Positions 1-39,856 of a stretch of 39,856 nt of DNA are shown piece after piece. A program made the translations under genes and the position numbers. The stretch spans positions 1 through 39,856 of IMG/VR virus record IMGVR_UViG_3300027804_000106; one strand, given 5' to 3'. Below the pieces are notes generated by a model, which worked only from the letters and a program-made list of their open reading frames with translations, did not search any database and was not told the DNA's origin. The stretch comes from a virus. Its lineage: Duplodnaviria; Caudoviricetes. How positions within the stretch are numbered: the stretch's first letter is position 1; the number at the start of each line of letters is the position of its first letter.

Positions 1-233
1 AACATATCTCTACTTGCTATTGCACTTGCCTCACTCTTCTCTAGCACCGCTATATCTTTTCTGAGTTGAGTGATCTCATGCAATATATAATCTTGTTCAA
101 ACTCTGTTGCATTCCATTGGTGAGAGGCAACAATATCTTTGAGCTTAATGTTCTCTTCATTTAACATATCAATGACATCAGATAACTCTAATATCCTATG
201 TTCTAAATCTGTATATTGTGGTTTGTCTCTCAT
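1..233 (-). CDS. Hypothetical coiled-coil phage protein, 5' part (runs off window)
   Basis: Manual translation from ATG at 233: MRDKPQYTDLEHRILELSDVIDMLNEENIKLKDIVASHQW...; open to the window edge; follows 247..669 in the same operon. Confidence 0.7.
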   Translation of the reverse strand, partial: MRDKPQYTDLEHRILELSDVIDMLNEENIKLKDIVASHQWNATEFEQDYILHEITQLRKDIAVLEKSEASAIASRDM

Positions 234-246
234 TTATAATTCTATG

Positions 247-669
247 CTACAAATTTACTTCAGTGAATAGGTATGTAGGAACATCATAAAAATATTCCCC
301 TTGACTTACTGCTTTGTTAGGTATCTCAGCGACTGCTGAATCTTTAATCACTTGTGAATCTACATACCATGCACGTTCCATACCTCTTGACACAACAAAA
401 TAAATAGTCTTCTTATTGTTGTTGAATAGTTTATCTTTTCGCTTGGGTATATGGATTGTTTTGAAGGGGCAATGATCCCAATCTCTCATTTCAATTTCAG
501 CATAGCCAATTAACTCTTTATCTTTTTCGATAATGAGATCTACTGCATACTGATTAGGATTGTGCCACGCATTCATTCCCCATGTGGCTTTGATATACTT
601 ACTTACTGCTTCCCTTGCTGGCGGATCACAAGCATCATGCACCGCTTGATTGAATGGCTTTGTCCTCAT
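247..669 (-). CDS. Putative PD-(D/E)XK-like nuclease-fold protein
   Basis: 140 aa; YAVDLII...YAEIEMR resembles the D...ExK/E motif of restriction-endonuclease-like folds. Confidence 0.5.
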   Translation of the reverse strand: MRTKPFNQAVHDACDPPAREAVSKYIKATWGMNAWHNPNQYAVDLIIEKDKELIGYAEIEMRDWDHCPFKTIHIPKRKDKLFNNNKKTIYFVVSRGMERAWYVDSQVIKDSAVAEIPNKAVSQGEYFYDVPTYLFTEVNL

Positions 670-862
670 AGTATTGCTTATTTCTTTGCCCTCTCTCTGT
701 TGGTTTTGGTAATACGATGTATCCCTCTGCTTCTAACTTCTTTAATCTGCGGTAGTTTGTATGGCAATTCTTAATGATGTCATCTATCGTAGCACTTGGA
801 TATCCTACAACATAAAACAAGATTTTATTTGCCATCTTCCTGTCATCAACTTTTGTATACAT
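635..862 (-). CDS. Small basic protein, possible winged-helix DNA-binding protein
   Basis: 75 aa; ATIDDIIKNCHTNYRRLKKLEAEGYI resembles a wHTH; TAATG overlap with the upstream ORF. Confidence 0.5.
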   Translation of the reverse strand: MYTKVDDRKMANKILFYVVGYPSATIDDIIKNCHTNYRRLKKLEAEGYIVLPKPTERGQRNKQYYEDKAIQSSGA

Positions 863-1020
863 TAAAACTTACTACCCACTTCCTGAAATATTTTCTCGAA
901 TGCTGATGGCTTGAAATCTTGCTTGTTAAATTCAAACATAGTCTTTTTGCCATTAGCGTGTTTAATATATCCCTTAACCAAAACATTTTCAACTATGATT
1001 GTTTTCTTTGTATCAGACAT
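862..1020 (-). CDS. Hypothetical protein (52 aa)
   Basis: Manual: MSDTKKTIIVENVLVKGYIKHANGKKTMFEFNKQDFKPSAFEKIFQEVGSKF; TAATG coupling at both ends. Confidence 0.7.
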   Translation of the reverse strand: MSDTKKTIIVENVLVKGYIKHANGKKTMFEFNKQDFKPSAFEKIFQEVGSKF

Positions 1021-1187
1021 TACTCACCTACCGTTCTATATGATATACCTAGATATATGTTTCTTACATTGTGTTTGTTAAGATTAAATTGTTTAGCTAC
1101 CTTTGGAATAGGCATGGTCTTCAATGCCTTCTTGATTGCTATGACCTGTTCAGTCGTTAAATATTTTTTATGATAAACTTCGCTCAT
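1020..1187 (-). CDS. Small HTH DNA-binding protein (55 aa)
   Basis: Manual: MSEVYHKKYLTTEQVIAIKKALKTMPIPKVAKQFNLNKHNVRNIYLGISYRTVGE; LTxEQV...VAKQFNL...V..I is an HTH pattern; GAGGAGG upstream; TAATG coupling. Confidence 0.65.
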   Translation of the reverse strand: MSEVYHKKYLTTEQVIAIKKALKTMPIPKVAKQFNLNKHNVRNIYLGISYRTVGE

Positions 1188-1360
1188 TAATATGGTGCCT
1201 CCTCGTAATCATTTGTATTAAACACTTCTTTTGGTGTTTTAGGTAACTCTATCACATCTATATCAGGGTGTGAATCTTTATACCATTTAGCTTCTCGTTT
1301 TGACCAACGATATTTCCTGATGATGTCTCCATCATCTACAACTGCGTGAGTAAAATCCAT
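1187..1360 (-). CDS. Hypothetical protein (57 aa), first gene of the left operon
   Basis: Manual: MDFTHAVVDDGDIIRKYRWSKREAKWYKDSHPDIDVIELPKTPKEVFNTNDYEEAPY; RBS AAAGGA upstream. Confidence 0.7.
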   Translation of the reverse strand: MDFTHAVVDDGDIIRKYRWSKREAKWYKDSHPDIDVIELPKTPKEVFNTNDYEEAPY

Positions 1361-1374
1361 ATGATCCTTTCATT

Positions 1375-1689
1375 GTTTTTAGAGATAGCTCCGCCTAGGG
1401 TGAGAAGTAGCACCTTTGATCCATATCAAGCAACACAAGCACACTCAATACCAATCCTACACAGAGTTAATGTTCAATCGACATACAGTAGGCAAGTCAC
1501 CCCAGTCCTGTATATCTTGTGTGATACCCATTTAAGTTCACGAGGCTCGCTTGCGGGTGTAAACAAGGCCTATGTATTCTTCCAAGCAACCCATGTAGGT
1601 TCACTGATATCGTTTGGAGTACGGATAGAAGGGAATAGAAAGATGATGACGTAGAAATACATCATCAACTTTCCTTGTCCAATCTCTCA
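1375..1689 (-). ncRNA. Candidate ~310-nt structured ncRNA or long 5' leader
   Basis: No convincing long ORF; more GC-rich than flanks; stems 1638-1673, 1480-1516, 1559-1604 and 1419-1425/1620-1626 each contain a position that is G.U on the - strand but a C.A mismatch on +; promoter-like element directly upstream. Confidence 0.5.
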
Positions 1690-1695
1690 TTTATT

Positions 1696-1724
1696 AATTT
1701 ACACCTAGTTGGATAAAAAAGCAA
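1696..1724 (-). promoter_or_regulatory. Putative sigma70 promoter
   Basis: - strand TTGCTT-N17-TAAATT, just downstream of the terminator at 1730-1768. Confidence 0.45.
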
Positions 1725-1729
1725 TAGCT

Positions 1730-1768
1730 AGAAAAGAAAAACCCCTAGATGATCAGTCTAAGGGTTTT
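1730..1768 (-). terminator. Rho-independent terminator
   Basis: - strand AAAACCCTTAGA-CTGATCA-TCTAGGGGTTTT followed by TCTTTTCT; the single non-WC pair is U.G on -. Confidence 0.8.
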
Positions 1769-1838
1769 AAGGTGCGAGGGACACCGAGACTTTATCAGAG
1801 AGATTAGATAAAGGAAAGCCGTGAGGAAAGGGACTCAC
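1730..1838 (-). ncRNA. Candidate ~110-nt sRNA with three CU-rich-loop hairpins plus terminator
   Basis: Bounded by a near-consensus promoter (1845-1873) and a terminator; hairpins 1821-1838, 1790-1813, 1771-1785; no ATG-initiated ORF. Confidence 0.65.
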
Positions 1839-1844
1839 AACGAA

Positions 1845-1873
1845 ACTATAACAAACCTGACTATTCCTGTCAA
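1845..1873 (-). promoter_or_regulatory. Strong sigma70 promoter
   Basis: - strand TTGACA-N17-TATAGT (11/12 consensus, optimal spacing). Confidence 0.8.
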
Positions 1874-1877
1874 CATA

Positions 1878-2066
1878 TTTGTAAAAGTTATATAGAAATA
1901 GTTGTATATAACTAAATGTTATATAGAATTAGGCATTATTCATGGTTTTATGGAGGATTTTGTATAGCAAAAGGCGCATTATATTCAATACAAACTAGTT
2001 TGTATGGAGTAAATTACATACAAAGGTGTTTGTATAGCAAAAATAGATCTTTTTTATATACAAAGG
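1878..2066. repeat. AT-rich array of direct and inverted TT(G/A)TAT repeats (operator or origin candidate)
   Basis: ATACAAACTAGTTTGTAT (1988-2005, perfect palindrome); ATACAAAggtgTTTGTAT (2018-2035); TTTGTATAGCAAAA x2 (1959, 2029); GTTATATAGAA x2 (1887, 1918); TAGTTGTATATAACTA (1899-1914). Confidence 0.6.
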
Positions 2067-2074
2067 AAAATATT

Positions 2075-2146
2075 ATGTGGACAACTCCAGCAGCTACAGA
2101 AATGCGTTTTGGCTTTGAAGTAACTATGTACGTAATGAACAAGTAA
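2075..2146 (+). CDS. pqqA: Pyrroloquinoline quinone precursor peptide PqqA (23 aa)
   Basis: MWTTPAATEMRFGFEVTMYVMNK: MWxxP...R(F/L)GFEVTxY signature with the Glu-x3-Tyr pair that becomes PQQ; RBS AAAGGA at 2062-2067. Confidence 0.95.
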   Translation: MWTTPAATEMRFGFEVTMYVMNK

Positions 2147-2181
2147 TGGTTATCGTAACAGATTGCTATTAGTAGTATAAT

Positions 2182-2202
2182 AGGGGACTTATGTCCCCTT
2201 TT
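2182..2202 (+). terminator. Hairpin/terminator-like element overlapping the RBS and ATG of the oxygenase gene
   Basis: AGGGGAC-TTAT-GTCCCCT followed by TTT; ATG 2191-2193 lies in the loop and start of the 3' stem. Confidence 0.55.
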
Positions 2203-2805
2203 GTACGCCATAAATTTGATATAGATGTTGATGAGATAGCCGATAAAGTCTTCAGACTGCAACAGCATTGGATATCTCGTTCAAATGAATTCCCTTTCTA
2301 CACTCTTGGAAGGTGCTCTTACCTAGATGGAAAGACACCAGCTTACCATGAGGAAATCAAGACTCTTAACCCAATACTTATAAAAGAATTTGATAGCTTA
2401 TATGCTATCATTATTGATCACTTATCGAATCAGTTCGGTGAACCTATTGCAATCAGTGATCGTCTAGCAATACCTTCCTTTCATATATTTATGTCAAGTC
2501 CATTCCTGCTTAGCCATGCAGGCCTTTGGCATCAAGACTACCCGCATCTTACATTAGACTTAGGATCAGTTGATCCCTATGCATTCACCGTAGCAATTAA
2601 ACTGCCAAGCGGTGGGGCTGGTATGGATTATATTGAAGATGGGAAACAGAAACATATAGCCTATAAAGAGAAAGAATTTATAGGCCATGATGGCACTATG
2701 CTACATAGGATTGCTGGATTAAAAACTTACGTGAGTGGGGAATACAGGATTACATTACAAGGACATTTGATACGCTTGAATGGCGTATTGACTATGTTTT
2801 GGTAA
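2191..2805 (+). CDS. 2OG-Fe(II) oxygenase superfamily protein
   Basis: HxD (WHQD), FTVAI..PSGGAG strand, distal H (LHRI) and RITLQ Arg: the HxD...H...R arrangement of DSBH dioxygenases. Confidence 0.75.
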   Translation: MSPFVRHKFDIDVDEIADKVFRLQQHWISRSNEFPFYTLGRCSYLDGKTPAYHEEIKTLNPILIKEFDSLYAIIIDHLSNQFGEPIAISDRLAIPSFHIFMSSPFLLSHAGLWHQDYPHLTLDLGSVDPYAFTVAIKLPSGGAGMDYIEDGKQKHIAYKEKEFIGHDGTMLHRIAGLKTYVSGEYRITLQGHLIRLNGVLTMFW

Positions 2806-2910
2806 TTAAAAGTATTTATAGGCCATTAAGAATAGTTTAATTACACCATACATTCCATACATCATGGCGGCAATAACTATTCCGTGAACGATAGGGTCTA
2901 ATTTGTTCAT
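2806..2910 (-). CDS. Small membrane peptide (34 aa)
   Basis: Manual: MNKLDPIVHGIVIAAMMYGMYGVIKLFLMAYKYF; ATGA overlap with the upstream ORF. Confidence 0.55.
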   Translation of the reverse strand: MNKLDPIVHGIVIAAMMYGMYGVIKLFLMAYKYF

Positions 2911-3068
2911 CTTTTTTTCTTCTTAAGTTTTCTTACTATCTGGAACTTCTTCTCATTACTGTATTCATTCCAATAAGTAATGTCATGCTTAGATCTACCA
3001 CAGCCTACGCAGTGATTGTTTTCCAGCTTACAAACTTTAATGCAAGGCGACTGAACCTCACTCTTCAT
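2907..3068 (-). CDS. DUF1289 (YdhL-like) Cys-rich, predicted Fe-S protein
   Basis: Manual: MKSEVQSPCIKVCKLENNHCVGCGRSKHDITYWNEYS...; SPCIxxC-x6-CxGCxR...IxxW signature. Confidence 0.8.
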   Translation of the reverse strand: MKSEVQSPCIKVCKLENNHCVGCGRSKHDITYWNEYSNEKKFQIVRKLKKKKR

Positions 3069-3270
3069 AGTGATCGTCTGGTATATACTTTACATCATAT
3101 CTAATATCACGAAGCATTTCAGAATCTGAATCATAAGCTACGCCATCTTTGTATGGCTTATCTTTATATGATTGATTCTTCTTCTTGCCCCATATACGAT
3201 CATATGCCTCGTCATAGGCTTCTTTATTAGTGGGTCTTTGCTTACTACCTTTTCCTGCTTCACTTGCCAT
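3058..3270 (-). CDS. Hypothetical phage protein
   Basis: 70 aa; GKGSKQRP...YDRIW motif; RBS AAGGA. Confidence 0.7.
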   Translation of the reverse strand: MASEAGKGSKQRPTNKEAYDEAYDRIWGKKKNQSYKDKPYKDGVAYDSDSEMLRDIRYDVKYIPDDHYEE

Positions 3271-3271
3271 A

Positions 3272-3442
3272 CTATTTCCTTAAACACATAATGACAGGGG
3301 TAATCCCTGGTCGTTTAACATTATCATACTTTTCTATTATAGCGGTTTTTGCATTCTCACAAGTAAGTTGTGAATCAAATTCTACGCTATAGGTTTCAAC
3401 AGACATATTGCCAAACATGATTACTATCATTATGTAATGCAT
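3272..3442 (-). CDS. Hypothetical protein with hydrophobic N-terminus (56 aa)
   Basis: Manual: MHYIMIVIMFGNMSVETYSVEFDSQLTCENAK...IMCLRK; RBS AGGAG. Confidence 0.65.
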   Translation of the reverse strand: MHYIMIVIMFGNMSVETYSVEFDSQLTCENAKTAIIEKYDNVKRPGITPVIMCLRK

Positions 3443-3450
3443 AATATCTC

Positions 3451-4155
3451 CTACAAAAGTTTACCGATCCATTTACCATTTGTATTAAGCATCATAGGCA
3501 TGAGTTTAGGCTGACCATTGATGATCATGCCACAGCCTACAATGAATCTAGTCTTAAAGTTTTTAGCATATTGGAATGCCATAGACTTCTGATTGATTAA
3601 ACAACCAACCTGCATACCCCAGACTAACTGATCTGGATTGCTGTAATATCCGATACTAAACTTGGTATGGTAGTGGCCCTGCACAGTGTGCATCCCGTAT
3701 TGCATGGCAACTTTAAGCACGTCAGCTGAAAGGCCGTGAGTAAAGAAGCATCGTGAGTTATCTGAAAGTGTCACTGTATGATCTTCCACCCATTTCCAAC
3801 CACTGCCAACACCAAGGTAATCATTGTAGTCTTTTAAGTAACCTTTAGGTACACCATGTTTTAATGCACGTCTAAACAACATAGATGAATGGTTAGAGTG
3901 AACAATAGTCATCTTAGGAAATATCTTTTCAAGCTTCTGAATGTAAGATATAGAGGCAGCCAACTCATGACCAGCAGAGTATAAGTCTGGATCACTATCA
4001 TGCATAGACATAGCGTGCATATCTAATTCATCACCTATGTTGACTATATGATCTGGTTTGTATTTTGTTTTGAGTGCGGTAAGAAAAGCAAAAGCATCTG
4101 GGTGGTGGTACGGAATATGTAGATCTGATATAACTAATACTGATTTATATTTCAT
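3451..4155 (-). CDS. Calcineurin-like metallophosphoesterase
   Basis: DLH, GDELD, SNH, THG, GHYH motifs; start chosen at MKYK after GAGGGA. Confidence 0.9.
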   Translation of the reverse strand: MKYKSVLVISDLHIPYHHPDAFAFLTALKTKYKPDHIVNIGDELDMHAMSMHDSDPDLYSAGHELAASISYIQKLEKIFPKMTIVHSNHSSMLFRRALKHGVPKGYLKDYNDYLGVGSGWKWVEDHTVTLSDNSRCFFTHGLSADVLKVAMQYGMHTVQGHYHTKFSIGYYSNPDQLVWGMQVGCLINQKSMAFQYAKNFKTRFIVGCGMIINGQPKLMPMMLNTNGKWIGKLL

Positions 4156-4171
4156 GGTTTCCCTCGTAAGT

Positions 4172-4519
4172 TTATAATTCTTTCCTATCAAACCCGTATA
4201 AAGCATTGAATTGAAACATCAATTTCCTGAATGTTTGATCATGCTTATCATAATGTGTTTTACCATCTAAGTAAAGCTTTAGATGAACCATTTCATGTGC
4301 AACGGTTCTCATCATGTTGACATAGGTTTCTTGGTGGTGCGTGCTAATCCGCATAATCATTGGCTCTACATCAAACTCACCGCAGATAGTTGGATCTGTA
4401 TTTACTTCAAAAATAATTTTGTGAGGCGCTGGAAGATTCCAGGTATTGAACGGAGGCATCTTTCTCAACATATCATACGTTACTTTAATTGTATAATCGT
4501 TGATGAGCCTTGTAGTCAT
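4172..4519 (-). CDS. SprT-like zinc metallopeptidase
   Basis: HEMVH plus downstream H..F motif (KHDQTF). Confidence 0.8.
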   Translation of the reverse strand: MTTRLINDYTIKVTYDMLRKMPPFNTWNLPAPHKIIFEVNTDPTICGEFDVEPMIMRISTHHQETYVNMMRTVAHEMVHLKLYLDGKTHYDKHDQTFRKLMFQFNALYGFDRKEL

Positions 4520-4520
4520 G

Positions 4521-4769
4521 TTAGAGTCCTGAGTTAGCTTCTACTAATAATTTGCTATCGTACTTCTTTACTGCGGTAAACTTTTCAGCTTTATCATCGC
4601 ACCTATACAGAGGTGTTAAGGTAATATTATGGAGTTTTGATTTCAGCTCATTCTTAAATGATATTTCAGATGGCTTGAATGGGGAGATAAAACTATTGAC
4701 AAGTTTGTTGTTGTGATCAAACTCTTCGTAGATCCATGCGTATGGTTGTTTGCCAGAGTTAATCATCAT
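4521..4769 (-). CDS. Hypothetical protein
   Basis: 82-aa ORF packed in the operon; PYAW...TPLY motif common in small phage proteins. Confidence 0.6.
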   Translation of the reverse strand: MMINSGKQPYAWIYEEFDHNNKLVNSFISPFKPSEISFKNELKSKLHNITLTPLYRCDDKAEKFTAVKKYDSKLLVEANSGL

Positions 4770-4893
4770 GCAATCCTTCCATAGCTATTCTGCTTACAAA
4801 GTTACAAGAGGCTCTGAAGGCTACAAATACTATTGCAAAAGGAATCATACATATCCCTAAAAATCCTACTAATAAACCAAATTGTGTTTTCAT
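4759..4893 (-). CDS. Small membrane protein (44 aa)
   Basis: Manual: MKTQFGLLVGFLGICMIPFAIVFVAFRASCNFVSRIAMEGLHDD; RBS GGAGG; ATGA overlap. Confidence 0.6.
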   Translation of the reverse strand: MKTQFGLLVGFLGICMIPFAIVFVAFRASCNFVSRIAMEGLHDD

Positions 4894-5183
4894 TTAACCT
4901 CCAAGTGTTCTTTTTCAAATAACCAGCCTATAGTCTTACGATGAGCATCTTCCCACATATCTACCCGTTCTTCTCTTGTTAACTTGCTTCCTTGATCAAG
5001 ATTAGAATGACATTTATAACACATTGCGGCAATTCTGTAATCATTTGATTTCATGGAGGTAGATTTACCATCCCTCATTTGATTTGAATGAGCAGCAACA
5101 ACTGTTCCATCTTCAATCCCACACACCTGGCAGGGAGATTCTCTTACTACTTCTAATAACTTCTTATTCCTATACAATGCCAT
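4890..5183 (-). CDS. YbcO/DUF1364-like zinc-binding HNH-type nuclease
   Basis: CQVCG...TVVAAHSN...GK...K..D...AAMCYKCH..LD. Confidence 0.75.
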   Translation of the reverse strand: MALYRNKKLLEVVRESPCQVCGIEDGTVVAAHSNQMRDGKSTSMKSNDYRIAAMCYKCHSNLDQGSKLTREERVDMWEDAHRKTIGWLFEKEHLEVK

Positions 5184-5367
5184 GGGCTTTTTCTATCGCT
5201 CTGCATAAATCAACCCAATAATCTGCTTGTATATCACCACCCATATCACTAAATTCACTGCATATAGCATTTATTTGATCTTCGGTTAAAGGTTTAACTA
5301 CCTTAGGAAGCCTATCCATATCTTCAGATGTTAGCTTCTGTTCCATCCATTGTTTATAGTTTTCCAT
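5170..5367 (-). CDS. Hypothetical protein
   Basis: 65 aa; PLTEDQI...RAIEKAHGI motif typical of betaproteobacterial phage ORFs. Confidence 0.7.
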   Translation of the reverse strand: MENYKQWMEQKLTSEDMDRLPKVVKPLTEDQINAICSEFSDMGGDIQADYWVDLCRAIEKAHGIV

Positions 5368-5570
5368 TAGTGCATTCTCCTACGCATAGCAGATTCAAAA
5401 GACTTAATCTTATTCTCTAGTTTACGGATCTTAACATTGGTAGCCTTGGTTTCTTCATTATGTTCAGCAATCTTTTTACCTAAAGACTCTAAGCATTTAC
5501 CTAAGCGAATGCCAAGTTGTTTGTCTAAAACGTATACTTCTTCAGCTATCTTTATGAGTTCTTGAAACAT
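5367..5570 (-). CDS. Hypothetical coiled-coil protein
   Basis: 67 aa; RBS AAGGA; TAATG coupling. Confidence 0.65.
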   Translation of the reverse strand: MFQELIKIAEEVYVLDKQLGIRLGKCLESLGKKIAEHNEETKATNVKIRKLENKIKSFESAMRRRMH

Positions 5571-5715
5571 ATAAGTCCTTATTTGGTTTGACCATTTTAC
5601 TTAAACATACAGCACATTTGAATCGTTTAATATGTTTACTTGCAGTATAGACTAATTTACCTGTAGATGCTGGCTTGAATGAAAGACATGATGAGCAATA
5701 TCTTTTCTCATTCAT
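5542..5715 (-). CDS. Small zinc-finger protein (57 aa)
   Basis: Manual: MNEKRYCSSCLSFKP...RFKCAVCLSK; two CxxC; ATGA overlap. Confidence 0.65.
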   Translation of the reverse strand: MNEKRYCSSCLSFKPASTGKLVYTASKHIKRFKCAVCLSKMVKPNKDLYVSRTHKDS

Positions 5716-5888
5716 TTCTTGACTCTGCGTTTGATCGGAGGAAGGCCAACGCTCACCTCATCTTCCATCATAGCTTTAGCCATGGCTTTAGCTTCTTCAG
5801 GGATCTTATGTATGGGAGTGCCACGAATAAGATAACCCATCATAGCCATGCCAGCATAGACGGCCTCTAGTTGTTCTTTATCTGTCAT
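5712..5888 (-). CDS. Hypothetical protein (58 aa)
   Basis: Manual: MTDKEQLEAVYAGMAMMGYLIRG...; RBS GGAGG; ATGA overlaps at both ends. Confidence 0.7.
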   Translation of the reverse strand: MTDKEQLEAVYAGMAMMGYLIRGTPIHKIPEEAKAMAKAMMEDEVSVGLPPIKRRVKK

Positions 5889-6169
5889 TTACTTACCTCC
5901 AACGTTTTAATATCAGAGATTAAGTTGTCAGCAATTAAGATACCATGCACTGATATAGTGATAGCACTTTCATTATTGTTAATCACTTTTATAGTATCTT
6001 TTAAAGCTTTGTTATATCCGCTGTTATATGCAGTATTACCATCAATAATCATCTGTATTGCATTGCGAATAAGTTCAGAAGCTTTACGATCACGAGCCAG
6101 TGCTTTTAATTTCTTATGTAAATCACTTGGCAGGTAAACTGAATACGGTATTAGCTTATCGGTTTCCAT
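5885..6169 (-). CDS. Ribbon-helix-helix (CopG/Arc-like) DNA-binding protein
   Basis: YSVYLPSDLHKKLKALA...ASELIRNAI. Confidence 0.7.
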   Translation of the reverse strand: METDKLIPYSVYLPSDLHKKLKALARDRKASELIRNAIQMIIDGNTAYNSGYNKALKDTIKVINNNESAITISVHGILIADNLISDIKTLEVSK

Positions 6170-6573
6170 GCAATATATTCCCTATATAAAGCATCAAGTT
6201 TATTTTGAGCTTCAATGTTAGTTTTAAGTTGAGATCTTGATTCTAAATCTAAATAGAATCTTAACCATTGAGTTGCAGATTCATAATCTTTAGTAGAGAT
6301 ATCACTTCTTGAATAAAGGAATTCCCAAAACTTTGGATCACGACATAACATACCAGAGATCCTTATAGCACGATCAGCAGCAAACTCTTCTTGACGATCA
6401 ATCGGAGTTTCATGGTTATCTAACCTTACCATAACAACTTGGTATCTAGCCCCAACAAAATCCCTGAGTAGTGTTTCAGGGATATCGTCAGGATGCATAG
6501 ACAATGTTAGTACGTATCCAGTTTTATCTTGTTTAAGGGCAACCTTAACACCTTCAAACTGAATGGTTTCCAT
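6151..6573 (-). CDS. Hypothetical phage protein
   Basis: Long ORF in the recombination module; start METIQ after GGGAG. Confidence 0.75.
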   Translation of the reverse strand: METIQFEGVKVALKQDKTGYVLTLSMHPDDIPETLLRDFVGARYQVVMVRLDNHETPIDRQEEFAADRAIRISGMLCRDPKFWEFLYSRSDISTKDYESATQWLRFYLDLESRSQLKTNIEAQNKLDALYREYIAWKPIS

Positions 6574-6575
6574 GG

Positions 6576-6845
6576 TTACTCCCAAGGATTCTTACCAGCT
6601 TCTTGCTTCGGAGGTGTAGGTTCTGATACTGCAATACCTAAAAAGCCTTCGCCTGTGTCATTGTTTTGTTTGTTCCATGCAGATAGTCTTAACTGAATAA
6701 GAGGCTTATCTTTATGTTTAGTAAGTAAATCAATTAATAGATTACGATCAACATGAATGTTTCCTGTAAGATCAGGTCTATTTTCTTTACCTTCTTTGTA
6801 TCTGTTCTTTCCTAGCGTTCCGCTATTGGGTCTTTGCTCAGCCAT
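6576..6845 (-). CDS. Putative single-stranded DNA-binding protein
   Basis: NSGTL..N..K....RPDLTG.I...LSAW...FL..AV and short PW tail; downstream of ERF. Confidence 0.55.
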   Translation of the reverse strand: MAEQRPNSGTLGKNRYKEGKENRPDLTGNIHVDRNLLIDLLTKHKDKPLIQLRLSAWNKQNNDTGEGFLGIAVSEPTPPKQEAGKNPWE

Positions 6846-7002
6846 TTAATGTCTCCTCTTTTGGTTGTTGTGGTACTTGTGGTTCTGCTTGTTCTTTAAT
6901 TTTTTGAATTAAAGTCCATGCGCCTGTCTTAGTAGGTAGTTCTGCTAAAACTCCCATTAAGAATCCTGTTTCTTCTTGAGTTAATTCAAGTTTGATATTC
7001 AT
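6838..7002 (-). CDS. Hypothetical protein (54 aa)
   Basis: Manual: MNIKLELTQEETGFLMGVLAELPTKTGAWTLIQKIKEQAEPQ...; ATGA overlap with ERF. Confidence 0.7.
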   Translation of the reverse strand: MNIKLELTQEETGFLMGVLAELPTKTGAWTLIQKIKEQAEPQVPQQPKEETLNG

Positions 7003-7682
7003 ACTGCTTCCTTTTCTAGTTTTGTTTTTACTTCTGTAAACTTATTCATAAGAACTTTAAACTCTTCTGGAGACTCTTCCTTTAATCTATCATAAGAAAC
7101 TTTATTGACTTTGAAAATATTCATTAATGATTGAACGCTTTGACAAAGTACAAATCTCACTTCTGTTCCAGATATAAGATCTTTTCTCCATACAGTAGGA
7201 TCGCTTGGATCATCCTTACAAATAATTTTATCGTTTTGCCATGGTTCATTTTTAACTACAGAGGTTGGACTTGTTACTGTAGGTTCAGCTTTTTTTGGCT
7301 CATCTTTTCCTGTCACAGCATCAAGGGAGTCGTGTTCAACAATCTCCATCGCTGCCACCCAAAGATACCGCCTCAAATAAGTCTGCACAGCCCCAAGATT
7401 TTGAATGGCGTGACATCCTTTTAACTCAGCTGTGGACATAGGGCTCTTAAATTCAACCTTATCTTCTGGCTTGTCAATATCAACAATAGTCAATATGGCA
7501 ATATCAGTGTAGAAAGTAATCGCTCCACATAGTCCATGTTTCAAAAATATATTCTGAATAGTAGGTAAGAAATCACTTAACTCAAAATATTCAAAGTTAG
7601 CAAACTTGTTTTTGCCAGACTTCTTCAGCGAGGTAGATTGAAGTTCTAACCTAGCCTCCTGTAGTTTTCTATATACACTCAT
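6999..7682 (-). CDS. erf: ERF-family single-strand annealing protein
   Basis: KKSGKNKFANFEYFELSDFLP and QNLGAVQTYLRRY (GxxxTYxRRY ERF motif). Confidence 0.85.
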   Translation of the reverse strand: MSVYRKLQEARLELQSTSLKKSGKNKFANFEYFELSDFLPTIQNIFLKHGLCGAITFYTDIAILTIVDIDKPEDKVEFKSPMSTAELKGCHAIQNLGAVQTYLRRYLWVAAMEIVEHDSLDAVTGKDEPKKAEPTVTSPTSVVKNEPWQNDKIICKDDPSDPTVWRKDLISGTEVRFVLCQSVQSLMNIFKVNKVSYDRLKEESPEEFKVLMNKFTEVKTKLEKEAV

Positions 7683-7921
7683 ACATTTTCCTTTTCTAGT
7701 TTATTTAATCGTTCTAATTCAGCTTTCGCATAGAATAAAATCTTCTTTATATCTCTAATCTCTGGACTATGAGCTACTTGTCCATATCTATAACAAGCTC
7801 TAAATATCTCACCAATTTGTGCATTCATATTCTTAGCACTGATTAATTCTTGTAATTCAGTAGCACCGCTGGGTAATTCATAATAGCTTGCTGTAGACCC
7901 ATCTGATTGTTCTTTGGTCAT
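7679..7921 (-). CDS. DUF3310-like protein (T7 gp1.7-related)
   Basis: DGSTASYY...GEIFRACYR.G......RDIKKILFY; start MTKEQ. Confidence 0.5.
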   Translation of the reverse strand: MTKEQSDGSTASYYELPSGATELQELISAKNMNAQIGEIFRACYRYGQVAHSPEIRDIKKILFYAKAELERLNKLEKENV

Positions 7922-8793
7922 GCTTGATCCTTTAAGTAGTCTGCGTATTGCTTGCACCATTTATTTACTAAACAATAATCCTTGCATCTTGTTCTATCAC
8001 CTTTTCTAACTTGCACTTCATAACCTTTACCTAATTCTTGTAGCGCAGCATCAGCTAACTCTGCTGTTTCATGTAGAGACTTGGCTCTTGTATTACCTAC
8101 CTTAATCACTGCCCATACAGGTGGCTTTTCCCACATCTCTTGAGGTGTGCATTCAGGCATCTCTGCGCCTGTTTCTAATGCAAACTCAGCAGCGCTATGT
8201 TTAGCAATACGGCCTTTGATAAAAGCTTCTTGTTCTTCAAATGTCCATAGTGGAATATCTACAATAGCTACATTCTTTTGTGGGTACTCAGGCTTACGTT
8301 CAGCCTCACGTTTACTCCAATCTTTTAAAATGCCAACAATCTGTAATGATTTAATAGGTACTTGTTTATTCTTGTAAACTAACCATGCATAGATATTAAG
8401 TTGTTGTTCCCATTCAGGCTTATCATTCATCACCGCCCAAACAGATGTAGTCTTGTAATCTTTAATATGAATGCCATCAGGATCTACCACTTGAAGATCA
8501 ATTGCACCTGATACGTGCCAACCATCTACTTCAGCATAAAATCTTTGTTCAACCAAGTTATGTTCATCAGCACCTTTTTCAAGCACGTTATGAACTGCTG
8601 AACCAAAGATAGACCAAATCATATCTGATACATCTTGAGTCAACTCATCATCATACTTCTTTAATAGCGTAACAATCTTAGGACTATTAAGTAAGCTAGT
8701 AGCAGATATATGAGCCTTACCTTTTGAGTAGCTAGGATTCTTAGCTATGTTCTCAAATGGTTTAGGTAAGTTAAACTGATTGGTTATTTTCAT
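7918..8793 (-). CDS. PD-(D/E)XK exonuclease, Cas4/RecB-like
   Basis: SATSL, GSAVH, SGAIDL, DYKT, QLNIY motifs; four C-terminal Cys. Confidence 0.85.
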   Translation of the reverse strand: MKITNQFNLPKPFENIAKNPSYSKGKAHISATSLLNSPKIVTLLKKYDDELTQDVSDMIWSIFGSAVHNVLEKGADEHNLVEQRFYAEVDGWHVSGAIDLQVVDPDGIHIKDYKTTSVWAVMNDKPEWEQQLNIYAWLVYKNKQVPIKSLQIVGILKDWSKREAERKPEYPQKNVAIVDIPLWTFEEQEAFIKGRIAKHSAAEFALETGAEMPECTPQEMWEKPPVWAVIKVGNTRAKSLHETAELADAALQELGKGYEVQVRKGDRTRCKDYCLVNKWCKQYADYLKDQA

Positions 8794-9074
8794 GCTTCGC
8801 AGTTTCCACTAGGACACATATTTACTTTTAACATAGCTTCTTCTAATTCATCAAAAGCTTTGTTAGTAGCAATCGTATCGACAGCTTTACATACATCATT
8901 TAATATATCGTAATCCACTTCTAAACATCTGACTTTAGTTTCTAAGCCACGATCTCTAGCATGGTCAGCTGTGATAGATGTAATAAATTCTGTTGGTTCA
9001 AAGCCATCCTTAATAAGATCATTGTATTTTTGATCTGTCATTAGGTGCTCTGTGATTGATATAAACCTTTTCAT
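8790..9074 (-). CDS. Hypothetical protein, first gene of the early/recombination operon
   Basis: Start MKRFISIT after AAGGGA; ATGA overlap with the exonuclease. Confidence 0.65.
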   Translation of the reverse strand: MKRFISITEHLMTDQKYNDLIKDGFEPTEFITSITADHARDRGLETKVRCLEVDYDILNDVCKAVDTIATNKAFDELEEAMLKVNMCPSGNCEA

Positions 9075-9104
9075 GATATTTCCCTTAAAGTAAAATGAGA
9101 TGTA

Positions 9105-9133
9105 ATGTTGGCACATAATAAAATACATGTCAA
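9105..9133 (-). promoter_or_regulatory. Putative leftward promoter
   Basis: TTGACA-N17-CAACAT with TG at the extended -10 position. Confidence 0.5.
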
Positions 9134-9137
9134 TAGG

Positions 9138-9167
9138 TTGTACCCATATTAATTCATCTGCTATAAT
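9138..9167 (+). promoter_or_regulatory. Rightward extended -10 promoter of rusA
   Basis: TTGTAC-N18-TATAAT with TGn (TGCTATAAT). Confidence 0.7.
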
Positions 9168-9174
9168 ACACGAT

Positions 9175-9543
9175 ATGAAAACAATAAAACTAAAATTACC
9201 CTACCCTCCTACCGTAAATCATTACTGGGGCCAGCTCGGATCTAAGAAGTTTTTAGGAAAGAAGGGAAAAGAGTTCCGAGAAGCTGTGTTTTTATGCTCT
9301 TTAAACGCACGCCAAGGGGCCTTAAACGAACGATTGCACATGGAGGTATACCTGTACCCTCCCGACAAGAGAAAACGTGATGTAGATAACGTTTTAAAGC
9401 CTTTGTTGGATGCCTTAGAACATGCCAATGTATATGAGAATGACTCTCAAATAGATAAGCTATGTGTAACTCGAATGGAAGTAGCTAAGGAAGGGTATTG
9501 CGAAGTTGTTATTCAGGAGTTAATTTACTCACCTGATCATTAA
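9175..9543 (+). CDS. rusA: RusA-family Holliday junction resolvase
   Basis: LPYPPTVNHYW, PPDKRKRDVDNVLKPLLDAL, ENDSQID motifs. Confidence 0.92.
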   Translation: MKTIKLKLPYPPTVNHYWGQLGSKKFLGKKGKEFREAVFLCSLNARQGALNERLHMEVYLYPPDKRKRDVDNVLKPLLDALEHANVYENDSQIDKLCVTRMEVAKEGYCEVVIQELIYSPDH

Positions 9544-12500
9544 ATCTTTGCATGAGCAGAGTCTTCTGTGCGTCAACAGCTTGGACACGCTCTTTAGGGA
9601 AGCCACGTTCAATAAACATACGTTTTCTTTTATTCAATTCATTAATCTTATTCTCAATCGTATTAGCTCTCTTCCATAATCTAGCCTCTGGATTGTCATT
9701 TAAGTAACCTTCTACGTCTTCTCTGTTCTTCATACGACCTTTAATCTCATTTTCATGATCAGTCATACGGGTTACATTGTTATAGAATGTTTGAGATACG
9801 GCAGCAGGTGATCCTGTAGAGCCTAAAAAGCGACCTACCACTGGTCTTTGATAAGATGGAATCTCTTCACCTGTAATTGCAGCGCTAACAGCTTTTCCTG
9901 CTTTAGTAACTTCACGATATAAACCACCACCGACTTGGCCAGCAAGGAAGTCTACTTCATCGCCTGTAGGGCTGATTGAACCTTTTTGATATTTAGTGCC
10001 ACCTGATGCCCAGTTTAAGAATTCAGCAATACCCTTACCTAGCGTAGATGCAGTATCTCTTGATCTTGTATAGCCTGGTGTAGGTGCTGTAGCACGATCA
10101 GGCCTATAGATAGGACGACCAAATGAATCTTTGTTTTCAGCTAAGGCAACTATTGGGTCAATTGCAGTAGGCATGAGTGTTTGTATTGCAAAGCCAGAGC
10201 TACCTAATGGGTTAAATGAGTTCATAACGGATGACATAAGTGAAGTCATATGCTTGCCTGGATTGCGACCACCATGAATCATAAAGTCCATAACAATACG
10301 GCCAGAGTTAGGTAATATGTTATAACCCAATGGATAAGGCACTGTTAGATATGTACCATCAACCAATGGAATAATAAAGTTTCTTTCTCGTACAAACTCT
10401 GGAGGATCATCATCACCATATCCAGCAGCGGCCAGCATGACAGCTTGAACCATGCCAGCTAAGATACCACCACCAATAATCATCTTGCCTTTAGGGCCTT
10501 TAAGTGTCTGGTAAATACGCTCAGTACCTTGAACAGATGCATTAAAGAACGCATAGAGAACATTAACTGATTTTGTCCAAGCACCTTTTCTATCAAAGTT
10601 AACTGTAAGATTTTTAGCAATAATCGCTGCTTTTTGTTTAGATAAGCCTTGATCACGAGCAACCTTATATGCAGATAAGCGGAATGCATTTTCCATCATA
10701 TCGTTATAATCTGTAAGACCACCTAATACTGCATAGAAAGCTTTTTTAGTATTGCCATCTTTAAATTGTGAAATCGTATGCTCAACAATCTGCATCTCTT
10801 CTTGATTGCGAATCAACGAATCACGATATCCTGTTTGGAAACCTTCATCACGAGCTTCTTGATATAGTTTAGCCCATGGTCCAGTAGGTAATGGTTTGCC
10901 CTTACGTTCAGCACGATGTACGTTTAGGATACCGCCCATAGCCTTGTATGCACCTGCAATAACCTGAGCTTGCTTGCCTTTAATTTCTGTGTTTGTAAGA
11001 TTAAGTAATGTGCCACCAAAGTCACGGACAAAGTTGACTAGTCCAAAGACTGGATTGTATTGCGTATTAACGCTCTTAAACCAGCGAGTAAATATACCAA
11101 AGATATTTTCAAGGTAGCCTAATTGTTCAACATCTAAGTTCTTTAATGCTTGAACCATACGTAATGCTCTTGGATCATTCTTATTAAAGAATATATATCT
11201 ATCCTTGCCATTAATGCGTACAGGGAATACAAAGTCTTTGTAACGTGCCATGACGTTAACTTTAGATGCTACAACTTCTTTGCTTTCGTTAACAGGCAAT
11301 CCAGAGTCAAAATCAAAATCTTCATCAGGTTCAAAACCTTCTTCAGCAGCTCTTGTCTTTTTAAGATAACGCTCTTTAGGCTCAGCCATTAAGTTATCAA
11401 TCATCTGCTCAGCATCAGGCACGCCCATGCGTCTTAGTTCAGCAATAGCTTGTTTTTTATTTCTGATAGCATCAGGATTAATAGCTAGCCAGAAGTCTGA
11501 ATTAGGATTCTGTATAGCTAGACCGTATAAAGCACGACCTACTCTAATTTTTTCAGCACGGATTAAAGCACGCTCACGTTGAGCAATAATGTTACTTAAT
11601 ATGTCTTGAACATCTTTTTCTGATCCAAGAGCACGTTTACTGAATGCACCACGTACACCAAAGCCCTGACCTGTGCCACCCATGCCCGTAGGTCTAGCCA
11701 TCTCATCTTCAACACGGAAGAGAGGAACGTAGTGTTCATAGGTAGAATTCCATTTAGCAATTGTATCAGCTGACTCAGCACCAGAATTAATTAAGATTTG
11801 TTGTGTGCCCTTGACCATTTGATCAAACTTAGTAGCAATCTGTTCAAGCACTTGTTTTCTGGCTGGATCTAAACCTGCCAAGTAAGCTCTTGCGTCAGGC
11901 GTAGAGATACCAGATCCTTTATCTTTAAGTGGATTAGGTATTGTTCTTCCTGTTCTTTCATCGTAGATGTCAGGATTAATTTTATTCATTTGAATGTTAC
12001 GTTCTTCTGCATGACGATTATGCAAGTAAGTACGAACATCTTCAGGGCTAATTTTTAAACGTTCAATCTCTTTGATGATTGGCAAGAGCTCTTTAAGTAA
12101 GAAATTACGAATGCCCGCAGCAGTTCTACCATGATAGAGCTGTTCTTTCTCGTAAACATTCCAATCTTCTTCTATGTCACCAATCAGTTCTTGAACACGT
12201 TTAGTGTCAATCTGTTTGTTTTGAAGTCTATATAACCATGTATCAAGTTTAGATTCTTCAGGTCCATGCCATTGGGGTAATACTTCTTGGCCTCTTATGT
12301 TTCTAGGGGGGCGTTGAATATTTGCATAAATAAACTCTTGAGGTTTATTAGACCTTCTTTCAATATTAGCTAGATTTTCTTCTGTAGCTTCTAATACTTT
12401 TGAAGCTTGTATTTCATCGAGATTAAGTGCAACTCCAGACATATCATAATAACCATCAAATCCTAATTCTCTTAATATAATTGGCCATGGAGCAGATCTT

Positions 12501-15500
12501 TCCCCTGACTCCGTTCTATATCTTTCTACATTAGAGCGTTGATAATCATGAGCTCTATAAGCTGCCAAATCTAACGAATCACCTTTGTGTAAAGATTTGT
12601 ATTTTGGTAGACCTAAAGCTCTGTTGATTTTAATTGCTTGCCTTTCAGTCATTTTAAAGTTTTTGCCAACAAGCCTTAATGGTTTATTAGATATGGTGAC
12701 AAAGACTTTCCCTGGGTTTCTTACTACACCTTTTTCTCTGTCCCATTCTGCTTTCATAACATCTATTTCAGATCTGGCATGTCTAGTTGCCATATCTTTA
12801 TCACCAAACCATAACAAGTTACCTTCTGTTAATAATCCACCGCCAGATGTAATGTTTCTCTTTGATTTTAATATAGACCCAGATTGTAATATTTCATTTG
12901 CTCTTGTTTCGTGAGCGCCATGGAATAATTCTGTACCAGCAGGAATAATATACATTGCATTGCTTCTTGATGGTAAATCATCCATGCTAAACTCATGTTC
13001 AATAGATCTATCTAAATTTAACGCTTGTTCATTTTCATAAATCATGTCAGTAATAAACTTACCATCACCTTTAGCAACGCTATTTAAAGCACGAATAACA
13101 GCTGCGTCACTTTCAAGATTGAACAGTGATTTAACTTTCTCTGCAAATTCTGATAGCCAATTCTTAATACGCTCAACCATAGATTCACTAATGTCAGCGT
13201 TATATCTATTTTGAACAATACTTGAGCCATTAATTGCCCAAAATTCAGACGGATTAAAGTTTTGATAATGTTCGTAACCAACCGTATTGGCAGCTAATAA
13301 ACTCATGGCTCTTTTCTCAGCTTTTTCATCACCTGTAGCATGGTAGTCTATGACATCTCTGTAATATTGTTTGAGCGTTTCATTCTTGCCACCAAATGCT
13401 CTTTCAGCAGAAACTTTAAGACTTCTAGCCCATGCTTTTCTTATAGCAGCCTGAATATCTTTAGGCATCATTCTTTCTAAATGATGTAAGATCTCATGAA
13501 CTGCTGTTTCATTATTGGGAGTGTATTTAAATATTGTAGCTAGTCTAGCCAATGGTGCATAACCGCCAGCTCTACCATCACGTTTACTTGCAGTAATAGA
13601 GATAGCTAAATCTTTTACAAGCGCTGGATTCTTATCAATTAAGAATAAAGCCATGTCAACAATTTCTGGAGAAAGTTCTTTCCTTCTCTTGGCTGCTAAT
13701 AGCTTTTCTTTAATAATTTCAGCGCCACGTATACGCTCTGATGGCTCGTAGTCTTTTTGAGTAGACTCATAGATCTGATCTATAGCTGGAATAATGTCAG
13801 CTTCTTTTACCATGCCTTTTTTAATAGCACGTCTAAGCTTATTCATTTCAATCTTGAATGATTTTGTTTCTTTAGCTGATTCAAATATAGGCATCTCGCT
13901 AATATATTCTTGAGCTTGAGCGCTAAACTGAGCTAGTAATTCTTGCTCTGTAACTTTAGGCGTTGGTATTTCAACATTCATGTATTCCTTGCCCTGAATT
14001 TCAGCGGCTGCTGCTTGTGCTGCCTCATTAGGCTCCATGTATTGTTTAGCTAGATATTTTTCTTTAATCTTATTCTCATGATCAATCTTAGCTAATTCAT
14101 AATCGTAATCATGTACTTTTTGTTTTGACTCAATAACACTAGATATATAATCATATGCAGGTCTAGGATCAAATGCTTCACCAGCAGGTGTATTGCTTAA
14201 ACGTAATTGGTGTGGAAGATATTCATCAAGACTACCATTTTCAATATGAGTAAGTAAGTCTTCACCGTCCTTTGAAAAAGCACTTTCGTAATTAAAGACC
14301 TTGCCAGTATCTTTAAGCATATCTAATTTGTTAGATTGATTGATACCACCTAAAGCTTTAAGAGCTGAAGCTAATGAAGGAGTTTTAGCAGCGGGGAATT
14401 TATCTTCACGAATCTCACGTCTGATCTGTTTGTCTCTTTCAACTTCTTGAGCCGCTAAGTTTTGTTGTAATGCTATAGCCGACTCACGGCCAAGTTTAGC
14501 TACATCTGCCTTGTTAATAAGTCTTCCACCTACAGGGGTAAATTCTTTATCTTCTTCAGTAATAACACCTGTGGGCTCTTGTTTAATTGATGGATCATAT
14601 GCGGCAGCTTTGTCTTGTTCTTCTTTAACAAAGTTCTTAGCTGCTGCTTCTGTTTGTGTACCAAAATTTTCAACAGGGAATGTTCTTGCACTGTCTGTAA
14701 CATACCGACCAGCGTCTTTGTCATAAAGATTTGCAACATGACCTAGATCATTTTTTAATACATGATACTCAGTATTTTCACCCATAGGTGCGCTATAAAG
14801 AACTTCTGGTTTAGTTTCTTTTGTAACGCTTGGTTGTCCTATAGGTTGTAGATTAGATGATTCAACCCATACACCATTTGGCCTTGCAGGGTCTGTAGAT
14901 GTTACTTTATACATAGTAATGCCAGCTTTAGACATTGAATCTAAAACATCTGATTCAACCTGATTTCCATCATCATTCCAGCTTACTTTAGAGCCAACTG
15001 GCAGCTCACCTTTAGTTGTTGTTTTTTCAGCAACCTTATCTTCTTCTTCTGGGATGTATTCAATATCTTTACCAGACAACTCATCAAGCATAGCTTGAGT
15101 ATCGTGTGATGTGTCTATTTTTGTAGGCGCTGCTGTTACAGCTTCCACTGGGGCTGGAGTTGCTGGAGCCTCAGTTGGAGTGACTGGAGGTGTAACGTCT
15201 GGCTCTACTCGTTCTTGTGTGGTAGGTGTCTGTGTTGCTTTTGTAAAAGCTCGTTTAGCTGCACCTGCTGCTGCTGGAGCGCCACCTAATACTGCTGTAG
15301 TTAATAATGTAGGACCAGCAACTTCTTTGTAAGACTTTTTCCAATCTTCAGCGCTTGACCAACTTCTTTCTGCGTCTTGATGCATACCAGCTTTACGTTC
15401 TACATTAGATTGACCTAATTGAGTAGCTGTTTCACCAGCAAGTTCTAGACCTAATTCACCAGTAAAGGCTGCTACAGGTTTTAATATCTTGCCTTTAAGA

Positions 15501-16429
15501 GCTTCTTTAAATATGTATTTACCAGCACCAAGTCCTACTGTTGAGCTAATAGCTTCCCATCCAGCTTCATGCAAACCATGTATATTAGCTAGTTCGTCTA
15601 CAGCACCTTTGCCTCTTACGTCAAGATTAAATTCTTTAGCTTTTGCTTGCATTTCTGGCGACTGAGCAATCTTAACAAACTCTTCATTTGTAATTGGTAT
15701 GCCACGCTGTTCAATAGATGCTTGATTTAAACCTTCTCTCAAATCACGTAAGAAACTATTTGTGTCAATGTTATATGCAACTTTACCAGCTGTTGCGGCC
15801 CCAGCTCCATAACCAGCCAACGGATTTCTTGTAACAGCTGTAGTTCCTAGGCCTGATAATAAAGCAGATCCCATAGCCACAAGGGAGAAAGATAAGTTTT
15901 GTGGAAGGTTTCTAATGTCGCTACGTTTAATCTTAGCGCCTAAGAAGTCAGTATAGATGTCCTCAGCGCCTTTGATAGCCATATTAGCTTCAGCTGCTTT
16001 GCGTGCATCTTCTACAATCTTGTTAGCTGTAGACTCTTCATCTGCAATAGTTTCAACATCTTTACCTTGATAAGCCTGAATAGCTGAGCTAGCTAATTGC
16101 TCTGGAAATTGTTTTGCTGCAGCGTATACATCTGATGCTAATTCTTTTACGCCAGGACCTTTTGGACCACGATCAGGCTGATCACCTACAATCTTTTGTA
16201 AGAGTGTTTGTTCTGGAACAGGAGGTTCTTGGTTTTGAAGAATGGAAGGTATGGGAGCGCCTTCAGGGCCAACTTGAGGAGCTTGTGGTTTTATTTGTAT
16301 TTCAGGAGCTACAGACGTGGCAGGTTGTGCCGAGAAGGCATTATATCTGGCAAGCAAATCAGCTTGCGTTATGTTATCTGGGACGTTCTTTACAAGAGTC
16401 CCATCAGGCATCCTGACATCTATAGGCAT
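9509..16429 (-). CDS. Giant internal virion/polyvalent protein (metallopeptidase-like, ART-like and C-terminal LPD38-like regions)
   Basis: 2306 aa; AVHEILHH; LFHGA...LLWF ART-like segment; LTVNFDRKG, FFNASVQG, VPYPLGY, NKDSFGRPI characteristic of LPD38-containing phage proteins. Confidence 0.8.
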   Translation of the reverse strand: MPIDVRMPDGTLVKNVPDNITQADLLARYNAFSAQPATSVAPEIQIKPQAPQVGPEGAPIPSILQNQEPPVPEQTLLQKIVGDQPDRGPKGPGVKELASDVYAAAKQFPEQLASSAIQAYQGKDVETIADEESTANKIVEDARKAAEANMAIKGAEDIYTDFLGAKIKRSDIRNLPQNLSFSLVAMGSALLSGLGTTAVTRNPLAGYGAGAATAGKVAYNIDTNSFLRDLREGLNQASIEQRGIPITNEEFVKIAQSPEMQAKAKEFNLDVRGKGAVDELANIHGLHEAGWEAISSTVGLGAGKYIFKEALKGKILKPVAAFTGELGLELAGETATQLGQSNVERKAGMHQDAERSWSSAEDWKKSYKEVAGPTLLTTAVLGGAPAAAGAAKRAFTKATQTPTTQERVEPDVTPPVTPTEAPATPAPVEAVTAAPTKIDTSHDTQAMLDELSGKDIEYIPEEEDKVAEKTTTKGELPVGSKVSWNDDGNQVESDVLDSMSKAGITMYKVTSTDPARPNGVWVESSNLQPIGQPSVTKETKPEVLYSAPMGENTEYHVLKNDLGHVANLYDKDAGRYVTDSARTFPVENFGTQTEAAAKNFVKEEQDKAAAYDPSIKQEPTGVITEEDKEFTPVGGRLINKADVAKLGRESAIALQQNLAAQEVERDKQIRREIREDKFPAAKTPSLASALKALGGINQSNKLDMLKDTGKVFNYESAFSKDGEDLLTHIENGSLDEYLPHQLRLSNTPAGEAFDPRPAYDYISSVIESKQKVHDYDYELAKIDHENKIKEKYLAKQYMEPNEAAQAAAAEIQGKEYMNVEIPTPKVTEQELLAQFSAQAQEYISEMPIFESAKETKSFKIEMNKLRRAIKKGMVKEADIIPAIDQIYESTQKDYEPSERIRGAEIIKEKLLAAKRRKELSPEIVDMALFLIDKNPALVKDLAISITASKRDGRAGGYAPLARLATIFKYTPNNETAVHEILHHLERMMPKDIQAAIRKAWARSLKVSAERAFGGKNETLKQYYRDVIDYHATGDEKAEKRAMSLLAANTVGYEHYQNFNPSEFWAINGSSIVQNRYNADISESMVERIKNWLSEFAEKVKSLFNLESDAAVIRALNSVAKGDGKFITDMIYENEQALNLDRSIEHEFSMDDLPSRSNAMYIIPAGTELFHGAHETRANEILQSGSILKSKRNITSGGGLLTEGNLLWFGDKDMATRHARSEIDVMKAEWDREKGVVRNPGKVFVTISNKPLRLVGKNFKMTERQAIKINRALGLPKYKSLHKGDSLDLAAYRAHDYQRSNVERYRTESGERSAPWPIILRELGFDGYYDMSGVALNLDEIQASKVLEATEENLANIERRSNKPQEFIYANIQRPPRNIRGQEVLPQWHGPEESKLDTWLYRLQNKQIDTKRVQELIGDIEEDWNVYEKEQLYHGRTAAGIRNFLLKELLPIIKEIERLKISPEDVRTYLHNRHAEERNIQMNKINPDIYDERTGRTIPNPLKDKGSGISTPDARAYLAGLDPARKQVLEQIATKFDQMVKGTQQILINSGAESADTIAKWNSTYEHYVPLFRVEDEMARPTGMGGTGQGFGVRGAFSKRALGSEKDVQDILSNIIAQRERALIRAEKIRVGRALYGLAIQNPNSDFWLAINPDAIRNKKQAIAELRRMGVPDAEQMIDNLMAEPKERYLKKTRAAEEGFEPDEDFDFDSGLPVNESKEVVASKVNVMARYKDFVFPVRINGKDRYIFFNKNDPRALRMVQALKNLDVEQLGYLENIFGIFTRWFKSVNTQYNPVFGLVNFVRDFGGTLLNLTNTEIKGKQAQVIAGAYKAMGGILNVHRAERKGKPLPTGPWAKLYQEARDEGFQTGYRDSLIRNQEEMQIVEHTISQFKDGNTKKAFYAVLGGLTDYNDMMENAFRLSAYKVARDQGLSKQKAAIIAKNLTVNFDRKGAWTKSVNVLYAFFNASVQGTERIYQTLKGPKGKMIIGGGILAGMVQAVMLAAAGYGDDDPPEFVRERNFIIPLVDGTYLTVPYPLGYNILPNSGRIVMDFMIHGGRNPGKHMTSLMSSVMNSFNPLGSSGFAIQTLMPTAIDPIVALAENKDSFGRPIYRPDRATAPTPGYTRSRDTASTLGKGIAEFLNWASGGTKYQKGSISPTGDEVDFLAGQVGGGLYREVTKAGKAVSAAITGEEIPSYQRPVVGRFLGSTGSPAAVSQTFYNNVTRMTDHENEIKGRMKNREDVEGYLNDNPEARLWKRANTIENKINELNKRKRMFIERGFPKERVQAVDAQKTLLMQRFNDQVSKLTPE

Positions 16430-16432
16430 AGT

Positions 16433-18604
16433 CTACTTAGTAGGTAGTTGATTAAAATCTACTGCTTTACTTCCACCAAAAAGGTTTTCAAAGAAACCTG
16501 GCTCTTTTTTAGGTGCCACTTCTTTTGGTTTTCTTGCTTCAGGTGCAGTAAGTCCAGACATATAATTAGCCATGACACTATCTTTTGGAGCACCTTTAAA
16601 TGCCTCGTAAGTTAATCTTTCTGCATCTAATTGTAATTCATTCTCATCAACTGGTAAACCAAGCTCACTAAATTGTTTACGCAATGATAATACATTTTTA
16701 GTTAGAACATCGCTATATAATTTAGCGGCAGTAAGTTGGTTAGTAGCAAGTTGAGAAGCTTTTGTAGCATCACGAGTAGCTGCAATTTGAGCCATTTGTA
16801 ATACTTTATTTTTCTTAGCTGTATCAGCTTGAATTGCATAACCCAACATTTGAGCTTCACGAGCTTCTCTGTTTTTCTCTTCAGTTGATTTAAGTTCAAG
16901 AAGTTTTTCACGTTCTTTAGCAATATCTTTAGTTTCGCCAGACATATAGTCTAATGCTGATTTACCAGCAGCGCCTACATTCGTAAGAGCGTAAGGTGAA
17001 GTACCAGCCATCATGTCTAAGCCAAATCGAGTTAAACCTTCATAGCCCATTAATTTTTTACGTTCAGCAATACCAGCCTCTAAAGCTTCTCTTTGTGCTT
17101 TAACAGTTGGGCTTTCTGTGTATTTTTGTGATAGCTTTTGTGCAATATAAGTATCCCAATCATAATCACCTTTTTTATCTTTAGGGATCATCATAGGATT
17201 AACAGAAGGAATTACATCGCCTTCAGCAAAAGCTAATAAACCACCGCCAGCCATTTGTACTGTATCACCCGTACCAATAGCATCTAAACCTACACGAGTT
17301 TGTGGTGCCATTGCCATTTGAGCTGGAGCTGGCATAGGTGCAGTAGGTAATGGTTGATTCATCACATTAGCTGCCATAGGATTAGATTTTAAGTAAGCAC
17401 GATCTTTTAATAATGATTGTGCATAGATGTCAGCCATCAATGATGATGATGGACTTCTAATCACGCCTTGTAGTTGATCATCAGTATAGCTTTTCATTGG
17501 GATAGCGTTACCACCTGCTGCCATTTTTTTCACTTCTTGTAAGCCACCACGTTTAGATCCTGTGGCTGCATTATACATACCTAATGCACCAAGACCTGCT
17601 GTGCCAAGACCTGCCAATTGAGATACTGCGCTTGGAGGTGCTTGATACATTTGTGTAGAAGATTGTTGCATTGGTAAACCACGAAGCATAGAGTTGAGAA
17701 TACCCAATTGCATAAATGGATATTGTTGTTCTGTTGCGTAGTTTTGAATAGCCTGGTTGATAATGTTTTGTTGTTGTGCTTGTTGTTGTTGACCAAACTG
17801 ATTTTGAAGGTTGTATATACCTTGTTGAGCTTGTAACTGTTGACCGCCAAGTCCTGCCAATTGATTGGCTGCAGCAAGTTGTTGTGCCAATGCACCAGCT
17901 TGAGCTTGTTGACCTTGCAATCCTAAGTTAGCACCAAACTGTTGAGCTTGTTGCGCTTGGTTAAATGCTTGGTTGTAACCTTGACCAATGAGTTGATTCA
18001 TTTGTTGGTTCATGTTACGTCTGTTTTCAGCCGCCATTAAAGCTTCACGAGATCCACCAAAAGCACCGCCACGAGTTGCTGCAGCTTGTTGTTGTGCTCC
18101 AGTGATATCATATTGTCTACGTGCTTCTTCTAATTGTGGAGCTAAAGAAGATCTTAGATATGGATTCATGTATGCACTAGTAGCATATGGGCTTGTAGCC
18201 ATAGCGCCATAGTTAGCACCAGCCATACCCATTTGCGGAGCAAGAGTTCCTAATTGAGCACCAGTACCTAAAGTTTGTCCTGTAGCTAAACCATAGTTAG
18301 CTGGAAGAGTTAAACCTGCTGCACCAGATTGTGCATAACTTTGTAATGGAGAAAAACCAGCTACATATTTTGTAGGATCAGTAGAATATGGAACATACTT
18401 ATTGAATCCACCCATGTCAGAATTATAGATCTGCGCTTGAGTAGCATTAAGCATATTCTCAACATATGGTCTTGCGTATTCTGGAACGTTAGTAGAATAG
18501 GAAGTTGTTGATGTAGGTGCAGATCCACCACCGCCTCCTCCGCCTTTACCTTTGTTATATCCAGGATGTTGTAATACACCGATTCTAAATTTATTGTTAA
18601 ACAT
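16433..18604 (-). CDS. Internal virion/DNA ejection protein
   Basis: 723 aa; Gly-rich N-terminus, Q/A/G-rich pilot-like half with YMNPY and GAFGGSR, then helical C-half. Confidence 0.7.
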   Translation of the reverse strand: MFNNKFRIGVLQHPGYNKGKGGGGGGGSAPTSTTSYSTNVPEYARPYVENMLNATQAQIYNSDMGGFNKYVPYSTDPTKYVAGFSPLQSYAQSGAAGLTLPANYGLATGQTLGTGAQLGTLAPQMGMAGANYGAMATSPYATSAYMNPYLRSSLAPQLEEARRQYDITGAQQQAAATRGGAFGGSREALMAAENRRNMNQQMNQLIGQGYNQAFNQAQQAQQFGANLGLQGQQAQAGALAQQLAAANQLAGLGGQQLQAQQGIYNLQNQFGQQQQAQQQNIINQAIQNYATEQQYPFMQLGILNSMLRGLPMQQSSTQMYQAPPSAVSQLAGLGTAGLGALGMYNAATGSKRGGLQEVKKMAAGGNAIPMKSYTDDQLQGVIRSPSSSLMADIYAQSLLKDRAYLKSNPMAANVMNQPLPTAPMPAPAQMAMAPQTRVGLDAIGTGDTVQMAGGGLLAFAEGDVIPSVNPMMIPKDKKGDYDWDTYIAQKLSQKYTESPTVKAQREALEAGIAERKKLMGYEGLTRFGLDMMAGTSPYALTNVGAAGKSALDYMSGETKDIAKEREKLLELKSTEEKNREAREAQMLGYAIQADTAKKNKVLQMAQIAATRDATKASQLATNQLTAAKLYSDVLTKNVLSLRKQFSELGLPVDENELQLDAERLTYEAFKGAPKDSVMANYMSGLTAPEARKPKEVAPKKEPGFFENLFGGSKAVDFNQLPTK

Positions 18605-18606
18605 AA

Positions 18607-19026
18607 TTAATTGTCCACTGGTAATTCATAAAAAACAAACCTTGCTTTATATCCTTCAGCTTCCCAAAATTTCTTCCAACCTGGTCTGCCATAGGACTCC
18701 ATAACTTCACAACCATGATCCTTGCAAAATCTTAACAGTATAGGAAAGCCTACGACTCTCCAACTATGAAAATCTTTACCGCCTACAAAATGCAACATCA
18801 AAACTCTTTTTTGAGGATAGTCATAGATCTCTGTAATCCAAAAACCTACAACACCTCTTTCATCAAACGCAATCCATAATTGCTGTGCTGGATTGTTAAT
18901 AACACCTTGACGCATATCATCAGCAGTATAACGACCATAAGTGTATCTAGCGCACCTTGCCGCATATGCATCTATGTCAGGCCATACACGATCAATATAT
19001 TCTTTAGGGACTAAAGAGACTTCCAT
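18607..19026 (-). CDS. GNAT-fold putative acetyltransferase of the virion module
   Basis: QLWIAF...TEIYDYPQKRVL...GG...FCKDHGC...GRPGWKK; typical position among ejection genes. Confidence 0.65.
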   Translation of the reverse strand: MEVSLVPKEYIDRVWPDIDAYAARCARYTYGRYTADDMRQGVINNPAQQLWIAFDERGVVGFWITEIYDYPQKRVLMLHFVGGKDFHSWRVVGFPILLRFCKDHGCEVMESYGRPGWKKFWEAEGYKARFVFYELPVDN

Positions 19027-19565
19027 TAGATCTGTGTGTTGTTTCTATTCATCATAAATGATAATTGTTGCAACGCATCTGGTCCTGTAGTTCTAGGAGG
19101 AGGCGCAGTATTATTGTTAGATGTATTACTTGATGTATAGTAATTACCATAAGGATTCCAAGATTGTCCTTGATATCCACCATATGGAGTCATGTTTAAT
19201 CCTTGACGGCTAAACATAGACTCTTGTTGTTGGCCATAAGGAATACCGCTAAATGATCCTACTGTACCTTGTGGTGCGTATGGGTTTGTATTTTGTTGAT
19301 TAAATACACCAGAGCTATATAGTCCAGCTAATATAGCAGCTATACCGCTATCGCTATTTACACCAGTATTAAATGCTCCACCCGCAATATTTGAACTTGT
19401 AGGTTGTGTAGTGTATTTTGCATAATCAATATTGTATGGATTAGGCTGTGGTGGTGTATATGTAAAGTTGTTTGGTTGCTGTGGATTTTGTGCGGAAATT
19501 TGTTGAATAATATTTCCAAATAATCCGCCACCACCTTTTCCTGAACCACCTACGCCTGCACCCAT
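19026..19565 (-). CDS. Low-complexity (N/Q/G/P) putative internal virion protein
   Basis: 179 aa; GKGGGG N-terminus; TAATG coupling to the GNAT gene. Confidence 0.6.
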   Translation of the reverse strand: MGAGVGGSGKGGGGLFGNIIQQISAQNPQQPNNFTYTPPQPNPYNIDYAKYTTQPTSSNIAGGAFNTGVNSDSGIAAILAGLYSSGVFNQQNTNPYAPQGTVGSFSGIPYGQQQESMFSRQGLNMTPYGGYQGQSWNPYGNYYTSSNTSNNNTAPPPRTTGPDALQQLSFMMNRNNTQI

Positions 19566-19574
19566 AATCTTGTC

Positions 19575-21149
19575 CTATGCTGGTAATAATTTATAAGCTT
19601 TAGTATCTGCTGCGATGTCTTTTGCTTTTCTACGTTTAGCTTTTATACGATCCATCATAGCATATAAACGTTTAGCACCAGCATCTGTAGAACCATTACC
19701 TAATTCAGATACGATTCTTGCTGGGATTACAAATTCACCTTCAGCTAATCTTGCAGCTTGTTTGCCACCTATTGTAGCAGGAATTGAATCAGATACGCCA
19801 TCACCTGGTCCTTTTAATAAGCGACCACCATCTGAATAATCACCTAAATGACCATCCATTAAACCACCACGCTTAGCTTCTTGGACTATCTGTTGTTTAG
19901 CTTGGTTTTCTAACATAGATTGTCTTTGAGCTGCTGGCATTAAATTAATTTCACCTAATGCACCTATAGGTTGTAGTCCAGTAGCTAAATCATCTTTTAA
20001 TGTTTTCTTTCTTATGTTTTTCATCATAGCATAAGCTCTTTGATCTGGAGTCATGCCTGCATACTCTTGTTCATATTGAACGATGCCTGGGCCACCCATA
20101 GCATCACCTGGATCACGGGCAATAATTGGAGCAAGTTCTAATGTAGGAGACATTAAACCAATACCTTTATTCATAGTTTCTATAGATCTTAATTGTTTTT
20201 CAGCATCTACTTTACCTTTAGATTTATATCTATCAATATCCATTAGACCGCCATCTCTAGCACTGTATGGTCTTGCTGTGTAGTCTGGGTATGTTGCTGT
20301 GTAATATGGGTCAGGTCTTGTTGGGAATGAACCTTTAAAGTCTTTACTAATTCTTTTTAATCCAAATGGATTTTCTTCTTCATCTTTAGTAGGCAATCCT
20401 GTTGTTGTTGGCTTTAATGCTTCAAAAGCTAATGGAGATGCTGCCATAGCTGTATTCCAAGCAACGCCAGGGCGAGCAAAAAATTCACCAGGCTTATCCA
20501 TTACACCTTGAACACCTTGCTTAAATGTATCCCAACTTGAAGGTGCTGCACTAAATCCAGCAGAAGTAACTTGTTTAGCCATTTCAGGAGCTATAGTTTG
20601 ACCTAATGCATTTGTTGTTCCAACTGAACCAATGTTAGCTAGTCCGCCTGTAGCATCTATAAGTTGTGGTTTACCTAATATAGATGGTGCACCCATTGTG
20701 CTCATAGGGGTATAGACTGATGTATCTAATGCTGCTTTTTGAGAAGCGCCAAGTAATGTGCCAGCAGTGTCTCCACCAGTTTGAGCTAAATTTGCTGCAC
20801 CTTTAATATCTGCGCCTAACTTACCACCTGACCATGCACCAAGACCAGCCATAATACCTTGGCCAATATCGCCTGTTAAAGCAGCTGTAGCTAGTCCAAT
20901 ACCTCCAACAAGAAGAGGCATAGGAATGCCCATAGCTGTACCAGCAACACCAAGAACTGTAGGTAAAATAGACCCTAAAAAGCTAGCTTCAGGAAGGCCT
21001 GTTTTGGGATTGGTAGATAGTGGTTTGCCAACATGATCTATAGATAGTTTATTAAGAGCTTTAAGCTCGTCAGCGGTCATGTGGACAAGCTTAGTGTCCT
21101 TATTACGACCTTGAGATTCGATGTGTTTGGCGGCTAGGGCTAGACTCAT
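19575..21149 (-). CDS. Internal virion protein with membrane-like Gly/Ala segment
   Basis: GRNKDTKLVHM...NPKTGLPE N-terminus; GPGDGVSDSIPA...ARLAEGEFVIPA C-terminus. Confidence 0.75.
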   Translation of the reverse strand: MSLALAAKHIESQGRNKDTKLVHMTADELKALNKLSIDHVGKPLSTNPKTGLPEASFLGSILPTVLGVAGTAMGIPMPLLVGGIGLATAALTGDIGQGIMAGLGAWSGGKLGADIKGAANLAQTGGDTAGTLLGASQKAALDTSVYTPMSTMGAPSILGKPQLIDATGGLANIGSVGTTNALGQTIAPEMAKQVTSAGFSAAPSSWDTFKQGVQGVMDKPGEFFARPGVAWNTAMAASPLAFEALKPTTTGLPTKDEEENPFGLKRISKDFKGSFPTRPDPYYTATYPDYTARPYSARDGGLMDIDRYKSKGKVDAEKQLRSIETMNKGIGLMSPTLELAPIIARDPGDAMGGPGIVQYEQEYAGMTPDQRAYAMMKNIRKKTLKDDLATGLQPIGALGEINLMPAAQRQSMLENQAKQQIVQEAKRGGLMDGHLGDYSDGGRLLKGPGDGVSDSIPATIGGKQAARLAEGEFVIPARIVSELGNGSTDAGAKRLYAMMDRIKAKRRKAKDIAADTKAYKLLPA

Positions 21150-21240
21150 AATTTCACCATTATAATAATATTGTTATTTTAAATGTTTATGCTAAATAAT
21201 GCCATCTTTATTGCGTTAAATCGTAGAAGCCACTAGCAGT

Positions 21241-22500
21241 CTACCTACTAATTTCTTCCCAATCCATAGAAGCTAGGACTTGGTTTCCGTTAGAAGCGCC
21301 TGAACAAACTAATGTTAATTCGTATGGGGTAGCTGTAAACGGCTGTCTTTCTAATTGGAAAGCAAATAAAGCTTGTTTCAAAATATCTACCGAAGCAGAG
21401 CCTTGATTGGAGCCTTGGAAAAAGCCAGACGCTAGAATACGCCCTGTTCCCGTTGTAAATGCTGTACCAGTAATGTTGTATTCAACCGCAGAATTAGTTC
21501 CCGCACTTACCCAAGTACCAGCCGTTGTCGTACCAGAAGCCACAACTCGCCAATTATAGTTAGCGTTATTGGTAATACCAAGAGCCGAAAGGGCGGTCAA
21601 AATAACAATGGCGTCAAGCCTAGTGCTTTTAAGCCGTAAAGAAACGACAGGGTAGTATGTGCCAGCAGTAGTTAGCGTTGTTGGGGTAGTAATCGGGGTT
21701 CCTACAGCTAACTGAGCACCAGCTAAGGTATATCCACCTTCTGAAATAGCTGTAGAACAAACTTGTTTTAAAGTGCTAGTAACTCCAGTAGCCCCCGTAT
21801 TGGTCATTTCATACCGCATAGGTAAAGAGGCAGTAGTAATGTAAGTAGTTGTAACTAGGTTAGCGTGGTCAAAATTATGAACTGGAATAAATGTTCCATT
21901 TATAATAAAGCCTGTACGCACTGTTCCAAGACCAAGCCACTCAACATCCAGATAAAGAATTTGTGCCTTTGTGGCATCTAGTGTAAGTCCAGATGGTCCA
22001 GTGCCGTCTAATTTATCTTGGTTCCAACTAGATTGAGCTACACGATTATTACTTACCAATCCTGTCACGCTACTACGCTCAACCATATAATTGGTTGTAC
22101 CATCTCGCTCAAAGTAAATACCATTGGCAGCACCGTAATATCCTACTCGCTGGCGAAGGTTAGCATTGGCTGTGCCAAACACAAAAGTACTCATTACTAA
22201 TAAGCTCTTACCAGGTTGATATGAGAAAACCTTAGTTGTTTCTCTAATAATTTCATCTCCACTAGCCGAGCCTACTGTTAAGTTTACAAGTCCTTCATTT
22301 GCACTAAATGTAGCCGCAGCAGTGCCTGTAGTACTAGTAGCCCATAAATTATTATCTGCATAACGATGAGACGAATCAAATAGAGTAAATGGTTCAGAAA
22401 CTCGTAATCGACCAAACGCATCTGTATTAGTACCCCCTATAGCAACGTTTACTGGGGTTGATGAATTAGAACCTATTGGTGGAAAATATTGAATACTCAT
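21241..22500 (-). CDS. Virion structural protein, beta-rich (lectin-like)
   Basis: DAFGRLRVS, YQPGKS, WLGLGTVRTGF motifs; Thr/Gly-rich. Confidence 0.7.
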   Translation of the reverse strand: MSIQYFPPIGSNSSTPVNVAIGGTNTDAFGRLRVSEPFTLFDSSHRYADNNLWATSTTGTAAATFSANEGLVNLTVGSASGDEIIRETTKVFSYQPGKSLLVMSTFVFGTANANLRQRVGYYGAANGIYFERDGTTNYMVERSSVTGLVSNNRVAQSSWNQDKLDGTGPSGLTLDATKAQILYLDVEWLGLGTVRTGFIINGTFIPVHNFDHANLVTTTYITTASLPMRYEMTNTGATGVTSTLKQVCSTAISEGGYTLAGAQLAVGTPITTPTTLTTAGTYYPVVSLRLKSTRLDAIVILTALSALGITNNANYNWRVVASGTTTAGTWVSAGTNSAVEYNITGTAFTTGTGRILASGFFQGSNQGSASVDILKQALFAFQLERQPFTATPYELTLVCSGASNGNQVLASMDWEEISR

Positions 22501-22835
22501 TAGATTGCTTCTCCACCAGTTGTCGTAATTGTACAGCCAGCTGCTGATGCTTTAACTTGAATAGTACTACCAGAGTCCATAATCTGACTGCCTGTCCATT
22601 GAACAGTAGTATTAGCAGGCAATGCATTATTATAAAAAATAGCATTAGAAGATCCAGCTGTGCCAGCATTGGGGACTAAGCTTACATAAATGCCAATTAA
22701 ACTAGATGTAGTATTGCTGATTGTAATATCTTTTACATAAGTTCTAGTGTTAGTAGGCACTGTATAAATAGTAACATACGATGTTGTCATTGCTGCCTGA
22801 CCTAGTTGTAAAGGGGTTATATTTGAATATGCCAT
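22500..22835 (-). CDS. Small virion structural protein
   Basis: 111 aa beta-rich; IYTVP motif; TAATG coupling. Confidence 0.7.
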   Translation of the reverse strand: MAYSNITPLQLGQAAMTTSYVTIYTVPTNTRTYVKDITISNTTSSLIGIYVSLVPNAGTAGSSNAIFYNNALPANTTVQWTGSQIMDSGSTIQVKASAAGCTITTTGGEAI

Positions 22836-23035
22836 TAGAAGCTTCCTGTATTAAGCCACATCATTGTATTTAAATTATTAATTGCATCAATTGTCTGCGT
22901 ATTGGTATTGTCTAATTGATTAAAGTAAAGACGCAATACGTTTGAGTATTGGTCTGTATATTGCTGATTATAGTCTTTCATAGCTATGGGTAAGCTAGGT
23001 GCTACAGTACTTCTTATGTTCGTGGTATCAGCCAT
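22835..23035 (-). CDS. Small virion protein downstream of the nozzle gene
   Basis: APSLP...Y....NVLRLYFNQLD; TAATG coupling. Confidence 0.7.
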   Translation of the reverse strand: MADTTNIRSTVAPSLPIAMKDYNQQYTDQYSNVLRLYFNQLDNTNTQTIDAINNLNTMMWLNTGSF

Positions 23036-25254
23036 TATCGTTTTCCATCTGGTTTAACATCAATACGAGGTACACCTAATTGCCAAGCTACACCAAGATC
23101 TGTTGATCTGATCTCAAAAGATAATTGACGGCCACGGATACGTGTATATACCTGACCTGTAAATTGAGGAATAATATATTGAGTAATCGTTGAATAGTTT
23201 TGAGAACTTGTTACCGTATCCACATCTGATCCATATGGTGCACCACCAGAATTTTGACGGCCAAACAATGTCATAGTAACGCTTGGATTATTAACGGTTG
23301 AACCATTAAAATTGACATCAGGCAACATACGCCATACAAAACCAAGATGCTCGCCAGCTTCAATACCAAAGTCAGAGGATTGGATATAAGCTTCAATAGG
23401 TTGTGGACTTGCAGTAGAAACATCATCATTACCTACCTCATGGTATAAAAGTCTGCGGTTATAATCAGCTGCAACAGGGTTTGGTTGGATACCATATTGT
23501 AACCAAGCAGTTCTTGCCATAGTACCATATGTCCATACTTTATCAAGGTAATTGTAAATAACATAACGATCTACCGTTGTACCACCGCTATTCTTACTTA
23601 CATAGAACCACCATACTTCGTTATAACCTTCATTTGATCCAGCGAATATCTGATAAGATTGGTCAACATTTATATCTTCAAATATAAATTGACGTAATGA
23701 ACATGGTAAGGTTGAAACCACACCAGTATACATATAGAACTTATCTTTACCCATCCAGTAAGTCACATTATTTACAGACACAGCTGCGTTAGGTGCAATA
23801 ATAGATATGTTGTCCATCAATACTTGGAATGACCATACATAAGGATAACCAATATATTGCATTGAATATAGGCAAGAGTTAGTCCATACAAGAATTTCTT
23901 GACGGGTGGTTAATCCAGTAACAATAAAAGATCCGTTAGCTAATGTAAACTCACCTGATTGATTAGTTGAATCTGGCACCCATTGATATGGATTACCTTG
24001 ATCAGACCATCTTACAATCATAGGATTAAATGGTGTATTAGATGTGCTAGGATCATAGGAGTTAGAGCCTAAAGCCACTAAGAATTGTTCTGTAGCTGAG
24101 GTTAATATTTGGTTAGTTGTTTTTGGAACATAAGCACCATTAAATCCAGCTGCTGTAGATAATGTAGATAGGTATGATCCACGAGCTGAAACACCAGTTG
24201 AGTCTAGCCAATAAAATATTGGACCACCACGAGGAGCATAAGCTAAGTTAGATGAGTAGTTATCTTGTGACCAAAGTCTTAATTGTTGTGTAATACCAGA
24301 TGTAAATCCTGTTCCCCATCCACGAGTTGCAGAGACTGGTATTCTAACAACTACTGTACCACCAAGTCCTGTTGCTGTCGCATTTGCTGGATAGCTTTGT
24401 GATGCAAACACAGTAGATATCGTATATTTATTTGGATTTACTACAGTGACTTGGAATGCGTGTTCTAATATAGTATTTAAAATACCAGATACATTATTTT
24501 GTACAGAGCTAAAATATATCCAATCACCAGTGGTCAATCCATGTGATGTTTGATTGACAGCTACAGTTGTTGAAAGATTGGTTGTGTCAAATGGATTAGT
24601 TAATGTGTAACCTGTAGTCGCTATAGCACCAGTCCATGGACCAGCACTCCAACCTGTACCAATTGTAGCAATGTCATTACCGATTGGGTATTGGAATTGT
24701 AAGACAACTGTACCACCGCCAGATGCTGTAGATGATGCATTAGATGCAGCTTGTATAGTAAATGTAGTAGTTGATGGAACCGTTTGAACTACATATTCAC
24801 CGCTAATAGTTAATCCACCTACAGCTGATGTAGATGAAATTGTAACATAATCACCAATCGCTGGATTGTAATTACCATCGGTAATTGTCACTACGTTAGA
24901 ACCAGAAACGGTTGAAATAGGATTAGCTGCTAATTGATTTGGAGGAGGAAGTGCTGTTCCATCTGTTTGAACTAATGGAGTAATATCATAATAAATACCA
25001 CCATAGAATATGTAGTACTTTTTATTTGTACCTAAAGATAAGTAATTAGATAATCCATCGGTATCAGTCCATGTCCATAATGATCGTGCAACACCTTCAA
25101 ATTGATCTGTATCTACTTGTACCCAGCCACCAATCTTTTCAGCTTGGCCTGAACGGAAACGTACTTTATCACCGTCATAGAAACCACCTTCATTGGAGTA
25201 GTCAGTTCCTTCACGGTTAATTCCAGCTCTATATGTTAATTTTTGTAATGGCAT
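23035..25254 (-). CDS. Tail nozzle/DNA stabilisation protein (P22 gp10- or T7 gp12-like)
   Basis: 739 aa; KVRFRSG..EKIGGW, VRWSDQ, EVWWFY, RIRGRQ, W.LG.PRIDVKPDGKR; two inserted small beta-domain repeats. Confidence 0.75.
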   Translation of the reverse strand: MPLQKLTYRAGINREGTDYSNEGGFYDGDKVRFRSGQAEKIGGWVQVDTDQFEGVARSLWTWTDTDGLSNYLSLGTNKKYYIFYGGIYYDITPLVQTDGTALPPPNQLAANPISTVSGSNVVTITDGNYNPAIGDYVTISSTSAVGGLTISGEYVVQTVPSTTTFTIQAASNASSTASGGGTVVLQFQYPIGNDIATIGTGWSAGPWTGAIATTGYTLTNPFDTTNLSTTVAVNQTSHGLTTGDWIYFSSVQNNVSGILNTILEHAFQVTVVNPNKYTISTVFASQSYPANATATGLGGTVVVRIPVSATRGWGTGFTSGITQQLRLWSQDNYSSNLAYAPRGGPIFYWLDSTGVSARGSYLSTLSTAAGFNGAYVPKTTNQILTSATEQFLVALGSNSYDPSTSNTPFNPMIVRWSDQGNPYQWVPDSTNQSGEFTLANGSFIVTGLTTRQEILVWTNSCLYSMQYIGYPYVWSFQVLMDNISIIAPNAAVSVNNVTYWMGKDKFYMYTGVVSTLPCSLRQFIFEDINVDQSYQIFAGSNEGYNEVWWFYVSKNSGGTTVDRYVIYNYLDKVWTYGTMARTAWLQYGIQPNPVAADYNRRLLYHEVGNDDVSTASPQPIEAYIQSSDFGIEAGEHLGFVWRMLPDVNFNGSTVNNPSVTMTLFGRQNSGGAPYGSDVDTVTSSQNYSTITQYIIPQFTGQVYTRIRGRQLSFEIRSTDLGVAWQLGVPRIDVKPDGKR

Positions 25255-25703
25255 TATTTACCTTCAAAGAGTGCACGTTCATCTAATCTACGAATTTGTA
25301 GGCCTCGTAGTATTTTACCACCTGCACGACAGTATTTCACTAACGATTCCATAGCCGCCTTTTTATCGCCCCTAAGAAGCGCCTGACGGAGTGTTGATCT
25401 TTGAAAGCATCCAAGGCCCAAATTGAAGCAAAAACTAATAATAGCGTCAAATTCATGTTGTCGAAGAGGCACGTTAGGTAGCATCTTATGTACTCCCAAC
25501 TCGAAGCGTCTGAGATCTGATTTAAGAAGTCCATCTATTTCAGCTTCCGTAAAAGTTCTGTTCCAAGATTCAGGCAATGATTTACCATCCCCGATAAGAT
25601 GACCGACACCCACAGTATACAGATTTGCAGGGCAACGGTAGGGACGATTACGCACGCCTTCATGGTGTTTGATAAGAGCGATACCAGCTTTTGATACATT
25701 CAC
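25254..25703 (-). CDS. Endolysin, GH24 (T4/P21-like) lysozyme
   Basis: IKHHEG...YRCPA..YTVGVGH, FDAIISFCFNLG, GLQIRR..E; GTG start. Confidence 0.92.
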   Translation of the reverse strand: MNVSKAGIALIKHHEGVRNRPYRCPANLYTVGVGHLIGDGKSLPESWNRTFTEAEIDGLLKSDLRRFELGVHKMLPNVPLRQHEFDAIISFCFNLGLGCFQRSTLRQALLRGDKKAAMESLVKYCRAGGKILRGLQIRRLDERALFEGK

Positions 25704-26189
25704 TTATTTCTTTTCCCAAGTTCTTGAACCAAAGTAGAATCCAATAATAGAAGCTACGATAGCCATTTCATCTGTAGAAAATACTTCTTGTGAAGCTACA
25801 ACAAAGTCTACACCAGACCACATAGCCCATGCTAGCGATACAAAATTAATAAGCACTAACTCACCTACAAAGATAAATGCTACTACAGGTCTAACCATAG
25901 CGTTCCAGTTTTTAACTGTTTGAGAACCGCCTTCTACTAATTTTTTATCATGGTCATATAATGCTTCACGTTCTTTTGTGTAAGTCTCAGCATATGTACC
26001 TTCTAATTCAATTGCTGCTACTTTTTCTTGTGATGCAAAGCCTTTTTCTGCCATAAGCAAAGCTTGAGCATTTTGTAATTGAGCCATTTCACGTTCATGT
26101 TTTTGATCTCCCTTTTGTTGAAAAAAGGAAAGGATGTTTGGTAGCCCCGCAGTTGCGAAGCCGAGAATTGAGGAGAGGATGGATAACAT
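25704..26189 (-). CDS. Putative holin (GTA 3TM-holin-like)
   Basis: VRP motif, hydrophobic segments, IIGFYFGSR C-terminus; adjacent to the endolysin. Confidence 0.7.
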   Translation of the reverse strand: MLSILSSILGFATAGLPNILSFFQQKGDQKHEREMAQLQNAQALLMAEKGFASQEKVAAIELEGTYAETYTKEREALYDHDKKLVEGGSQTVKNWNAMVRPVVAFIFVGELVLINFVSLAWAMWSGVDFVVASQEVFSTDEMAIVASIIGFYFGSRTWEKK

Positions 26190-26191
26190 AT

Positions 26192-26593
26192 TTAATTTCC
26201 TAGTGGGTTAGTCATTGCCTTTTTAAGGGCTTTCATATCTTCTTTTACATTTGTTACTGTATCTACAATTTTATCTTGAGATGATCTAGCCATAGCATTA
26301 GCTTCAATTGCCTTACCATAAGCTTCATTAGCCTTTTCTAAAGCACGATTATTAGACATCATAACGTCAACCAATTGTCTTTCAGTTGACTTAGATCTAT
26401 CTTCTAAAACTGTAATACGTGTCTCAACGCTAGACATCTTTTTAACTTCTTCAATTGCCCCATTCAAGTCGTTGAAGAGGGTAATTCCGTAATAGATTGG
26501 TCCACCTATTAACGTTAAGAGTATTGAACCTATCAGCCACAGTTGTTTCACCGAGAAGTGAGATAGTAAATTCTTGAGTTCGTCCATATTCAT
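26192..26593 (-). CDS. Membrane-anchored coiled-coil protein (possible spanin-like)
   Basis: N-terminal TM segment then heptad-rich region ending NPLGN. Confidence 0.55.
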   Translation of the reverse strand: MNMDELKNLLSHFSVKQLWLIGSILLTLIGGPIYYGITLFNDLNGAIEEVKKMSSVETRITVLEDRSKSTERQLVDVMMSNNRALEKANEAYGKAIEANAMARSSQDKIVDTVTNVKEDMKALKKAMTNPLGN

Positions 26594-27464
26594 TTTCCTG
26601 TTCTAAACTAATATATTCTTGCATTTGTTGTTGTTGCATATTGTATCCAGCATTAATTAGCTGCATACTCATTACTATGCCAAAACCTGGCACAATTTCT
26701 TTACTCTTGGGAACAGTTGTTTGAACTGTAATACTTGAGTTACTTGAGCTTTGTGTAGAGCTCGTTGTGTTTGTTGTCGTTGAGCTTGGCGTTGATGAGG
26801 TCGTGCTCAAGCTTACTGACGGCTCCAGTAATGGCTGTTGTGTTACTTGGCCTATATCCGATGTCATCGTAGTATTTGACGTGGTTGACAACACCGAGTT
26901 TGGATTGATCGGGCTTATCGGACTTATAGGACTCGCTGGGTTGTTGATATTCGTAGTCGTCATCTTGCAAGTATCTAATATTGTCGACCAAGAGGTCCAA
27001 GTTGGCGAACCATACGGATCTGAGCATATGGAACTTCTCTGTTCCTGAATATAACCTTCGTAACCAGCTGAACACGTTAGTTGCCTCGTTTCACTAGATT
27101 CAATACACGTTGGTGGATCTTGCGTGCAATTGTTAGAAGTTGTTGTCCAAGCTGTCCAAGTTTGTGCAGTACAATCATAATTCCTACTTTGATTAATAGC
27201 ACCTGATTGGTGAACTGGACAAGATAGGGTTTGATACTCAACTTGAGCTGTGCAAACTGGGACTTGATATACGCTACAATAAGGGTCATTCGGTCTATAC
27301 CAAGTGCAATAATGTTGTTGCAATGCAATCTGAGTGTCAATACCATTACACTGCATTGATCCTTCAAGATACCAACCTTCTGCTGTATTTGTGAAAGAAC
27401 ATGACCAAGCATATGCATTATTCCTTATTGTTAGGAGGAGCAGGAAGAGTATAATTCGGGCCAT
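26451..27464 (-). CDS. Secreted Cys-rich protein with WxxW-C (TSP1-like) repeats and Ser/Thr linker
   Basis: Signal-like MARIILFLLLLTIRNNAYA; two repeats ending WTAWTTTSNNC and WTSWSTILDTC; start uncertain. Confidence 0.65.
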   Translation of the reverse strand: MARIILFLLLLTIRNNAYAWSCSFTNTAEGWYLEGSMQCNGIDTQIALQQHYCTWYRPNDPYCSVYQVPVCTAQVEYQTLSCPVHQSGAINQSRNYDCTAQTWTAWTTTSNNCTQDPPTCIESSETRQLTCSAGYEGYIQEQRSSICSDPYGSPTWTSWSTILDTCKMTTTNINNPASPISPISPINPNSVLSTTSNTTMTSDIGQVTQQPLLEPSVSLSTTSSTPSSTTTNTTSSTQSSSNSSITVQTTVPKSKEIVPGFGIVMSMQLINAGYNMQQQQMQEYISLEQENEYGRTQEFTISLLGETTVADRFNTLNVNRWTNLLRNYPLQRLEWGN

Positions 27465-27885
27465 ATAACTTCTTAAATCTATCAGGATTTGTTTCATACC
27501 AAGCTTTCTTAGCTACATAACCTACAGCACCACCCATAGGGCAAGGTGAGCCACTCATTTCCATAGCATCCCATACTTTAGGATCTTGGCATAGCACCGA
27601 TACAGCAGCTACTTTAAGTCCTAAATCGTTTAATGTTTTAGCTAATTTAATCTTGACACAGTTCTCATCTAGTAAAACTGTGCCACCAGATAAAGATACA
27701 AATCCTAAGTTGCCTGCTGCACTCACTGGTACTGCACATACATCTTGTGAGAATGCAGACATACTAGGTGCCATAGCACTAGGCACTGGCATACCTTTGT
27801 TATTAATAGTAGTTGTATCTGCGTGAGCATGATGCACGCACCAAAGCAAACAAATTGTAATTAAAACTCCAATTAAAATCTTCAT
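27418..27885 (-). CDS. Secreted Cys-containing phage protein
   Basis: Signal peptide ending AHA; PSAMAPS...DVC...DENC..IKLAK...KVAAVSVLCQD...PCP. Confidence 0.75.
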   Translation of the reverse strand: MKILIGVLITICLLWCVHHAHADTTTINNKGMPVPSAMAPSMSAFSQDVCAVPVSAAGNLGFVSLSGGTVLLDENCVKIKLAKTLNDLGLKVAAVSVLCQDPKVWDAMEMSGSPCPMGGAVGYVAKKAWYETNPDRFKKLYGPNYTLPAPPNNKE

Positions 27886-27892
27886 ATCATCC

Positions 27893-29194
27893 CTATGAAA
27901 TAGATATTAAAACATATCCAGCGCCACCAGCACCGCCAGGATGTCCGCAACATGAACCGTTTTGTGCGCCACCACCACCTCCGCCTGAGCCTTGAGATCC
28001 AGCAGAGCCTGCACCATTACCACAACCGCCTCCAGGTCCGCCAGCACCGCCAGAGGTATAAGTAGATGCACCACCATTACCACCACTACCTGTGCCTTGA
28101 GTACTAGATCCATTAGATCCTGCAGTGCCACCTGCGCCACCTGATCCACCTGTACCTCCAGGAGAAGTACCTCCACTACCACCGTTAACACTTAACAATA
28201 CTGTAGCTCCACGACTTAATGTTGTTGCTCCACCTGATCCTCCAGAAGATCCACTAGGTCCACAACCTCCAGCACCGCCACTACCTCCAACGCCCACAAC
28301 AACAGTTAAAGCTTCACCTGGAGTAACAGCAACTGTGCCAGATGTAAAATATCCTGATCCTCCACCGCCACCTGACCATCCATAATGTATATAACCACCA
28401 TCGTTACCAGCAGCGCCACCGCCACCTCCGCCTGTTAAGGCAGCTGTGATTGATGTAATTCCGCTTGGAACTGTATATGTATAAGTTCCTGCTGAAGAAT
28501 AAGTTATTACATTAGCGTTTAAAGGTGTAACTGTAACAAAACCTTGTGTACCAGAACCTCCACCTCTATTATTACCACCGCCACCACCACCAGAGCCATA
28601 ACCTGTACCAGGACTACCCGATGCACCAGTTACACTTGGTCCACCTCCAACGCCTCCCGCACCTCCTGTACCGTACGGAGAACTTGCACCATTACCCGCA
28701 TAAGCAGGGAAAGCTACATTTCCACCAGGAGATCCCGCAGTTCCGCCAGGACTTCCCCCTGCGCCCCCTGCCCTAGCTCCGCCACTTTGACCATTTGCAC
28801 CAGCAGTACAAGTTAATATACCAAATGTAGAGTTACCATTAACATTGCCAACGGTACCTGTAATAACTTGTCCTGGAGATACTGCATAAATGTAATTTGT
28901 ATAATAGCCACCAGAACCACCACCGCCAGAACCATAGTCATCTCCGCCTCCGCCACTACCTCCGCCAGCAATCATATTAACACTTAGTTGCGTAACTGTA
29001 GCAGGGACTGTGTAGCTAAAACTTCCTACAGTGCTAAATGTTGTAGGTCCTATGGTATCGGGATAAAATTGTTTACCTATACCACTCTGATTAATTAATG
29101 CATAATTAACAGATTTCCAAGTGCCTGATTGTCTAACATATAATCGTTGCACTTGTTTCCAAGTACCACTATCTTTTACATAAAGTTTTGGCAT
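27893..29194 (-). CDS. Glycine-rich tail fibre/RBP with two tandem Gly-rich domains
   Basis: LYVKDSGTWK N-terminal repeats; two YTVP.....GGGG...GGGSG domains. Confidence 0.75.
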   Translation of the reverse strand: MPKLYVKDSGTWKQVQRLYVRQSGTWKSVNYALINQSGIGKQFYPDTIGPTTFSTVGSFSYTVPATVTQLSVNMIAGGGSGGGGDDYGSGGGGSGGYYTNYIYAVSPGQVITGTVGNVNGNSTFGILTCTAGANGQSGGARAGGAGGSPGGTAGSPGGNVAFPAYAGNGASSPYGTGGAGGVGGGPSVTGASGSPGTGYGSGGGGGGNNRGGGSGTQGFVTVTPLNANVITYSSAGTYTYTVPSGITSITAALTGGGGGGAAGNDGGYIHYGWSGGGGGSGYFTSGTVAVTPGEALTVVVGVGGSGGAGGCGPSGSSGGSGGATTLSRGATVLLSVNGGSGGTSPGGTGGSGGAGGTAGSNGSSTQGTGSGGNGGASTYTSGGAGGPGGGCGNGAGSAGSQGSGGGGGGAQNGSCCGHPGGAGGAGYVLISIS

Positions 29195-29195
29195 A

Positions 29196-29429
29196 TTACC
29201 ACTTATCTATTGGACATTTTGTGTGAGTTAGTTTTGTTTTTAATTTGATAATACAGTTACATAAGTTGCATTTATCAACGCCTAAAGTTTCAACCTTTTC
29301 TGGACATTGATTGCAAATAGAAATTCTTTGTGCTGCTATTTGATCTGAAACGGTAAATCCTGCAGGCGCTTCTCCTAGGTATCTTGCTATTTCATATTCT
29401 GTTGCTTCTGATGGATTAATGTTTTCCAT
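29196..29429 (-). CDS. Small Cys-rich metal-binding protein
   Basis: RISICNQC...KCNLCNC...KTKL...CPIDKW; start MENINP. Confidence 0.7.
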   Translation of the reverse strand: MENINPSEATEYEIARYLGEAPAGFTVSDQIAAQRISICNQCPEKVETLGVDKCNLCNCIIKLKTKLTHTKCPIDKW

Positions 29430-29431
29430 AA

Positions 29432-30472
29432 TTAACTTACCTGATACCAAATGTCTCCGTCTGAACCGCCAGTTGGAGTGCTTGTTGAAATTGTTTTAGT
29501 ACCCGTACCGTTTGTACCTAAAGTAAGGCCACCCACAGTACTTGATGTAATTGTTGCGCCTGAGATAGCTACACCTGCAATTGTGCCTCCAGTAATTGCT
29601 ACTGCACTAGCATTTTGAGATGACATAGTACCAAGCACGCCTACAGTGGATTGTACGAATGCTGTGGTTGCAATATTAACTGAGTTATCACCAGCTGATG
29701 GTGTTGTAGCAATTGCACTAGCTGCACCTGTAATAGCTGTACCAGCACCTACTAATTGAGATGTATTAACTGTATAAGTACCAATACCTCCAGAGCCTGA
29801 GCTAAATCCAGTTACAAATGTACCTGCTGTAATGCCAGTACCAGATATTCTTTGGCCAATAAATATTGTTCCACTTGATACTGCAGATACGTTAAGAATA
29901 GTACCTGCTACACCAGAGCCGTTACTAATACCACCAGTAAATGAAGCCGATGTATAAGCACCTAGAACACCAGCAGCTAAAAAGTTACCTGTATTAGATT
30001 GATTGCCTAAAACAGATAGATTACCGTTTACTGTAAAGTTACTAGCAGTTCCTGTTTGTGCAGCATAGAATCCAGTACCTGTACCAGATTGATTGGTTGC
30101 ATCACAGTATATTTGTGCAGTTACACCTGATGGAACAGATAATGATACAGATCCACCAGACGCAGACATTGTAATTGTTTGGCCTGTAGCATTTCTTACA
30201 ATGTAAAATTTATTTTGTAATGGGGCTGAAACGGTGACTGTAGAAGCTGGAGTGCCTATAAATACTAAAGTTAAATTTCTAGATTCATCTGTAGTACCAT
30301 TAAGATTAGTAAGGGTATAAGTTGTAAGACCTGTTAAATCAATACCATCAACACCTGTTACGGCTTGTTCTATCAAGTTCCAGTTGTTATTGGTAGTTGA
30401 TCCCCAGGTACCAGCCTGTTCACCATCTCCAATGAGAGTGAGCTTTAGGGAGCTTGAATACGTAGATGCCAT
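29432..30472 (-). CDS. Tail fibre/adaptor protein
   Basis: MASTYS...[16 protein letters not shown]-terminus; [32 protein letters not shown] fibre motifs. Confidence 0.75.
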
Positions 30473-30481
30473 AATATGTCC

Positions 30482-31384
30482 TTATTGAGTATCGTCTATT
30501 ACAACCCATGAGCTAGGTTGGAAATTATTAATCTCAGCCCAAGATGTTGACTGAGTGTTGTTAATAGCTGACCAGGTAACAGCTTGGTCATCGTTTATTT
30601 TAAACCATCCACGAGGGAATTGGGAGTCTAACATTGATAATGTTTCTATGATAGAAGCCTGGAATTGAGCTGCTACCGCTGCTGAATCCGCTAAATTAGA
30701 GTTTTCAGTGAGTGAAACATTAAAGTTAGAAATCACAGAATTAGCATCAGCTGAATTAAAGCTTTCTGTAACAGCAAATGTAAATACAGAGATAATAGTC
30801 TCTATGTCTGCCATTGTGACATTTTCAGCTTTACTTGCTACAAAGTTAGCTATAACGCTTGCTGCGTCAGCCATAGTGATATTTTCAGTACGGCTTACAT
30901 TAAACTGAGCAGTGATAGCGTTTATATCATTTAGGTTGCTGTTTTCATTCAAACTAGCAGAAAACTGTGCAGCGATGGAAACAATATCTGCCATAGTAAA
31001 TGGCTCTACTCTAGATTCTAATGCTGCAAAGTAGTCTATTCTTACATCATCCATCACTACATTTTCTGTCTTACTTGTTGCGAACTGCGCTGTTATGTTG
31101 TTAACATCTGCTAAATTAGAATTCTCTGTAATGCTTGATGCAAACTGAGCTGTAACATTTTCTACATCGTTCATTGTTACAAACTCATTAATAAGTCCAA
31201 AGAATGAACCTGCTGTAGCATCAATATCATCCATAACTATGTTTTCTGTGACTGACGGTGCATACGCAAAAACTTGGCTGTTTAAGTCAGCCATGTTGAT
31301 ATTCTCAACCATAGAAAACGAGAATGCTGTGCCTCCACCTAGGGTTGCAAAAGGGGCTACGGCAAAGGCGGAATTACCAAACAT
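30482..31384 (-). CDS. Virion protein with exact 20-aa tandem repeats
   Basis: MFG...F...PF N-terminus; 11 full E(N)xx(M/L)xD-type 20-mers; C-terminal WxxI repeats. Confidence 0.75.
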   Translation of the reverse strand: MFGNSAFAVAPFATLGGGTAFSFSMVENINMADLNSQVFAYAPSVTENIVMDDIDATAGSFFGLINEFVTMNDVENVTAQFASSITENSNLADVNNITAQFATSKTENVVMDDVRIDYFAALESRVEPFTMADIVSIAAQFSASLNENSNLNDINAITAQFNVSRTENITMADAASVIANFVASKAENVTMADIETIISVFTFAVTESFNSADANSVISNFNVSLTENSNLADSAAVAAQFQASIIETLSMLDSQFPRGWFKINDDQAVTWSAINNTQSTSWAEINNFQPSSWVVIDDTQ

Positions 31385-31539
31385 TATTCGTCCGCAGGTA
31401 AGGGCTCGTTACCCTCTTCAAGCCATTTTAGGTAGGCTTGGTAGTCTGTGTTAGCTGGGTCAAATGGAATATAAGAGTTGTCAGCTAGACGAATAACAAT
31501 ATTTATTTCACCCATCAAATTTTTATATAGTTTGTACAT
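31384..31539 (-). CDS. Small tail-fibre-associated (chaperone-like) protein, 51 aa
   Basis: Manual: MYKLYKNLMGEINIVIRLADNSYIPFDPANTDYQAYLKWLEEGNEPLPADE; IP.DPANTDYQ.YL.W...GN.P motif. Confidence 0.8.
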   Translation of the reverse strand: MYKLYKNLMGEINIVIRLADNSYIPFDPANTDYQAYLKWLEEGNEPLPADE

Positions 31540-32463
31540 TTATAACTCCGCAGAAGCTTGCATTACGCCAGTTGTAGCAGTATAACCATCACTAGGTGCA
31601 GTGCCTCCACCGCTTACGCTACTATTGGCTATACCATCCCAAGTCCAAGTAAAGCCACTAGGATCTGATACTTTTGTAATTGTTGGTGTTGCTCTCATTA
31701 CTACAGGAAAAGGAACTGTACACGCTCTAAATCTATCTGATTCTCTTGCTTTAAAATATCTGTAGTTATCTGGATTTGTCCAAAAATACCTCTGACAATT
31801 AGCCAATTCCTGACTATAAAGTCTTTTTTCCAAAGGAGTTACTGTTGAGCCTGCCTCTAGTTGGACATCAGCATAATTAACTGTAACCCCTGATGGTTGT
31901 ACAGATGAATTTAATAAATAGCAAGTTAAACTTACGCAAGTTGCTGGTATAACAAAAGTTGCTTTAATTTGTTGCCATGTTCCTGTTGGTGTAACTGTAG
32001 TTGCTGATGTTGGTGTAATTTGTCCTACTGACACAGTAAAAGCATCTGTAGTATTAGAATATATATTCCATGATAAATTACCAGTATATGAACCAGCAGT
32101 AGTTTGAACCCAACCTGATAATGTAACTGTTTGATTTCTTAAATCTGTAATATTAACTGACTCAATACATTGCAAGATATTAACAAAAGTTGAAGAAGCA
32201 CTTGTTGTCCAAGTTAAAAAATAGTTACCATTTGGTGATGTAGGATTAGCTGATTTAGATATTGTGCAATTTGCAGAACCTGCAATATACCATCTATCTG
32301 CACATGAGTAAGTATTAACAGTAGTAGTAGATGTTGCTCTTTGCCAAACTTGAAATCCACCATTTATAATACGGTTCTTTAGCACATAAGGTGACGCTGC
32401 AGCTCCTTGTAGAGATGAGTCGTTAAAGGTTACTCCCGTGGTGCCGTCTACTATTAAAGACAT
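31540..32463 (-). CDS. Tail fibre/RBP with carbohydrate-binding-like domain
   Basis: KNRIINGGFQVWQR, ADRW, VQLEAG..TP.E.R...EL..CQRY, FPV.MRATP. Confidence 0.8.
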   Translation of the reverse strand: MSLIVDGTTGVTFNDSSLQGAAASPYVLKNRIINGGFQVWQRATSTTTVNTYSCADRWYIAGSANCTISKSANPTSPNGNYFLTWTTSASSTFVNILQCIESVNITDLRNQTVTLSGWVQTTAGSYTGNLSWNIYSNTTDAFTVSVGQITPTSATTVTPTGTWQQIKATFVIPATCVSLTCYLLNSSVQPSGVTVNYADVQLEAGSTVTPLEKRLYSQELANCQRYFWTNPDNYRYFKARESDRFRACTVPFPVVMRATPTITKVSDPSGFTWTWDGIANSSVSGGGTAPSDGYTATTGVMQASAEL

Positions 32464-32472
32464 TATTTTTTC

Positions 32473-33090
32473 CTATTCATATAAGATGTTAACCGAACCA
32501 GCATCAAATGTATCTGACCCAATTATTGTGGTTACACGGATGCGGTCTAGTGTGCCAGAAAGAGATACTGATCCGCCAGGTATAGATAAATAATTAATTG
32601 CTGTTCCAGCAGTTGTAGCACCACTAGCCACCCATGCATTGCCTGATATATTATAAAATGTTACTTGCCCATAAGTTAAATCCCCAGCATTTCCGCCAGA
32701 TGCAATTGAAATTCCACTAGTTGATGTTATTGTTCCTGTACTTGCTCCTGCATATCCAGTAATGTTTGAATATCCAGATGTAGTAAATGATCCAGATCCT
32801 AGTTGAATTAAAAAGTTATCTGCACCGCTTAAAGATACCCCATTAAATAGCATTGTTACTCTTTTAGCCCAATTAGGAATACCAGTAAATGTTATTACTG
32901 TGCCAGATGTAGAAGCTTGTGATGTGCCAAAGGTAATTAAAGAAGTTCCAGGTGTATAGGTGTTGATTTGAAATCCAGTAGAAGTTGCCGTAGCTACAGT
33001 CGTACCCGCACTTTGTAGTTGAAGCTGTCCTGTGTTATCAGAAGTTATAACTACGCCAGAGCTTGTTGTAGAATTTATTGTTGATGCCAT
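32473..33090 (-). CDS. Tail fibre-like protein
   Basis: FTGIPNWAKRVT...LDRIRVTT...FDAGSVNILYE. Confidence 0.75.
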   Translation of the reverse strand: MASTINSTTSSGVVITSDNTGQLQLQSAGTTVATATSTGFQINTYTPGTSLITFGTSQASTSGTVITFTGIPNWAKRVTMLFNGVSLSGADNFLIQLGSGSFTTSGYSNITGYAGASTGTITSTSGISIASGGNAGDLTYGQVTFYNISGNAWVASGATTAGTAINYLSIPGGSVSLSGTLDRIRVTTIIGSDTFDAGSVNILYE

Positions 33091-33093
33091 GTT

Positions 33094-33357
33094 TTATCCT
33101 TTTGGGTACTTATTTTTTACGGGGTCAATCATGTCTTCTTTCCAAGCATCAATCCCGTTGTGATAAATATAATCTAGTTGGTCTGCGATAGCTGGGTATT
33201 CTTGGGCTCTTTTTTCTTTGTATGCTTCTGCATCCATTAAAGCTTCTACTGCTTCATTATTATATGTAACTTCATTACCATCTTTATCGTAAGCAACATC
33301 ACCACGAATAAGTGTTACATTAGGATAAAGTTTATATATAGCTGAATGTTTATTCAT
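33094..33357 (-). CDS. Tail fibre assembly chaperone-like protein
   Basis: R..EYP.IADQLD.IYH.G...W......VK.KYPK. Confidence 0.7.
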   Translation of the reverse strand: MNKHSAIYKLYPNVTLIRGDVAYDKDGNEVTYNNEAVEALMDAEAYKEKRAQEYPAIADQLDYIYHNGIDAWKEDMIDPVKNKYPKG

Positions 33358-33920
33358 TATCCTCTAATCTCCATAAGTGTTAATGTGCATCCAACTTCTG
33401 TTGCGCCATTTACATTATTAATAAATGTTTGAAAAACATTACCGTTAGACGCTAATTGAACTTTATATGTTGTGCTACTTGTAGAAGCTGGCGAGTCTAA
33501 AACAATTGTGGATGTTGTTCCTACATCAACTTGAGTAGTAGAGTTCCAAGGTGATTGAGCAGTTTCTGTTGAAAAATCATCAATAGTAGTAGAGTTTCTA
33601 ACTAATCTTAAAGCAACCCTACAATTTCCAGTATTCTTTCCAACACCAACCATTGTTGCAAATACCAAAACTCTATTAGATGCCGATGCTGGAGTAATAG
33701 AGGCACTTAATCCTGTGTCTGCATAAGTAGATGAAGAAGAGGATGTAAAAGTTGAGTAGCCGCTTTGAACCACCTGAACTACACTTCCTGTTGGCATTGC
33801 ATTTGATGTAACTAATGTGCCTGTCGTTGTAGGTAGCGTTAATGTTGTACTTCCTGAAACCGCTGGGGCTTGAAGTATGATTGATCCGCTTGTATCGCCT
33901 GATATGGTAACTGAACTCAT
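33357..33920 (-). CDS. Tail fibre-like protein
   Basis: TLTLP..TGT, GSVVQVV, LDSPASTS..TYK, LTLMEI; start MSSVT overlaps upstream TGA. Confidence 0.75.
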   Translation of the reverse strand: MSSVTISGDTSGSIILQAPAVSGSTTLTLPTTTGTLVTSNAMPTGSVVQVVQSGYSTFTSSSSSTYADTGLSASITPASASNRVLVFATMVGVGKNTGNCRVALRLVRNSTTIDDFSTETAQSPWNSTTQVDVGTTSTIVLDSPASTSSTTYKVQLASNGNVFQTFINNVNGATEVGCTLTLMEIRG

Positions 33921-34129
33921 AGCACCACCCATTTACTGCCTGACGGCACGGTTATATTAATACCTGAATTGATTGTTAAAGGACCCACGCTCATCGCACT
34001 TGACCCTGCTGTTATCGTATAACTTGTTGTCACTGTTCTTGTGTTTTCATAAAGAGGTACAGTAGGTGCTAACACTGTGACGTTAGAACTTGTACCTATC
34101 ATTGTATTTTGGACTTTAGTTAATGCCAT
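33917..34129 (-). CDS. Small tail-associated protein
   Basis: YTI....AMSVGP.TI..G..ITVPSGS.WVVL. Confidence 0.75.
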   Translation of the reverse strand: MALTKVQNTMIGTSSNVTVLAPTVPLYENTRTVTTSYTITAGSSAMSVGPLTINSGINITVPSGSKWVVL

Positions 34130-34138
34130 AGTTTATCC

Positions 34139-35101
34139 TTACGCTGTATAGCTTCCTGAAGAATTAAATTGTAATATTGTATTTGCACCTGAAGTAGTAA
34201 CTGTAGGGCTTCCTGTTGTAGTACCTGTGTACTTTGCAGTTGGTATAGAAATAATTACGACTCCTGAGCCACCAGAACCACCAGACCCTGAATTTCTGCC
34301 AGCACCGCCACCACCACCACCAGTATTTGCGGTTCCCGCAGTACCATTTGCACCTATTCCAAGGCCTCCAGCTCCTCCACCACCAGTACCTCCAGAGCCT
34401 GATGAACCAGCTCCTGACCCACCACCGCCACCACCAGCACGAGTTACAGATGAACCAGTAATTGAAGAAGCAGAACCATTACCACCGTTGCCTCCTGCAC
34501 TAAATGCTCCGTTTGAACCAGCAGCGCCAGCACCACCACCACCCCCTCCAGCTACAGTACCAGCTCCTCCATCCCATCCAGATCCAGCACCGCCTACGCT
34601 ACCTTGACCAGTAGTGTTATTAGTTGGGGACGAAGTGTTACTATAACCATTCCCGCCTCCTGATCCTCCAGTACCACCTGGTGAACCTGAGTTATCTGTA
34701 ATACCATTTCCACCGCCTATAGCAGTAAATCCTAGCGCTACAGAATTTGCTCCGCTTGTTGCAGATCCTCCGCCAGCGCCTACAGTTACGCTATATAGTG
34801 TTCCTGGTGATACGCTAGTTGAGCCAGTTAAATACCCGCCAGCGCCACCACCACCGCCTGTCCAAGCATTACCACCACCTCCACCGCCAGCAACAATAAG
34901 GTAGCTAACAGAATATGGTGCCCCTAGATTAAATGGAACCCACGCAGAAGAGTCAGAGCTATACCATTCTGGATTTCCAGTAGTTGTATTAAACCCAACC
35001 ATACCAGCAGTTGCTGGAGATGGACGAGTTCCCGTAGTCCACTGTGGTAGATTCAGTGCAGTGTTTCGTATAAACCCAGCAAATATGTCGGCTTGTGACA
35101 T
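34139..35101 (-). CDS. Glycine-rich tail fibre/RBP with Mtd-N-like N-terminus
   Basis: WTTGTRP....GMVGFNTTTG..EWY; YLIVAGGGGG; ANTGGGGGG; GGSGVVII. Confidence 0.8.
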   Translation of the reverse strand: MSQADIFAGFIRNTALNLPQWTTGTRPSPATAGMVGFNTTTGNPEWYSSDSSAWVPFNLGAPYSVSYLIVAGGGGGGNAWTGGGGGAGGYLTGSTSVSPGTLYSVTVGAGGGSATSGANSVALGFTAIGGGNGITDNSGSPGGTGGSGGGNGYSNTSSPTNNTTGQGSVGGAGSGWDGGAGTVAGGGGGGAGAAGSNGAFSAGGNGGNGSASSITGSSVTRAGGGGGGSGAGSSGSGGTGGGGAGGLGIGANGTAGTANTGGGGGGAGRNSGSGGSGGSGVVIISIPTAKYTGTTTGSPTVTTSGANTILQFNSSGSYTA

Positions 35102-35110
35102 TTATTATCC

Positions 35111-35455
35111 TTATATTACTTCTTTCCAAGAAGTTGATGCTTCATCCCAATTATATACTTTACCATCGTCTGGCATTGCAACGGGTGCTTCCCATAACCA
35201 TGTATCTTCATTAAGAACCCAAGAATTAAAAGGTTTAGGTGCTACGAATACATCGTTAGTTGCATCGTATGTGTAACCAATTCCAGCGTAGTTACCTCTT
35301 AAAGGTCTGCCTTCTGGGTGTTGATTACCATGCGTATTATAGCTTGTTTGAATCCAAGTACCAGGACTTGAATCTACGAATGTATCAAAAAATTCTGGTT
35401 CAGCCACGATGACCTGTGTAACCTTACCGTCTACTACTTTTGCAAAATGACTCAT
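35111..35455 (-). CDS. Tail-fibre-associated protein
   Basis: MSHFAK...WIQTSYN...RGNYAGIGYTYD...F..PKPF.SW......W.APV.MP. Confidence 0.8.
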   Translation of the reverse strand: MSHFAKVVDGKVTQVIVAEPEFFDTFVDSSPGTWIQTSYNTHGNQHPEGRPLRGNYAGIGYTYDATNDVFVAPKPFNSWVLNEDTWLWEAPVAMPDDGKVYNWDEASTSWKEVI

Positions 35456-35464
35456 TGTTTCTCC

Positions 35465-36472
35465 TTATGCTGTATAAGTACCGCTTGCTGTAAATGTAAT
35501 AATTGTATTAGAACCTGAAGTTGTAATTGTCGGTGAACCTGTCGTAGTGCCTGTATAGTTTGCGGTTGGTACGGATAAAATGACCACACCTGAGCCACCA
35601 GAGAAGGGTCCATTAGCAGAACCATTTCCATTACCACCGCCACCACCACCTGTATTAGCAGTGCCAGCAGCTCCACCTCCGCCACTATTAGTAGATCCAG
35701 CACCTCCGCCTCCAGATCCACCAGCTCCTCCTGGTGCACCACCACCTCCACCACCGCCAGCATAAGTTACTGAAGATCCAGTAATTGATGAAGCAGTGCC
35801 AGCACCACCAGCACCACCAGCAGTAGCTCCGTTTGAACCTATAGCACTAGATCCTCCTCCACCAGCACCTGCTAAACCAGTAGCTCCTGTTCCACCTGCA
35901 AATCCTTGTCCAGATGTTGCTGCACCTCCTGTACCACCAGCATATCCACCAAATCCACCACCGCCTCCACCACCAGAGCCACCAGATCTTCCGTTTGGAG
36001 TATTATATCCTCCTGGAGGATAGTTTAATGAACCAGCACCACCCCCGCCAATAGAAGTTACAGTTGTAATGCCCGTGCCTGATAATACAGAGTTAGCTCC
36101 ACTACTTCCTTGAAGCTGTGAAACTGCTCCAGCTCCTCCAGCTCCTACTGTAGCTGAGTATGTTGTACCAGATATTAGAGTAGCTGAACCTGTTAATAAT
36201 CCCCCTGCTCCACCTCCACCACCAGCATTTTCACCGCCACCACCACCACCTGCAATAACTAAATAAGTAGCTGAATAAGTATTTCCTGCTGTTCCTGCAT
36301 TTGTCCAACCAATAGCACCATAAATCTCTAGTTGACCTGTAGTAGTATTGTAACCAAGTTGTCCTATTACGGGGCTTGAAGGGCGTGTAGCTGTAGTCCA
36401 AGTAGCCACAGATAATCCTGTAGAACTATCTAGTGTACTTGATCCTGATGCTCCAGTTAATATGAGTGCCAT
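35465..36472 (-). CDS. Glycine-rich tail fibre/RBP, paralog of 34139..35101
   Basis: WTTATRP....GQLGYNTTTG..EIY; same Gly-rich architecture and closely similar C-terminus. Confidence 0.8.
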   Translation of the reverse strand: MALILTGASGSSTLDSSTGLSVATWTTATRPSSPVIGQLGYNTTTGQLEIYGAIGWTNAGTAGNTYSATYLVIAGGGGGGENAGGGGGAGGLLTGSATLISGTTYSATVGAGGAGAVSQLQGSSGANSVLSGTGITTVTSIGGGGAGSLNYPPGGYNTPNGRSGGSGGGGGGGFGGYAGGTGGAATSGQGFAGGTGATGLAGAGGGGSSAIGSNGATAGGAGGAGTASSITGSSVTYAGGGGGGGAPGGAGGSGGGGAGSTNSGGGGAAGTANTGGGGGGNGNGSANGPFSGGSGVVILSVPTANYTGTTTGSPTITTSGSNTIITFTASGTYTA

Positions 36473-36475
36473 GTT

Positions 36476-36967
36476 TTATTCTTGTATAGGTTGGTTAGGG
36501 TCTTGTGGCCAAGTAATATTGCCCATAATTGTTTGTACTTCATTTACATCTACTGCACTAGATACCGCTAATCTTGCTGTATCTGCTGTAGTACGTATTG
36601 ACTGACGCCATGTATTCCATTCCGTTGACATCGGAGTATTTGTTTCCACAGATTTTACCACCATCCAGTCACTTGGTAAAAGGATACTGTAGGCTGTTTG
36701 GTTAATTTGTGCAATTGAATTTGACTTGACAGTATCAAGATCTTTAGGTGTGTTTACGTAAGTTAAGCTAGCTTCGTTTAACTCGGTTGAGACCCAGTAG
36801 TACTGATCATTCGCTGGGCTATTTGTAGCTACAACTTCTTCTAACCCGATTGCTTCTTTTTGTTCAGGTGTGGATAAGTTTAACCAATTAGATGGGTACT
36901 CTACGCCATCTATAGTAAACTGCGTTCCTTCCTGTATATATTGTCCGTCTGTTGTTGAATAAAACAT
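36476..36967 (-). CDS. Tail fibre assembly chaperone-like protein
   Basis: YPSNWL; LLPSDWMV; WRQSIR; C-terminal WP.DP. Confidence 0.75.
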   Translation of the reverse strand: MFYSTTDGQYIQEGTQFTIDGVEYPSNWLNLSTPEQKEAIGLEEVVATNSPANDQYYWVSTELNEASLTYVNTPKDLDTVKSNSIAQINQTAYSILLPSDWMVVKSVETNTPMSTEWNTWRQSIRTTADTARLAVSSAVDVNEVQTIMGNITWPQDPNQPIQE

Positions 36968-36970
36968 AAT

Positions 36971-37432
36971 TTAGTCCTTTGTTAAATATTTAATTGCATT
37001 ATAAAGCAACTCTTGATTGTCATAAAATAAACCTAATGCACGGTTACATTTACCGCATAATAATCCACGAATCTTACCTGTGGTATGGCAATGATCAATA
37101 GCTAATCTTCTGCCTTCAACTTCATCTTCATTACCACATATAGCACATTTATAATCTTGTGCCTCTAGCATAGTGTTATACTGTTCTAATGTGATTCCAT
37201 ATTGGTTTCTAATAATCACATCTCTTTTATCAAGACCTGTGTAGTTATATGGTCTATAATTATCACAAGACATTGGAGCATTGTTCTTTTGAATTTCTCT
37301 ACTAGCTTGCTCATGCTCTAAACCACATGACTTACATTCAATAATCCATTTATTAGGATTACCAGGTCTTACTACTGCTCCATAGTCATTCTCAAACCCA
37401 ACAAGATTTATTCTTGGTTTACGTTGACGCAT
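36971..37432 (-). CDS. Endonuclease VII-family (His-Me) putative homing endonuclease
   Basis: YGIT.EQY..M...Q..KCAICG...LAIDHCH.TGKIRGLLC..CN.ALG. Confidence 0.9.
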   Translation of the reverse strand: MRQRKPRINLVGFENDYGAVVRPGNPNKWIIECKSCGLEHEQASREIQKNNAPMSCDNYRPYNYTGLDKRDVIIRNQYGITLEQYNTMLEAQDYKCAICGNEDEVEGRRLAIDHCHTTGKIRGLLCGKCNRALGLFYDNQELLYNAIKYLTKD

Positions 37433-39795
37433 CAGCGAGCCAAACTATTCTTAAAGGGGTTTTCTGCAAATGCCATGTATATGTATGTTCCACCACTTCC
37501 GTTTGTATCTGCATCTGTTGTTCTAATTTTAAATCCATTAGAAAGAATATCAACTCTATTAGATGTAATTTCAGCAGCACTTGAAAATGGATATAAAATT
37601 TTATCTGCAACATTAAATGGAGAACGAGAGGTATCTATTATTATCCAAGATTCTAAACTTGTTCTTTTCCACAATATAAATTTAGGTCTAAACCCTGTAT
37701 AAACAAACGGACCATCAGCACTACCATTACCTGTGTAAGAACCAAACTTACTAAACCCTGCTATTTCTGCCCAGCAATAGGCTACATATTTTTCACCATT
37801 TGCACCTACATTACCTTCTAAACCATTTACAGAAAATACAGTACTTGTTGGTGCAGTATTATTCCAATAAGATGTTGAAGTTGCTGCAGCAGCAGTTGTG
37901 TTTAATATGAGATATTGATTAGTTGCTAAAGAGCCATGATATACAGGCCAAGGTCTTCCAATGTCTCTATCTTTAAGAATAATTAATTTAGGTGCAACAC
38001 CAAGTCCATGACCGACAGTCATAGCTCCACCATTACCTGTGTAAAGAACAACACTAAACCCAGCAGTTGCATTTACGGATACAGTAGATGTAATAGATCC
38101 AGCAGTGTTAGTTGTATTTGTTCCTTGACCAGCTTGCCATTGCCATCCTACATGAGTTCCATTTGACCAGTCACCACTTGTTCCAAATGAAAAACCATTG
38201 CTATTAAATGCAGTTAATTCTGTTGCATTATTAACTTCAGCATTAGTTAAGTTAGAGTAAAGCGTTCTATTTACTCCTCTTACAGAGTCAGCAAGAACAT
38301 GGTTTCCTGCTGCTGCTCTTGACTTTGCCCATACTAAATCAGGTTTAAATCCCGCTGCATTAACTACTGAACCAGCTACACCATCAACACCTGTATATAG
38401 CGTTGCATCCATCACAGTATTACCTTTTACAACAGTGCTATTAGGTATGTTATATGTGTTAAGTCTGCTATATCCTGTAGGTGGCGTGTAAGAAAAAGCT
38501 CTTTGTCCAAAATTATATACCCATGATGGAGTTCCACTTGAAGCATTCCAAGCATAAGGAAAAAATGTTCTTGTACCTATTGTAGAGAAGGACGAAAAAT
38601 CATATGTGTATTGTAAAACACCATTTTTGTACCAATACGATATGTTATTATCTAAATCTAAAGCAAGAGCTAATACATCGCTATTTGTATATGTATATGC
38701 GGAAGTAACAAATGTATTTGTTCCATTAACTATTCTTGCAATACCACTTGTTGGATGCCAATACATTCCAAATTTATCTTGTTCAACAGCAATTGTATCG
38801 CTTCCTGTAAATGCAAACCTACCTCCAACAGTACCACTTGTAACACTAGAGCCTACAGCTTCCCAATACCATTTTCCTGAACTTGCTCCAATCGTTGCTC
38901 TATTACCACACACGTTAGTAGAAGAAGCCCAATTTAAATTTGCAGCAGATAGTGTTCCACTTGCAGTTATATAGTCTATTGGGCTCATTACCGCATAATT
39001 ACATATAGTAGAACTTGTTAAAGTCGGGCTGTCTGTCATAGCATCATAGGTTGAGCCAGCTGTTACAGAGATATTATTAGTATTCCAAAAGTTTCCGTTG
39101 CCTGAGAAGTCTTTACCTAGTCCCGCATTAGAACCGCTTGTTAAAGCTATATCAGTAAAGTTTAAGTAGAATCCGTTAGTGCCATAAGTTCCTGCATATC
39201 TAGCTGGTTGCCATACGCCTGTGGTTGCATTTGTAGAACCGAATGATGATGGTGTTAGAGCTTGTCCGTCAATGAAGTTAATTTCATCCATGTAACCATC
39301 AAAGTAATTAGTAAATCCAATATACTGTGCAACATTATTATTGAATGCTAAATTTGAATTTTGAGGGACATAATTAGCGGTTGAAAATGCTGTTACTTGA
39401 GTGCCATTAACATATACTTTTGTTCTATTTGAAGCAGTAGCTTGTGTTGTATCTATAGCAACAACTATGTGATACCAAGCTGAAGGGTCTCTAAAGACTT
39501 GACTTGTTGTTACAGAATAATTTGTTCCGCTTACTCTTAAAAATACATCAAATGATTGACTGTTAGAGCTATTAAAATAAAGTGTTGCACTGTTACTTCC
39601 ATCAGTAGTAGCATTTGTTATATTATAATCCGCTGTTAAAGCACCTCTTTTAACCCAAAAAGAATAGGTCATTACCTGTCTATTTCCAGCACTTGCAGGC
39701 GTTCTATTTAGGTAAGCAGATGCACTAGCTCTAAATCTTAAAGAGTTAGTTAGGTTATATCCTGAAGGACCTGATGTTTTTGATGCACTGAACAT
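37432..39795 (-). CDS. Large tail fibre/RBP with LamG/ConA-like and SPRY-like domains
   Basis: SLRF, FRDPSAWYHIV, YGTNGFYL, SGKWYWE, NFGQR, repeated YTGNG modules, FAENPFK end. Confidence 0.85.
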   Translation of the reverse strand: MFSASKTSGPSGYNLTNSLRFRASASAYLNRTPASAGNRQVMTYSFWVKRGALTADYNITNATTDGSNSATLYFNSSNSQSFDVFLRVSGTNYSVTTSQVFRDPSAWYHIVVAIDTTQATASNRTKVYVNGTQVTAFSTANYVPQNSNLAFNNNVAQYIGFTNYFDGYMDEINFIDGQALTPSSFGSTNATTGVWQPARYAGTYGTNGFYLNFTDIALTSGSNAGLGKDFSGNGNFWNTNNISVTAGSTYDAMTDSPTLTSSTICNYAVMSPIDYITASGTLSAANLNWASSTNVCGNRATIGASSGKWYWEAVGSSVTSGTVGGRFAFTGSDTIAVEQDKFGMYWHPTSGIARIVNGTNTFVTSAYTYTNSDVLALALDLDNNISYWYKNGVLQYTYDFSSFSTIGTRTFFPYAWNASSGTPSWVYNFGQRAFSYTPPTGYSRLNTYNIPNSTVVKGNTVMDATLYTGVDGVAGSVVNAAGFKPDLVWAKSRAAAGNHVLADSVRGVNRTLYSNLTNAEVNNATELTAFNSNGFSFGTSGDWSNGTHVGWQWQAGQGTNTTNTAGSITSTVSVNATAGFSVVLYTGNGGAMTVGHGLGVAPKLIILKDRDIGRPWPVYHGSLATNQYLILNTTAAAATSTSYWNNTAPTSTVFSVNGLEGNVGANGEKYVAYCWAEIAGFSKFGSYTGNGSADGPFVYTGFRPKFILWKRTSLESWIIIDTSRSPFNVADKILYPFSSAAEITSNRVDILSNGFKIRTTDADTNGSGGTYIYMAFAENPFKNSLAR

Positions 39796-39856
39796 TAGAA
39801 GTTTTGTCCGAATACAGAACCGTATGTATTAGTTCCGTCCTGATAGAAGTTAAAAA
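39795..39856 (-). CDS. 3' end of an upstream tail-region gene (partial)
   Basis: ...FNFYQDGTNTYGSVFGQNF-stop with TAATG coupling to the next gene. Confidence 0.6.
   Translation of the reverse strand, partial: FNFYQDGTNTYGSVFGQNF

What the first reader, a model, noticed from the sequence alone, without database searches (positions are those of the whole stretch)
1375..1689. Candidate ~310-nt structured RNA heading the left operon
Seen: about 330 nt with no convincing gene in an otherwise gap-free genome, preceded by TTGCTT-N17-TAAATT. It has several stems: 1638-1673, 1480-1488/1508-1516, 1559-1564/1599-1604, and long-range 1419-1425/1620-1626. CCUACAUG (1591-1598) could alternatively pair with UGUGUAGG (1456-1463). 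The recurring non-WC positions are G.U on - and C.A on +, which points to selection on a - strand RNA rather than DNA palindromes. Inference: an unclassified large phage ncRNA, a switchable leader, or a replication-primer RNA. I cannot match it to any class I know.
Basis: partly seen in the sequence, partly recalled or inferred. Interest (0 to 1): 0.8.

Follow-up and report, generated by a model that had tools for sequence, protein, structure and literature searches.

The report
Knotted phage RNA replacing replication initiator
This gene-free stretch is a real, intricately knotted RNA of no catalogued family, found in freshwater phages at the spot where relatives carry their DNA-replication starter protein, and it likely starts genome copying itself by acting as an RNA primer.

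Summary
The RNA is real. Its conserved part is 1623-1376 on the minus strand (~248 nt); 1690-1624 is a variable leader. Over 100 phage homologues support five pseudoknots: 37 of 52 pairs show compensatory changes. It has no Rfam match and no conserved ORF.

Context points to replication. In 97 of 97 complete slots between cro and a truncated initiator gene there is one RNA: this one (50), a Betaproteobacteria-1-like RNA (26), or others. Behind the same promoter, two relatives carry a full O-like initiator and no RNA. Sixteen small carrier genomes lack the tested primase, helicase, loader and polymerase families. A profile of the family's 3' end ranks the ColE1 origin first among ~13,250 plasmid positions in most settings (post hoc). 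A neighbouring small RNA pairs with the leader, like ColE1 RNA I.

Best reading: a ColE1-like primer RNA and origin (0.6, untested). Against it: the window's own lineage encodes a helicase and primase, and one slot-mate lacks the 3' motif. Earlier scan notes described the small RNA in two other genomes and proposed primer roles for other phage RNAs.

The parts
1845..1873 (-). Promoter-like site (TTGACA-17-TATAGT, extended -10) of the upstream small RNA
   Evidence: 11 of 12 consensus matches; similar in relatives
1735..1838 (-). Predicted ~100-nt small RNA ending in an intrinsic terminator (1768-1738); its middle pairs with the first ~30 nt of the long RNA
   Evidence: I2: 1798-1816 with 1670-1688; 25-bp duplex, -32.5 kcal/mol; cognate pair ranks first in 8 of 15 loci; ends inferred
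1696..1724 (-). Promoter-like site TTGCTT-N17-TAAATT; predicted start near 1690
   Evidence: sequence; recurs in lineage; start not mapped
1624..1690 (-). Variable 5' leader: long hairpin (1673-1638) with a pyrimidine-rich tail; replaced by other terminator-like leaders in other lineages, absent in L132/L161
1572..1623 (-). 5' domain: P1 (1623-1621/1613-1611), pseudoknot 1 (1617-1615/1584-1582), lone pair 1614-1607, P2 (1602-1598/1591-1586), pseudoknot 2 (1596,1593,1592/1572-1574). Also heads two other slot RNAs (L453, L472)
1543..1571 (-). P3 with loop CACCC (1559-1555), the same five letters as the 3' segment 1402-1398
1521..1541 (-). P4 with near-invariant UAAAUG loop; pseudoknot 3 pairs 1532-1529 with 1469-1472
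   Evidence: 6 of 7 stem pairs compensatory; pseudoknot 100% paired, one pair compensatory, in a single clade
1480..1516 (-).
   Evidence: 9 of 9 stem pairs compensatory; pseudoknot 100% paired, 2 of 5 pairs compensatory
1451..1479 (-). Conserved core: junction 1479-1466, 2-bp hairpin 1467-1466/1460-1459, pseudoknot 5 (1465-1464/1451-1452)
1404..1456 (-). P7 (1456-1453 with 1421-1418, variable-length stem inside) and variable P8
   Evidence: partner found by script, 4 of 4 paired in 32 of 53; region aligns poorly
1376..1403 (-). Conserved 3' terminus: CACCC, G-rich tract, CUAU, then an A-run at 1380-1376; predicted RNA-to-DNA switch site
   Evidence: conservation; profile ranks ColE1 origin first; function inferred
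1187..1360 (-). First downstream gene (57 aa, no family); in relatives the operon continues to an SF2 helicase and a Toprim primase

Best explanation
The minus-strand stretch 1623-1376 encodes a conserved five-pseudoknot phage RNA that likely works as a ColE1-like replication pre-primer, standing in for the initiator protein and its origin. SHOWN: the fold; its place in the replication-initiator slot; its interchange with other RNAs and, in two relatives, with a full initiator gene; the conserved 3' terminus; a complementary upstream small RNA. INFERRED: host RNA polymerase starts near 1690. The RNA folds as it is made and stays hybridised to the template around 1403-1376 as an R-loop, possibly helped by the P3 loop (CACCC), which is complementary to the template strand there. 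Host RNase H cuts in the A-run at 1380-1376 and Pol I extends the 3'-OH. A helicase then loads on the displaced strand: the host's in the small phages, the phage's own helicase and primase in this lineage. The small RNA, or an attenuator leader in other lineages, would set how often a productive primer forms.
For: (1) Slot. Of 160 loci fetched by cro or by the short initiator domain, 41 were incomplete and 22 duplicates. All 97 others hold one sense-strand RNA-like element: 50 this RNA, 26 Betaproteobacteria-1-like, 19 a third type, 2 others (Rfam RF02932). (2) The same three types interchange before the helicase in a different phage backbone: 10, 7 and 1 of 26 loci, 8 unassigned. (3) Exchange with protein. 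Behind one shared post-cro promoter element, 22 distinct loci gave 8 this RNA, 12 a related RNA, 1 truncated, and 1 a 245-aa O-like initiator. MW202520 likewise has a 244-aa initiator and a P-like gene, and no RNA. (4) In all 94 complete slots the initiator-family ORF is at most 170 aa and matches only the C-terminal half of phrog_270. In 3 of 4 cultured phages checked the domain ends a 244-269-aa protein. (5) 16 small carrier genomes (13 at least 90% complete) have no Toprim_3, DnaB_C, Pol A, Prim-Pol, IstB, SF2-helicase or integrase match. Complete G007 has no initiator domain either. (6) A profile of 55 family 3' ends ranks the ColE1 origin 1,1,3,1,1,1,19,4 of ~13,250 positions in 8 settings. 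Sixty further ends give 1,1,2. The motif is the top site of its locus in 11 of 12 RNAs of a different slot type. (7) An antisense partner to the 5' end exists. (8) Precedent: ColE1 (PMC5043065, passages), MRB plasmids (PMC3035462, parts 3-4 of 6), mycobacterial prophages (PMC7157519, passages).
Against: No experiment. The window's own lineage encodes an SF2 helicase and a Toprim primase (7 of 7 records), so it has another way to prime. The Betaproteobacteria-1-like slot-mates lack the 3' motif (ranks 5-38). In the third type the motif is also a hairpin arm. The ColE1 comparison was post hoc, with window limits chosen by me, and the motif resembles a ribosome site plus ATG, although ATG is present in only 31 of 66 ends and the ORFs are mostly under 35 aa. 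No sequence or fold similarity to ColE1 RNA II and no plasmid homologue. RNA-for-protein exchange rests on 2 close cases. One of 4 cultured phages checked also has the short domain alone, without this RNA. The P3 loop differs from the 3' segment in 10 of 53 sequences, and P3-loop/P5-loop complementarity is no better in cognate than in non-cognate pairs. The cognate small RNA was not top-ranked in 7 of 15 loci. Transcription evidence is weak: contigs only.
Confidence: 0.6

Rival explanations
1. Cis-acting RNA antiterminator, like the HK022 put RNAs (recalled): the folded RNA binds RNA polymerase so that it reads through into replication and late genes.
For: Sits just after the promoter and cro, at the head of the rightward operon. 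Sense strand only. No antiterminator gene is named among 38 ORFs of G007 or in MW202674.
Against: Would not explain exchange with an initiator gene behind the same promoter, the lack of replication genes in small carriers, or the ColE1-like 3' end. In the lambdoid-type carriers a fresh promoter-like site follows the RNA (read by eye). A terminator-like leader lies before the RNA, not after it.
Confidence: 0.13
2. Riboswitch-like or translational leader that controls the downstream operon.
For: In the window the next gene's ribosome site follows within ~15 nt. The compact multi-pseudoknot core with 59 near-invariant positions is aptamer-like.
Against: Downstream genes are unrelated between lineages. 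There is no conserved terminator or ribosome-site sequestration after the core. The proposed switch helix is not conserved. In L132/L161 the core starts at the promoter with no leader.
Confidence: 0.1
3. Trans-acting RNA or ribozyme: a scaffold for the stand-alone initiator C-terminal domain or a host protein, or a self-processing RNA that separates the cro transcript from downstream mRNA.
For: Own promoter, many invariant unpaired bases, and a duplicated hairpin-loop/AACAU module (D5, 83). The short initiator domain accompanies most small carriers. One loop is complementary to two CACC sites, as guide sequences are.
Against: No 3' terminator to define a free RNA. G007 and the helicase lineage lack the short domain. 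No ribozyme family match.
Confidence: 0.1
4. The element folds as single-stranded DNA (non-template strand) and is a primase or primosome loading signal, not an RNA.
For: G.T wobbles can form in ssDNA. Weinberg 2017 raises this for plasmid replication motifs (PMC5737381, passages). The location fits replication.
Against: Always placed just behind a promoter with attenuator or antisense control. RNA-library contigs cover it in 3 of 4 runs laid. Short tertiary pseudoknots with A-rich linkers are typical of RNA (general knowledge).
Confidence: 0.07

Closest known systems
ColE1 RNA II pre-primer with RNA I (NC_001371; PMC5043065 passages)
   Same: Rep-independent context; promoter-driven folded RNA with no 3' terminator; antisense RNA against its 5' end; similar G-tract/CTAT/A-run at the end.
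   Different: Phage, not plasmid. ~250-310 nt against ~550. Five pseudoknots. No sequence or model similarity. The antisense RNA comes from a tandem upstream gene, not the opposite strand. Priming not shown.
Betaproteobacteria-1 RNA motif (Rfam RF02932)
   Same: Occupies the same slot behind the same leaders and interchanges with this RNA in two phage backbones.
   Different: Different sequence and fold. The window does not match RF02932; model R1 gives no significant match to L254 or L301. It lacks the ColE1-like 3' motif. I found no function for it in print (Weinberg 2017 supplement unreadable).
MRB plasmid origins / PAGEV, and ARRPOF (PMC3035462; PMC5737381)
   Same: Structured RNAs of 220-470 nt in Rep-independent replication regions; MRB has an inhibitory small RNA.
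   Different: Plasmid-borne; no Rfam match to PAGEV or ARRPOF; MRB RNA I is cis-antisense.
RNA-based origins of mycobacterial cluster A prophages (PMC7157519, passages)
   Same: Phage replication region where a noncoding RNA replaces RepA in some relatives.
   Different: Those maintain parABS plasmid prophages in Actinobacteria. These carriers have no integrase match and were not tested as a set for parABS. Sequences not compared.
P1 c4 / P4 CI antisense RNAs (c4 listed in PMC2864571; mechanism recalled)
   Same: Upstream small RNA pairing with the leader of a replication-related transcript.
   Different: No Rfam c4 match (that search covered 1000-2200); the regulated product here is a large noncoding RNA.

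Membership tests
ColE1-type origin | Sequence or structural homology to RNA II / RNA I | tested here: not met
ColE1-type origin | No full replicon-encoded initiator | tested here: met
   the window itself is only 66% complete
ColE1-type origin | Antisense RNA transcribed from the opposite strand over the primer's 5' end | tested here: not met
   No plus-strand promoter-like site there; the partner is a tandem upstream small RNA
ColE1-type origin | G-tract/CTAT/A-run at the RNA-DNA switch | tested here: met
   post hoc profile test, ranks 1-19
ColE1-type origin | Persistent R-loop, RNase H cut, Pol I extension | not testable with these tools
   needs experiment
Betaproteobacteria-1 (RF02932) | Match to the Rfam model at its gathering score | tested here: not met
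   window; type A loci negative, five slot-mates positive
Any other Rfam 15 family (riboswitch, ribozyme, PAGEV, ARRPOF, Polynucleobacter-1, c4) | Match at gathering score | tested here: not met
   9 matches at E up to 10, all far below gathering
tRNA / tmRNA | ARAGORN call | tested here: not met
Protein-coding gene | Conserved open frame, indels in threes | tested here: not met
put-type RNA antiterminator | Binds RNA polymerase and suppresses termination in cis | not testable with these tools
   position fits; no assay

The most novel reading that the evidence does not exclude
These phages have replaced the origin-binding initiator protein with a set of interchangeable folded RNAs. [quoted passage not shown] That would be an RNA replication initiator, and it would give Betaproteobacteria-1 and at least four uncatalogued RNAs a function.
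Probability: 0.2. Interest if true: 0.93.

Novelty: new variant of a known kind. Interest (0 to 1): 0.8.

Why it matters
RNA-primed, initiator-free origins are described for ColE1-type and MRB plasmids and for some mycobacterial prophages. If this reading holds, widespread freshwater phages swap several unrelated knotted RNAs in and out of the slot of the lambda-O-like initiator. That would explain how complete 32-36-kb genomes with no recognisable replication enzyme start copying. It would also suggest a function for an orphan Rfam motif and give small, directly testable replicons. Even if the primer role fails, a ~250-nt RNA with five supported pseudoknots and 59 near-invariant positions is a new structural family.

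Tried and rejected
The MFE fold of the window: differs from the comparative fold. My early idea of a closing helix between 1610-1603 and the region near 1450: replaced by the 1614-1607 pair. Leaderless 29-aa ORF 1690-1601 and plus ORF 1346-1654: no family, not conserved. 3' ATG as a start codon: rejected. First G and B models were contaminated with coding flanks and gave false double hits; rebuilt. My first motif patterns missed loop variants, so early 'invariant' counts were biased. GC skew in four complete genomes follows transcription and cannot place an origin. Prokaryote genome scan: 3 hits, 2 real, both short MAG contigs, so no host assignment. Plasmid search: nothing. MRB and CLV plasmid records could not be retrieved, so the 3' profile was tested on ColE1 only. 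Of 24 runs listed, 23 had small shares; only 4 runs were laid, and run X3 covered downstream genes only. Literature searches found no description of this RNA. Four of six readable supplements of PMC10690425 held none of its motifs. Two archives and three larger files could not be read, so it may be among that paper's >10,000 unnamed candidates. The Weinberg 2017 supplement was unreadable.

Full report
Setting. The window is a linear, ~66% complete phage contig with virion, recombination and nuclease genes. It carries a PqqA peptide at 2075-2146. From general knowledge this points to a methylotrophic betaproteobacterial host; no host was shown. The left end is cut before the replication genes. 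In close relatives that operon continues to an SF2 helicase and a Toprim primase.

Observation. The minus strand of 1375-1689 folds better than shuffles (z = -3.23); the plus strand does not (z = -0.73). Rfam and ARAGORN find nothing. BLAST found one homologue among 50,697 phage records, MW202674. Motif scans then gave 108 distinct full-length copies, the window included, and 93 among 105 distinct metagenome hits (not de-duplicated against the first set). Only 2 real hits lay in prokaryote genomes, both short MAG contigs. Conservation runs from 1623 to 1376. The leader 1690-1624 varies. In L132 and L161 a promoter-like site sits directly before the core (read by eye), so the core is the unit.

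Structure. Mutual information on 58 sequences (effective number 34, mean identity 65%) returned almost only pairable column pairs at the top. I named a 52-pair structure and counted it on 53 of 63 representatives; 10 with long inserts or truncation were left out. Result: 96.2% of cells paired, 37 of 52 pairs compensatory, 0 of 500 shuffles as high, slid controls 32-44% paired. The structure was derived from overlapping sequences and relatedness is not removed, so this is strong support but not an independent P value. Five pseudoknots are 100% paired. Pseudoknot 3 has only one compensatory pair, in one clade. Two hairpins carry the same UANAUG loop, each docking on a CAU after an A-rich linker.

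Expression. Contigs from RNA libraries cover 1329-1668, 1446-1596 and 1462-1635 in 3 of the 4 runs laid, from three studies. Contigs show neither strand nor ends and may include DNA. This is weak support.

Context. The RNA follows a Cro-like gene in 23 loci and precedes a ~125-aa protein matching only the C-terminal part of a replication-initiator family in 17. One attenuator-like leader is followed either by this RNA or by other noncoding elements, including Rfam Betaproteobacteria-1, and never directly by an initiator ORF in that scan. A census anchored on proteins fetched 160 loci: 41 incomplete, 22 duplicates, 97 complete slots. These hold 50 of this RNA, 26 Betaproteobacteria-1-like, 19 of a third type and 2 others, one per slot, all sense. 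These loci are the best 80 of about 500 per query, so they lean to close kin. The same types interchange upstream of the helicase in the window's own, different backbone: 10, 7 and 1 of 26, with 8 unassigned.

The control came from a shared post-cro promoter element. Of 122 loci, 87 matches were unrelated and 22 were distinct homologues: 8 this RNA, 12 a related RNA, 1 truncated, and 1 with a full 245-aa O-like initiator starting right after the leader. MW202520 has the same arrangement with a 244-aa initiator and a P-like gene, and no RNA. An Acinetobacter phage with this Cro family has cII, O and P. None had both.

Replication genes. Sixteen small carriers, 13 of them at least 90% complete, have no match to seven replication or integration families. 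Fourteen have only the short initiator domain. Complete G007 has none, and 38 ORFs of 75 aa or more gave no initiator, helicase, primase or polymerase. All seven larger carriers, the window's kind, have a helicase and a primase. This counts against a strict need for an RNA primer in the window's lineage.

The 3' end. The family ends in CACCC, a G-rich tract, CTAT and an A-run. ColE1 reads GGCGGAGCCTATGGAAAAA at 1179-1197. That this is where RNA II switches to DNA agrees with the ~550-nt figure in PMC5043065 (passages); the exact cut site is recalled. A matrix from 55 family ends ranked it 1,1,3,1,1,1,19,4 of ~13,250 positions over 8 settings, and 60 further ends gave 1,1,2. I saw the likeness first and tested afterwards. 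The same motif ends 12 RNAs of a differently folded slot type and is the top site in 11 of their loci. It is absent from the Betaproteobacteria-1 type. The P3 loop repeats the 3' CACCC exactly in 43 of 53 sequences, through three variants, so it is complementary to the template strand there. A comparable RNA-to-template contact is recalled for ColE1 RNA II; my search for it found no paper.

Control. An upstream small RNA with its own promoter and terminator forms a 25-bp duplex with the leader's first 30 nt. Cognate pairs rank first in 8 of 15 loci and in the top two in 10, with crude windows. Earlier scan notes e1-6308246 and e1-9787921 described this small RNA in other genomes; my test agrees in part.

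Verdict. The RNA family is real, and I found it in neither Rfam nor the literature searched (unread supplements of PMC10690425 and PMC5737381 could hold it). It works most likely as a ColE1-like pre-primer and origin (0.6). It is not a member of the ColE1 family: homology and the cis-antisense layout were tested and not met. Rivals are an RNA antiterminator (0.13), a regulatory leader (0.10), a trans-acting RNA or ribozyme (0.10) and an ssDNA signal (0.07). Papers seen: passages of PMC5737381, PMC7157519, PMC5043065, PMC5703827, PMC2864571 and bioRxiv 2026.07.01.735769; parts 3-4 of 6 of PMC3035462; listing and four supplements of PMC10690425; listing only of PMC3488243.

Noticed in passing
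window 2075-2146 (+): PqqA precursor peptide gene (Pfam PF08042), followed by a 204-aa ORF of phrog_24927; present in several relatives.
   Followed up: partly
window 1875-2078: AT-rich direct and inverted repeats between the divergent promoters (D1-D3, I1); possible operator array or an alternative origin element.
   Followed up: no
L321, L312, L617 (type G); L453, L275, L626 (type E); L454, L472 (type H); L262, L278 (type D); L601: At least four more uncatalogued noncoding elements fill the same slot; eight loci tested have no Rfam match. L453 and L472 share this RNA's 5' domain, so the RNAs are modular.
   Followed up: partly
3' ends of L453/L275 type and L454/L472 type: Very G-rich ends (four G-tracts, or long G-runs) that could form G-quadruplex or R-loop hybrids, as at the mitochondrial origin (PMC3488243, listing only).
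   Followed up: no
L252, L254, L263, L301, L302: The Rfam Betaproteobacteria-1 model (120 nt) covers only the 5' part; a conserved ~70-nt 3' domain ending in CCACC plus an A-run follows.
   Followed up: partly
L605 ~1660-2045: An HNH-like ORF appears inserted between an RNA-like remnant and a 3' motif of this family's kind.
   Followed up: no
L144, L171, L625, L640 after cro: A conserved ~90-nt element between cro and the leader, shared by RNA-bearing and initiator-bearing phages; possibly another small RNA.
   Followed up: partly
MW202674 5130-5377: Two annotated 'hypothetical proteins' lie on the opposite strand over the RNA and are probably false gene calls.
   Followed up: partly
G007 (L594-L595): Complete 31.6-kb phage with SSB, Sak recombinase and exonuclease but no recognisable replication gene; the simplest model for a test.
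   Followed up: partly

What the first reader, a model, noticed from the sequence alone, without database searches (positions are those of the whole stretch)
1730..1873. Self-contained ~110-nt phage sRNA gene with anti-Shine-Dalgarno loops
Seen: TTGACA-N17-TATAGT, then three hairpins with pyrimidine loops UCCCUUUC (1826-1833), UAAUCUCUCU (1797-1806) and UCCCUCG (1775-1781), a UUUCC linker, and an intrinsic terminator; no ORF. Established: C/U-rich loop sRNAs (S. aureus RNAIII and RsaE, alphaproteobacterial cuckoo RNAs) repress translation by pairing with RBSs. Inference: a strongly expressed early phage sRNA acting as a multi-target translational repressor of host or phage mRNAs.
Basis: partly seen in the sequence, partly recalled or inferred. 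Interest (0 to 1): 0.85.

Follow-up and report, generated by a model that had tools for sequence, protein, structure and literature searches.

The report
Phage RNA brake on own genes
A freshwater phage carries a conserved, free-standing small-RNA gene whose middle mirrors the start of the replication-operon transcript next door and whose first loop mirrors a private ribosome-binding tag on the phage's own early genes, and both matches change in step across relatives, so one RNA likely switches the phage's early and replication genes off together.

Summary
In detail: promoter, hairpins, loops and terminator are at the stated coordinates, and the unit recurs with covarying stems in 21 relatives. 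No Rfam family matches. The targets are the phage's own RNAs, not the host's. (1) The variable middle (1820-1798) is antisense to the 5' end of the transcript starting right behind it (1688-1667), a structured leader of an operon that in relatives reaches helicase and primase; cognate pairs beat swapped pairs, also in 9 of 10 held-out units. (2) The complement of loop 1 lies in the ribosome-binding region of 55 of 314 non-late versus 4 of 267 late genes of seven related phages and 5 of 378 genes of a candidate host; sister clades with other loops carry other tags. (3) In 9 of 21 units, not in the window, tandem NrdR-type boxes overlap the promoter, which would tie the RNA to host dATP. No transcript was seen; repression is inferred. 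It works like P4 CI and P1 C4 RNA but is not a member. The scan noted the leader match before on two other genomes; the loop-tag covariation and NrdR link for this family were tested here.

The parts
1845..1873 (-). Promoter of the sRNA (TTGACA-17-TATAGT)
   Evidence: -35/-10 kept in all 21 sequences (they were found by this pattern) while the spacer varies
1730..1839 (-). sRNA gene (RNA1), about 110 nt; ends inferred from promoter and terminator
1821..1838 (-). Hairpin 1; loop 1833-1826 UCCCUUUC = host 16S tail with one U-to-C change; complement of the early-gene tag GAAAGGGA
1798..1820 (-). Variable middle segment, antisense to the 5' arm of the adjacent leader
   Evidence: (repeat I20)
1771..1785 (-). 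Hairpin 3; loop UCCCUCG, complement of the RBS of the window's metallophosphoesterase gene
1730..1768 (-). Intrinsic terminator of the sRNA
   Evidence: 98% of cells paired, 6 of 12 pairs change on both sides
1696..1724 (-). Second promoter (TTGCTT-17-TAAATT); start inferred near 1690
   Evidence: conserved at this place in the aligned relatives; too weak at -35 to be listed
1667..1688 (-). Target of the sRNA middle: purine-rich 5' arm of the leader
   Evidence: best non-self site of 13,274 windows in the window, -28.1 kcal/mol; next -27.1
1624..1688 (-). Long imperfect leader hairpin; inner hairpin 1667-1644 followed by a C/U-rich arm
1385..1623 (-). Conserved structured non-coding core of the leader, function unknown, no Rfam match
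   Evidence: (24 of 34 pairs change on both sides)
1365..1371 (-). RBS GAAAGGA of the first gene behind the leader (6-nt match to loop 1)
3..1360 (-). First six genes of the controlled operon; in the two near-complete relatives it goes on to a helicase and a Toprim primase
4160..4166 (-). RBS CGAGGGA of the metallophosphoesterase gene (start 4155), 7-nt complement of loop 3
9081..9086 (-). RBS AAGGGA of the gene at the head of the middle gene block (start 9074), 6-nt match to loop 1
1875..1932 (.). Operator-like repeats 31 bp apart directly upstream of the sRNA promoter; relatives carry NrdR-type box pairs here, the window does not
   Evidence: (D3, D6, D9)
2075..2146 (+). pqqA (23 aa), the clue to a Methylophilaceae host
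   Evidence: PF08042, E 3e-10

Best explanation
The unit is a conserved stand-alone small-RNA gene of a lytic-type phage that likely infects Methylophilaceae, and its RNA likely represses the phage's own non-late genes in trans by two modules that co-vary with their matches in the same genome. Module 1: the variable middle pairs over about 20 bp with the first bases of the transcript made from the promoter right behind it. Without the sRNA these bases fold back on a C/U-rich arm; binding is predicted to be favourable only while the leader is being made, and would leave an inner hairpin followed by an unpaired, G-poor C/U tract, a likely Rho-dependent or intrinsic stop before the helicase-primase operon. 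Module 2: loop 1 (and for some genes loop 3) pairs with a private Shine-Dalgarno variant on early and middle mRNAs. The loop is the host 16S tail with one U changed to C, so the tag pairs by G-U wobble with the ribosome but by G-C with the sRNA, while late genes and most host genes escape. In about half of the relatives the promoter carries NrdR-type boxes, so the brake would be released when host dATP is plentiful and applied when it falls. Shown: sequences, conservation, covariation, motif distributions. Inferred: transcription, pairing in the cell, repression as the outcome, the way of termination, the purpose.
For: Leader match: cognate -24.3 versus swapped -17.4 kcal/mol, 0 of 100,000 permutations, 21 units; within clade A 0 of 100,000, within clade B 435 of 100,000, and 10 of 10 nearest-neighbour swaps worse than cognate; 10 held-out units from distant relatives -29.2 versus -21.0, 0 of 100,000, 9 of 10 with column rank 1-5 of 31. 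RNA level and strand: 26 G-U versus 10 A-C in the duplex, sense better in 17 of 21. Kinetic window: net -18.2 kcal/mol on the nascent leader (20 of 21 below -5) versus +0.6 on the folded one; arm unpaired 0.21 to 0.86; arm 28% C, 52% U, 4% G. A gate at this place is the rule: 34 of 36 relatives of the other leader type have a long hairpin with U tract before the same core. RBS tags: loop-1 complement in 55 of 314 non-late versus 4 of 267 late genes, AAGGAG 11% versus 12%; GAAAGG 39 of 314 versus 2 of 267 versus 3 of 378 host genes, GAAAGGG 17, 0, 0. Tags switch with loops: clade B GAGAGG before 6 of 51 non-late genes against 2 of 314 in clade A; clade C CTGCTAGGA 5, 7 and 4 copies against 0 in 7 other records, at transcript starts and RBSs. 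One orthologous gene (metallophosphoesterase) has an RBS matching loop 1 in 7 and loop 3 in 4 of 11 clade-A units, and AGAGAGG in clade B. Energies: tag -12.6 with loop 1 versus -8.9 with 16S; late TAAGGAG -4.4 versus -8.2. Hfq, Rho and NrdR in 5 of 5 candidate hosts. NrdR-type pairs.
Against: No transcript seen (0 of 6 RNA runs cover the gene). The window lacks the early block, and its own count is 2 of 27 versus 0 of 30, p 0.22; G003 0.61, G004 0.054. The seven clade-A genomes are related, so the pooled p overstates; there are only three clades, and clade B rests on one genome (6 of 51 versus 0 of 24, p 0.17). The reversed-motif control was also enriched (28 of 314 versus 10 of 267, p 0.012; it overlaps the tag's own flank), and loop 3's complement is not enriched genome-wide (3 of 314 versus 1 of 267). 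GAAAGG is also a plain complement of the 16S tail, and for the window's first gene 16S wins (-9.4 versus -7.8). Exceptions to the leader match: L010 (row rank 15, column rank 9 of 21), L046 (column rank 16), L070; in G001 the leader is not among the 8 best sites. Loop energies treat loops as free strands. The freed tract is only about 25 nt, short for a Rho site (own knowledge). The window itself has no NrdR-type pair (score -10.5).
Confidence: 0.66

Rival explanations
1. Leader-only regulator: the sRNA acts on the adjacent leader alone; the conserved C/U loops serve stability, Hfq binding or first contact, and the GAAAGG-type RBSs of early genes are ordinary Shine-Dalgarno sequences spread by repeated upstream cassettes.
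For: The leader match is the longest and best-tested signal. GAAAGG pairs with the 16S tail anyway. Some early genes share hairpin-like upstream stretches (seen). The window's own RBS count is not significant. Two earlier agents read it this way.
Against: Tags switch with loops between clades and at one orthologous gene outside the early block; in L105 and L127 the only match near the core is the RBS site, not the leader; late genes use AAGGAG in all clades.
Confidence: 0.15
2. Activator of the replication operon: the long leader hairpin with its U-rich end is itself the terminator, and the sRNA weakens it by taking away the 5' arm, so replication genes are turned on while early genes are turned off.
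For: The inner hairpin plus U tract scores as terminator-like with or without the 5' arm; in the other leader type the long hairpin before the core is the terminator. An early-off, replication-on switch would also fit a time course.
Against: The first gene behind the leader also carries a loop-1 match in 12 of 14 clade-A units (6 nt), which points to repression of the same operon; the inner hairpin survives binding in most units.
Confidence: 0.09
3. Host-directed or general anti-Shine-Dalgarno RNA that dampens host translation.
For: Loop 1 resembles the 16S tail, and in L015 it equals 10 nt of it. 'Toxic small RNAs' of Burkholderia are toxic in E. coli (PMC4603805, passages).
Against: Loop-1 complements before only 5 of 378 host genes (one candidate host, 400 kb of 1.27 Mb, crude gene calls); covariation is with phage sequences; no RF02278 match.
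Confidence: 0.05
4. DNA-level or opposite-strand feature: the match is an inverted repeat kept by gene conversion, or the + strand RNA is a GGA-loop sponge for CsrA.
For: Both strands fold equally well; the match also holds, more weakly, on the opposite strand (-21.5 versus -16.4).
Against: G-U outnumbers A-C 26 to 10; promoter and U tail are on the - strand; CsrA in 0 of 5 candidate hosts.
Confidence: 0.03

Closest known systems
CI RNA of satellite phage-plasmid P4 with seqA/seqC (PMC4825925, passages seen; primary papers not read)
   Same: A phage RNA that pairs in trans with imperfect complements in the leader of the phage's own replication operon and is inferred here, shown there, to stop transcription early.
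   Different: CI is cut out of the very transcript it controls, with targets on both sides; RNA1 is a separate gene with its own promoter and terminator upstream of its target, adds a multi-gene RBS module, and sits in phages with no integrase found (0 of 5 records).
C4 antisense RNA of phages P1/P7, Rfam RF01695 (PMC5320573, and PMC8201110; passages seen)
   Same: Two exposed single-stranded modules, one that covers a ribosome-binding site and one variable part that gives phage-specific matching.
   Different: No sequence or structure match; C4 is a 77-nt RNase P product that controls one operon (icd-ant) to keep lysogeny; RNA1 is three hairpins in a row with tags on many genes and no antirepressor target was found.
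Start-associated sequences (SAS) of Cluster K mycobacteriophages (PMC3203893, passages seen)
   Same: A private motif at the RBS position of non-structural genes only, rare in the host; the authors left open whether an RNA or protein binds it.
   Different: SAS is a 13-bp repeat with no reader named in the passages seen; here the tag is a 6-8-nt Shine-Dalgarno variant and a matching RNA is encoded in the same genome.
   Same: Pyrimidine-rich hairpin loops suited to pairing with ribosome-binding sites.
   Different: No Rfam match; no CCUCCUCCC loop; phage-encoded with phage targets; no counterpart in 20 Methylophilaceae genomes.
sar RNA of P22, OOP of lambda, PreS, VpdS (PMC12197685, parts 1-2 of 6 read)
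   Same: Phage-encoded regulatory RNAs acting by base pairing.
   Different: Those are cis-antisense to one phage gene or act on host mRNAs or Hfq; none in the parts read silences a tagged set of the phage's own genes.

Membership tests
C4 antisense RNA (RF01695) | Match to the covariance model | tested here: not met
   no match at E<=1 in the window or at E<=0.1 in 11 related loci
C4 antisense RNA (RF01695) | Three-stem fold processed by RNase P from a longer leader | tested here: not met
   fold is three hairpins in series between a promoter and a terminator; processing itself not testable
C4 antisense RNA (RF01695) | Exposed modules complementary to own-phage targets, one covering an RBS, one variable | tested here: met
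C4 antisense RNA (RF01695) | Controls an icd-antirepressor operon in a temperate phage | tested here: not met
   operon leads to helicase and primase; no integrase in 5 records; no repressor or antirepressor family among 49 of 52 non-late proteins of G002
P4 CI RNA system | RNA lies inside the transcript it controls, between seqA and seqC | tested here: not met
   separate gene with its own terminator before the second promoter
P4 CI RNA system | Pairing with the 5' leader of the replication operon | tested here: met
   (complementarity and covariation; pairing in the cell not shown)
P4 CI RNA system | Pairing causes premature termination | not testable with these tools
   folding is compatible; Rho present in candidate hosts
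Cuckoo RNAs / RsaE / RNAIII | Match to their Rfam models; CCUCCUCCC or UCCC loops on their scaffold (motifs recalled) | tested here: not met
   loops are UCCCUUUC and UCCCUCG, so only the short UCCC word is shared
Betaproteobacteria toxic sRNA (RF02278) | Match to the model; chromosomal intergenic gene | tested here: not met
   11 weak matches in 10 of 20 host genomes were plain terminators without C/U loops
CsrB/RsmZ-type sponge (+ strand) | GGA loops on a transcribed strand in a host with CsrA | tested here: not met
   no + strand promoter listed near the unit; CsrA in 0 of 5 candidate hosts
NrdR-regulated promoter | Two 16-bp boxes (C4, A6, A8, T9, T11, G13) 31-32 bp apart overlapping the promoter (PMC13584703; PMC2892513) | tested here: not met
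   not met in the window (score -10.5); met in 9 of 21 clade A/B units (22.7-32.2, background 99.9th percentile 10.5) and weakly in 3 of 6 clade C units
NrdR-regulated promoter | Binding of dATP/ATP-loaded NrdR | not testable with these tools
   NrdR present in 5 of 5 candidate hosts

The most novel reading that the evidence does not exclude
A protein-free master switch of a lytic phage family: one small RNA reads a clade-specific bar code written into the Shine-Dalgarno sequences of early genes (a wobble variant that the ribosome tolerates and the sRNA prefers), closes the replication operon through its leader, and is wired to the host's dNTP sensor NrdR, so that the phage pauses or shifts phase according to the nucleotide state of a starved host; bar-code changes would also define immunity groups among co-infecting relatives.
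Probability: 0.3. Interest if true: 0.92.

Novelty: new variant of a known kind. Interest (0 to 1): 0.76.

Why it matters
Phage antisense RNAs known from the papers read control one operon in temperate phages or act on the host. If this reading is right, an abundant group of freshwater phages times or pauses its own early programme with one RNA and a bar-coded ribosome-binding site, without a protein repressor, and in many members takes its cue from the host's dATP sensor. It offers a concrete, testable answer to what private start-associated motifs on non-structural phage genes are for (left open in PMC3203893), a candidate mechanism for stalled infection in slow-growing lake bacteria, and natural sets of orthogonal sRNA-target pairs that can be tested in E. 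coli reporters.

Tried and rejected
Rfam: nothing near the unit at E<=1; nothing in 11 related loci at E<=0.1. Annotated phages: matches only over pqqA and, in MW202674.1, over the leader core; none over the sRNA. Plasmids: no match. Leader-core pattern in GTDB genomes: 0, so no prophage and no direct host. Host copy of the sRNA: none in 20 Methylophilaceae genomes; the 11 weak matches were terminators. A 32-aa ORF in the leader (1668-1570) was dropped as a toxin-antitoxin partner because indels shift its frame among relatives (seen). One of 14 pattern matches (L013) was a chance hairpin in unrelated context. 25 of 52 loci with the neighbouring 57-aa gene have neither core nor sRNA within the fetched flank. 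Whole-leader folds with and without the sRNA were inconsistent between relatives and were not used; only the local hairpin was. Pair counts include non-member rows and were replaced. Metatranscriptomes: contigs of relatives cover the leader core in 5 of 6 RNA runs and the sRNA in 0 of 6; contigs cannot show strand, ends or absence, and DNA may be present, so neither result is used as evidence. In one search the metallophosphoesterase RBS printed for L008 and L010 came from L002's record (same first 60 nt) and these two rows were dropped before counting (11 units remain). Literature searches that gave no description of this RNA: (0 papers); most subscription papers are outside the library and no supplements were read, so the table of 38 undescribed phage sRNAs in PMC12197685 was not seen.

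Full report
Setting. The window is a 39,856-base virus record with no further contigs. It holds virion genes (9.5-39.8 kb), a block of recombination and nuclease genes (Erf, exonuclease, RusA, metallophosphoesterase) and, at its cut left end, the start of an operon of small genes. A 23-codon pqqA at 2075-2146 (PF08042) matches Methylophilales phages and Methylophilaceae chromosomes; the host is inferred from this alone. The window lacks the helicase, primase and early-gene block that near-complete relatives have.

Observation. The fold is far better than shuffles (z -4.8), but the decisive evidence is comparative. A pattern scan gave 14 loci, 13 of them true; the neighbouring 57-aa protein gave 52 loci, 27 with the unit nearby. 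Twenty-one distinct sequences share promoter, hairpin 1, hairpin 3 and terminator. On 22 aligned members 11 of 21 pairs change on both sides. Stems change, C/U loops stay. The middle part is variable in sequence and fold. Rfam has no match.

A second unit follows. Directly behind the terminator lies a second promoter and a non-coding leader of about 330 nt. Its first 65-85 nt form a long imperfect hairpin in all 21 units; then comes a 240-nt core with strong covariation (24 of 34 pairs, 31 sequences) and no Rfam match. In G001 and G002 the operon behind it reaches a superfamily II helicase and a Toprim primase.

Module 1: the middle matches the leader. The repeat finder showed an inverted match between 1670-1688 and 1798-1816, seen before I looked at earlier notes; two earlier agents had reported the same on other genomes, so I tested it. 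With 21 units (two near-twins dropped) cognate duplexes average -24.3 against -17.4 kcal/mol for swapped pairs, 0 of 100,000 permutations. The signal stays within clade A (13 units, 0 of 100,000), within clade B (6 units, 435 of 100,000) and in 10 of 10 nearest-neighbour swaps. Ten distant units found later through the core have quite different sequences, and 9 of them match their own leader (column rank 1-5 of 31; -29.2 versus -21.0). Exceptions are L010, L046 and L070. In the window the leader is the best non-self site among 13,274 windows, by a small margin; it is also best in G002, but not among the top 8 in G001. G-U outnumbers A-C 26 to 10, as expected for pairing between the two sense RNAs. 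Binding is predicted to pay only on the nascent leader (-18.2 versus +0.6 kcal/mol) and to free a C/U-rich, G-poor arm behind an inner hairpin. That this stops transcription is inference, helped by two facts: 34 of 36 relatives with the other leader type have a terminator-like hairpin at this very place, and candidate hosts have Rho and Hfq.

Module 2: the loops match the phage's own ribosome-binding sites. The host 16S tail reads CCUCCUUUCU. Loop 1 of the window's clade (UCCCUUUC) is this tail with one U-to-C change; the loops of clade B (CCUCUCU) carry such a change at another position. With genes sorted by position into late and non-late, loop-1 complements stand before 55 of 314 non-late and 4 of 267 late genes of seven clade-A records, while AAGGAG is even. 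Per genome p runs from 0.0001 (G002) to 0.61 (G003); the window gives 2 of 27 versus 0 of 30. In 378 genes called from 400 kb of Methylopumilus universalis the figure is 5. Four phage records in which no sRNA was found have 5 of 74, 3 of 69, 1 of 57 and 1 of 55, against 13 of 104 and 15 of 113 in G001 and G002; they are other phage types, so this control is loose. Clade B uses GAGAGG (6 of 51; clade A 2 of 314) and clade C, whose sRNA shows CCUAGCAG, has CTGCTAGGA 4-7 times at transcript starts and RBSs, among them a ParB-like gene, against 0 in 7 other records. The clearest single case is one orthologous gene: the metallophosphoesterase RBS complements loop 1 in 7 and loop 3 in 4 of 11 clade-A units (the window's is CGAGGGA at 4166-4160), and is AGAGAGG in clade B. 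Free-strand energies favour the sRNA over 16S on the tag and 16S over the sRNA on late sites. Weak points: related genomes, three clades only, crude gene calls, a reversed-motif control that was itself enriched, no genome-wide signal for loop 3, and GAAAGG being a valid Shine-Dalgarno sequence in any case.

Control of the sRNA. Clade-B promoters showed paired palindromes 31 bp apart. I recalled the NrdR box, then checked: NrdR sites are two 16-bp boxes 15-16 bp apart with C4, A6, A8, T9, T11, G13 conserved, bound by the dATP-loaded protein (PMC13584703, passages; PMC2892513, passages; listing). Candidate hosts have NrdR (5 of 5) and such boxes before their reductase genes. A matrix from nine host sites scores box pairs over the sRNA promoter at 22.7-32.2 in 9 of 21 clade A/B units (background 99.9th percentile 10.5) and weakly in 3 of 6 clade C units; the pair is the only one in G002, G035, G026 and G027, and none lies in the 400-kb host sample. 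The window has no such pair; it has other repeats 31 bp apart at the same place, reader unknown.

How it most likely works. Host polymerase makes the sRNA; as it builds up it catches new leaders before they fold and covers tagged RBSs, turning down replication and early genes while late genes are spared. Where NrdR boxes exist, a fall in dATP, from starvation or from phage replication itself, would raise the sRNA. Whether this serves as an early-to-late timer, a pause in starved hosts, or exclusion of like phages cannot be told from sequence; no integrase was found in 5 records, two of them 99-100% complete, and no repressor family among 49 of 52 non-late proteins of G002. Nothing here shows the RNA or its effect: 0 of 6 RNA runs had a contig over it, which says little for a 110-nt RNA.

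Comparison and novelty. It works like P4 CI RNA (leader of the replication operon; PMC4825925, passages) and P1 C4 RNA (RBS-covering plus specificity module; PMC5320573, passages) but fails their membership tests. The tag side recalls the start-associated sequences of Cluster K mycobacteriophages (PMC3203893, passages). A 2025 review (PMC12197685, parts 1-2 of 6 read) and the PreS preprint (10.1101/2024.10.31.621285, abstract and introduction read) describe no such self-directed regulon in the parts read, and searches gave no paper on this RNA. The scan itself has noted the leader match in this family twice and the loop-tag theme in other phage families; these are unchecked notes, not support. 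Verdict: a real RNA gene, a new variant of phage antisense control, interest 0.76.

Noticed in passing
window 1385-1623 (-); alignment A3: A 240-nt structured non-coding core precedes the replication operon in phages with at least two different upstream control modules; two hairpins with UAAAU-type loops, an invariant GGUG with two possible CACC partners; no Rfam match. Function unknown (antiterminator, primer RNA or origin are guesses).
   Followed up: partly
L069, L071, L072, L076, L078, L083, L104, L116 and others, about 75-260 nt upstream of the core motif: Relatives of the other leader type have a long terminator hairpin whose 5-9-nt bulge is the exact complement of a stretch near the transcript's 5' end: 6 nt or more in 30 of 31 units, 22 distinct bulges, 9% among swapped pairs. 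It looks like a SeqA/IsrK-type attenuator family with no Rfam match.
   Followed up: partly
L025, L026, L034, L044, L046, L023, L005, L006, L015, about -75 to -10 of the sRNA start: Tandem NrdR-type boxes over a phage promoter that drives an RNA, not a reductase gene.
   Followed up: yes
window 2075-2146 (+): Phage-borne pqqA below the ORF cut-off; upstream inverted repeats of TTTGTAT type at 1959-2064. Already noted many times by the scan.
   Followed up: partly
L010 (IMGVR_UViG_3300032329_000582) 211-520: sRNA middle identical to that of L002 but a different leader: a natural mismatch, possibly a recombinant or an assembly chimera.
   Followed up: no
L105 and L127, about 320-470 nt upstream of the core motif: These phages carry both a CCUAGCAG-type sRNA and the terminator-type leader; the sRNA matches only the RBS tag behind the core.
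   Followed up: partly
L015 432-559: Loop 1 equals 10 nt of the host 16S tail exactly; the first gene behind the core has an AGGAGG site. The record is too short to count tags.
   Followed up: no
window 2191-2805 (+): A 204-aa gene beside pqqA on the strand opposite to its neighbours, with HxD...H-like residues suggesting a 2-oxoglutarate/Fe(II) oxygenase (by eye; no Pfam match, weak PHROG of unknown function).
   Followed up: no
window 33917-36472 (-): Several glycine-rich virion-type genes in tandem; two match the same PHROG (phrog_2295).
   Followed up: no

Follow-up and report, generated by a model that had tools for sequence, protein, structure and literature searches.

Why does a phage carry a 72-bp gene for PqqA, the precursor peptide of the cofactor PQQ, and what could it gain from doing so? 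The gene lies in a virus record of 39,856 nt that we analysed over its whole length (hereafter the window). The record is estimated to be 66% complete, with about a third of the genome absent. The presumed hosts, Methylophilaceae, are abundant methanol consumers of lakes and coasts.

Viral pqqA, together with the interpretation that it tops up the host pathway, has been in print since 2020. As far as the accessible part of that paper goes (Coutinho et al. 2020, PMC7678222), PqqA of the Lake Baikal virus VP_266 was interpreted as we do here, with a predicted Methylophilaceae host and a proposed role in boosting methanol oxidation; the same part holds no data on spread, selection or promoter. 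VP_266 is T4-like and also carries a methanol dehydrogenase, whereas the window phage is podovirus-like, and pqqA is the sole pqq gene in the 66% at hand. In reservoir sediments, viral pqqA, pqqD and pqqE, likewise on viral contigs, were listed as phosphorus-cycle auxiliary metabolic genes (AMGs) (PMC13188868); the available text frames them as phosphate solubilisation, without host, context or mechanism. Among the matches listed, no paper beyond these two reports viral pqqA. The string "pqq" is absent from the main text of the isolate papers PMC8024684, PMC10580990 and PMC8163748 and of PMC13059738, and from the text supplements of PMC8024684, PMC10580990, PMC8163748 (9 of 19 files) and PMC9004378. 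What we add is that pqqA has spread, unannotated, through cultured Methylophilaceae phages, and that a host-type promoter box goes with it.

A PqqA gene in a phage genome and its likely host

Translation of the gene (Table 1) gives MWTTPAATEMRFGFEVTMYVMNK, followed by a stop. The peptide scores 38.8 bits against TIGR02107 (cut-off 20) and 40.3 bits against PF08042 (cut-off 21.1), so that the family profile search proposed in an earlier, sequence-only reading of this DNA exceeded both curated cut-offs. A PqqA is expected to have 22-30 aa with Glu-x3-Tyr near the C-terminus; the phage peptide has 23 aa, and Glu15 and Tyr19 form its E-x3-Y pair. The sequence-only reading had described an intact 23-aa PqqA with its own ribosome-binding site (RBS), masked in the ORF list by a longer frame, and both descriptions were borne out: the RBS is in place, and pqqA is only the tail of a listed 76-aa ORF (1916-2146). 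We rejected that ORF as a true gene, since its N-terminal extension is unconserved: across 5 related phages the open frame spans anything between 27 and 75 aa. Judged by its sequence, the 72-bp gene encodes a genuine phage-borne PqqA.

Table 1. Features around pqqA, in window coordinates
Feature	Position	Strand	Basis or remark
17-bp dyad box, predicted site of a host transcription activator	1939-1955		matrix from host pqqA promoters
Nested inverted repeats of the predicted leader	1959-2064	+	repeat finder (D1, I1, I7, I8) and fold
Candidate -10 hexamer CATTAT	1977-1982	+	21 nt after the box; without canonical -35
Ribosome-binding site AGGA	2064-2067	+	7 nt upstream of the pqqA ATG
pqqA, 23-aa PQQ precursor peptide	2075-2146	+	translation and family profiles
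8-codon frame MVIVTDCY	2146-2172	+	overlaps the pqqA stop; alternatively folds as a hairpin
GC hairpin and T run	2175-2206	+	inverted repeat I12 and fold; start codon of the 204-aa ORF in the loop
Fe(II)/2-oxoglutarate-oxygenase-fold protein, 204 aa, accessory	2191-2805	+	co-oriented with pqqA

The window also encodes an endolysin, Erf, RusA, and virion and ejection proteins, and phage genes flank pqqA on both sides. Its near-complete relatives measure 63-66 kb, and the phage is podovirus-like with a genome of roughly 60 kb; no cultured close relative was found, the best virion-protein match being 33%. Neighbouring genes lie nearly all on the - strand, and pqqA and the 204-aa ORF form a + strand island adjoined by a leftward sigma-70-type promoter (1873-1845). 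PqqB, PqqC, PqqD and PqqE proteins from 4 host loci gave no tblastn match in the window (66% of the genome), and pqqB-E likewise gave none in the viral loci L001-L130. The sequenced 66% thus holds no complete biosynthetic cluster of pqqB, C, D and E beside pqqA, and the original description of a pqqA among phage genes without pqqB-E stood.

An assembly chimera of phage and host DNA had to be considered, as pqqA matches host DNA exactly and has very deep coverage from other contigs, conditions that favour misjoins. However, independent IMG/VR contigs run colinear with the window across pqqA and both flanks: L001 over positions 1-3457 (92.8%), L002 over 1352-4631 (91.4%) and L003 over 1910-4543 (82.0%). 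A further relative, L019, aligns over pqqA and its upstream side at 83%. Each of the four has its own pqqA allele, 1-7 nt from that of the window, and pqqA is also present in the genomes of cultured phages. Because independent colinear contigs cross the gene and its flanks with alleles of their own, we regard a chimera as exceedingly unlikely. The sequence-only reading had proposed read mapping as the check on this point; the phage locus is upheld by the colinear contigs (82-93%) rather than by mapping. When 4 of the 20 runs were mapped, no contig piece had at least 31 letters on both sides of a pqqA end, an outcome that is neutral on a chimera. As a host-derived metabolic gene between viral genes in a genuine viral genome, pqqA is a putative AMG.

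To place the host, we scanned 6 of 64 parts of a genome collection with a pattern of 11 core codons, which matched 125 loci. Their titles are mostly Methylophilaceae, with a minority of unnamed Burkholderiales or Betaproteobacteria. No peptide is commoner among hosts than that of the phage, which 48 of 129 unique host copies encode. Among the 80 host copies with enough flank, 17 directly precede pqqB, and 8 of these 17 encode exactly the phage peptide. At the nucleotide level, the window gene is identical (72/72) to one of the 3 copies in Ca. Methylopumilus universalis and matches another at 71/72. Nine sequencing runs contained at least half of the sampled words; all nine are freshwater metagenomes, and they come from 6 studies. 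By these sequence matches, Methylophilaceae are well supported as the host family. Methylopumilus is plausible as the genus, which is less sure than the family because one further record is also 72/72 identical. The freshwater habitat favours a Methylopumilus-like host over marine OM43; of the Methylopumilus/OM43-like Methylophilaceae host suggested originally, the family and the Methylopumilus-like part agree with the freshwater runs and the 72/72 identity, and the marine OM43 part does not.

The sequence-only reading had noted that some Methylophilaceae carry extra pqqA copies. The accessible part of PMC4109929 gives 3-12 pqqA copies against one pqqB-G set, and we found 1-7 pattern matches per genome in 5 host genomes. 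In Ca. M. universalis all 3 copies are orphans (L260, L264, L267), each with the upstream box described below, and pqqE lies at 578 kb, more than 100 kb from every one of them. Because no copy adjoins pqqE, the pathway of this host already runs on stand-alone pqqA. In one Burkholderiales locus (L221), two pqqA copies stand in tandem about 23 nt apart.

Spread and constraint among phages

The tblastn search across viral databases that the sequence-only reading had proposed was run, together with blastn, over 50,697 phage records, and each returned 12 records. Nine are cultured Methylophilaceae phages (P19250A, MEP301, Venkman, MEP401, MEP402 and 4 Melnitz records), which span several unrelated phage types. 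The remaining three are one spring metagenome phage and two "Acinetobacter phage" records, and apart from these two the search found no pqqA in cultured phages of other hosts. The one "Acinetobacter phage" record that we inspected contains a pqqABCDE operon in a chromosome-like context. This record (CAKLQF020000010.1, "Acinetobacter phage MD-2021a", L379), which holds ppk as well as the full pqq operon, is probably host chromosome filed as phage. Other named phages of the family by NCBI taxonomy, namely HIM624-A (partial), MEP431-434, Venkman EXVC038S, Mg-MtP1 and Rsa-MfP1, gave no match and may lie outside the searched collection; we do not claim pqqA for every cultured Methylophilaceae phage.

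The P19250A gene (KX815270.1, 28085-28153; locus L005) encodes a PqqA 100% identical to the window peptide and is unannotated. This corrects a published statement, found in the accessible part of PMC7678222, according to which P19250A lacks all of the AMGs described there. We extracted 7 of the 10 phage copies found by BLAST, and all are intact, have an RBS and keep E-x3-Y. None of the seven is annotated as pqqA: five have no feature, and two, in Melnitz (L011, MZ577097.1, 76140-76205) and the spring phage (L006), lie under an opposite-strand hypothetical CDS. The Melnitz gene is directly upstream of a tRNA-Leu.

In 4 of the 64 parts of IMG/VR, a pattern scan found 119 loci, which extrapolates to about 2300 stretches. 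The pattern fixed Glu and Tyr by design, and the scan is uninformative on their loss. An intact frame of 23-25 aa was present in all 119 matches, and an RBS-like word lies upstream of 113 of 118 viral copies. The peptide is identical to a host peptide in 58 of the 119 and matches none in the host sample in the other 61; Ser6 occurs in 34/114 phage and 2/115 host peptides. Over the 11 codons left free by the pattern, pN/pS was 0.28 in phages (103 genes) and 0.29 in hosts (106 genes), computed from pairs that are phylogenetically non-independent. These substitution ratios indicate that phage pqqA is kept under purifying selection, with a constraint like that in hosts.

In the 80 viral loci with long flanks, 139 proteins flank pqqA, of which 111 have a PHROGs match; these diverse viral proteins include a T4-like polymerase and clamp loader as well as capsid, terminase and exonuclease. 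The gene is co-oriented with both neighbours in 21 viral loci and antisense to both in 25, and these near-equal numbers fit a self-contained unit. HNH or other homing-type endonuclease genes stand directly beside pqqA in L015, L063, L079 and L004; such endonucleases are a possible route of its spread.

Could pqqA be a mere passenger, for instance a neutral acquisition, a hot spot of recombination with the host, or the attachment site for integration into host pqqA? The window copy is identical over 72/72 nt to 2 host copies and differs by 1-7 nt from those of close phage relatives, a pattern that suggests recent exchange. However, most differences among members of the phage group are at third positions (200/270), pN/pS is low, and unrelated phages retain the RBS, the box and the frame, so we consider a passenger improbable. 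Against an attachment site in particular, a PF00589 integrase was found in none of 5 relatives (2 of them near-complete; control 14/14), in a search that covered tyrosine recombinases, and no integrase is named among the 139 flanking proteins. We rejected an attP role for pqqA, since all 5 relatives lack a tyrosine integrase.

A host-type box and what the gene may supply

By k-mer counts, a strong word occurs upstream of host pqqA and a related word in phages. We built a 17-bp matrix from host upstream regions only, with the near-dyad consensus CTAATGAAAATCATGAG. It marks 114 of 121 host regions, a circular count as the matrix was trained on them, mostly 120-150 nt upstream of the pqqA start. 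In viruses, 67 of 100 non-redundant upstream regions have a box above 8 bits and 33 fall below that score, compared with 0-2 of 100 in each of 5 shuffles and, for control windows elsewhere in the same loci, 8 of 408. Strong sites in the 80 long viral loci are concentrated near the gene, with 44 of 56 falling 40-200 nt upstream of it. In the window, the box scores 9.1 bits and is the sole site above 7 bits in 39.9 kb. Eleven related loci have a box at the equivalent position at 8.9-22.2 bits, the window copy being among the weakest. Of the six cultured phages inspected, P19250A (16 bits), MEP301, Venkman and Melnitz have the box; that of MEP402 is out of place, and MEP401 has none.

The spacing to the -10 hexamer, counted at 5/6 matches or better, differs between hosts and phages. 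In 45 of 114 host regions the gap is exactly 44 nt, with a weaker second box at +23; in viral regions the modal gap is exactly 21 nt (25 of 66), so the phage box occupies the position of the host proximal box. The viral box is centred near -42, presumably a class II activator position, and canonical -35 words are rare. The hexamer in the window is a candidate -10 by position, with only 4/6 matches to TATAAT and no entry in the sigma-70 scan output; relative L019 has CATAAT there.

The closest counterpart of the phage gene is the orphan chromosomal pqqA of Methylophilaceae, which shares its peptide, RBS, 3' hairpin, stand-alone layout and dyad box. The phage gene differs in its viral location and in the phage oxygenase downstream, and where the orphan host gene has a strong box at 44 nt and a weaker one at 21 nt from the -10, the phage has one box at 21 nt.

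What else does the box mark? A strict box pattern has 22 matches in 4 host genomes. Eleven are upstream of pqqA, one each upstream of tldD, ahcY and a PqqU-like receptor (below cut-off, truncated), one over the initial codons of a quinoprotein-relay hydrolase gene, and 7 well inside unrelated coding genes. We rejected the box as a general methanol-dehydrogenase promoter element, since 9 of 10 methanol/alcohol dehydrogenase loci have no box above 6 bits upstream of the dehydrogenase start; the exceptions in these loci are a 9.8-bit site on the mxaF RBS region and a 17.2-bit site upstream of xoxJ in an OM43 genome. This distribution ties phage pqqA to PQQ supply and not directly to methanol oxidation. 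The tldD and PqqU-like TonB receptor sites are both in Methylobacillus flagellatus. Together with xoxJ (OM43) and ahcY (another host), they possibly outline a PQQ regulon (L356:1501-1515, L366:1501-1515, L369:3434-3450 and L355:1501-1515 for the tldD, PqqU-like receptor, xoxJ and ahcY set).

A candidate for reading the box, inferred from conservation alone, is a PAS-kinase/NarL-type regulator pair that is 77-83% identical across all 4 hosts. The histidine kinase, the regulator and an EamA transporter are kept in all four (L381-L384), and the NarL-type regulator is the only LuxR-type match in the OM43 genome, which is incomplete. The conserved regulator (L382:1105-1692) has a paralogue at L388:1477-2115. 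The same box also stands upstream of pqqB-linked pqqA in uncultured Burkholderiales/Betaproteobacteria (L137, L138, L139, L154), so the regulator may reach beyond Methylophilaceae. No description of the box was found in the literature searched, which included the accessible part of PMC12997753 and mostly did not extend to subscription journals. The shared box offers a handle on the control of PQQ synthesis in Methylophilaceae and a cheap marker for host prediction.

Each PqqA peptide gives rise to one PQQ. PqqD binds PqqA (Kd 0.39 uM) and delivers it to PqqE, which cross-links its Glu and Tyr, according to the accessible part of PMC10906245. We consider it probable that a host regulator switches on the intact phage gene and that host PqqD, PqqE, PqqB and PqqC convert its product into extra PQQ for methanol dehydrogenase during infection. 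Host RNA polymerase, with an activator at the box, would transcribe phage pqqA; the host machinery would accept the peptide in trans, as with the orphan chromosomal copies; PqqA supply would limit PQQ in the infected cell; and the extra PQQ would keep methanol oxidation going, so that phage replication could draw on more energy and carbon from methanol. Substrate supply was also the main inference of the sequence-only reading, which mentioned neither the upstream box nor the downstream oxygenase, and we regard it as the best reading. In a PQQ producer strain, pqqA expression peaks with the rate of PQQ synthesis (accessible part of PMC9851590). The precursor top-up is weakened by the several pqqA copies that hosts already hold and by the weak box and -10 of the window. 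PQQ is also a reusable cofactor, which may lessen any need for new synthesis within one lytic cycle. When RNA runs were mapped to window positions 1000-3500, 2 runs contained pqqA pieces, which are short and run into unlike flanks, one of them resembling a host upstream region; with such flanks the pieces are uninformative on the phage copy.

Extra PQQ might instead bring another benefit, as a redox protectant, for another quinoprotein, or by resetting a PQQ-sensing host regulator. Besides pqqA, the box is found at a few PQQ-linked genes (tldD and, below cut-off, the PqqU-like receptor) but not at dehydrogenase promoters, and hosts have a second, divergent PQQ-type dehydrogenase. Nevertheless, we find such a use unlikely: in an OM43 strain no gene is transcribed more highly than xoxF, the obvious sink for PQQ (PMC5120137, accessible part), and Baikal phages carry pqqA along with methanol dehydrogenase (PMC7678222, accessible part).

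The opposite effect is conceivable too, with the phage peptide as a decoy that sequesters PqqD or PqqE and so reduces PQQ synthesis. The tight PqqA-PqqD binding cited above would suit a decoy, as would the 61 of 119 viral peptides that match no sampled host peptide and the greater frequency of Ser6 in phages. However, the phage peptide equals pqqB-linked host precursors (the 8 of 17 above) and should be processed alike, and E-x3-Y is kept in 7/7 extracted cultured or GenBank copies, which makes a decoy decidedly improbable.

Returning to a PQQ top-up through the host pathway, a 72-bp gene missed by gene callers yet kept by unrelated phages points to one shared infection pressure, PQQ supply. 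A bolder form of this proposal is that pqqA is a near-universal, convergently acquired signature of Methylophilaceae phages, with the two-box host PQQ promoter rebuilt as a one-box version driven by the host regulator. We advance it tentatively, with a little less than even confidence. If true, cofactor-precursor supply would be the bottleneck when methylotrophs are infected, comparable to psbA for cyanophages, and the 72-bp gene with its 17-bp box would allow a host to be assigned to thousands of viral contigs that lack one. The AMG idea is testable in the cultured phage-host pairs of P19250A, Venkman, Melnitz, MEP301 and MEP401/402. In the main text of PMC9004378, PQQ appears solely as an additive, at 1 nM, of one of the media used for these pairs; in that medium it could mask an effect of pqqA.

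The downstream oxygenase and the rest of the locus

The 204-aa protein downstream of pqqA is predicted by AlphaFold with a pLDDT of 95, and its top Foldseek matches are WelO5 (TM up to 0.75). It has the fold and the position of the His-x-Asp...His triad in common with WelO5-like oxygenases, but only about 10% identity. The triad residues (H114-x-D116...H172) and R186 are invariant in 47 sequences. Halogenases leave open the position where the phage protein keeps Asp, which makes a hydroxylase likelier than a halogenase. The protein belongs to an unannotated phage family (phrog_24927) with 209 homologues, some of them in the Prochlorococcus phages P-HM1/2.

We considered whether the two genes form a modification unit, in which the oxygenase would act as a hydroxylase on PqqA, on an intermediate of PQQ or on the 8-aa peptide of Table 1, giving another product or a shortcut to PQQ. 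All 9 of the 80 viral oxygenase loci with at least 65% identity have a co-oriented pqqA upstream, at 16-53 nt in 8 of them, and the order of precursor, hairpin and enzyme mirrors the pqqA-hairpin-pqqB layout of hosts. Seven of these loci are clearly colinear with the window and one probably is, placing 8 of 9 in, or probably in, one phage group; the ninth, L004, holds both genes in an unrelated context, with an endonuclease between them. Against a unit, none of the 71 more distant oxygenase loci has pqqA, none of the 119 scan loci (80 with long flanks) has the oxygenase near pqqA, so that the pair is confined to relatives already found, L019 has pqqA without the oxygenase, and the family extends to Prochlorococcus phages. 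Linkage by descent explains most of the pairing; a functional pair is a minor possibility, and the modification unit as formulated is a long shot.

Within the predicted leader, the clearest hairpin is at 1998-2023. The leader repeats are kept in L003, L019, L269, L270, L272 and L273 and replaced in L001 and L002. The leader and pqqA region gave one Rfam match, at chance level, and no tRNA, so we rejected a structured RNA family or tRNA there. The 8-codon frame after pqqA accompanies only 7 of the 131 viral matches and none of the 135 host matches, and we rejected it as a general partner peptide of PqqA; in L001-L004, L019 and L036, where it is present, changes are mostly synonymous and also preserve the stem. 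The hairpin that follows has counterparts in related loci and is absent from the terminator scan output; we regard it as a candidate terminator or attenuator. In several relatives, the start codon of the 204-aa ORF lies 8-10 nt past a TATAAT.

Some further features of the window deserve mention. About 500 nt at 1360-1870 hold no convincing gene and no Rfam match, and are kept in relatives. This interval contains three terminator-like hairpins on the - strand, and 6 such hairpins fall in 1300-2950 against 0.9 expected. Between the leftward promoter and the box, 1875-1932 contains a direct repeat spaced by 31 nt and small inverted repeats, a possible operator pair for the divergent region. The RusA resolvase gene (9127-9543, +) stands between the replication block and the virion block and is oriented opposite to its neighbours. 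In the tail-fibre region (27893-36472, -), several glycine-rich repeat proteins (433, 320 and 335 aa) are the source of a local shift in GC content and skew.
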